From: an uncultured Oligoflexia bacterium
GTDB taxonomy: Bacteria; Bdellovibrionota_B; Oligoflexia; Silvanigrellales; Silvanigrellaceae
Assembly (NCBI GenBank): GCA_964435255.1
Contig: CAYSZE010000248.1
Location: forward strand, 1 to 40,178
DNA length: 40,178 nt
Direction of reading: 5' to 3'
A program made the position numbers and the translations under genes. The notes beneath the pieces are model-generated. The model was not told the origin of the DNA and searched no databases. It saw nothing but the letters and a program-made list of their open reading frames with translations. This document shows positions 1 to 40,178 of the stretch, piece after piece; the stretch's first letter is position 1; each line of letters starts with the position of its first letter.

Positions 1-1
1 T

Positions 2-238
2 TCTCAGAGTGGCAATATAATTGTGGACTACTTATTTTTAGAACCATTTCTAATGCTTGGTGTTTCTGGCGGGAGAAATTTTAAAGCTAGTTTAGGAGGA
101 GGGTATCATTATACTTTTCCCTATAAAGTAACAACCTATGGGGCTACACTTTTATCAGATCCAGCTCAAGCAACAATTTCAGGAATCATGATTACATTTC
201 TTATAAGTTTTGGTGACTTTAGCAATGGTGGTAAATAA
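2..238 (+). CDS. C-terminal part of a hypothetical protein, possibly an outer-membrane beta-barrel; 5' end lies outside the window
   Basis: Frame is open from base 2 (SQSGNIIVDYLFLEP...). Alternating hydrophobic beta-strand-like segments (FKASLGGGYHYTF, GIMITFLISFG). Confidence 0.5.
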   Translation, partial: SQSGNIIVDYLFLEPFLMLGVSGGRNFKASLGGGYHYTFPYKVTTYGATLLSDPAQATISGIMITFLISFGDFSNGGK

Positions 239-240
239 AT

Positions 241-1275
241 TTACACACGAATTAAACTTCCGCCCCAAGTAAACCCAGCGCCAAAGGCAACAGTTAGGAT
301 AAGATCACCTTTTTTTATTTTTCCTTCTTCAAGTGCTTCACTAATACATATAGGAATGGTTGCAGAAGTTGTATTTCCATACTTATGTATATTATTAAAT
401 ACTTTATCTTGTGGAAGTTCCATTTTCTCACGCACCATTTCACTAATTCGTAAATTTGCTTGGTGTGGTATTAAACAGGCAATGTCATTAGCTGTAATTT
501 TATTTCTTGCCATCAATGTTTCAGCAACTTCGCACATACGACTTACTGCATGTTTAAAAACTTGTCGTCCTTCCATTTTAGGATGCCAATCACCAATTTC
601 ATATGTTTCAGGACTTAAAAAACCTTTAGTTGCAGTACCAGGTGAGCGTATTAATAATAATTCAGCTCCCACACCATCACTTCCTAATATGGTATCAATC
701 ACCCCAGAGTAATGATTTACTGCTGTTGGTAGCTCTAATTCAGAGCTCTCACATGCTTCACAAATGACAGCGGCCGCGCCATCACCAAATAAGACAGCAA
801 CATTTCTGCCATTGGTAGTGAGATCAAGCAATTTACTTTGTACATCTGAAAAGACTAATAAAATTCTTTTATATTGCCCGCTTTTTATCATAGCATCCGC
901 TAATTGAGTCGAATAAACAAAAGCACTGCACTGCACACGGATATCTATAGCAGGAATAGGAGGGAACCCTAATTTATGTTGAACAATTGGGGCAATTCCT
1001 GGAAAATAAAAATCAGGCGACAATGTTGAAGCAATAATATAATCAAAATCTGATGGTTTTAAATTTGCTTGGGCTAATACTTTTTTAACCGCTTCAATTG
1101 CAAGATCAGAAGTGGCAGTAGGCTCTTCTACAAAGCGCCGTTCTTTAATTCCAGATCTTTCCGTTATCCAAGCATCGTTTGTGTCCATTAATTTACTCAA
1201 GTCATCATTTGTAACTCTCCCGGGCGGAAGATATCTAGAAAAATGTGTCATCACTGTCTTAAATTGTTTTGCCAT
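241..1275 (-). CDS. fabH: 3-oxoacyl-ACP synthase III (FabH)
   Basis: Motifs WITERSGIKERR, catalytic Cys in QCSAF, LFGDGAAA, HQAN, YGNTTSATIP and GAGFTWG. Start moved to ATG 1275 (MAKQF) because GAGGAG lies just upstream. Confidence 0.93.
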   Translation of the reverse strand: MAKQFKTVMTHFSRYLPPGRVTNDDLSKLMDTNDAWITERSGIKERRFVEEPTATSDLAIEAVKKVLAQANLKPSDFDYIIASTLSPDFYFPGIAPIVQHKLGFPPIPAIDIRVQCSAFVYSTQLADAMIKSGQYKRILLVFSDVQSKLLDLTTNGRNVAVLFGDGAAAVICEACESSELELPTAVNHYSGVIDTILGSDGVGAELLLIRSPGTATKGFLSPETYEIGDWHPKMEGRQVFKHAVSRMCEVAETLMARNKITANDIACLIPHQANLRISEMVREKMELPQDKVFNNIHKYGNTTSATIPICISEALEEGKIKKGDLILTVAFGAGFTWGGSLIRV

Positions 1276-1439
1276 GCTTATACTCTCCTCTAGCAACCAT
1301 GACGTTCCTAACCTAGGAAGCTTATCATGGCAAATTTAATTAAATGTGCAAGATATAGTTATATTCTGACATAATAATTTAGCCTTCTGGCCACTAAGTT
1401 TATGTCGTTTAGAATATAAGATTAAAATTAGGAATTTAT

Positions 1440-3236
1440 ATGCTAAAACAATTAAATATTCAAAATTTAGCAATTGCAGAAAACATATCAGTAACTTTTA
1501 AAAATGGTCTGAATGTCATTACTGGTGAAACAGGAGCAGGAAAATCTTTACTGGTCGATGCCATGAGTTTATTAAGAGGTTGTAGAGTAGATACACACCT
1601 TATTCGTACAGGCCAAGAAAGTGCTTTAATTACAGGTATTTTTTGTCCATTTAGTCATAAAAATTCCATTTACAATATATTAGAAGAATTGGGTATCCCC
1701 TTATTTGCTGATGACCCAGAAGAAATTATAATAAAACGTTTCATTCACCGAAATGGAAAGCATAAAGCTACTGTAAATGAAACAATTGTTAGCACAAAAA
1801 CTCTACAATATATAGCTGGTGAGCTGATAGACATTAGCAGTCAATTTGAAAACCAAAGACTGATGGATATAGAAACTCATACATATTTTTTAGATGAATT
1901 AGCAGACAATTCTGATATTTATAAAGAATATATTCAATCATATCAATTTACTCATGAGAAAATTAAACACATAAAAACTTTATTCCAAGAACAAAATTTA
2001 CTGAAAAGAGAAAAAAATTTATATGAATTTGAGTTGTCACAAATAACTAGTGCAAATATTAATTTTGATGAATTTAAAAAATTAGAAGATATTATTTTAA
2101 TTGGTAATAAATCAGCTGTTGCCAGAAGAAGTTGCCAAGATATTATTGCAAATTTAAGCCAAAACGACTCAAACTGTCTCGATATTTTAAAATATACAAG
2201 AAAAAATTTAGATAAACTAAACAAAAGTAACTTAAATACTCACTTTCATTTATACTTAGAACAACTTAATTCAATCATCTTCATGGTTGAAGAGTTATCA
2301 CATAACATTGAATTAACCTCTGAAAAATTCAACATAGATGAAACTAACTTATATGAATCTTTACAACGAATGGAATCTTATAATAAAATTTTACAGAAAT
2401 ATGGCCCCTCTTTAGAAGAAGTCTTTGAATATAAGAAACAGTGCGAAATATTTCTAAGTAAAGCCATATCAATAGACGATGAAATTCAGATAGAAATTCA
2501 AAAATGTATGGAAGGAATCCAAAAAAGTATTCAGTTAGCAAATATTCTTACTCAAAAAAGAAAAAACAAATTATCATACCTATCAGCAGCTATTGAAAGA
2601 GAATTGTGTGAATTGGGAATACCTAAAGCAAAGTTTTTTTGTGAATTAAAAGAAAACAATAAATCTTATGACTATTCTGAATTTAGTTCTGTAACTTTCC
2701 CAAAAGATTTTCTAATTTGTTTAAGTGAATTTCAAAATTTAACAAAACTAGGTGCTGAAAAAGCTCTTTTTCTTTTATCAACTAATTTAGGAATAGATGT
2801 TCAGCCGATAGATAAAGTTGCTAGCGGTGGTGAATTATCAAGAATTATGCTTGCTATAAAAAATATACTATTTGGTGATAATTCAATGAGTGTTTTTGTC
2901 TTTGACGAAATTGATTCTGGAATCAGCGGATATATTGCGACAAAGGTAGGGAAAAAATTAGTAGATTTCTGCCGTGGTTCTCAAACTCATTTTAATAGAC
3001 AAGCAATTTGTATTACGCATTTACCACAAGTTGCTAGTTTTGCACAAAGCCATTTCATTGTTGCAAAAGAACTCAAAAACAACAAAACTGTAACTAAAAT
3101 TACTGAAGCAACAGAAAATGAAAAACTAAATGAAATAGCAATTTTATTATCTGGAGAAGAAATTAGCCAAGAAAGTCTTGCTCAAGCTAAGGTTTTAATC
3201 CAAGAAGCTCAAAAAAATATTTTGCAATTTTTTTAA
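1440..3236 (+). CDS. recN: DNA repair protein RecN (SMC-like ATPase)
   Basis: Walker A GETGAGKS, long coiled coil, signature ASGGELSRIMLA, Walker B FDEIDSG, CITHLPQVA. Confidence 0.95.
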   Translation: MLKQLNIQNLAIAENISVTFKNGLNVITGETGAGKSLLVDAMSLLRGCRVDTHLIRTGQESALITGIFCPFSHKNSIYNILEELGIPLFADDPEEIIIKRFIHRNGKHKATVNETIVSTKTLQYIAGELIDISSQFENQRLMDIETHTYFLDELADNSDIYKEYIQSYQFTHEKIKHIKTLFQEQNLLKREKNLYEFELSQITSANINFDEFKKLEDIILIGNKSAVARRSCQDIIANLSQNDSNCLDILKYTRKNLDKLNKSNLNTHFHLYLEQLNSIIFMVEELSHNIELTSEKFNIDETNLYESLQRMESYNKILQKYGPSLEEVFEYKKQCEIFLSKAISIDDEIQIEIQKCMEGIQKSIQLANILTQKRKNKLSYLSAAIERELCELGIPKAKFFCELKENNKSYDYSEFSSVTFPKDFLICLSEFQNLTKLGAEKALFLLSTNLGIDVQPIDKVASGGELSRIMLAIKNILFGDNSMSVFVFDEIDSGISGYIATKVGKKLVDFCRGSQTHFNRQAICITHLPQVASFAQSHFIVAKELKNNKTVTKITEATENEKLNEIAILLSGEEISQESLAQAKVLIQEAQKNILQFF

Positions 3237-3284
3237 AAATAAACATATAAAGAATACTTAATTAATAAATACTCAATCTTTTTC

Positions 3285-3312
3285 TTGATCCAACAATTTA
3301 TTCTGGTATTAT
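3285..3312 (+). promoter_or_regulatory. Putative sigma70 promoter with extended -10 for the 3365 gene
   Basis: TTGATC-N16-TATTAT with TG just upstream of the -10 (TGGTATTAT). Confidence 0.45.
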
Positions 3313-3364
3313 ACAAAACAAAATACAAAAAATAAATAGAAATATAATAAAAAGAGAGAATTAT

Positions 3365-3886
3365 ATGAAAAAATTACTTATAATAAGCTCAATACTCGTA
3401 TCTAATTATTCTTATGCATCAATAAATATAGAATTAGAAAATAATACGAGTGAAACAATTTTTTATAGTAGTAAAAAAACAGAACTAACAAGTTCAAAAG
3501 AATCAGCATATAAAAATAATTTGTTAGAGCCAACAGAAATTGCTGAATTACCAAAAACAAATCAATTCATATTTAACAATTATATGATTGAAATAAAAGA
3601 TTCTTTTATCTCATGTGCTTGGATTAATTTTCTAGGACATAAAAAAGAGCAGGGTAGGGGTATAAATATTTTTATAAACTATCAGTTGATTGGAACAATT
3701 TGTGCAAATAAAACAAATATTCTAACAACAAAACCAAAGGCTAAAATTTCAATTTACAAAGACTTCGCAAATAATATAAATTTTCGTTTTGTAAATACTG
3801 GTTGGTGGCCTGAGGACAATATCTTTCCATCAGACATAAATATAAATTTAACTTATGCCGTTTTAAGTTTAGGAGGGGATCATTAG
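3365..3886 (+). CDS. Hypothetical secreted protein
   Basis: 173 aa ORF with a Sec-type signal peptide (MKKLLIISSILVSNYSYA). No family recognised. Confidence 0.7.
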   Translation: MKKLLIISSILVSNYSYASINIELENNTSETIFYSSKKTELTSSKESAYKNNLLEPTEIAELPKTNQFIFNNYMIEIKDSFISCAWINFLGHKKEQGRGINIFINYQLIGTICANKTNILTTKPKAKISIYKDFANNINFRFVNTGWWPEDNIFPSDININLTYAVLSLGGDH

Positions 3887-3891
3887 TAATA

Positions 3892-4566
3892 CTAATGATT
3901 ATTTTGTTCTAATTTCTTTTTTGCATTTCTTAATAAGATTGCCCTTTCATTGGCAAGCCAACTACCATCTATTGAGGGTTTAAAAAAATACTTATTTTTA
4001 TTAGGTTCTTGAAAATTTGAATCTGTAGTTGTATTTTTCTTTTTCTCAGCATTTTTAATATTTTGTAAAACATCTTTTATTTTTTTATCAGTTTCATTTT
4101 TATTTTCCTTCTTAGTATCATTTTTCTTTAATTTTTCTAGTGCCAATCTTAACAAGATTGACCTTTCATTGGCAAGCCAACTACCATCAATAGAAGGTTT
4201 AAAATAATCTGCCCGTTTTTCTCGCTTTAATGATTTTTGTAAAAAAATGCTTTCTGTTTCTATGTAACTACCATTGCCATAATATTTATAAAGAGTTAAT
4301 TTTTCTTCCTTCGAATTGTCATCAAAATTTTTCCTAACATTATATAAATATACAACCTGATTTTTTTCAAGCAACTCAAATTCGCAATATTTTTCCTCAC
4401 AATATCCACATACTGCATCAATATTACTTAGTAATTTTTTATTTTTCTCCAAATAATTTTTCATAAATAACAATATCTCATTTTTTTCTAAATCTTTTTG
4501 TTCTAATGAATAGGAAAAAGATTGTGATAAAAAGAAACAAAATGATAAAATGTACTTTATTTTCAT
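3892..4566 (-). CDS. Hypothetical secreted protein with a CxxC motif and a duplicated 22-aa motif
   Basis: Signal peptide, AGGAGG RBS, CGYCEEKYC, two copies of FKPSIDGSWLANER(S/A)ILLR. Confidence 0.75.
   Translation of the reverse strand: MKIKYILSFCFFLSQSFSYSLEQKDLEKNEILLFMKNYLEKNKKLLSNIDAVCGYCEEKYCEFELLEKNQVVYLYNVRKNFDDNSKEEKLTLYKYYGNGSYIETESIFLQKSLKREKRADYFKPSIDGSWLANERSILLRLALEKLKKNDTKKENKNETDKKIKDVLQNIKNAEKKKNTTTDSNFQEPNKNKYFFKPSIDGSWLANERAILLRNAKKKLEQNNH
3935..4204. repeat. Intragenic ~51-bp direct repeat (3935-3985 and 4154-4204)
   Basis: AAGATTGcCCTTTCATTGGCAAGCCAACTACCATCtATtGAgGGTTTAAAA versus AAGATTGaCCTTTCATTGGCAAGCCAACTACCATCaATaGAaGGTTTAAAA, offset 219 nt (in frame). Confidence 0.95.
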
Positions 4567-4830
4567 TCTAAACCCTCCTTGGTTTTTCTAGATAATAATA
4601 AGTTATTCAGAAAATATATTTCAACAATTATAGTAACTAATGAAATCTTCAATTCACTAAAAAGTAAAATATTTTTATAAAAAATTGTTTGTTATTCAAA
4701 ATGACATTGTACTATTTTAGACACACTTTTAAATTCAAAACCTAATACTCTAGTATAATTAAAAATTAAGTTATTTACTATCTATTGCAATAAAAATAAT
4801 GTACTAGGCTAAAGAATAAAACAAATTGGT

Positions 4831-4868
4831 TCTCTAGTAAAAATAATGTAAAGAATTTTTACTAGAGA
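4831..4868. repeat. Perfect 14-bp inverted repeat in an AT-rich intergenic region
   Basis: TCTCTAGTAAAAAT-N10-ATTTTTACTAGAGA. Confidence 0.85.
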
Positions 4869-5366
4869 TTTCCGTTTAATATAACAATACTACTTTTAAT
4901 AATATTATAATTATATCTTTGTTTTAATTTTTGTAAAAATCATAAAATATTTAACTACAACACTAAGTTGTTTTTAGAGGAATCTGTAATTCTATATTTT
5001 AATGCTTTCTGTAATTTATTACTGTCACGCTAGTTTTATGCAATACAATTTTATTATTTTGAATTTGCTTTAGTTATTTATATTTTTTGTCTGTATTTTA
5101 ATTACTTTAATTCAATAATAAATTTAAAATATTAGTACATAATTTTATTATAATATAATTTATTATATATATTATTTATTAAAAAAATCATTTACATTTC
5201 TTTCTATTAAAATATAAATGAAAAATTTATTAAAATATTATTTATATAAGCAAATTATAACAACAAAAACTAAGTAAATAAACAAATATTGCAATTATAT
5301 AAACTATATAATATAAAAAATATTCTAATATGTCATTTGTCTTGTGTAACTAGTATGGAGTTATTT

Positions 5367-5921
5367 GTGAAAAAATCATTATTTTTAGGATCTTCTCTAT
5401 TTTTAACATTTTCCAATCATTCTTATGCAAATGATATTGGAAATTTTTTAAACTCAAAATTAAATTCAAGTTTTCATAGCGAGAAAATAAATATTGATTC
5501 AGGTTGTCAAATGAGAAATCCTTTTAGCGGAAAATGCATTCTTTTTTGGACGCAGTATAACGAATATAATATATCACGTGGTCATGCTGTTAATTCGTAT
5601 TTATCTCAAGAACAAACAGCTGGTAGCATTATAATTCCTATTACATGCCATATCATTAGACATAAATTAGATGGAGCGACAAATCCCGATTCTAAAAACG
5701 GTATTAAAACTGGTGAAGAAAATTATTCAGCAAGTTATAATATTAATTTTGATTGGTATGTAAATAAAAATCCATTTGATAACAAACAAACTTTTTATAT
5801 ATATAACGCTGTTAAACTTTCTTTTGTTTCAGGTATAAGAGATAATAATTATGCAGATGAATATTGTTCAACTGAAATTACTAATGCTATTAAAAATTTA
5901 AACGGCTTACCAATTGACTAA
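5367..5921 (+). CDS. Hypothetical secreted protein
   Basis: Likely start is GTG 5367 after GGAG (5357-5360), giving signal peptide MKKSLFLGSSLFLTFSNHSYA. Four Cys in the mature part. Confidence 0.7.
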   Translation: MKKSLFLGSSLFLTFSNHSYANDIGNFLNSKLNSSFHSEKINIDSGCQMRNPFSGKCILFWTQYNEYNISRGHAVNSYLSQEQTAGSIIIPITCHIIRHKLDGATNPDSKNGIKTGEENYSASYNINFDWYVNKNPFDNKQTFYIYNAVKLSFVSGIRDNNYADEYCSTEITNAIKNLNGLPID

Positions 5922-5932
5922 ATAGTCAATTG
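5911..5932. promoter_or_regulatory. 22-bp near-perfect palindrome, operator-like
   Basis: CAATTGACTA-AA-TAGTCAATTG, overlapping the stop codon at 5919-5921. Confidence 0.45.
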
Positions 5933-5970
5933 AATAATGCCACTAAATATAAAGATCAGCAGCTCCCTCA

Positions 5971-6002
5971 CGCTTGTAAAATTATTAACAAGCGATTTTT
6001 TT
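5971..6002 (+). terminator. Probable intrinsic terminator of the 5367-5921 gene
   Basis: CGCTTGT-N10-ACAAGCG followed by A then a T7 run. Confidence 0.6.
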
Positions 6003-6175
6003 ATAATTTTTATTACTTATATTTAGCGCTTGTACAATAATTTTTTTAAAATAATAATTGGTTTTTGCTAAATATTGTCTTTATTCGTCCTTATTTTTCA
6101 ATTATACAACAGCATTATAATTTAATTTATTGAATTATTAACCTATTTTTAAAAACTTTATCCTAGAAAGTCTTT

Positions 6176-6478
6176 ATGAAGTATTTAATTAATATAATTT
6201 TATCTATTTTCTCTGTTATTTTTATAGTTTCTTGTAAAGAAGGTAAATCTCGTGCAGAAGCACAAAGAAGAATTAATGAATCAGAAATAACTATTTATGC
6301 CAATAACTGCCCAGATATTTTCCAAAACAACTTAAAGTGTTACAAGATAATTGATAAAGAAATTAAATTTAATTTCTCTATGAAAGGATCTTTTTTTGGT
6401 TGCCATAAATATAGTATTTTTTGTTCACCTCAATATGTGCAATCTGATCCTAAAATATATACCTTCACTCTAAAATAA
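6176..6478 (+). CDS. Small hypothetical lipoprotein
   Basis: MKYLINIILSIFSVIFIVS-C lipobox. Four further Cys. Confidence 0.7.
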   Translation: MKYLINIILSIFSVIFIVSCKEGKSRAEAQRRINESEITIYANNCPDIFQNNLKCYKIIDKEIKFNFSMKGSFFGCHKYSIFCSPQYVQSDPKIYTFTLK

Positions 6479-6580
6479 AAGGCTAGGTTTGCTTCTAAAT
6501 TCTTTACAGCAACTTTTTATGCCAACTAAACCTACTAAGTATTTTTCAAATATTTTATTTACTAAATAAGTAGAGCTTAT

Positions 6581-7792
6581 TCATCCCTCATGAAAATCGA
6601 GGGATGAATAATTTGTCTCTCTCAGAGAAAATAAAGAGAACACTCCTATAATAAAAATAATTAAAGCTGACATGACTAGTCCTATCCAAATTTGCTGAAA
6701 TTGACTTGCCATCCACGGCACAAATGCATTCATAATAACCAATGAACAACGCGCTAAATTTGAAATTACTGATGAAGCAATATTTCTTTGGTTTGTACCA
6801 AAACTTTCCGCAGCAAATACCATAAAAATACCAGCGTAGCCACTTGCTAAACCAATTAAAAATAGAATGACATAATACAATTGTATAGTAAGAAGATGCC
6901 CCATTGAAAACATACAAATTGCTAACAACATAATAAACAATGCACTAAATATTGATTTTTTCCTACTTGCTGTTAAGCGAGCGATATAAGGAAAAAAGTA
7001 AGAACCTACAAAAGAACCAACAAAATAAACAGCTAAAGAAAATCCTTGGCTGATAGTTTCTTTAATGCCAACCGATTTTGCCACTTCTGGTGCAAAATTA
7101 ACAAAGAAAGCCATGAACCAGAAAGGAACTATAGAAAGTAAAAAAGCAAGTAATTTTGTAAATGAACTTTTATTTAGTAGTAATAATTTTAAACTACCTC
7201 TTACCATATGCGTTTTACTTTTCACATTTTGAAAAATGATAGAATCAGCAACAGAAATTCTGGCAAGTAAAAGAATAAGACCAGCTACGCCGCCAACTAT
7301 AAATAAAATTTTCCAATGAAAAAAGGATCCAATAAATGCAGCGAGCATACCACCCACTACACCAGAAGAATAAATAACACCAGCAGCTCTTGCTCGCGCT
7401 TTTGTACTTAGCAACTCGCTTAATAAAGTGATAGAAGCTGCAAATTCACCTGCTAAACCAACGCCAGCAATAAAACGTAGTAATGCAAACATACTCACGT
7501 TGGTTGCAAACGTATTTAAAATAATTGCCACGGAATAAATGAATATACCAAGCCTAACAGCAGACATACGCCCAAATTTATCGCCCCAAATACCACTTAA
7601 TATACCACCAACGACAACACCAATTGCTTGCGCATTAAACATTAAAGCACTCACTTTAAGGTAATCTTGTTCAGCAACACCAAGAGATTCCAAGACAGGA
7701 ATTCTAACAACGGCAAAAATTGTTAAATCGAAAAAGTCAATCATGTAACCAATTGCTAGAATAAAAATAATAAAATTAGTATTGTTTTTCAT
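6581..7792 (-). CDS. Major facilitator superfamily transporter, last gene of the men operon
   Basis: About 12 TM segments, motif A GIWGDKFGRMSAV, RFIAGVGLAGE, acidic TM1 (DFFD). 11 nt downstream of menE. Confidence 0.9.
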   Translation of the reverse strand: MKNNTNFIIFILAIGYMIDFFDLTIFAVVRIPVLESLGVAEQDYLKVSALMFNAQAIGVVVGGILSGIWGDKFGRMSAVRLGIFIYSVAIILNTFATNVSMFALLRFIAGVGLAGEFAASITLLSELLSTKARARAAGVIYSSGVVGGMLAAFIGSFFHWKILFIVGGVAGLILLLARISVADSIIFQNVKSKTHMVRGSLKLLLLNKSSFTKLLAFLLSIVPFWFMAFFVNFAPEVAKSVGIKETISQGFSLAVYFVGSFVGSYFFPYIARLTASRKKSIFSALFIMLLAICMFSMGHLLTIQLYYVILFLIGLASGYAGIFMVFAAESFGTNQRNIASSVISNLARCSLVIMNAFVPWMASQFQQIWIGLVMSALIIFIIGVFSLFSLRETNYSSLDFHEG

Positions 7793-7803
7793 TTAAATAT
7801 TTC

Positions 7804-9006
7804 CTAATTTGCAATATAAATTCCTTCACCGATACAAGCTGAAAGTTGTTTTTTTTTCAATTTACCTAATGCTGTTTTTGGCAAATGATCGATAAAATAA
7901 AGTTTTTTAATTCTTTCAAATGGATAAACTCTATTATTAAATTCTAATATCAAATTTGCTATCACATCATTTTTGAGATTACTATTTTTATTTTCTAAAA
8001 CAACCGCTATAATATTTTGTAAGCGTACATCAAATTCACTTATAATAGCTGCTTTATTATTAAAATTGTGCTTTAGTAAAATGTCATTAAATAAATGCTC
8101 TAATTTATTTAATGAGACACTTTCACCACTTATTTTAACAACATCATCACTTCTTCCAATGATTTGTAAATACTGCCCTTGAATATAGCCTAAGTCTGAA
8201 GTTAACAGACAACTTAATAACTGCCCAGCAATTTCAGTTTTAATTTTTGGATCAACAAAATAATTTCGTTTTTTTTCAAACTTAATATAACCTGTACATA
8301 ATGAATTACCTTGCAGTATAATACGGTTTTCATTATTTAAATAGACTTGCATATGACTAAGAATTTTTAATTTAGGAAATTCATTAAAATTTTCCCATAC
8401 TGTCTTCATCTCTGATGTTGCAATTTGTGATGCTGTTTCTGACATCCCATAACTTAAAAGAATGGGCCAATTTAGTTTTTTAGCTGCTTGATACACAGCA
8501 AAAGATAAACTACCCCCACCTACAATTACGGCTCTTAAATACTTGGGTGCACATAATTTACGAATAACTATGTCATAAATTTGAGTAGGAACTAATGAAG
8601 TGATAGTTATTTGTTTACATTCTAATAAAGAAACAAATTCAGGAGCATCCCATTTTGTTTGGTATTGAGAACAGTCAATAAGTTTTGCTGCACTTAAATA
8701 AGCTCTTGCATAGGTTGCAAGTCCGCCAATATGGAAAATAGGTAACGGGTTCATAATAATATCATTAGATGATATTTCTAAATGCTTATTTACAGAAGCA
8801 GCACAATTTAAAATAGCTTGCTTATTTAACGCTACGAGTTTTAAATCGCTCGGATCAAGTGCTGTTGAACCAGATGTCGCTAAAAACACATGTTCACTTA
8901 AATCATATTTTTCTATAATTTCTTGTATATTTATTTCATACTGTGGCATAGCTCTAGAATTTAAAAATATATATGACTGTTTCGATAACCAATCAATGGA
9001 ATTCAT
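7804..9006 (-). CDS. menE: o-succinylbenzoate-CoA ligase (short MenE)
   Basis: ANL motifs TSGST, LPIFHIGG, YGMSET, TSDLG, GRSDDVVKISGE, LPKTALGKL. ATG at 9006 forms an ATGA overlap with the menC stop. men context. Confidence 0.85.
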   Translation of the reverse strand: MNSIDWLSKQSYIFLNSRAMPQYEINIQEIIEKYDLSEHVFLATSGSTALDPSDLKLVALNKQAILNCAASVNKHLEISSNDIIMNPLPIFHIGGLATYARAYLSAAKLIDCSQYQTKWDAPEFVSLLECKQITITSLVPTQIYDIVIRKLCAPKYLRAVIVGGGSLSFAVYQAAKKLNWPILLSYGMSETASQIATSEMKTVWENFNEFPKLKILSHMQVYLNNENRIILQGNSLCTGYIKFEKKRNYFVDPKIKTEIAGQLLSCLLTSDLGYIQGQYLQIIGRSDDVVKISGESVSLNKLEHLFNDILLKHNFNNKAAIISEFDVRLQNIIAVVLENKNSNLKNDVIANLILEFNNRVYPFERIKKLYFIDHLPKTALGKLKKKQLSACIGEGIYIAN

Positions 9007-10022
9007 TTTAGTTCCTTCCAATGTTCATTTTTTAAAAGTGAATTAAAACCAAAACCAGTCCCTTCTAGTGAAGGTAACAGTCGTGTATTTTGAATTGTTA
9101 AAGTTTCTGCATATTCATTCATTTCATAGAACTGATGTGTTAGAAGACCACAACTCATTTTATCTGCTAAACATCCCTGATTAAACAGCCCCGCTTCATA
9201 TAAAGCAGAAAGCTGACCCAAAGGATGATCCATATAACTTGAAATAACAACAGGTACACTAAATTTTTTATCTATAAAATTTTGAATAGCTGGTTTAAGA
9301 ATAAAATAATCGACATTTAAGTCGACATTATTAGAATAATCTTCTAAATTAAGCCTATCAATAGCTAAAGATAACAAAGAAAATTTAGATTTATATTTTT
9401 CTCTATCTTTAAAAAATAAAAAATAAGGATCTTCTATAAAATCAATAATATTTAAAAAATTATAAAATTTATTTAAAAAATTTTCTAATAGGTCACTGTC
9501 TAAACTATTATTAAAGTCAATTCTTATCTTTAATTGTGAACTTTTTATATTGTTAAAGAACCTGGTTAATTTTTCAGTATTTTCTATTTCTCCTTTGCTT
9601 AGTTTAATTTTAATTAATTCAAAACCATCATTCTTAATTTTTTCTATCTTTTTTAAATTTAATAAACTTATATCAACTTCGGTATAGTGGTTTTTAGGAA
9701 AAGTAAAATTACTGAAAATATTTAAATTCTTAGCTCGATAACAAGCATCAATATATGCAAAATAAATAGTTTTATAAGTGTGAATATTAAATTTAGAATT
9801 TTTAATATTCTCTAACAATAAACGCACATCTAAGTCACCAAGTTCGGGCCATGAAAATAAATCAGAATAACCATTCCCAATATTTTTAAACTCAATATTT
9901 ATTAAATAACCATTTCTATTTGCCTTTATACTTTTTGCATTTAAAGCTTTAAAAGGTTTTAGCTGGTATTCAGAATACATAATTTTATTTATATTGTTGC
10001 AAATTATTTTAAAATTATTCAT
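9003..10022 (-). CDS. menC: o-succinylbenzoate synthase (divergent MenC, enolase superfamily)
   Basis: KIK catalytic motif, metal ligands RIDFN, IEDP and AID, then LKP and GTGFG. men context. Confidence 0.8.
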   Translation of the reverse strand: MNNFKIICNNINKIMYSEYQLKPFKALNAKSIKANRNGYLINIEFKNIGNGYSDLFSWPELGDLDVRLLLENIKNSKFNIHTYKTIYFAYIDACYRAKNLNIFSNFTFPKNHYTEVDISLLNLKKIEKIKNDGFELIKIKLSKGEIENTEKLTRFFNNIKSSQLKIRIDFNNSLDSDLLENFLNKFYNFLNIIDFIEDPYFLFFKDREKYKSKFSLLSLAIDRLNLEDYSNNVDLNVDYFILKPAIQNFIDKKFSVPVVISSYMDHPLGQLSALYEAGLFNQGCLADKMSCGLLTHQFYEMNEYAETLTIQNTRLLPSLEGTGFGFNSLLKNEHWKELK

Positions 10023-10848
10023 ATGAGTAGAAATTTAATTCAATATTTTTTTCTTGATCGCTATTTGCATTTTCATCATAATTTTGCTCATAAATTTGCA
10101 TATTAAAGTTACTTTTAATAGCAAAGAAAATAGTTGATGTCGTCCCATAATCTTTTCCTGGGATAAATAAAGATGATAAAAATACTTCTCTATCAGGCCC
10201 TAAACCAGTATTGGGTAATTTATCTAAAGAAAAAGTCTTTGTGTTCATCATTTCTCTTCGAAAATATTGCCAATAATCACACAAATTTAATGTAGATTTA
10301 TAGTTATTAATTAGATATTCTTTAAATTTATTTTTATTTTCTATAATTTTAGGCCAGTTTGAATCGATTTCAGCATTACTTAATCCAAAAACTTTTTTCT
10401 CAGTAGTATCACAATGAAATAACAACTGAGAAGTTTTATTTTTACTATTATAATAATGTACTGTCTGTGAGTCAGAAATAAGTAAATTAAAAAAATTATA
10501 ACTAGCAGAAATATTTTTTAATTTATCTAAAAAATTTACACAATTATCATTTGAATTCAAAAAATTTGGAATAATTTCTCCTCTTGAGCGTAAATCTTTG
10601 TTATAAGATTTCATATCTCTAATATTAGTAATTATACCCCACTTTGAATTTAATTTATTTTGACAAGCAAACCAAGTTCCTTTTTGAGATTCATCTCTAG
10701 GGCCAAATATTTCATTACCAAATGAAGAATATGAATTATTCCATCCTTCAATCATGGAGGACTTTCTAAAGCGATATTCATCTCTATTAGAAATTAATAC
10801 AATTGGGTAATTTTCAATTTGATTGACAAATAAAAATAGAGTACACAC
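10015..10848 (-). CDS. NRDE/TANGO2 family protein (Ntn-hydrolase-like, N-terminal Cys)
   Basis: Begins MCTLF; SNRDEY, GTWF, ITNIR, SRGEII, YNFFNLL, GLSNA, WPK, LPNTG, LSSLFI, YGTTSTI all match the NRDE/TANGO2 family pattern. Confidence 0.9.
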   Translation of the reverse strand: MCTLFLFVNQIENYPIVLISNRDEYRFRKSSMIEGWNNSYSSFGNEIFGPRDESQKGTWFACQNKLNSKWGIITNIRDMKSYNKDLRSRGEIIPNFLNSNDNCVNFLDKLKNISASYNFFNLLISDSQTVHYYNSKNKTSQLLFHCDTTEKKVFGLSNAEIDSNWPKIIENKNKFKEYLINNYKSTLNLCDYWQYFRREMMNTKTFSLDKLPNTGLGPDREVFLSSLFIPGKDYGTTSTIFFAIKSNFNMQIYEQNYDENANSDQEKNIELNFYSYE

Positions 10849-10853
10849 AAAAA

Positions 10854-11768
10854 TTATCCTATTAAAATTCCTATACCTAAAAGAAGACCAAATAGTATTT
10901 GGACTAATGCAGACATTCCTAAGTATTTATTAAATACTTTTGAAGGAGTATGAATAAAAATCCCACGTGTTATTTTAAAAGCTAAAGGAATTGTTAACAA
11001 TGGTAATACAGCACACCATATATTAATTTCAAAAAACCAATAAAAATTAACAAAATAGGTTAAGATAAATAAAAACATTATTTCTAATTTAGCAAATTTT
11101 GCACCAAATCTTGCAGCTAAGGTCATTTTACCGACTTTTTTATCTTCAATATAATCTCTATAATTGTTGATAGAAATAAGAACAGTTGCAAGTAAACCTA
11201 CTTCAATTCCAGCGATTAAAACAGACTTATTTAAAAATCCAGTTTGTAAATAAAATACCCCACAAACTGCGACCAAACCGAAGAAAAAAATAACAAAAAT
11301 TTCTCCTAGTCCTTTATATGCCAGTGGATATGGACCGCCAGTATATAAATAACCAAATAATAAAGAAACGCAGCCAATAATAAAAATAGGTAAGCCAGCA
11401 TGAATAACTAAAGGAATTGCAAATAAAGCTGCAATAAAAAAACTAACAAATCCTCCAAAGATAACTTGTTTTTCAGTTAAAAGTCCACTTTGTGTGACCC
11501 TTTTAGGCCCAAGTCTTCTTTCATTATCAGCACCTTTTTTAAAATCGAGCGCATCATTTATTAAATTTGTCCCAATTTGAATAAATATGGTCGAAAACAA
11601 AGCTAAAATACTAAAATAATACACAAAATGGTGCTGTTCTGCTCGTCCATAATGCAAAGCTAAAACGGAAGCAACAAAAATGGGAGTGAAAGCAGCTGAT
11701 AACGTTTTAGGCCGCGCAGCAAGTAACCACGGGATAATATGACTGCTGTCTTTAATTCCTTCTGTCAT
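10854..11768 (-). CDS. menA: 1,4-dihydroxy-2-naphthoate polyprenyltransferase
   Basis: AARPKTL, QIGTNLINDALDFKKGAD, YTGGPYPLAYKGLGE, NNYRD...D...GKMTLA. Confidence 0.95.
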   Translation of the reverse strand: MTEGIKDSSHIIPWLLAARPKTLSAAFTPIFVASVLALHYGRAEQHHFVYYFSILALFSTIFIQIGTNLINDALDFKKGADNERRLGPKRVTQSGLLTEKQVIFGGFVSFFIAALFAIPLVIHAGLPIFIIGCVSLLFGYLYTGGPYPLAYKGLGEIFVIFFFGLVAVCGVFYLQTGFLNKSVLIAGIEVGLLATVLISINNYRDYIEDKKVGKMTLAARFGAKFAKLEIMFLFILTYFVNFYWFFEINIWCAVLPLLTIPLAFKITRGIFIHTPSKVFNKYLGMSALVQILFGLLLGIGILIG

Positions 11769-11774
11769 AAACCC

Positions 11775-12599
11775 TCAAGGAAGCCGATCAAATTTTGAAA
11801 AGTCTGGTTTTCTTTTTTCCACAAAAGCATTTTTACCTTCTTTAGCTTCTTCACTTAAATAATAAAGTAACGTCGCATTTCCTGCTAAATCAAGCAAACC
11901 TATTTGACCATCACAATCTGCATTTAAAGCTGCTTTAAGACAACGTAAAGCTAAGGGAGAATGTTCAAGCATTTCTCGGCACCATTTTAGTGTTTCTGTT
12001 TCAAGTTCATCAACAGGAACCACGTGATTGACCAATCCCATTTCAAGAGCTTGCTCTGCATTGTATTGACGACATAAATACCAAATTTCCCGCGCTTTCT
12101 TTTGCCCTACTATTCGTGCCAAATAACTACTGCCAAGCCCACCATCAAATGAACCCACTTTTGGTCCAGTTTGACCAAATTTGGCATTATCACCAGCAAT
12201 AGTCAGATCGCAGACTACGTGTAGCACGTGTCCACCGCCAATGGCGTATCCAGCAACCATAGCAACAACAGGTTTTGGCATAGATCGGATTGCCTTTTGC
12301 ACGTCTAAAATATTTAAACGCGGCATACCATCCTGCCCAATATAGCCACCATGCCCACGGACTTTTTGATCGCCACCTGAACAAAAAGCTTCTTTACCTT
12401 CACCAGTTAAAATAATAACTCCAACTTTTTGATCATCTCTACAAATTTCAAAGGCTTTTAGTAATTCAGTCACTGTTTCTGGTCTAAATGCATTCCTAAC
12501 ATGTGGACGATTTATTGTAATTTTAGCAATACCATCTTCTGTTCTTTCTAATTTAATATCCCCAAAATCATGCATTTTGTTCCAAATATTCATACTCAT
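11775..12599 (-). CDS. menB: 1,4-dihydroxy-2-naphthoyl-CoA synthase
   Basis: [51 protein letters not shown]. Confidence 0.97.
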
Positions 12600-12714
12600 T
12601 TTTTACTCCTTAAAAAAGCGAGCATTCAAAACATTAAAAGCCTGTACTTAACTTAAAAATTGAATATTTCCAAGTTATATAATTTAAATATCTTGCCAAA
12701 CATTAAGGTGCTAA

Positions 12715-13884
12715 TTAATTATAATTAGACCATGCATTTTCAAGAATTCCTAGAACTTCATTTTCACCAATACGTGCATTTTCTCCTAATTTTGCTCCAT
12801 GACTTGTCTCCATGACTTTTTTTGCAATATTTTTTAGATCTTTTTTTGCAATTTTATATTCAGAGAGCCTTGTTTTTGCCCCTAACTTGCGAAAAAATTT
12901 TTCGGTTTTTTCAATAGCCGTTTTGGCAATTTTAGAACCGCTAGCATAATTTAGATCGAAAACCTTCCTACCATACTCTACTAATTTTTCTTTTTTATAT
13001 TCATATTCGTGTTTTAATAAGGCAGGTAAAATAATTGCCAGTGTTTGGGCATGGTCTAAATCATATAGCTCAGTTAATTCATGCCCAATTTGATGCGTAG
13101 CCCAATCCTGCGGGACCCCTTTACCTATAGTCCCATTTAATGCTTGAGTGGCACACCACATTATATTTGCACGAACAAAATAATCATCTTTCTTTTTTAA
13201 CGCTTTAGGGCCTTCTTCAATTAAAGTCATTAAAATAGCTTCACTTTGTCTGTTTTGCAGCGGAGAGTTAACTTTATAGGTTAAATATTGCTCTGTAACA
13301 TGCACAAATGGATCTATAATACCATTGATAATTTGTCGCTCTGGTAAAGAAAATGTAGCTGTAGGATCTAAAATTGAAAATTTTGGATAAAGATGTGGAG
13401 AAAAAAAACCTTTTTTTAATTTTAAACTTCTTCTAGAAACGACACTAAAAGCATTCATTTCAGAACCAGTTGCTGGCAATGTTAAAATACATCCTAACGG
13501 AAGAGCATGTTCAACTAGTTCTCCATTTAAAATATTCCAGGGATCTGTTTTTTTAAATTTTGCTGCGGCTGCAATAAATTTACAACCATCAATTACCGAA
13601 CCACCACCAACAGCTAAAATGTAATCTATTTTACATTTTTTACATAACTCAACCGCTTTCATTAATGTGTCGTATTCTGGATTCGCTTCTATACCAGAAA
13701 ATTCATAGACATCTTTATGAGCTAAGGCATGTCTTACTTGTTCGTAGACACCATTTTTTTTTATTGAACCACCACCATAAGCAAACAATATTTTTTCTTT
13801 ATCGTGTAGTAATACAGGTAAATTACCTATTGTCTCTTTACCAAAAATTATTTTAACGGGATTAAATAATTCAAAGTTTTGCAT
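12715..13884 (-). CDS. yqhD: Iron-containing NADPH-dependent aldehyde reductase/alcohol dehydrogenase (YqhD/BdhA type)
   Basis: YGGGSIKKNG, AVGGGSVIDGCK, TLPATGSE, DWATHQIGHELT, DHAQTLA. Confidence 0.88.
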   Translation of the reverse strand: MQNFELFNPVKIIFGKETIGNLPVLLHDKEKILFAYGGGSIKKNGVYEQVRHALAHKDVYEFSGIEANPEYDTLMKAVELCKKCKIDYILAVGGGSVIDGCKFIAAAAKFKKTDPWNILNGELVEHALPLGCILTLPATGSEMNAFSVVSRRSLKLKKGFFSPHLYPKFSILDPTATFSLPERQIINGIIDPFVHVTEQYLTYKVNSPLQNRQSEAILMTLIEEGPKALKKKDDYFVRANIMWCATQALNGTIGKGVPQDWATHQIGHELTELYDLDHAQTLAIILPALLKHEYEYKKEKLVEYGRKVFDLNYASGSKIAKTAIEKTEKFFRKLGAKTRLSEYKIAKKDLKNIAKKVMETSHGAKLGENARIGENEVLGILENAWSNYN

Positions 13885-13889
13885 AATAT

Positions 13890-15368
13890 TTACTGCTCTT
13901 TAAATTGATAAGTTAATTTTAATTCTCTTGCAGCTTTTACTTCATCTACTTTTTCACGAAATGATCTTTTCGGAAATATAATTGTTGAATTCTGACTCGA
14001 AACTATTTCTTTAACAGCATTAATAAATCGATCTAATTCTGCTTGGCTTTCTGTTTCTGTTGGTTCAACCATTAAAGCATTTTTTACACACAAAGGAAAA
14101 TGCACTGTAGGTGGGTGCATTCCATAGTCAATTAAAGCTTTTGCAATTTTACTTGTATCCCAACCTGTTTCCTTTAAGTTTTTATCATTAAATACAATTT
14201 CATGTAGATGATCTCCATCTACAGGTATATTTAACACATCTTTTAATTGTGATTTTATATAATTTGCATTTAATATAGCATTTTCACTAACATATCTTAA
14301 GCCTTCTCCACCTAATGCTTTAATGTAACACCAAGCTCTAACAAACATACCATAATTGCCATAAAAAGCTTTCACACGTCCTATCGATTTTGAAGAATTA
14401 TAATTTAAACTAAATTTTCCATTATAAAAATCTATTCGCGGGATTGGTAAAAATGCTTCTAATTTGGAGCTAACAGCTATAGGGCCACTACCTGGGCCAC
14501 CACCACCGTGCGGTGTTGTAAAAGTTTTATGTAAATTAAATTGAATAACATCTGCGCCATAATCTCCTGGTCTACTTAATCCAAGTACTGCATTCATATT
14601 TGCGCCATCAATATAAAGTAACGAGTCGTTGTCATGTAAAAGCTGCGAAATTTCTTTTATATTTTTTTCAAATATTCCAAGTGTATTTGGATTAGTTAAC
14701 ATCATAGCTGCAACATCGTCATTCAAAACTTCTTTAACAGATTCTATAGAAACAGATCCATCACTACCTGTTTGAACTTGCACAATATTATAACCAGCTA
14801 AGGCCGCACTTGCAGGATTTGTTCCGTGTGAAGTATCAGCTGTAATTATTGTTTTTCGTTTGTTACCTTTATTTCTATGATAAGCTGATATCAAAAGTAA
14901 ACCAGTAAATTCACCTTGCGCCCCAGCACTTGGTTGTAAAGAAACCGCTGGCATTCCTGTAATTTCTTTTAAATCTTCTTGAAGTTCAAACATTATTTGT
15001 AAATGCCCTTGTGTCCACTCTACGGGGTCATAAGGATGCGCTTCACATATTTCAGCACTTCTAGCCACTTCCTCATTTAATCTTGGATTATGTTTCATTG
15101 TACAAGAACCTAAAGGATAAATTCCTAAGTCAATTGCATAATTCCAGGTTGAAAGACGGGTAAAATGTCTGACAACTTCTGGTTCAGATAGTTCAGGGAG
15201 TCTTGCTTTATTTTTCCTTAAATTATTTTGAAATAAAACTTTAGAATTTATTTTTGGGACATCTAGTTTTGGCAAACTGATTCCGTAACCACCAGGGCGT
15301 GATTTTTCAAAAATAACTTCTTCTTCGAGTACAATGGTTTGTCCAGTTGACTTATGTAAAAAGTTCAT
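13890..15368 (-). CDS. gcvPB: Glycine dehydrogenase (decarboxylating) subunit 2
   Basis: YPLGSCTMKHNP, HGTNPASA, PLP lysine motif NLHKTFTTPHGGGGPG, EPTETES. Confidence 0.96.
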   Translation of the reverse strand: MNFLHKSTGQTIVLEEEVIFEKSRPGGYGISLPKLDVPKINSKVLFQNNLRKNKARLPELSEPEVVRHFTRLSTWNYAIDLGIYPLGSCTMKHNPRLNEEVARSAEICEAHPYDPVEWTQGHLQIMFELQEDLKEITGMPAVSLQPSAGAQGEFTGLLLISAYHRNKGNKRKTIITADTSHGTNPASAALAGYNIVQVQTGSDGSVSIESVKEVLNDDVAAMMLTNPNTLGIFEKNIKEISQLLHDNDSLLYIDGANMNAVLGLSRPGDYGADVIQFNLHKTFTTPHGGGGPGSGPIAVSSKLEAFLPIPRIDFYNGKFSLNYNSSKSIGRVKAFYGNYGMFVRAWCYIKALGGEGLRYVSENAILNANYIKSQLKDVLNIPVDGDHLHEIVFNDKNLKETGWDTSKIAKALIDYGMHPPTVHFPLCVKNALMVEPTETESQAELDRFINAVKEIVSSQNSTIIFPKRSFREKVDEVKAARELKLTYQFKEQ

Positions 15369-15379
15369 ATTTATTTTCC

Positions 15380-16741
15380 TTACCCATATTTTTTTATTAA
15401 TTCAACTAGTAAATCAATATCTTCTTTAGTTTTCTTTTCTGTTACCGCTATTAACAAAGAATTTTTATCTTCTAAATTGAAATTCTGTAAAGAAACACCT
15501 GGTGCTAAATTATTTTGCACACATTTATTTATAAAGTCATTTGCATTTACTTTTAACTCAATAATAAATTCATTAAAATTATATGACTTAGGATACTTTA
15601 ATTTTGCTTTATTTGTTTTTAAAATTTCATTTTTCGCATATTCTGTTTTAGAAATATTTTGTTCTGCTAATTCAACAAATCCTTCTTTTCCTACTAACGA
15701 CAACCAAATTGTCGCCCAAAGAGCACACAAATTTTGATTTGTACATATATTTGAAGTCGCTTTTTCTCTCCGAATATGTTGTTCTCTGGTACTTAAAGTT
15801 AAGGTATAACTTTTTCTACCTTGAGCATCAACAGTTTCTCCACAAAGTCGACCAGGCATTTGTCTGACATATTCCAATTTTGTTGTATACAAACCAACAA
15901 AAGGGCCACCATAACTTTGTGGCAGTCCAAAACTTTGTCCTTCTCCTGTAGCTATATCTGCATTATATTCTCCAGGTGTTTTTAGGACCGCTAAGCTTAA
16001 TGGTTCAGTAATATTTGCAGAGAATAATGCTTCAGTTGCATGAGTAATATCTGACAATTCATCCATATCTTCTATACAGCCCAAAAAATTAGGGCTTTGG
16101 GCAATAACTAATGCCACATCATTTCCTAATAAACTTTTTAAAGCAGAAGTTGATGTTTTGCCATTTTCCGTTATTGGAATTTGCGTGACTTCAACACTCA
16201 AATTGGTTAAATATGTTTTTAAAACTTCTACATATTCTGGATGAACACCTGCTGATACCAAAATTCTTTTTTTATTTGGCTTAATTCTTAAGGCCATTAA
16301 AGCCGCTTCAGCCATGCTTGTTGCACCATCATAATGAGAAGCATTTGATATTTCCATCCCAAAAATTTCTGCAACCATACTTTGATATTCAAATAATGCT
16401 TGTAATGTTCCTTGGGAAAATTCGGGTTGATAAGGAGTATAAGATGTTAAAAATTCTCCCCTTAGAGTCAGTTGATTAATGACAGCAGGGATAAAATGAT
16501 CATAAATACCTGCACCTAGAAAACTTAGAGCATCTTTTTTTGTTCTAGAATTTTGCATCATCTTAGAAATTTTTCTTTTAATTTCTAATTCAGAAAGTTC
16601 TTCACCAATTTGCAAATTGCTTTTATATCTAATATTTTTTGGAATACCTTGCAGTAAATCTTCAATACTCCTCACTCCACAGTGTTGTAAAATATTTTTC
16701 CTATCACTTTCAGTTGTTGGTAATAAGCGATGTTTAAGCAT
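15380..16741 (-). CDS. gcvPA: Glycine dehydrogenase (decarboxylating) subunit 1
   Basis: FLGAGIYDH, TSYTPYQPEFSQGTLQ, REQHIRREKATSNICTNQ. Confidence 0.96.
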   Translation of the reverse strand: MLKHRLLPTTESDRKNILQHCGVRSIEDLLQGIPKNIRYKSNLQIGEELSELEIKRKISKMMQNSRTKKDALSFLGAGIYDHFIPAVINQLTLRGEFLTSYTPYQPEFSQGTLQALFEYQSMVAEIFGMEISNASHYDGATSMAEAALMALRIKPNKKRILVSAGVHPEYVEVLKTYLTNLSVEVTQIPITENGKTSTSALKSLLGNDVALVIAQSPNFLGCIEDMDELSDITHATEALFSANITEPLSLAVLKTPGEYNADIATGEGQSFGLPQSYGGPFVGLYTTKLEYVRQMPGRLCGETVDAQGRKSYTLTLSTREQHIRREKATSNICTNQNLCALWATIWLSLVGKEGFVELAEQNISKTEYAKNEILKTNKAKLKYPKSYNFNEFIIELKVNANDFINKCVQNNLAPGVSLQNFNLEDKNSLLIAVTEKKTKEDIDLLVELIKKYG

Positions 16742-16755
16742 AACTCTTCCTCATG

Positions 16756-16788
16756 AAAAAAAAGACGGGTTCAAAACCCGTCTTTTTT
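16756..16788 (-). terminator. Intrinsic terminator-like hairpin between gcvH and gcvPA
   Basis: On the minus strand A6-GACGGGTT-TTG-AACCCGTC-T8; symmetric A/T tracts make it potentially bidirectional. Confidence 0.85.
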
Positions 16789-16801
16789 ATTTTTATATGA
16801 A

Positions 16802-17179
16802 TTAATTTCCTGAAATATACTTTTCATACTCTTTTGCAGTCAAAAGATCTGTTGGAGGTTGTTTTATTTCAACTTTAATTAACCAACCACTATTGTAAGC
16901 ATCGACTGCTAAGTTTTCTGGTTTATCAACTATTGCATTATTTATTTCAGTAACTGTACATGAAGCTGGCGTATATAATTCACTTACAGTTTTAGTAGAC
17001 TCTATTGTTCCAAATGCATCATTAGCTTTAAATGTGGTTCCAACTTTAGGTAGTTCTAAGTAAACAACATCACCTAATTGCTCAATTGCAAACTTGGTTA
17101 CACCAATAGATGCACTGTTACCTTCTATTTTTATCCACTCATGTTCCTTTGTATATTTCAACTCTTCTGGATATGACAT
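16802..17179 (-). CDS. gcvH: Glycine cleavage system H protein
   Basis: YTKEHEW, LGDVVYLELP, lipoyl-lysine motif IESTKTVSE. Confidence 0.96.
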   Translation of the reverse strand: MSYPEELKYTKEHEWIKIEGNSASIGVTKFAIEQLGDVVYLELPKVGTTFKANDAFGTIESTKTVSELYTPASCTVTEINNAIVDKPENLAVDAYNSGWLIKVEIKQPPTDLLTAKEYEKYISGN

Positions 17180-17207
17180 ATTTCAAATTCCTTTCTAACC
17201 AAAAAAT

Positions 17208-18332
17208 TTATCCTTGCGCGCTTCCTTGTGTATAAAATGGTTTTTTAACTATTTGAGCAGGTTTTTTTTCACCTCTAATTTCAATCCAAATAGCAGTTCC
17301 TAACTTTGCAAATTCTGCACTCACATACGCCAGACCAATATTTCTGCTTAATGTAGGTGAGGGGCTGCCACTGGTTATCTCACCAATTTCTATACCATTT
17401 TCACGTTCAGAAAACACTTTATACCCATGTCTTCCAATTGCTTTATCTTGCATTTCAAATGCTATTAATTTTATTTTTGTTCCAGCTTCTTTCTGCAATG
17501 ACAAAGTTTGTTTACCAATAAAATTTTGTTTATCAAATTTTGTTATCCAGCTCAAACCACATTCAATAGCAGATTTTGTTTGATCCATGTCGTTACCATA
17601 TAATAAGTAACCACATTCCAAACGTAGAGTGTCTCTTGCTCCCAAACCGCAAGGTTTTACCCCAAATTCCATTCCTGATTGTAAAAGTGCTTTCCAAATT
17701 TTTGCCGCAGAAGCAGCTGGCACATACAATTCATAACCTAATTCGCCCGTATAACCCGTTCGTGCAATAATTCCAGGAACTCCTAAAACTTTTCCTTCCG
17801 TAAAATGGTAATATGCTAAATCATGAATTTTTATATCTACTACTTTTGCAACCAATTCTCTACTTTTGGGGCCTTGAACAGCTATTTGCGCATAATCATC
17901 GCTTACATTTTCTAAAATGACCCCTTGTTTAGGACAATGTTCTTTTAACCATGCATAATCTTTTTCAATATTGCTTGCATTGACACAAACAAAGTAAGAA
18001 TCATAGCCTCTTTTATAAATAATGATATCATCAACAACAGTGCCGTTCTCATAACAAAAAGCATTATATTGTGCTTGGCCAATATCTAATTTCGAGACAT
18101 CATTTAAGGTCATAAATTGCAAAAATTCTAATGAACCTCTTCCCGTTACATTCAATTCACCCATATGACTGACATCAAATAATCCAACAGAACTTCGCAC
18201 ACATTTGTGTTCATCAACCAGACCCGAGTACTGCACTGGCATATGCCAACCAGCAAAAGGAACCATTCTTGCTCCCAATGCCACATGCTCTTCATAAAGA
18301 GGGGTTAATTTTAACTTTTCATTTGATATCAT
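17208..18332 (-). CDS. gcvT: Glycine cleavage system aminomethyltransferase T
   Basis: FAGWHMPVQY, FDVSHMG, RTGYTGE, GLGARDTLRLE. Confidence 0.97.
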   Translation of the reverse strand: MISNEKLKLTPLYEEHVALGARMVPFAGWHMPVQYSGLVDEHKCVRSSVGLFDVSHMGELNVTGRGSLEFLQFMTLNDVSKLDIGQAQYNAFCYENGTVVDDIIIYKRGYDSYFVCVNASNIEKDYAWLKEHCPKQGVILENVSDDYAQIAVQGPKSRELVAKVVDIKIHDLAYYHFTEGKVLGVPGIIARTGYTGELGYELYVPAASAAKIWKALLQSGMEFGVKPCGLGARDTLRLECGYLLYGNDMDQTKSAIECGLSWITKFDKQNFIGKQTLSLQKEAGTKIKLIAFEMQDKAIGRHGYKVFSERENGIEIGEITSGSPSPTLSRNIGLAYVSAEFAKLGTAIWIEIRGEKKPAQIVKKPFYTQGSAQG

Positions 18333-18407
18333 TTGTTTACCCTCGCTTTTAAGGTTTGAATGCAGGAGCCTATCATCACGACTTGCTCGTTTTTAGTCAA
18401 CTAAAAG

Positions 18408-18445
18408 CAAAAAATTCTTTGTAACTTTTTAATTACAAAGAATTT
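18408..18445 (-). terminator. Probable terminator downstream of ppa
   Basis: 13-bp inverted repeat AAATTCTTTGTAA-N8-TTACAAAGAATTT (18412-18445) followed by a T-rich tract on the minus strand. Confidence 0.6.
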
Positions 18446-18481
18446 ATTTCTTACAAAAATGAATTTAAATAAAAGAATTTA

Positions 18482-19045
18482 TTATTTTTTTAACATATCC
18501 TTATTTCTATTATAGAAATCAATGGACTCATTAATAACTTTTTCTGCTTCTTCTTTCCCATGCCAGCCCACTATTTCTACTTTTTTATTCTCTAACAATT
18601 TATAGGTTTTGAAAAATTGTTCAATTTCTTTTAAATAATGTGGGTTGATATCTTCAAGTTGTTTAATATCGTTGATATGTCTAAATTGTGGGTCATCTGC
18701 GTGAACAGCAAGAATTTTATCGTCAGCATCTCCGCCGTCGATCATTTTTAAACAACCAATGACTCGTACATCCATCATACTTAAAGGGTGCACAGGATCT
18801 TGACCAATCACCATAACATCAAGAGGATCGCCATCATCACAATATGTTTGTGGAATAAAACCATAATTTATAGGATAAAACATAGGGCTAGAAAGAACGC
18901 GGCCTAAAAATAACAGTCCAGAATTTGCATCGATTTCATATTTATTTTTAGAACCGCGCGGAATTTCAATAATAGCTGTAACTATAGAAGGAACTTTTTC
19001 ACCAATACTAACAGAATGCCATGGGTGCCAAGGATTTACTGACAT
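18482..19045 (-). CDS. ppa: Soluble inorganic pyrophosphatase (family I)
   Basis: EIPRGSKNKYE, YPINYGFIPQT, DGDPLD, DDKILAV, FFKTYK. Confidence 0.96.
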   Translation of the reverse strand: MSVNPWHPWHSVSIGEKVPSIVTAIIEIPRGSKNKYEIDANSGLLFLGRVLSSPMFYPINYGFIPQTYCDDGDPLDVMVIGQDPVHPLSMMDVRVIGCLKMIDGGDADDKILAVHADDPQFRHINDIKQLEDINPHYLKEIEQFFKTYKLLENKKVEIVGWHGKEEAEKVINESIDFYNRNKDMLKK

Positions 19046-19209
19046 AAATAAACTCCAAAATGTTTATAAAAACAGTTTACCCAACCCCCTCCAAAAACGT
19101 TTATAGACAAGGGAGGATAAAGAAGATGGTCTGTTGTACATGGTGATAGCACTTTTGAAAAGAAAAATTAATGCCTCAGGTTAGGGCTAAGCAAAAAAGG
19201 TTGATTTTT

Positions 19210-19590
19210 ATGACAGATAAAAAAAATAGCAAACCCATTAAACTAGAATGGCAAGGAAATATTATCTCAGAAGCTCAAGAAGGGCGCATTGCAGTCAAAG
19301 ATACTAGTGAAAAAATAACAAAAGTTGAAAAAAAGCATCCTGAAGCCATTAAGGGGCGCGCAAATATTCGCACTGAAGTTAAAGGTCGAGCTGGTAAACC
19401 AGTCGCAATAATTTTTAATTTTACTGATCCTAGTGCCCAAGATGAAGAAAACCTAAAGTATCTTTGTTCTAAATTAAAAACTATTCTTGCATGTGGTGGA
19501 ACTGTAGAAAAGCATGAAGTTATTTTAACCATTCGTGATATTCATAAATTAAAAGAAGCCCTTAGAAAAAACAATATTTTAATTCCATAA
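19210..19590 (+). CDS. yciH: SUI1/YciH-family translation initiation factor
   Basis: RTEVKGRAGKPVAII and LKTILACGGTV match the SUI1 core. Start may be 19171 or 19210. Confidence 0.75.
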   Translation: MTDKKNSKPIKLEWQGNIISEAQEGRIAVKDTSEKITKVEKKHPEAIKGRANIRTEVKGRAGKPVAIIFNFTDPSAQDEENLKYLCSKLKTILACGGTVEKHEVILTIRDIHKLKEALRKNNILIP

Positions 19591-19786
19591 GTAACAATGA
19601 TAACAATTATAATACATTAAATTGCGTAATGGTACTCTCTATATTTTTGTTAAATTTTGTTGAAAATACAAAAATATTCATATAAATTTATTTTGGGTTT
19701 CTATTCATGAAACTATTTATCTTTAAAAATTAAAATAAAATACATTTTAACTTTGTCGTTAATTTATTTACAGGGAAGGATTTAAA

Positions 19787-20746
19787 TTGCAGACAAAAGA
19801 AACAAAATTTAATGAAATTTATTTGGCACTGCATCGACCAAACAATTGGAATGGTAAAACTATTTTATATGTCCATGGAGGGCCAGGCAGCCATTCTAAA
19901 GATTTTGAAGACGGATTATATGATTTTAAAGAATTTAGAGAAACTGAATATGCTTATATTACTTATGATCAAAGAGGTTCTGGACGATCTGAAATTTCTA
20001 AACAAAATTTAACTCCATTATCACATAAAAATAACATTGAAGATCTTGTCATACTAATAGCAAATGCAGCTCAAATTTTTAATCTAGAAAAAATAGATCT
20101 TCTTTATGGTCATAGCTATGGAGCAAAACTTGTTTATGATACATTATGGGCTCATTCAGAAATAAACATAAAATATCTGCTTGCAGGAATTAGTCTTTAT
20201 CCAAATGATGCGTTTAATACTTCTCTTTATTTAGATTTATTTTTACTAAAAAGCAATCAACCAAAAGAATTTAAAGAAGCTTTAAAAATTATTGCAGACC
20301 AAAACAAAGAACCATATTTGTATTCTCCACAAATAAGAAAATTGTTTCATTCTCTCGAAAAAAGGCAATTAGACAGACAAAAATTTTATTGGGCCAATGA
20401 AAATGCACGAAATTGGTGGAACACAGTGAATGAAAAAAGTCGTGTAAAAGATAATGATCAAGCATACTTTAAAATTGTTGAAACTTTTAATGATGAAGTC
20501 TTTAACTCTGGATCATATGATCCTAGCCAATTATCGCAAAGTGGAAAATATATCATTGGCTTCCATGATGTTCTCATGAATGGTTCAACAACCTTTAGTA
20601 CCAAAGAAAATAATATCATTAAATTTATGTCCTCTTCTCATTACCCACACTTTTAAGAACCTGAATTATTTATACAAACAATTAGAAATATAATTACAGA
20701 TGAAAAAAATAACACTTACAATTATAAAAATACTGCTAACATTTAA
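19787..20746 (+). pseudogene. Alpha/beta hydrolase (proline iminopeptidase-like) with an in-frame TAA at 20654-20656
   Basis: HGGPG, YDQRGSGRS, nucleophile GHSYG, GFHD, SHYPHF*EPELFIQTIRNII. The canonical C-terminal helix continues in frame past the stop to 20746. TTG start after GGAAGGA. Confidence 0.7.
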
Positions 20747-21815
20747 TTTTAAATACAATGCCTTTTCAAGTAACAATATTGAATTTAGTATTGCTGCGCT
20801 ACAACCATTTCAAGTAGAAGACTCTCAAGATTCAAGTATCTATAGAAATAGTTTTGAAACAACATTATACTTCATTTTAGGTCAATTCTCAGAAAAATTA
20901 AATAAGTGTGGCTATGTGCCAAATATAAAATTTAATTACTTTTCCCATGAAGACACACCAAATTTAAAGAAAAATGCTTTAAAATTAGAAAACGAATCTA
21001 CTTGGATAATTCTTGGTCCAAATAAAAGTGAGCAATTTCTTAATGCAACTAAAGTAATAAAAAGTACACTACTAATCATTGGAATGGCTAACTCCAAAGA
21101 AGTTACAAATCTAAAATGGCCTTACTTTACTATTTATCCTACAAATGAAAAATTAGCACAAATTACTTCTGCATGGGTTGATAAAAATGAAATATACAAA
21201 GGGAAATATGGCATAATAACCGATGCTAGTTGTATATTTTGCGAAGACTTTAAGGAAAGCTATATAAAGTATGCAGGAACACCTGAATTCATATATGAAA
21301 CTGATGAGCAACTATTTAATACAGAGAATTTGCTTAAAGAATTAAAAAAACATAACGTTAATTCTATATTGTTATCGACTTATTCTGCTCTTGCAGGAAA
21401 AATAATTTCAGGACTAAGCAAAAGTCATTTTTCACATATTAAGTTTATTGCAAATGATGGGTTTGGCGATGACTTAAATCTTGCGCCATATTATTCTATT
21501 GGTAGAGAACAAAAAGTTGTATCAATTCGATTGGGGCCCCAAAAACCAGATTCTATTAAAATACTAAATTTGGAAAATTTAAAAATGTCATGGAATGACA
21601 AAGTTATTTACCCACCAGATGAAGCAATATATTTTAAAGACAGCATGAATAAAATTACAAATTTATTATGCATTCACAAACCTAAGAAGAAAACTCAATT
21701 CAATAATATAACAAAAAAGTTTTCTTCAAATTACTTCAAAACAGATATAGGTTATGGAGTTTTTGAATTCTTTGATAATAAATTTAAATATAAAGAATTA
21801 ATAAAATCTAAATAA
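20700..21815 (+). CDS. Periplasmic binding protein, type I (Leu/Ile/Val-binding-like)
   Basis: Signal-like N-terminus; IILGPNKSE, PYFTIYPTNEKLA and FIANDGF resemble the LivJ-type fold. Confidence 0.6.
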   Translation: MKKITLTIIKILLTFNFKYNAFSSNNIEFSIAALQPFQVEDSQDSSIYRNSFETTLYFILGQFSEKLNKCGYVPNIKFNYFSHEDTPNLKKNALKLENESTWIILGPNKSEQFLNATKVIKSTLLIIGMANSKEVTNLKWPYFTIYPTNEKLAQITSAWVDKNEIYKGKYGIITDASCIFCEDFKESYIKYAGTPEFIYETDEQLFNTENLLKELKKHNVNSILLSTYSALAGKIISGLSKSHFSHIKFIANDGFGDDLNLAPYYSIGREQKVVSIRLGPQKPDSIKILNLENLKMSWNDKVIYPPDEAIYFKDSMNKITNLLCIHKPKKKTQFNNITKKFSSNYFKTDIGYGVFEFFDNKFKYKELIKSK

Positions 21816-21823
21816 TAATTAAA

Positions 21824-23143
21824 ATGAATATTAAAACAATAATAGCAATTATAGTAACAATTTCAGTGATAATATTTACATTATCCATGACATTTATTTT
21901 CTTCTGTTTAATAAAAACAGAACATGACAAATTAGAAGGTATTTCAAGCAGAATTATTAGAGTTCTTTCTAATGACATTCTTTTAGGTAATCAGAAAAGT
22001 TTAGAATTTACTATCAAGAAATTAAATTTACTATATAATCTTGAAGATATAAATATTCAACAAAAGTTTGTTAAATGTAAGTTTTATAATATTTCTTGCA
22101 TAACAAAAACAACAACCATGATAAATCCTGAATTACATATTCAAATAAAAGGTAAAATGCCAATTAGCAACAAAGTAATTTTTATTTTTTTTCTTAATTT
22201 AGGAGGATTATTAATATTAGTAATTTTTATAATATTTATATTTATTTATAATATAAAAAACCCTTTAGAAGAAATATCGAATACATTATTAAAAGAGATA
22301 AATAATAAAATTAAAAATGGTACTGAAATAATTAGAAATAGTAAATATAAAATTGAAGAAATTGATATTATATCATCAACATTAGTCAATATGGCAAATG
22401 ATCTATACATGAGCATTGAAAATCATAATAGAACAAAGACAGAAGTTAAAATTTATGAAGCAATAGCAAATTCATCAAAAATATTTGCTCATGATGTTAG
22501 AAAACCATTTGCTTTAATAAAAATTCTATGTGATTTAATTTCACAAGAAAAAGATATTTTGAAAGTAAGAAAACTAATTTCCGAAACTTTACCTATAATA
22601 AATGAAGCCAGAATTTCAATTGATTTTTTAATAAATGACACACTTGATTTTGGTAAAAATATAGTTTTAAATTTAAATATTGAAGATCTTCAAAAAATAA
22701 TTGCAATTTCTATAAATGAAATAAAACTAACTTGCAACACAAGTAATGTTAATTTTAATGTAAATTTTGACTCAAATAATTTAATAAAAATAGACAAATA
22801 CAGAATACTGCGTGTCTTAAGAAATCTTATATACAACGCATTACAAGGCATGAAAAACAAAGGACTAATTTATATTAAAACAACCGATATTTTCCTTAAC
22901 AATAAAAGATACCTCGAATTTCGAATAAAAAACAACAACAGTTATATAGAAAAAGAAAACGTACAAAAACTTTTTGACTTATACTATAGTAACAACAAAA
23001 AAAATGGGAATGGATTAGGTCTCTATATCTCAAAAAACATTATTGAACTTCATAATGGAATGATATGGTGTGAATCACAAAAGACAAGTGAAGAAGATAA
23101 ATTTGTTGAATTTACTTTTATAATCCCATATAGCGACCTATAA
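21824..23143 (+). CDS. Membrane sensor histidine kinase (2 TM, HisKA + HATPase)
   Basis: Two TM segments around a small periplasmic loop; H-box FAHDVRKP, N-box NLIYNALQ, F-box LFDLYYS, G2 GNGLGL. Confidence 0.9.
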   Translation: MNIKTIIAIIVTISVIIFTLSMTFIFFCLIKTEHDKLEGISSRIIRVLSNDILLGNQKSLEFTIKKLNLLYNLEDINIQQKFVKCKFYNISCITKTTTMINPELHIQIKGKMPISNKVIFIFFLNLGGLLILVIFIIFIFIYNIKNPLEEISNTLLKEINNKIKNGTEIIRNSKYKIEEIDIISSTLVNMANDLYMSIENHNRTKTEVKIYEAIANSSKIFAHDVRKPFALIKILCDLISQEKDILKVRKLISETLPIINEARISIDFLINDTLDFGKNIVLNLNIEDLQKIIAISINEIKLTCNTSNVNFNVNFDSNNLIKIDKYRILRVLRNLIYNALQGMKNKGLIYIKTTDIFLNNKRYLEFRIKNNNSYIEKENVQKLFDLYYSNNKKNGNGLGLYISKNIIELHNGMIWCESQKTSEEDKFVEFTFIIPYSDL

Positions 23144-23836
23144 TTTAGCTTGTACCCACCCCAAAATAACTGCTGCTGCTTTTTCTTTATTACTTGTTTC
23201 TTTAAATTCATTAACTCCTAAATCATATATTTTATATTTATTAGCCTTACTTATAAGAACTATTCTTCTCGCATATTGATCTTTTACTTCCCAATAATTA
23301 TTCGTATAATTCGCTTCTGCTAAATCTACAAAACCTTTTTCAATATTTACATTTACAATGACTGCAACATGACCATAAGGAAATGAATTATCAGACACGG
23401 ACTTTTTATAAATTAAAAGATCACCACTCTTAGGGGGAGTAATTGAATTATTTTTAAATTTCGCCAGTTGAACTTTTTTTCCAGATTTAATATTTTTAGC
23501 TGTTACTAATTTCTCGAATATTTCATTTGCTGTTTCAACTGAACCAAAAGTTATATTTTTTTGAGAGATCCACCAACGTCTTGCAAATTCAACACATTGC
23601 CATTTTAAACCAGTAAAGAAGTCTTTTCTTGTACCTATATCTTGAATAGTATTTTCTATGGGATTTACACACTCTGCTCTACAATTAGAATATGAAGCAA
23701 TTCCTTTACTTTCTCCAAGAAATTCACCATAAGGAGTAACACATTTATTAAATTCAGTATTTTCACAATACTTTGTTAGATCTGTAGCATATACACTAAA
23801 ACTTAACGTAAAAATGAGAAAAAGGACTATTTTCAT
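23138..23836 (-). CDS. Secreted CHAP-domain amidase (glutathionylspermidine amidase-like subtype)
   Basis: Signal peptide; GLKWQCVEFARRW (catalytic Cys), YGHVAVI (His), AEAN. Confidence 0.85.
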   Translation of the reverse strand: MKIVLFLIFTLSFSVYATDLTKYCENTEFNKCVTPYGEFLGESKGIASYSNCRAECVNPIENTIQDIGTRKDFFTGLKWQCVEFARRWWISQKNITFGSVETANEIFEKLVTAKNIKSGKKVQLAKFKNNSITPPKSGDLLIYKKSVSDNSFPYGHVAVIVNVNIEKGFVDLAEANYTNNYWEVKDQYARRIVLISKANKYKIYDLGVNEFKETSNKEKAAAVILGWVQAKL

Positions 23837-24020
23837 ATTTCACCAAAAATTGAGTTATACAAGAATTTGGCAAAAATACAACTGAATTATTTTTTTACAA
23901 CAAAACACATAACTATCGAAAATTTATACAAAACATTAACAAATTAAGCTTTCATAAACTAAAAAAAAAAGTTATTATCTTTACAAAGTCTAAACTAACC
24001 TTATGATAAAGGGCTAAATT

Positions 24021-24500
24021 TTGAAATTATTTGATACTCTCAAAGAGAAAATTCCACCTGAAAAGCTTTTTAAATTAATACGCTTTTGGCCGCCTTACCT
24101 AGGTGCAGGAATTAAAGTGACTAATGTGAGTCCAGATATTCTTAAACTTGAAGTTGAAATGGATCTAACATGGTACAATAGAAATTTCGTAGGCACACAC
24201 TTTGGTGGCTCTTTATTTGCTATGACCGATCCTTTTTATATGCTAATGTTAATTAAAAATTTAGGTAGCCAATATATCATTTGGGATAAGTCAGCAAAAA
24301 TAGAATTTATAAAACCTGCTAGGGGAAAAGTAAAAGCGCATTTTGAATTTACTAAAGATGAAATAGATGAAATTAAGTATAATTGTGATAATAAAAAGAA
24401 ACATATTTTTACTAAAGAAATTTTTATTTTTGATGAAGTAGGAGAACTAATTACTAAAGTTGAGAAAACATTATACGTTAAAAAATCTAATTCACTTTAG
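24021..24500 (+). CDS. Hotdog-fold PaaI-like thioesterase (DUF4442-like)
   Basis: WPPYLGAGI, RNFVGTHFGGSLFAMTDPFYMLML, IWDKSAKIEFIKP. Confidence 0.82.
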   Translation: MKLFDTLKEKIPPEKLFKLIRFWPPYLGAGIKVTNVSPDILKLEVEMDLTWYNRNFVGTHFGGSLFAMTDPFYMLMLIKNLGSQYIIWDKSAKIEFIKPARGKVKAHFEFTKDEIDEIKYNCDNKKKHIFTKEIFIFDEVGELITKVEKTLYVKKSNSL

Positions 24501-25065
24501 CTTTTAAATTATTTAAAATAATTTCTTTTACTAACAAAATATAATGATTATTTTTCACAAGGTCTTTATTAATTATATTATAGCTATCAAAAATTAAAGA
24601 ATTTACTAAGCTAAAAATAAAAAATCCAAAAAATTCAGCAGAATATTGCTTAGAAATTTCGCCGTTTTCTTGTAAATTTTCTATTACTTGAATCCAGTGG
24701 TGTGGAAATATTTTATTTTGTAACTGATTATTTTCAAAATCTTCTTCTAAAATTTGCCACTTTACTAGTCTTATGATCCGGTGATCACGACTATAAAAGT
24801 CAATACGTGATTTTATAATTGCATTTATAAAGTCATTTAAATTTCTGTAGCATACATTTTCTAGGTTTACTTCATCATCATTGTCTGGTATTAAAAATTT
24901 TTTTACAGCTTGCCATAAATCCTGCTTATTCCCAACATGATGATAAATTAAACTTTGATTAATTCCAGCTTCTTTAGCAATGTCACTAATAGAAGTTCCT
25001 GAAAATCCATTTTTTATAAATAAATCTGTTGCTGCTTGAATTATTTTTATTTTTGTTTTTTCCAT
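24487..25065 (-). CDS. TetR/AcrR family transcriptional regulator
   Basis: IIQAATDLFIKNGFSGTSISDIAKEAGINQSLIYHH HTH. Confidence 0.92.
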   Translation of the reverse strand: MEKTKIKIIQAATDLFIKNGFSGTSISDIAKEAGINQSLIYHHVGNKQDLWQAVKKFLIPDNDDEVNLENVCYRNLNDFINAIIKSRIDFYSRDHRIIRLVKWQILEEDFENNQLQNKIFPHHWIQVIENLQENGEISKQYSAEFFGFFIFSLVNSLIFDSYNIINKDLVKNNHYILLVKEIILNNLKAKVN

Positions 25066-25362
25066 AATCTACACCACAAAGCTCATTGAAGGTTAATTCA
25101 ACTTAAGTTAGGGAACAAAAAATTAAATACGGAGTGTATTTAACTAGTAGCATCCTAAGATTAATTTAAATTTTCATAAAAGAAACTAAAAAAATGAATA
25201 ATTACTTTAACCTTACAATTATTGCCCACTAGCGCACTAGCAAAACTATAAAATAAATTACCAGAATTCTCTGTCAAATATTTGTAATTTTATCGCAATA
25301 GATTTTATATTTTTATTTCTTCATACTATTATATAATGCATAGATATTTAGGACAGGTTTAA

Positions 25363-26013
25363 TTGACTATGCACAAAAAAAATTCAGAAAAAATAGATGA
25401 AAATTTATATCAAATAAAAAAAGTATATGACCCATTTTTAAGAATTTTACACTGGTGGAACGCATTAGCTATTTTTAGTTTAATGCTGACAATTTGGATA
25501 AAACCTGCTTTAAAAGAATTTGAAAACTGGAAAGAAGTTCTTTATCATTTTCATACATATTTAGGTTATGGACTAATTTGTGGAATTACTTTAAGAGTTC
25601 TTTGGGGAGTCATAGGCCCAGAACACGCTAAATTTATAAATATGTTTAATTTTAACGTTTATTTAAATTTTTTTAAAACGCGAAAAATTCAATTTAAAAA
25701 TGACTGGGGACATGATGCATTCGCTGGTACAGTATATTTAAAAATATATTTTATACTTATTCTGCAATGCATATCTGGACTGTATCTATCGGCAAAAATA
25801 TTTGGCATAGGACCATTTAATACTTTTGTTGAATTATCCAAAGAAAAAACGTTAGTTAGAAAAATTTTCAAAGAAAGTCATGAAATAATATTCTATATAT
25901 TAATGGCTTTTATAGCTATCCATATTTTTATGTTAATTTATACTGAAATAAAACATAAATTTCCATTAGCTCAGTCTATGTTAAGTGGTTATCAGTATAG
26001 AAGAAAAAAATAA
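25363..26013 (+). CDS. Di-heme cytochrome b/b6-domain membrane protein (hydrogenase cytochrome b/CybB-like)
   Basis: RILHWWNA, FHTYLG, LRVLWG, ESHE and IHI give four His ligands across 4 TM segments; ends SMLSGY. Confidence 0.8.
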   Translation: MTMHKKNSEKIDENLYQIKKVYDPFLRILHWWNALAIFSLMLTIWIKPALKEFENWKEVLYHFHTYLGYGLICGITLRVLWGVIGPEHAKFINMFNFNVYLNFFKTRKIQFKNDWGHDAFAGTVYLKIYFILILQCISGLYLSAKIFGIGPFNTFVELSKEKTLVRKIFKESHEIIFYILMAFIAIHIFMLIYTEIKHKFPLAQSMLSGYQYRRKK

Positions 26014-26017
26014 TAAG

Positions 26018-26650
26018 TTATTTAAACTGTTCAAAAGTTTGTGTATATAAAAATTTGTCAGATTTTCCTTGATACAAATGTAATTCCAGCGCCCCTTCTT
26101 CATTAATTGAATACTTCATGTTGAAATGAACATCCATACTATTTCTTTCATTAATATAATGATCAGCTTTGATAAATAAATTTATATCTATTTCATCACC
26201 AAAAAAATAGGCTTTGCGATCTCTAGAGTCTAAAACGAGTTGGGCGTAAAAAATAAACTCATTCTCTTTTTTAATATGTAAATAACACTCAGATAAATAT
26301 TTTCTACTTGCTTTAACATCACAATGCGCAACAAGATTTTCTTGTCCCCATGTCGTAGCTAAATACTTATTATCTAAGCAAAGCTCTTCTTCTTTTATAA
26401 TTTTATTATCACTATTATGTTTATTTTTTTGCATATCTGTTTGAAAATATTCTTTTGAAGAAGTACTTGCTAACTTACAACTTTTATTTATTCTTTCTTG
26501 CTCAGGTTTAAATTGTTGTACATATTTCTTTATTGCATTTTGATCTACAATTTTATAAATTGTTTGAAGTTCCTCTAATGCATTAGCGTTTAAGCTCACA
26601 AAAAATACACTTGCAAATGCAATTCCTGATATGAAAGAATTTTTTTTCAT
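26018..26650 (-). CDS. Hypothetical secreted protein
   Basis: Signal peptide ending in ANA, AGGA RBS, four Cys. Confidence 0.72.
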   Translation of the reverse strand: MKKNSFISGIAFASVFFVSLNANALEELQTIYKIVDQNAIKKYVQQFKPEQERINKSCKLASTSSKEYFQTDMQKNKHNSDNKIIKEEELCLDNKYLATTWGQENLVAHCDVKASRKYLSECYLHIKKENEFIFYAQLVLDSRDRKAYFFGDEIDINLFIKADHYINERNSMDVHFNMKYSINEEGALELHLYQGKSDKFLYTQTFEQFK

Positions 26651-26772
26651 ATGCTATCCTATTAATTATTATTAATTATGAAAGTTTATAGATTGATTTT
26701 AATTAAATAGAAAAATAGAAAATAAATAAAATTTAAAAAGCACAAAATTTATTATCTATTTATAACTAAAAT

Positions 26773-26807
26773 CAAAATGATGTTATAGTAATTATTCATT
26801 TTGTCAA
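26773..26807 (-). promoter_or_regulatory. Putative sigma70 promoter overlapped by an inverted repeat
   Basis: Minus strand TTGACA-N16-TAACAT; CAAAATGA-N15-TCATTTTG (26773-26803) spans it. Confidence 0.4.
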
Positions 26808-27111
26808 TAATTTTAAATAATTATTTTTGGTATGTTAGTTCTATTTAAAATATAATTATAATATTATTTAAATTAAATCAAACCTTGTATTTATATTGTA
26901 TCTATTTTTTATTTTTACATAATAATATTTATTAATTGATTTATTAAGTACCATATAAGTTTTAATATAAAGTTATAATATTTTAATATAACTGTAATAA
27001 TATTAATTAATTTTTAAAAAAATAAAAATCCTGTAGATTTTTGCTATATTTTAGTGCATTATTGTATTGCCTACATTTTTAGTCTTTAACAGAGATTTTT
27101 AGGAGCTTAAA

Positions 27112-27414
27112 TTGAATAAAGATAATAATTTCAAACTATTACATACACCTGCGCTCTTAAAAGCCCTTGAAAACCGTAAAGCTTATTTTGAATCATTAAG
27201 CCCAGAAAAAAGAGAAGAAGCTTATAAATTTCAAGAAGTTATAGACGCAGAATTGCAAAAAGCGGGGAATGCTATCAATCGCATGTCCGTAATACAAAGA
27301 TTAATGCGTGAACAGTTATTAGAGCTTCATAAACATACCAGTGAATTATCGCTTAACCTTAAAAATCTAGATCATAATGTCAAAGCACTTAAACCCGAAA
27401 ATTTAAATCATTAA
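27112..27414 (+). CDS. Small helical hypothetical protein, DUF3135-like
   Basis: TTG start after AGGAG; FQEVIDAELQKAGNAINRM...LMREQL resembles DUF3135 (from memory, unverified). Confidence 0.6.
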   Translation: MNKDNNFKLLHTPALLKALENRKAYFESLSPEKREEAYKFQEVIDAELQKAGNAINRMSVIQRLMREQLLELHKHTSELSLNLKNLDHNVKALKPENLNH

Positions 27415-27570
27415 GTAGCTTCCTAATTTTCTATAATCTCCTAAATTCTCTCCCCCTTTCTCTTAAATAAAAATCATTGTAAAGTCGCTCAACTGTTTAT
27501 GCATTTGTTTTTGAGCAAGCATAGGGTCAGATACCCGTTTTTAATTGATATTTTAATTTTGGAGAATTTC

Positions 27571-28749
27571 ATGAACATTCATGAGTATCAAGCTAAGGAT
27601 CTACTTTCCCGTTTTGGACTTAGTATTCCTCAAGGTAAACTTGCTTATACTGCGACAGAAGCAGAATGGGCGGCTCGTAACTTAGGCTGCGGAAAAGATG
27701 GTAAAATTGCAGTTGTAAAAGCACAAGTTCATTCAGGTGGACGTGGCAAAGCTGGTGGTGTGAAGTTAGCAAAAAGTCCAGAAGAAGCTTTTACAGTTGC
27801 AGAAAAAATGCTTGGTATGACATTAATAACTAATCAGACAGGCCCACAAGGAAAAAAAGTAAATAAATTGCTAATTGCAGAAGGCTGTGAAATTGAAAAA
27901 GAGTATTATTTTGCCTTAGTCGTTAATAGAGAAAAAGCCACTATTGGAGTTATGGCTTCGACAGAAGGTGGTATGGATATTGAAGAAGTCGCAGAAAAAC
28001 ACCCCGAAAAAATAATAACAGCTGATATTGATCCCACTGTCGGTCTGCAAGAATTTACTGTTCGTAAATTAAGTATTGGACTTGGGTTTGGCCTTGGCAC
28101 TCCTTTAGCAAAAGACTTTGCTAAAACTTTAAAAGGACTTTACCAAGCTTTTTTAACTTATGATTGTTCAATGGTTGAAATAAATCCACTTGTCCTAACC
28201 AAGAAAGGAACTTTAGCAATCCTCGATTGCAAAATGAGCTTTGATGAAAATGCCATGTTTAGACACCCTGATATAGCTGATTTAAGAGATTATGAAGAAG
28301 ATGATCAACGTGAGTTAGAAGCTTCTAAATATGGATTAAGCTACGTTTCATTAGAAGGTAACATTGGTTGTTTAGTTAATGGAGCTGGCTTGGCAATGGC
28401 AACCATGGACATTATTAAACAAACAGGTGGACAACCATCAAATTTTCTTGACGTAGGTGGTGGAGCAAGTCAAGAAACAGTAACACAAGCTTTTAGAATT
28501 ATTCTTCGCGATAAAGCAGTTAAAGGTATCTTTGTGAATATTTTTGGTGGCATTATGAAATGTGATGTTATTGCGAATGGTATTGTTGCTGCAGCAAAAG
28601 AACTCGGATTAAAAGTTCCATTGGTCGTTAGATTAGAAGGAACAAATGTTGAACTTGGCAAAAAAATATTGTCTGAATCTGGGTTAAATATTTTAAGTGC
28701 TTCATCCATGGCCGATGGTGCACAAAAAATTGTTCAAGCTGTAAAGTAA
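27571..28749 (+). CDS. sucC: Succinyl-CoA synthetase beta subunit
   Basis: MNIHEYQAK start after GGAG; [35 protein letters not shown]. Confidence 0.97.
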
Positions 28750-28772
28750 CAAACTCTTAAAGGAAAAAATAT

Positions 28773-29654
28773 ATGTCTATTCTTGTTGGAAAACAAACAA
28801 AATTAATTTGCCAAGGTATTTCTGGAAGTGCTGGTAAATTTCATTCAGAAAAATGTGCTGAATATGGTACAAATTTAGTCGGTGGAGTGGTTCCAGGTAA
28901 AGGTGGTTCTACAGTTCTCGATAAACCCGTCTTTAATACTGTAGCAGAAGCAATGCATAAAACAGGTGCTAATGCTTCTATGGTTTTTGTGCCACCTCCA
29001 TTTGCAGCTGACTCCATTCTAGAAGCTATTGATGCAGGTATTGAATTAATAGTCGCTATTACTGAAGGTATCCCTGTCTTAGATATGCTGCGAGTGAGAA
29101 AAGCTCTAAATAATGCGGGCGGAAAAACAAGATTGATTGGACCTAATTGCCCAGGTGTTATTACTCCAGGGGATAAATGCAAAATCGGAATTATGCCTGG
29201 ACACATTCATTTACCAGGAAGAATTGGCATTATAAGTAAGTCAGGGACGTTAACTTATGAAGCAGTTGGTCAAACTACTGCACTCGGAATAGGGCAGTCA
29301 ACCTGTGTTGGTATAGGCGGCGACCCCATTAACGGAACAAGTTTTATTGATGTTCTTGAAATGTTCCAAAAAGATTCAAATACTGATGCTGTTATAATGA
29401 TAGGAGAAATAGGAGGCACTCTTGAAATTGAAGCTGCTGATTGGATTAAAAGAAATATGAAAAAACCAGTCGTTGGTTTTATTGCAGGTCAAACTGCTCC
29501 TAAAGGAAAAAGGATGGGGCATGCAGGTGCTATTATTAGTGGTGGAAAGGGAACAGCTGAAGAAAAAATTGAAGCGATGAAATCTTGTGGATTACACGTC
29601 GCAATGAGTCCTGCTGATATGGGAATAACCATGAAAAAGGCTCTTGGTATATAA
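28773..29654 (+). CDS. sucD: Succinyl-CoA synthetase alpha subunit
   Basis: [21 protein letters not shown], phospho-His motif RMGHAGA. Confidence 0.97.
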
Positions 29655-29673
29655 AAGAACACTATCTAACATT

Positions 29674-29716
29674 ATGCCAATAGATTTGAAACTTTCTATT
29701 TTATTGGCATTTTTTT
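29674..29716 (+). terminator. Intrinsic terminator after sucD
   Basis: ATGCCAATA...TATTGGCAT stem followed by a T run. Confidence 0.7.
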
Positions 29717-29775
29717 CTTTGCAAGTTAAAATTTATATATTAAAATAAGTTGTAAAAAGCGCGAAAGTTAAAAAC

Positions 29776-30969
29776 ATGCAAAGAGATTCTAATTTTAATT
29801 TAGTCATTTTAAATAAATATTTTCTAATGTTTTTTATTTTTATATTTACAAGTATTTTTGTCTTAATTGAAATAAAAAATGGTCGCTATTGGCAAAGTGA
29901 CTTTGAAGTGTATTATAAAGCCGCTACAAGACTTTTAAATTCTGAAGTTTTATATCGAATAATTGAAGATAATTTTTATAGATACAAATATTCGCCATCA
30001 GCAGCAATATTATTCATACCATTTGCACTAATTCCTTTTGCTTATGCAAAAATTTTATATACTTTTTTCTTATCAACACTTATTTTCTTTAGTCTTTATA
30101 TATGTAACAAACTATATATCAAAAACAGTTTTCATCCTAAAACAATAAATTTAGTTTATATCATTTGTATTTTAATTGCATTAGTAACACATTTTACAAG
30201 AGAACTACATTTAGGTCAGGCAAATATTGTAATTCTTTTTTTGTTTCTGTTATCTTTATATTTAAAAAATAAGTCTTTATTTCTCTCAGCATTTATTTTA
30301 ACATTTTCAGGTTTTATAAAACCATATTTTTTAATTTTTATATTTTATTATCTTTATAAACAAGAATTTAAATATCTAACATATATAGTAATATCTTGTA
30401 TTTTAGTTTTTATTATGCCTTTGCTGTTTTATAATATTACTGAATTAATAAATAATTACATATTATGGATTGGTGAGTTAAAAATTGAGGCTTTACGCGA
30501 AAGAAATGTATTAAGTGTAGAAAATGTTTCTATTTTTACATTTTTTGATAAAATATTTCAAAATAGCACTGCAATCGAAAAAAACATCCTACACTTAATT
30601 ATTGTAATATTTTTAAGTGCTTGTCTTTTGTTTTTTTTCTCCAATACTAGAAAAAAAATAGGTCATAATTTAAAAGAGTTTTATGATTCAGCTATTCTTA
30701 TGGGAATGATACCTCTATTAGTATCAAATGGTAAAAGTATTTATATTTTTACACTACCTTTAATTATATTAATTTCATTTAACAAAATAATATCTAGTTC
30801 TTTATCCTTAAGTATTTATTTGTTATCAATTTGTATTATAGGACTTAATGTTGGTGATTTAAATTTTATTTCAAATATTATCAGAGAATATCATTTAATG
30901 CCCTTTGGAATTCTGCTATTAATATTTTTAATACTTAAATTCATAAAAGAAGAAAAGTTTGAATATTGA
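29776..30969 (+). CDS. GT-C fold glycosyltransferase family 87 (DUF2029)
   Basis: Polytopic membrane protein with SDFEVYYKAA, YKYSPSAAILF, GQANI and IKPY. Confidence 0.8.
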   Translation: MQRDSNFNLVILNKYFLMFFIFIFTSIFVLIEIKNGRYWQSDFEVYYKAATRLLNSEVLYRIIEDNFYRYKYSPSAAILFIPFALIPFAYAKILYTFFLSTLIFFSLYICNKLYIKNSFHPKTINLVYIICILIALVTHFTRELHLGQANIVILFLFLLSLYLKNKSLFLSAFILTFSGFIKPYFLIFIFYYLYKQEFKYLTYIVISCILVFIMPLLFYNITELINNYILWIGELKIEALRERNVLSVENVSIFTFFDKIFQNSTAIEKNILHLIIVIFLSACLLFFFSNTRKKIGHNLKEFYDSAILMGMIPLLVSNGKSIYIFTLPLIILISFNKIISSSLSLSIYLLSICIIGLNVGDLNFISNIIREYHLMPFGILLLIFLILKFIKEEKFEY

Positions 30970-30995
30970 CATTGTCATTTGTTGTAAATTATAAA
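30966..30995 (+). promoter_or_regulatory. Putative sigma70 promoter for the 31041 gene
   Basis: TTGACA-N18-TATAAA; the palindrome TGACA-T-TGTCA overlaps the -35. Confidence 0.45.
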
Positions 30996-31040
30996 ACATT
31001 CTAATATAAATTAAACTTATAATTTTTTAGGGTTTGAACG

Positions 31041-31790
31041 ATGCGGCTTATATTAGTTTTCCTAACTATTTTTATTTCATCTAAAATTTATCCAATTGAA
31101 AACAGTTACATTAAAATTGGTTATTTTGATATAAAACCATTTTCATTTTATGATGAAAAAAGAAATAAAGATTCAGGTATTATTTTAGACTATCTTAAAA
31201 ATAAAATAATTGTCGTAAAAAATAAAAAAGTTATATTCCAACAGTATCCGCTTTCTAGAGTTTTGTCAGAATTAAAATTCAATAAAATAGATGCCATTGC
31301 TTTTTTAGGGAAGACACCTGAAAGAGAAAAAGAAATAATATATACTAAAACACCAATCTATTCTTCAAACAGCTATTTAATGCTTTTAAAAGATTCAGAC
31401 TTAAATGAAATAGAAGATATAGACGATTTACGCAAAGAAACTATTGGCATTGGTCAGAATGGCGCTCTTTGTAACTTCCTAAGACAAAATAGAGCAAAAC
31501 TTAACTTAGAAGAATCTTCCGCTGAAAATTACAGTTCTGTTTTAATTAATAAGTTAAAATTTAATCGGATTACAGCCGCATATAGTTACTTACCTGATTC
31601 ATTATATTATGAAGCTAAAGCAAATAACTTTTTAAATGAAATAAAAATGCTTTTGATACCTGATAATAAAATTTCTGTTTATCTCGTTTTTTCTAAAAAT
31701 TTCAATCCTAAATATTTAGAAATAATTGAAGAAAACCTAAAAAATAATAATCTAAATTACAAACCAGAATTTGAAAAAAATGAAGACTAA
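31041..31790 (+). CDS. Stand-alone solute-binding protein family 3 (amino-acid type)
   Basis: Signal peptide; KPFSF, SGIILD, PLSRVLSEL, KTPERE, YLVFSK. Confidence 0.8.
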   Translation: MRLILVFLTIFISSKIYPIENSYIKIGYFDIKPFSFYDEKRNKDSGIILDYLKNKIIVVKNKKVIFQQYPLSRVLSELKFNKIDAIAFLGKTPEREKEIIYTKTPIYSSNSYLMLLKDSDLNEIEDIDDLRKETIGIGQNGALCNFLRQNRAKLNLEESSAENYSSVLINKLKFNRITAAYSYLPDSLYYEAKANNFLNEIKMLLIPDNKISVYLVFSKNFNPKYLEIIEENLKNNNLNYKPEFEKNED

Positions 31791-33407
31791 TTAAAGTGTT
31801 TTTATTATATTATTAAATTTACTTGTTTGAAATGAACAGGGTTTTATTTCAATAACTTGTCTTAAATTTTTCTTTGTTTCAAAATTTAATTTTTCTAAAT
31901 CATTCTTATTTTCCACCAAAAAGTAATCAATCCCCCACATCTTTGCCCAATGGAAAAAACTAATAGAGTGTATATTTTTACAAAAGTCAGCAGAATCACC
32001 ATTTAGTACTCCATTAAATATCTGTCCCCCTGAATTATTAATTATTATAATAATAAAAGATAAATTTTTTCGATACTCTGTTAGCCAGAGACTTTGTAAA
32101 TCATAGAGAGAAGTTAAATCACCAAAAATGCCGATATTCAATTTATCAGTTTCTGCACTTCCTAAAAAGGTAGAAATTTGTCCATCAATACCATTTAACC
32201 CTCTAGATGCTTCTATTTGAAAAAATTTATTCTCATAAGAAGCTGCAAAATCCCAGGTCCTTATTGGCAAACTATTTCCTATATATATTTTGCTATTTTT
32301 AGGTATTTTTTTGGATAATGTATTAAAATAAGACTGTTCAGATAATTCTAAAGTAGTAAACAATTTGTTTACTTGTTCCAGAGAATTTTTACACTTAAAT
32401 AAAAGATTTTGAGCACTAGTCTCTTGTCCTCCAATATTTTTAGAAAATAAATCTATTAAAAATGAGAAAAATAACTCATAATTAATTTGTATATGTTTAG
32501 CATTAACAGCACCTGCAAAATGAGATTCAGAGATTGATAATACTTTTAAATTTATTTTTTCTTCAGCTATATCGCGCCATAATTTATGCGTTGGTGTATT
32601 GCCAATTTTTAAAACACTATCAAATTGACAATTTAACAATTCACTATCTCTCCACAAATTTTCAGCAAACATTATTTTTAGATCATTTAATTCTTCGCAT
32701 TCTCTAATATTTGATGTTGATTCAATATATACAGGCCTTTTGAACAACTGCAAAAATTTAATAATAAGATAATTATGCTTTAACTGATTTTTAGAAACAA
32801 TTACCAACATATTTTTTGAGTTGAAACAGAATTCTTTAAATATCTCTATATGTTCATTATTATATTTTAGTTGCTTAAATGGTTGTTCTTTTTTGAAATT
32901 ACTAACATCAATATTACAAATTTTATTACATTGCAAAGGAAGATCAAAACAAGGATTAATATGAATTGGTTTGTCTTTTTTATAATACGAAAGATCTATT
33001 TCATCCGTTGCTTCAATATCAATACAAGCAGTAACATATTTGCCATATATATCTTTTTGATCTGCTGTTTGTGGCGCTCCAGATCCTCTTTGTCTTTTAG
33101 GCCGATCGGCAGTTACTGCGACTAATGGCAAATCGGAGTAATAAGCTTCCATAATTGCAGGAAATAATTCCGCTACCGCCGTACCAGAAGTTACTATAAC
33201 CGCAACAGGCTGTTCTAACGCTTTTATTCTTCCCAATGCATAGAATGCCAAACTTCTTTCGTCAAAATGGCTATACACTTTTATGCCATTTATATTTAAT
33301 AAGACTTCAATTAATGGCACATTTCTTGCACCAGCACAAATGTAAAACTCTCTTACTCCCCATTCTAAAAGTTCTTTAATAATTTTATAAGAGAATTCAA
33401 AATTCAT
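31791..33407 (-). CDS. menD: SEPHCHC synthase (ThDP-dependent)
   Basis: CAGARNVPL, DERSLAFYALG, TSGTAVAE, TADRP, GNSLPIR, RGLNGIDG, GDLTSLYD...NNSGGQIF. Confidence 0.94.
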   Translation of the reverse strand: MNFEFSYKIIKELLEWGVREFYICAGARNVPLIEVLLNINGIKVYSHFDERSLAFYALGRIKALEQPVAVIVTSGTAVAELFPAIMEAYYSDLPLVAVTADRPKRQRGSGAPQTADQKDIYGKYVTACIDIEATDEIDLSYYKKDKPIHINPCFDLPLQCNKICNIDVSNFKKEQPFKQLKYNNEHIEIFKEFCFNSKNMLVIVSKNQLKHNYLIIKFLQLFKRPVYIESTSNIRECEELNDLKIMFAENLWRDSELLNCQFDSVLKIGNTPTHKLWRDIAEEKINLKVLSISESHFAGAVNAKHIQINYELFFSFLIDLFSKNIGGQETSAQNLLFKCKNSLEQVNKLFTTLELSEQSYFNTLSKKIPKNSKIYIGNSLPIRTWDFAASYENKFFQIEASRGLNGIDGQISTFLGSAETDKLNIGIFGDLTSLYDLQSLWLTEYRKNLSFIIIIINNSGGQIFNGVLNGDSADFCKNIHSISFFHWAKMWGIDYFLVENKNDLEKLNFETKKNLRQVIEIKPCSFQTSKFNNIIKTL

Positions 33408-34470
33408 GACTTAATCCCAAATTTTTAATAATAGAATTTATTTTTGAAAGGATTTCATCTAGTTCGTTTAGAAAATCACTTTCTTTTACTACACCACCAC
33501 CTGCTGTAATTTGTATATCAGTTCTATTCCACTGCATACCTCTAATTAAGCATACACATAATGAGTCATTTTTATTCAAAAGAACACCAAATGGAGCTGC
33601 AAATAATTTTCTATATTTAGAATTTAGTTTTTGTTCTTCTTGCCAAAATTGAGAATTACTTGGATAAATTCCGACTGCTGGAGTAGGGTGCAAACATTTT
33701 AGTAAACTTAAAAATTCAAATTGTGAAAATAAATGCAATATAATATCTGTTTTTAGATGCAATAAATGCGGTAGCTCAAAAACCATTGTAGGACTCATTT
33801 TTAAATGGCCAAAACTAGCCAAAGATTTATTTATCCCTTCAATAACATAATTATGTTCATTTAAAATTTTTGGATCCTTAGAAAAAACTTCTTTATTAAC
33901 ATTTTTGTCATTTTTTATTGTACCAGCTAAGGCGATAGTATGTACTAACTTTTTATTTTGTTTAAATACAAGTTCAGGTGTCGCCCCAATAAAACCTTCT
34001 TTTTCATCCCAAAAACCATATACATACGTATTATAATTTAAAGATTTATTTATTAAATTTTTTAATAAATATATTTTATTTTCATTATTAATTTCAGCTT
34101 TACCAATTAAAGAAGAAAATGGCACACCTTTATTTATTGAAGAGTCACTAATTAAATTTTTAATATATCTAAATTGATTTTCATAATTATCTTGCAAAAA
34201 ACAATCCCAATTAATTTTAGGGGAATTATCATTATAATCACTAATTATTTCCAAAAAATATTTTGTAGTAAATTCAAAAAATTTTTTACCTTTATAAAAA
34301 CACTTTTGTCTTGAAAAATAAAAATCGTTAAAATAAAAATATGGATATTCTAAATTTTCACTATCAGAATGCTTTGTTATCGAATCATAAACACACCAAA
34401 TTTTATTCTCAATAGGTGAAGTAATAAATATTCCAGACTCTAAAAAATTATTTAGATTAAAAATTTCCAT
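33397..34470 (-). CDS. menF: Isochorismate synthase (short MenF)
   Basis: GATPE, ALAGT, EHNYV, LHPTPAV, IRG, AGGGVV. Overlaps the menD start. Confidence 0.87.
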   Translation of the reverse strand: MEIFNLNNFLESGIFITSPIENKIWCVYDSITKHSDSENLEYPYFYFNDFYFSRQKCFYKGKKFFEFTTKYFLEIISDYNDNSPKINWDCFLQDNYENQFRYIKNLISDSSINKGVPFSSLIGKAEINNENKIYLLKNLINKSLNYNTYVYGFWDEKEGFIGATPELVFKQNKKLVHTIALAGTIKNDKNVNKEVFSKDPKILNEHNYVIEGINKSLASFGHLKMSPTMVFELPHLLHLKTDIILHLFSQFEFLSLLKCLHPTPAVGIYPSNSQFWQEEQKLNSKYRKLFAAPFGVLLNKNDSLCVCLIRGMQWNRTDIQITAGGGVVKESDFLNELDEILSKINSIIKNLGLSHEF

Positions 34471-34482
34471 TATTATCCCTTT

Positions 34483-35469
34483 TTAGGCATTTCTATTATT
34501 CAATAAAAAGCATAAATTTTGAAAATCACTAGGATAAGGTGCTTCAAAACTCATATCATTTCCACTCCGAGGATGTTTAAAACCTAAATGCATTGCATGA
34601 AGCATTTGCCGTGGAGCATTTTTGGAAATTAAGGCATATAATTCTTTATCATTTTTTAATTTTTCTGGAATCTTAGTATATAAAATATCTCCAATAATTC
34701 CATTACCGATATATGACAATTGAACCCTTATCTGATGCGTTCTTCCAGTGTGTAATGTACAAGAGACTAAAGAAACAAAACCATTGGTATATTCAGAAAT
34801 TAAGGAGTAATTTAAAATTGCTTTTTTCCCAATACCTTCATTTTGTATAGCAAATTTTAAGCGATTTTTAGGATCTCTACCATGCCAAGTTGATATTTCA
34901 CCTGAAGCAGCAGGTAATTTCCCATAAATAAGTGCATGGTAAATACGGACTTGTGAATGATCAGCAAATTGCTTAGATAAATTTGTCAGAGCTAATTGTG
35001 ATTTTGCAACAACCATAACCCCGCTGGTATCACGATCAAGCCGATGAACAATACCTGCCCGAACAGGGCCACCTAAAGAAGGTAATGTTGACCCCGTATA
35101 TCCCAATATTGCATTGACAAGAGTACCTGAAGTCACTCCTGCTCCTGGATGGACAACCATACCTGCTGGTTTATTTATGACGATAAGATCTTCATCTTCA
35201 TAAATAATCGTCAGAGGGATATCTTCACCAACGGGTTCATTATTTAACTCATTTAAAAAAGAAATATCTATCTCAATTATTTGAGTTTTTTTTAATTTAT
35301 AGGATGCTTTCGGATATTTTCCATCAACTTTGACTTTATTTTGGTCTATCAATTTTGCGGCGAAAGAACGGCTCGGAATAACATCAAACATTCTTGTTAT
35401 GAATGAATCAAGACGTTCGGATTGAAATTCTTCAGCAACCTGTATTCTTACAACATTGTTTTCTTGCAT
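34483..35469 (-). CDS. rluD: 23S rRNA pseudouridine synthase, RluD type (S4 + catalytic domain)
   Basis: ERLD S4 domain, NKPAGMVVHP, GIVHRLDRDTSG, TGRTHQIRV. Confidence 0.92.
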   Translation of the reverse strand: MQENNVVRIQVAEEFQSERLDSFITRMFDVIPSRSFAAKLIDQNKVKVDGKYPKASYKLKKTQIIEIDISFLNELNNEPVGEDIPLTIIYEDEDLIVINKPAGMVVHPGAGVTSGTLVNAILGYTGSTLPSLGGPVRAGIVHRLDRDTSGVMVVAKSQLALTNLSKQFADHSQVRIYHALIYGKLPAASGEISTWHGRDPKNRLKFAIQNEGIGKKAILNYSLISEYTNGFVSLVSCTLHTGRTHQIRVQLSYIGNGIIGDILYTKIPEKLKNDKELYALISKNAPRQMLHAMHLGFKHPRSGNDMSFEAPYPSDFQNLCFLLNNRNA

Positions 35470-35504
35470 ATAGCGCCAACCTATTCAGAATTAGGTTGAC
35501 TGAA

Positions 35505-36266
35505 TCACTTCTTTTTAATCAACCTTTTTCTATCTCTATATATTTCCATCAGAGCTTCAACAAGATGTTTTTTATCAATACCAAGATAATTAAGATAAGA
35601 ATTGAAAAAACCTTTGGTATAAACTTCGGCTGGTAAATCTTCAAAATGATCGGACTCGATAGCATCTAAATAACTTTTGCTAACTTTAATTTTTAAAGAC
35701 ATTTCATCAATACTAACTGACATTTTCTCTCTAATTTTTTTTAAAATAGCTCCATTAATTTTTTCAGTATCCTGTAGCATTTTATCAATATTATTTAATA
35801 ATTCTAAATTATTAGTAGCTTCAGCTTTCATACGCCTAGGGCCTACTTTAGCATTCATAATGTTTTCGACAGGTCGTGTGATAATAGGTCTTATATTTTG
35901 TTTTGCCTTGTTGCTAATAATTGGTTTATAAACTGGTTTGTATTCATCTTCATCAGCAATAGGGATTGGTTTAGGAAATTCTAGCTTTTTAACTGGATTT
36001 GTATTGGATTTTGGTAAAAAAGCAGCTGAAATAACCACTTCTTCTTGATCTTGCAAAGAATCGTCATCTAAGTAGTTTACTAATTCTTGAAAAGCTTTTT
36101 CAATTTCATCAAATAATATCTGACTGTTCTGAGAATTTGTATTTTCTAAATCAGATAATTGTTGCCTTTTAATTCTATAAGCTTCTTCAATTTTATTTAA
36201 AGAAATTTCTCCGTCTTGTAATCCTAAAACCTCAAAAGGATTTTTTCTTTTGTATTGTATTTCCAT
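35505..36266 (-). CDS. Soluble protein with an N-terminal DnaJ-like helical domain and a C-terminal RodZ-type HTH
   Basis: NPFEVLGL...IEEAYR...IEKAFQEL with no HPD; GAILKKIRE...LDAIESD..EDLPAEVYTKGFFNSYLNYLGID. Confidence 0.8.
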   Translation of the reverse strand: MEIQYKRKNPFEVLGLQDGEISLNKIEEAYRIKRQQLSDLENTNSQNSQILFDEIEKAFQELVNYLDDDSLQDQEEVVISAAFLPKSNTNPVKKLEFPKPIPIADEDEYKPVYKPIISNKAKQNIRPIITRPVENIMNAKVGPRRMKAEATNNLELLNNIDKMLQDTEKINGAILKKIREKMSVSIDEMSLKIKVSKSYLDAIESDHFEDLPAEVYTKGFFNSYLNYLGIDKKHLVEALMEIYRDRKRLIKKK

Positions 36267-36269
36267 ATT

Positions 36270-37475
36270 TTAACCAGCTTTTTCTTCATTATCTTTACTT
36301 TGATTTTGCATAAACATTTTAATAATTCTATCCGTAATATGATTTATATTTACTGCTATGGTTGAAAGAGGGTAGTCGATGATAAGCGGTCTTCTAACCC
36401 TAACAGACTTCCACACTGCATCATCATATCTCGTTGAACCTAAAAATTTTGATGAAAAACCAAAATACTTATTACAAATAATGGACATTGATTCACCCAA
36501 ATCACGATCTTCCTTCGTTCTTACTTGATTCATTATAATACCAATATTTGTAGCTTCAATCATATCCTTAATTTGTTTTCCGACTTCTCTGTGCTTTTGC
36601 GCAAAATTTATAATTTGTGAGAATGGAGTTTCAGAATTTTTAGGATTCGAAATTTTCTTCAATAGTTCACTTTCAACTTCTTCTTCTATTTCAAATGCCT
36701 TGCAAATACTTTGTATTTTTCGGTATAAGACACTTTTCATAAAAACATATGCATTTTCAATACTCGTAGGTTCTGGTGCAACTACCAGTATTCCACCATG
36801 GGAGAAAATAAAAAAATCTAATGTATGAATATGCGTCCCTGCTCCTAAATCAAGAAAAACATAATCAGCATCTAATTCTTGTAATTTTGAAATTAATTTT
36901 ATTTTTTGTGAACTTTGTGGCTTAATTTGTTGCCAAAATTCTTGCCCACCACCATACAATGTTAAATTTGGTAGACAACATGAAATTCCTGTTTCTTCAA
37001 GGGTGGAAACATTTCCGTGAATAAAGTCTGATATTCCTTTTTGTGGTGTAGGAACACCTAAACATGTATGTAGATTTGCAGCCCCTAAGTCTAAATCAAC
37101 AACCGAAACTTTAAATCCTAGTGTAGCTAAACGAACACAAATATTAGCTGATAAAAAACTTTTACCTATTCCGCCTTTACCTCCACCAATAGAAATAATT
37201 TGCGGTGAATGATTAGAAACAGTAGCCATTTTTTTATCTTTTTCTGCAGCTCTTTCTGAATTTAATTCTAAATTATCTTTATTGATGTTTATATAACTTT
37301 TTTCATTTTTATTACTATTATTAGATAGTGCGCTCTCTTTACTTGAATTACCAGTAGAGGATTCACTTTCTGTTCCTTTATTGGTATTATAATAGGCTCT
37401 GATAATTCGTTCAGTAAAGTCTGTGGAATCTTTGCTATTTGGCTTAAAAATCCCTTTTGTCACCGTCTTTAGCAT
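36270..37475 (-). CDS. MinD/FlhG-family P-loop ATPase with an N-terminal low-complexity extension
   Basis: Deviant Walker A GGKGGIGKS, DLDLGAANLH, DLGAG, PEPTSIENAY. Start is 37475 or 37493. Confidence 0.88.
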   Translation of the reverse strand: MLKTVTKGIFKPNSKDSTDFTERIIRAYYNTNKGTESESSTGNSSKESALSNNSNKNEKSYININKDNLELNSERAAEKDKKMATVSNHSPQIISIGGGKGGIGKSFLSANICVRLATLGFKVSVVDLDLGAANLHTCLGVPTPQKGISDFIHGNVSTLEETGISCCLPNLTLYGGGQEFWQQIKPQSSQKIKLISKLQELDADYVFLDLGAGTHIHTLDFFIFSHGGILVVAPEPTSIENAYVFMKSVLYRKIQSICKAFEIEEEVESELLKKISNPKNSETPFSQIINFAQKHREVGKQIKDMIEATNIGIIMNQVRTKEDRDLGESMSIICNKYFGFSSKFLGSTRYDDAVWKSVRVRRPLIIDYPLSTIAVNINHITDRIIKMFMQNQSKDNEEKAG

Positions 37476-37605
37476 GTCACTCTCACCCTGCATTATTATG
37501 AAATTTTTTATATTATCGAATATTTATGAATTTTTTAGAAGATAAAATTTGCAGGGCTGATTTTGCATTGGCTAATAAGGTAATTTTTTATAAGTAAAAA
37601 AATTA

Positions 37606-38055
37606 TCATTTCTTTTCATGAGATTTTTCTAACTTTGGTCCACCTGGGGCATAATTCCCGTTTTGATCTATTTCTCTTAAAACTCTTATACCTTCATTTT
37701 TGTGGAAAAAGTCTCTTCCACTCAATTCTGCTAAAGTTATTACAAAAAATAACAACATAAATAGTACCGCAGATCCAAAGACAAAAGAGTAAAACTTATC
37801 TTCATGTATGAGTTCCATGAAAAAAACTGCTACTAAGATTGTTTGAACTAAAGAAACAAAAAGAATTGATGCTAATTTCCAAATACCTGGTATTGGTAAA
37901 AAAGATATACCAACATTAACAAAAATCATTATCAGTAAAATAACAAAAATTGCTACGTATAATTTTACAGGCAATAATCCATGTCCACCGTTATTGGCTC
38001 CTGAACTATTTCCTGAATTACTTTTCGAAGTAAAATTTTTAAAGTTTTTAAACAT
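37606..38055 (-). CDS. ctaF: Cytochrome c oxidase subunit IV (prokaryotic)
   Basis: 3 TM segments, LVAVFFMEL motif, directly after subunit III. Confidence 0.75.
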   Translation of the reverse strand: MFKNFKNFTSKSNSGNSSGANNGGHGLLPVKLYVAIFVILLIMIFVNVGISFLPIPGIWKLASILFVSLVQTILVAVFFMELIHEDKFYSFVFGSAVLFMLLFFVITLAELSGRDFFHKNEGIRVLREIDQNGNYAPGGPKLEKSHEKK

Positions 38056-38072
38056 TTTTCACCCCTATTCTT

Positions 38073-38732
38073 TTACTTCGCAAGATAAAGTAATGGAAAT
38101 AAAAAGATCCAGACAATATCAACTAGGTGCCAAAATAAACTTGTATTCTCTAAAGAAACATAATTCTCTGAATTGAATTCACCTCTCGCAGCTCTTACAA
38201 GCATCCAGGTCATCAATCCTAAACCGACTACAATATGCAGACCATGCATTCCCGTCATAACGTAGTAAAGCCCAAAAAAGATGTGCGCCAAAGGATCTTG
38301 TATTTCTGCTTCTGCTATTGGATGAAAAAACTTTCCAGGATAATACCCTTCATGAAAATGCATGCCCCATTCACTAGCTTTTATCACTAAAAATAAAAAT
38401 CCACAGATCATTGTTGCTACTAGAAATTTTATTGTGCCACTTCGATTGTTCGAACGTGCGGAGCGCACAGATAAACTCATCGTAAGAGAACTTACCAACA
38501 AAATAACACTATTTATCCCACCTAACCGCCAATCCATGGAAGATTGTGCTTCAGCCATCATATTTGGGTACATGTAACGAACAAAACCATATGCGCAAAA
38601 TAAACCTGAGAAAAATAGGAGCTCCTGCGCCATAAAAACCCACATTCCTAATTTTCCAGCAGAAGTTTGCTGTTCCATAGTCTTAAAATGATGGGCTTGA
38701 TATTTTGGGTGCGCAGAATGATGATCAGTCAT
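38073..38732 (-). CDS. ctaE: Cytochrome c oxidase subunit III
   Basis: GMWVFMAQELLFF, MTGMHGLH, FWHLVDIVWIFLFPLLY. Confidence 0.95.
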   Translation of the reverse strand: MTDHHSAHPKYQAHHFKTMEQQTSAGKLGMWVFMAQELLFFSGLFCAYGFVRYMYPNMMAEAQSSMDWRLGGINSVILLVSSLTMSLSVRSARSNNRSGTIKFLVATMICGFLFLVIKASEWGMHFHEGYYPGKFFHPIAEAEIQDPLAHIFFGLYYVMTGMHGLHIVVGLGLMTWMLVRAARGEFNSENYVSLENTSLFWHLVDIVWIFLFPLLYLAK

Positions 38733-38735
38733 AAT

Positions 38736-40178
38736 TTAATGTCCTCCTGCCTTAACTGGTTTTACAAGCTCATCAAATTCGTAGGGTCCATTTTTTGATA
38801 TAGGTTGTCTTTCAAAATTATGCTCAATTGGAACAACAGCTGTTTCTGTCCATTCCATTGACTTCCCTTTCCAAGGATTCGCCAATGTTTCTTTTTCTCC
38901 ATAAAAAATAGAGTGAATCCAATTGAATAAAACAATAAATAAACCAATTGATAAAATGTATGAACCAATTGTCGAAAGTAAATGGAAAGAATAATATTCA
39001 GGCAAATAATCATAATAACGCCGAGGCATACCACGAGATCCCATAACAAATTGAGGGAAAAACGTTAAATTAAAACCAATAAATACAACAACTGCACTTA
39101 TATTGCCCCAAGTTTGGCTAAATTTTTTCCCAGTTATCTTAGGCCACCAATGATAAATTCCACCAATCCATGCTATTAATGTTCCGCCCATCATAACATA
39201 GTGGAAATGCGCAACAACAAAATAAGTATTGTGAAGATGAACATCGGTTGATAACGAACCAAGAAAAATTCCTGTTAATCCACCAATTAAAAACAAAAAT
39301 AAAAACACAAACGCATAGCACATTGGTGTTGTAAAAGAAATTGAACCTTTATATAAAGTCGCAACCCAACTAAACACTTTAATTGCAGTAGGAACAGCAA
39401 CGCCATAAGTTAACAAAGAAAAGAAGACGGATGCAAGTGCAGACTGTCCACTTGTGAACATATGATGTCCCCAAACGAAAAATCCAATAACAGCAATGCC
39501 AATACTAGAAATAGCAACAGCTTTGTAACCAAAAATGCTTTTTCTTGAATGAATAGTAACAAGTTCACTAATAATTCCAAAACCTGGTAAAATCATGATA
39601 TACACAGCTGGGTGTGAATAAAACCAAAAGAAGTTCTGAAATAAAATAGGATCTCCACCTAAATTTGAATCAAAAATACCTATACCAAGTAAGCGTTCAA
39701 CAGCTACCAAGATTAATGTAACACCTACAACGGGTGTAGCAAGTACCTGTATAACGCTTGTCGCATATATAGCCCAAACAAATAATGGCATCTTTACCCA
39801 AGTCATACCAGGTGCGCGCATTTTATGAACAGTAACAATAAAGTTTACACCTGTTAAAATTGAAGCCATTCCTAAAATAAATGCTCCAAAAACAGCAGCA
39901 ATAACTGAAGTTGAAGTCTGAGTACTGTATGGAGTATAAAATGTCCAGCCAGTGTCTAAACCACCAAATGCAACAGTATAAACTAAAAATAAAGCTCCAA
40001 CGATATATAAATGAAAACTAATTAAATTTAAGTTAGGAAATGCAACATCTTTAGCACCAATCATAAGTGGTAAAAGAAAGTTTCCAAGTGTTGCTGGTAC
40101 TGATGGAATAATAACCAAAAAGACCATAATTGCGCCATGAAACGTAAATGCTTCATTATAATGATCGGCAGATATCAT
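38736..40178 (-). CDS. ctaD: Cytochrome c oxidase subunit I, A2 type; 5' end lies outside the window
   Basis: [42 protein letters not shown]. Confidence 0.96.

What the first reader, a model, noticed from the sequence alone, without database searches (positions are those of the whole stretch)
10015..10848. NRDE/TANGO2 Ntn-hydrolase-like gene embedded in the menaquinone operon: candidate new DHNA-CoA thioesterase or CoA-ester handler
Seen: the NRDE gene sits 5 nt after the menA stop, uses the AGGA at the end of menA as its RBS, and overlaps the menC start by 8 nt, so it is coupled into menB-menA-NRDE-menC-menE-MFS. Neither menI nor menH is present in either men block. Known: MenB makes DHNA-CoA but MenA needs free DHNA, so a thioesterase is required. 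NRDE/TANGO2 proteins have an Ntn-hydrolase-like fold with Cys at position 2, no agreed catalytic function, and have been linked both to CoA/acyl-CoA metabolism and to heme trafficking. Inference: this protein may be a non-orthologous MenI replacement or a CoA-ester editing enzyme, which would give a biochemical handle on an enigmatic family with a human disease gene.
Basis: partly seen in the sequence, partly recalled or inferred. Interest (0 to 1): 0.82.

Follow-up and report, generated by a model that had tools for sequence, protein, structure and literature searches.

The report
TANGO2-family gene inside a menaquinone operon
A bacterial relative of the human disease protein TANGO2 sits inside the vitamin K2 (menaquinone) operon of one bacterial group, but it likely moved in only once and close relatives keep the pathway genes without it, so it is more likely a co-expressed CoA-ester enzyme than the pathway's missing step.

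Summary
Confirmed: 10015-10848 (-) encodes an intact 277-aa TANGO2/NRDE protein (PF05742, E 6e-45; model matches human TANGO2, Z 31.9) with Cys2, NRDE, Asn158 and Lys167, packed into menB-menA-NRDE-menC-menE-MFS. The organism is Silvanigrella-like. The arrangement holds in all 9 of 13 genus genomes that carry the gene, under purifying selection. The MenI-replacement reading is weak. Two trees point to one gain and one loss. G003 and G010 keep menB/A/C/E/D/H with no NRDE found. 0 of 80 outside menB loci carry NRDE, and 0 of 88 outside NRDE loci have a men neighbour. There is no anticorrelation with PaaI/YdiI-type thioesterases: 24 of 50 menB genomes have neither. This genome has seven unlinked hotdog thioesterase genes. 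menH is a stand-alone gene in 12 of 12 sister genomes, so that gap is likely an assembly gap. Best reading: a resident Cys-Ntn CoA-ester/amide hydrolase relocated into the operon and likely made at low level (TTG/GTG start in 9 of 9). DHNA-CoA remains a cheap substrate to test (about 15% that it is a true MenI). The scan reported this before on another genome (e1-2511978).

The parts
10015..10848 (-). TANGO2/NRDE-family protein, 277 aa, GTG start; Cys2, N21-R22-D23-E24, R28, R89, N158, K167, Y234
   Evidence: PF05742 E 6e-45; alignment; model pLDDT 94.5 matches human TANGO2, TM 0.81-0.83, Z 31.9, rmsd 2.0 over 256 residues
10849..10860 (-). menA-NRDE junction: AGGA, menA stop TAA, 5-nt spacer; likely ribosome-binding site and translational coupling
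   Evidence: sequence; gap of 5-7 nt in 9 of 9 genus genomes
11775..12599 (-). menB, DHNA-CoA synthase
   Evidence: TIGR01929 and NF005637 over cut-off
10854..11768 (-). menA, DHNA prenyltransferase
   Evidence: TIGR00751 over cut-off
9003..10022 (-). menC, o-succinylbenzoate synthase, Bdellovibrio type; start codon uncertain (10022 or 9980)
   Evidence: PF22015 E 7e-20; NF047905 E 3e-49, under cut-off
7804..9021 (-). menE, OSB-CoA ligase (short type)
   Evidence: TIGR01923 E 4e-33, under cut-off; synteny
6581..7792 (-). MFS transporter, best family hit aromatic acid/H+ symport (under cut-off); joined the operon at the same tree node as NRDE
   Evidence: the G003 homologue (45%) lies away from the men genes
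33397..34470 (-). menF, isochorismate synthase (second men block)
   Evidence: PF00425, TIGR00543 E 5e-40
31791..33407 (-). menD, SEPHCHC synthase (second men block)
   Evidence: TIGR00173 over cut-off
24021..24500 (+). DUF4442 hotdog-type protein; one of seven unlinked thioesterase candidates in this genome
   Evidence: PF14539 E 2.5e-20 and weak YiiD_C hit

Best explanation
This is an intact TANGO2-family gene that likely moved once into the menaquinone operon of the Silvanigrella group, where it is predicted to be a weakly translated cysteine N-terminal-nucleophile hydrolase of general CoA-ester or amide turnover, while DHNA-CoA is likely cleaved by an unlinked hotdog thioesterase. Shown here: fold, active-site residues, position, conservation, purifying selection, weak start codon, single-clade distribution. 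Inferred from the family: Met1 is removed, the free amine and thiol of Cys2 (with Asp23, Asn158, Lys167) attack a carbonyl of an acyl-CoA or its pantetheine arm, and the acyl-enzyme is hydrolysed. Inferred from trees: a resident gene of the class was inserted between menA and menC in the ancestor of ten sampled genomes, was kept because it is useful and wedged between coupled genes, and was lost again in G010.
For: menA is followed directly by menC or menE in 37 of 38 outside loci that hold both, and in G003 and G010, so NRDE is an insertion. rpoB and men-protein trees place G001, G003 (and G009 in the rpoB tree) outside a crown where 9 of 10 carry NRDE, with G010 nested inside (supports 0.92-0.97): one gain, one loss. 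NRDE was found in 0 of 80 outside menB loci and men genes beside 0 of 88 outside NRDE-like loci, whose neighbours are mixed. The genus NRDE clade groups with NRDEs of its own class that sit in unrelated contexts, in genomes such as G015, G019 and G036 with no menB found. 24 of 50 menB genomes have neither TANGO2 nor TIGR00369, and all 6 with a strong full-length TANGO2 also have TIGR00369. G000 has seven hotdog genes; homologues of two of them occur in G003 and G010. menF, menD and menH are scattered in this genus, so an unlinked thioesterase is unremarkable. dN/dS 0.12-0.19 in three close pairs. Human TANGO2 binds C16/C18 acyl-CoA through NRDE (PMC11867700, passages).
Against: The gene keeps its exact place in 9 of 10 crown genomes although the proteins have diverged to 45-53% identity and the flanks and other men genes are reshuffled. 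No PaaI/YdiI-type menI passes the cut-off in 0 of 13 genus genomes, and the hotdog candidates match the Staphylococcus MenI model only weakly (E 8e-7 to 4e-3), so the real thioesterase is unidentified. G010 is weak as a counter-example: its menA has a one-base frameshift, either an assembly error or decay of the pathway. G003 is a 1.8-Mb reduced genome. No TANGO2 protein has a measured catalytic activity in the papers read.
Confidence: 0.55

Rival explanations
1. Accessory pathway enzyme: the protein was recruited as a low-abundance proofreading or CoA-recycling hydrolase for men intermediates (DHNA-CoA, OSB-CoA or dead-end aryl-CoA esters), helpful but dispensable, possibly together with the MFS that joined the operon at the same node and could move DHNA.
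For: Stable position over deep divergence; conserved non-ATG start in 9 of 9 genus genomes against ATG in 81 of 88 outside loci, which fits a sub-stoichiometric role; long branch and 24 clade-specific conserved columns; the two CoA-linked steps MenE and MenB are in the same operon; the related Cys-Ntn enzyme isopenicillin N acyltransferase (Z 15.9) forms a phenylacetyl-enzyme from phenylacetyl-CoA (PMC2692852, passages).
Against: One evolutionary event, so no independent recurrence; no case among 80 outside menB loci; G010 keeps the MFS but not NRDE; clade-specific columns are expected from shared ancestry; the paper read assigns IAT thioester cleavage to Ser309, not to the N-terminal Cys.
Confidence: 0.25
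2. Dedicated non-orthologous MenI: the protein is the main DHNA-CoA thioesterase of the crown Silvanigrella group and replaced a hotdog enzyme there.
For: No canonical menI in 0 of 13 genus genomes over cut-off; cultured members make MK-8 (PMC7386786, PMC10645651, passages); the step has been filled by non-homologous hotdog enzymes before (PMC5299476, passages); thioesterase-like action of TANGO2 has been proposed from docking (PMC12359130, passages).
Against: G003 and G010 hold menB, A, C, E, D and H with neither NRDE nor canonical menI; 10 of 10 Bdellovibrionales/Parachlamydiaceae-type genomes with the same operon have neither, and G139 has no hotdog hit at all; NRDE-bearing genomes did not shed their hotdog genes; all characterised DHNA-CoA thioesterases in the papers read are hotdog-fold.
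Confidence: 0.13
3. Heme-trafficking protein like Shewanella HtpA, co-expressed with quinone synthesis to serve the respiratory chain.
For: HtpA (SO0126) is a bacterial TANGO2 homologue reported to traffic heme (PMC10470608, listing and passages); cytochrome oxidase genes lie in the same window.
Against: Heme binding was non-specific in 25 crystals (PMC13044924, section read); heme phenotypes were not replicated (PMC12782551, abstract); the full catalytic set is conserved here; the oxidase genes are over 25 kb away.
Confidence: 0.05
4. MenH substitute: the protein supplies the SHCHC synthase step that is missing from both men blocks.
For: No MenH orthologue was found in G000; in sister operons menH lies between menD and menB.
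Against: A stand-alone MenH is present in 12 of 12 other genus genomes, with or without NRDE; G000 is 85.7% complete in 391 contigs.
Confidence: 0.02

Closest known systems
Human TANGO2 (PF05742; PDB 8sv7, 9bwa)
   Same: Same fold (Z 31.9, rmsd 2.0, 256 residues), Cys2, NRDE, and the Asn/Lys pair equivalent to human Asn157/Lys166.
   Different: About 20-23% identity; bacterial, encoded inside a menaquinone operon with a TTG/GTG start; substrate unknown in both.
Shewanella oneidensis HtpA (SO0126), bacterial TANGO2 homologue
   Same: Same Pfam family in a bacterium (PMC10470608).
   Different: Reported as a heme-trafficking protein; no quinone link in that paper ('quinone' occurs 0 times). Not compared by sequence here.
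MenI / DHNA-CoA thioesterases (E. coli YdiI, Listeria LMRG_02730, Synechocystis Slr0204, Staphylococcus MenI)
   Different: All hotdog fold; this protein is an alpha-beta-beta-alpha Ntn fold with no MenI family hit and does not track menI absence.
Acyl-CoA:isopenicillin N acyltransferase (PDB 2x1c-e)
   Same: Cys-Ntn fold (Z 15.5-15.9) with matching catalytic positions; uses an aromatic acyl-CoA.
   Different: Fungal, self-cleaved two-chain acyltransferase, about 9% identity; no closer than bile salt hydrolases or NAAA in the same list.
Bdellovibrio/Parachlamydia/Verrucomicrobia-type menB-menA-menC-menE operon
   Same: Same gene order and the same short MenE and divergent MenC types.
   Different: Here NRDE is inserted between menA and menC and an MFS is appended; menF, menD and menH are split off.

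Membership tests
TANGO2/NRDE (PF05742) | Full-length profile match over the curated cut-off | tested here: met
   154.8 bits against cut-off 22.6, residues 1-258
TANGO2/NRDE (PF05742) | N-terminal Cys2 and NRDE motif | tested here: met
   C2, N21-R22-D23-E24; invariant or nearly so in 16 clade and 77 outside sequences
Cysteine Ntn hydrolases | [quoted passage not shown] | tested here: met
   Model matches TANGO2, NAAA, penicillin V acylase, bile salt hydrolase and IAT; residue set per PMC13044924
Cysteine Ntn hydrolases | Exposed N-terminal Cys and measurable hydrolase activity | not testable with these tools
   Needs mass spectrometry and an assay; not shown for any TANGO2 in the papers read
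MenI DHNA-CoA thioesterases | Hotdog fold / match to MenI, PaaI or 4HBT models | tested here: not met
   0 NCBIfam families, only PF05742 in Pfam; the confident model has the TANGO2 Ntn fold
Non-orthologous MenI replacement (works-like claim) | Present where the men pathway lacks menI, absent where menI is present | tested here: not met
   G003 and G010 have neither; 24 of 50 outside menB genomes have neither, 7 have both; assemblies may be incomplete
Non-orthologous MenI replacement (works-like claim) | Recurrent linkage to men genes in independent lineages | tested here: not met
   0 of 80 outside menB loci and 0 of 88 outside NRDE-like loci; one gain on two trees; samples, not a census
Non-orthologous MenI replacement (works-like claim) | Hydrolyses DHNA-CoA and is needed for menaquinone | not testable with these tools
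   Needs assay, complementation and deletion
MenH SHCHC synthase | alpha/beta-hydrolase fold and filling a true menH gap | tested here: not met
   Different fold; menH present in 12 of 12 other genus genomes
HtpA-type heme-trafficking proteins | Specific heme binding and effect on cytochrome content | not testable with these tools
   Family-level claim is disputed

The most novel reading that the evidence does not exclude
The Silvanigrella group recruited a TANGO2-family protein as an Ntn-fold DHNA-CoA thioesterase acting through Cys2: the first non-hotdog enzyme for this step and the first defined catalytic substrate for the TANGO2 family, with the co-recruited MFS moving the freed DHNA.
Probability: 0.15. 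Interest if true: 0.8.

Novelty: new member of a known kind. Interest (0 to 1): 0.35.

Why it matters
TANGO2 deficiency is a serious human disease and no catalytic substrate is agreed for the family. A bacterial member wedged between genes that make and consume aryl-CoA thioesters offers one concrete, cheap substrate (DHNA-CoA) and a ready complementation test in cultured, MK-8-making organisms. The comparative evidence lowers the odds: it is a single-clade insertion that the pathway can apparently do without. A positive assay would matter to both the TANGO2 and the vitamin K fields; a negative one would leave an ordinary operon passenger.

Tried and rejected
MenH-substitute idea: rejected after a profile of 9 operon-linked MenH proteins found orthologues in 12 of 12 sister genomes. 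Co-transfer of NRDE with the men operon: not favoured, since the NRDE clade sits among NRDEs of its own class and sister operons lack it. Expression: four RNA runs of one study hold only short contigs over the operon, two of them inside NRDE (10012-10200, 10352-10700); none listed bridges an NRDE junction by 31 letters and DNA cannot be excluded, so they show neither transcription nor an operon. Promoter and terminator scans were at chance level (38 found against 37.9 expected). A MenB-NRDE complex prediction gave no answer and is not used either way. The context of P0017, the nearest outside relative (39%), could not be found in 131 class genomes or the metagenome scan. The ESM Atlas added nothing beyond PF05742. 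An IQ-TREE run timed out; FastTree was used. Docking of DHNA-CoA was not possible. Paper searches for the link: TANGO2+menaquinone gave 3 papers, seen as listings only, none on this by title or abstract start; NRDE family protein/DUF833/NRDE domain/menaquinone, any two, gave 0; TANGO2+acyl-CoA thioesterase in bioRxiv gave 0; Silvanigrella+menaquinone gave 4, two of them read in passages on quinones only. Subscription papers and bioRxiv supplements were not searched.

Full report
What is there. The ORF at 10015-10848 on the minus strand encodes 277 aa from a GTG start, with Cys at position 2. It matches PF05742 TANGO2 at E 6e-45 and no NCBIfam family. Its only sequence hits among solved structures are human TANGO2 (E 3e-12). 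An AlphaFold2 model from a 28-row alignment is confident (pLDDT 94.5) and matches TANGO2 far above anything else (TM 0.81-0.83; Z 31.9, rmsd 2.0 over 256 residues, next Z 18.9). Cys2, N21-R22-D23-E24, R28, R89, N158, K167 and Y234 are conserved; PMC13044924 (outline and results sections 3.1-3.5 in part) names the equivalent human residues as the likely Ntn catalytic set. The neighbours are menB, menA, Bdellovibrio-type menC, menE and an MFS, with menF-menD about 19 kb away. The 5-nt gap, the AGGA and the 8-nt overlap are as described, though the menC start could also be the ATG at residue 15. The closest named relatives are from Pigmentibacter, Silvanigrella and Fluviispira at 45-53% identity. 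Cultured members of this family make MK-8 (PMC7386786 and PMC10645651, passages).

Conservation in the genus. TANGO2 was found in 9 of 13 genus genomes including this one, and in all 9 it lies between menA and menC; both metagenome loci found show the same order but are near-copies of genomes already counted. dN/dS in three close pairs is 0.12-0.19, as low as or lower than menC (0.23-0.33) and menE (0.18-0.27), so the gene is maintained. The start codon is TTG or GTG in 9 of 9 genus genomes (6 and 3), against ATG in 81 of 88 outside loci and 813 of 1007 crudely called starts in this genome. These nine share one ancestor, so this is suggestive of low, coupled translation and no more.

The four genomes without it. 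G003 (94% complete) has contiguous menB-menA-menC-menE; G010 (96%, one contig) has menB-menA-menC-menE-MFS; G001 (72%) has menB-menA followed by an unrelated gene; G009 (87%) has menD and menH but no menB found. Neither the family profile nor the protein itself finds NRDE in them. G010's menA carries a one-base frameshift next to a homopolymer, which may be an assembly error or decay. A FastTree of rpoB for 20 genomes puts G001, G003 and G009 in a sister clade (0.97) to a crown (0.92) in which 9 of 10 have NRDE, with G010 nested beside G000, G002 and G004 (0.95). A tree of concatenated MenB/A/C/E (27 loci; G008 and G009 not included) agrees that G003 and G001 are basal and G010 is nested (0.95). 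The association is therefore one gain and one loss, not nine observations.

Outside the genus. The genome scan with MenB read 3 of 64 parts of the collection and kept the best 80 of 598 hits. None of the 80 loci (up to 7 kb each side, many shorter) holds an NRDE by two profiles, while a control locus was found at E 1e-81; nor do the three same-class men operons of G027, G029 and G035. In 37 of the 38 loci with menA and menC or menE, these are adjacent, so the ancestral order has no gene there, and most of these operons have no hotdog gene either (2 of 80 by BLAST with four hotdog queries). Conversely, 88 NRDE-like loci from the own class, Bdellovibrionota, Bacteroidota, Pseudomonadota and menB-bearing genomes (1.5 kb each side; 30 of 34 Bacteroidota hits fetched; about five are divergent partial matches) gave no men neighbour, only one weak alpha/beta-hydrolase hit. 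Their neighbours are mixed: antiporters, TauE, GNATs, hydrolases, a FabH-like and an SDR gene (81 of 109 representative neighbours scanned). In a tree of 94 NRDE proteins (two thirds of the Bacteroidota loci, five divergent ORFs and short pieces left out; midpoint root) the genus clade plus P0017 sits among NRDEs of its own class (0.92-0.93), several from genomes with no menB found. Inference: a resident gene was relocated into an operon. The MFS did the same at the same node: its G003 homologue lies elsewhere.

Is there a gap to fill? For MenH, no. A profile of operon-linked MenH finds a stand-alone orthologue in 12 of 12 other genus genomes (TIGR03695 E 3e-55 to 2e-45, just under cut-off, 3 tested), with different neighbours in most. 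It is missing only from this 85.7%-complete assembly. But this genome has seven hotdog genes (four PF03061, three PF13279 with one shared, one DUF4442); the three YbgC/FadM-like ones match the Staphylococcus MenI model weakly, far under cut-off; and homologues of two of them occur in G003 and G010 (57-78% and 26-30%). [quoted passage not shown] Among 50 of the 80 menB genomes, chosen for holding men clusters, 14 have a TANGO2 hit and 19 a TIGR00369 hit; by hand count 7 have both and 24 neither, and all 6 with strong full-length TANGO2 have TIGR00369 too. Ten of ten Bdellovibrionales/Parachlamydiaceae-type genomes have neither, and G139 has no hotdog hit in three families. Completeness is not given for these genomes. 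The predicted anticorrelation is not seen.

How it likely works. From the family: Met1 is absent in human TANGO2 crystals and Cys2 is poised as in other Cys-Ntn hydrolases; human TANGO2 binds C16/C18 acyl-CoA through NRDE and showed no acyltransferase activity (PMC11867700, passages); thioester or pantetheine-amide cleavage has been proposed from docking only (PMC12359130, passages). The heme-trafficking role of bacterial HtpA (PMC10470608, passages) is disputed (PMC12782551, abstract). A Cys-Ntn enzyme can use an aromatic acyl-CoA (isopenicillin N acyltransferase, PMC2692852, passages). I therefore read this protein as a CoA-ester or amide hydrolase of general turnover that rides on the men transcript at low level (0.55). 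An accessory role on men intermediates is the main rival (0.25), a dedicated MenI is less likely (0.13), heme handling (0.05) and MenH substitution (0.02) are unlikely. Earlier scan notes place other NRDE genes beside coaB/coaC, ATP-grasp ligases and acyltransferases; these were not checked here and serve only as leads that the family's theme is CoA and acyl chemistry rather than quinones.

Verdict. A real, conserved, clade-limited insertion of a known family into a known operon. I found no paper describing it, and the scan noted it once before on another genome (e1-2511978). Interest 0.35; about 15% that it is an Ntn-fold DHNA-CoA thioesterase, which would deserve about 0.8.

Noticed in passing
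window 6581-7792 (-): The MFS after menE (best hit aromatic acid/H+ symport family, under cut-off) is in the operon in 10 of 10 crown genomes but lies elsewhere in G003; a candidate DHNA or OSB transporter.
   Followed up: partly
window 10846-10848 (-): The NRDE start is GTG or TTG in 9 of 9 genus genomes and never ATG, switching between the two weak codons; outside the genus 81 of 88 use ATG.
   Followed up: partly
L282-L293: menH is a stand-alone gene with different neighbours in most genus genomes; menD and menF are also separated in G003, G005, G009 and G010.
   Followed up: partly
L032:8768-9660 (G010): menA is split by a one-base frameshift beside a homopolymer; assembly error or pathway decay not resolved.
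   Followed up: partly
L112 (G139): A 1.3-Mb Bdellovibrionales chromosome with menB-menA-menC-menE but no hit to TANGO2, TIGR00369, PF13279 or PF03061: if complete, its DHNA-CoA thioesterase is of an unrecognised kind.
   Followed up: partly
G013-G024: menB was not found in any of 12 family members outside the genus, so the classical men operon may have entered at the base of the genus; which quinone the others make was not checked.
   Followed up: no
L031:8377-9936 (G003): A gene that looks like an ADP/ATP translocase by its N-terminal sequence (recalled, not scanned) follows menE in the 1.8-Mb genome G003, suggesting a host-associated lifestyle.
   Followed up: no
P0014 / PMC7386786: [quoted passage not shown]
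   Followed up: no
window 24021-24500 (+) and 19787-20656 (+): A DUF4442 hotdog-type gene and an alpha/beta hydrolase lie between the two men blocks; the hydrolase does not match the MenH profile.
   Followed up: partly
L113 and L115 genomes (G140, G142): Strong TIGR00369 hits lie inside open frames of about 700 aa, possibly hotdog domains fused to another protein.
   Followed up: no
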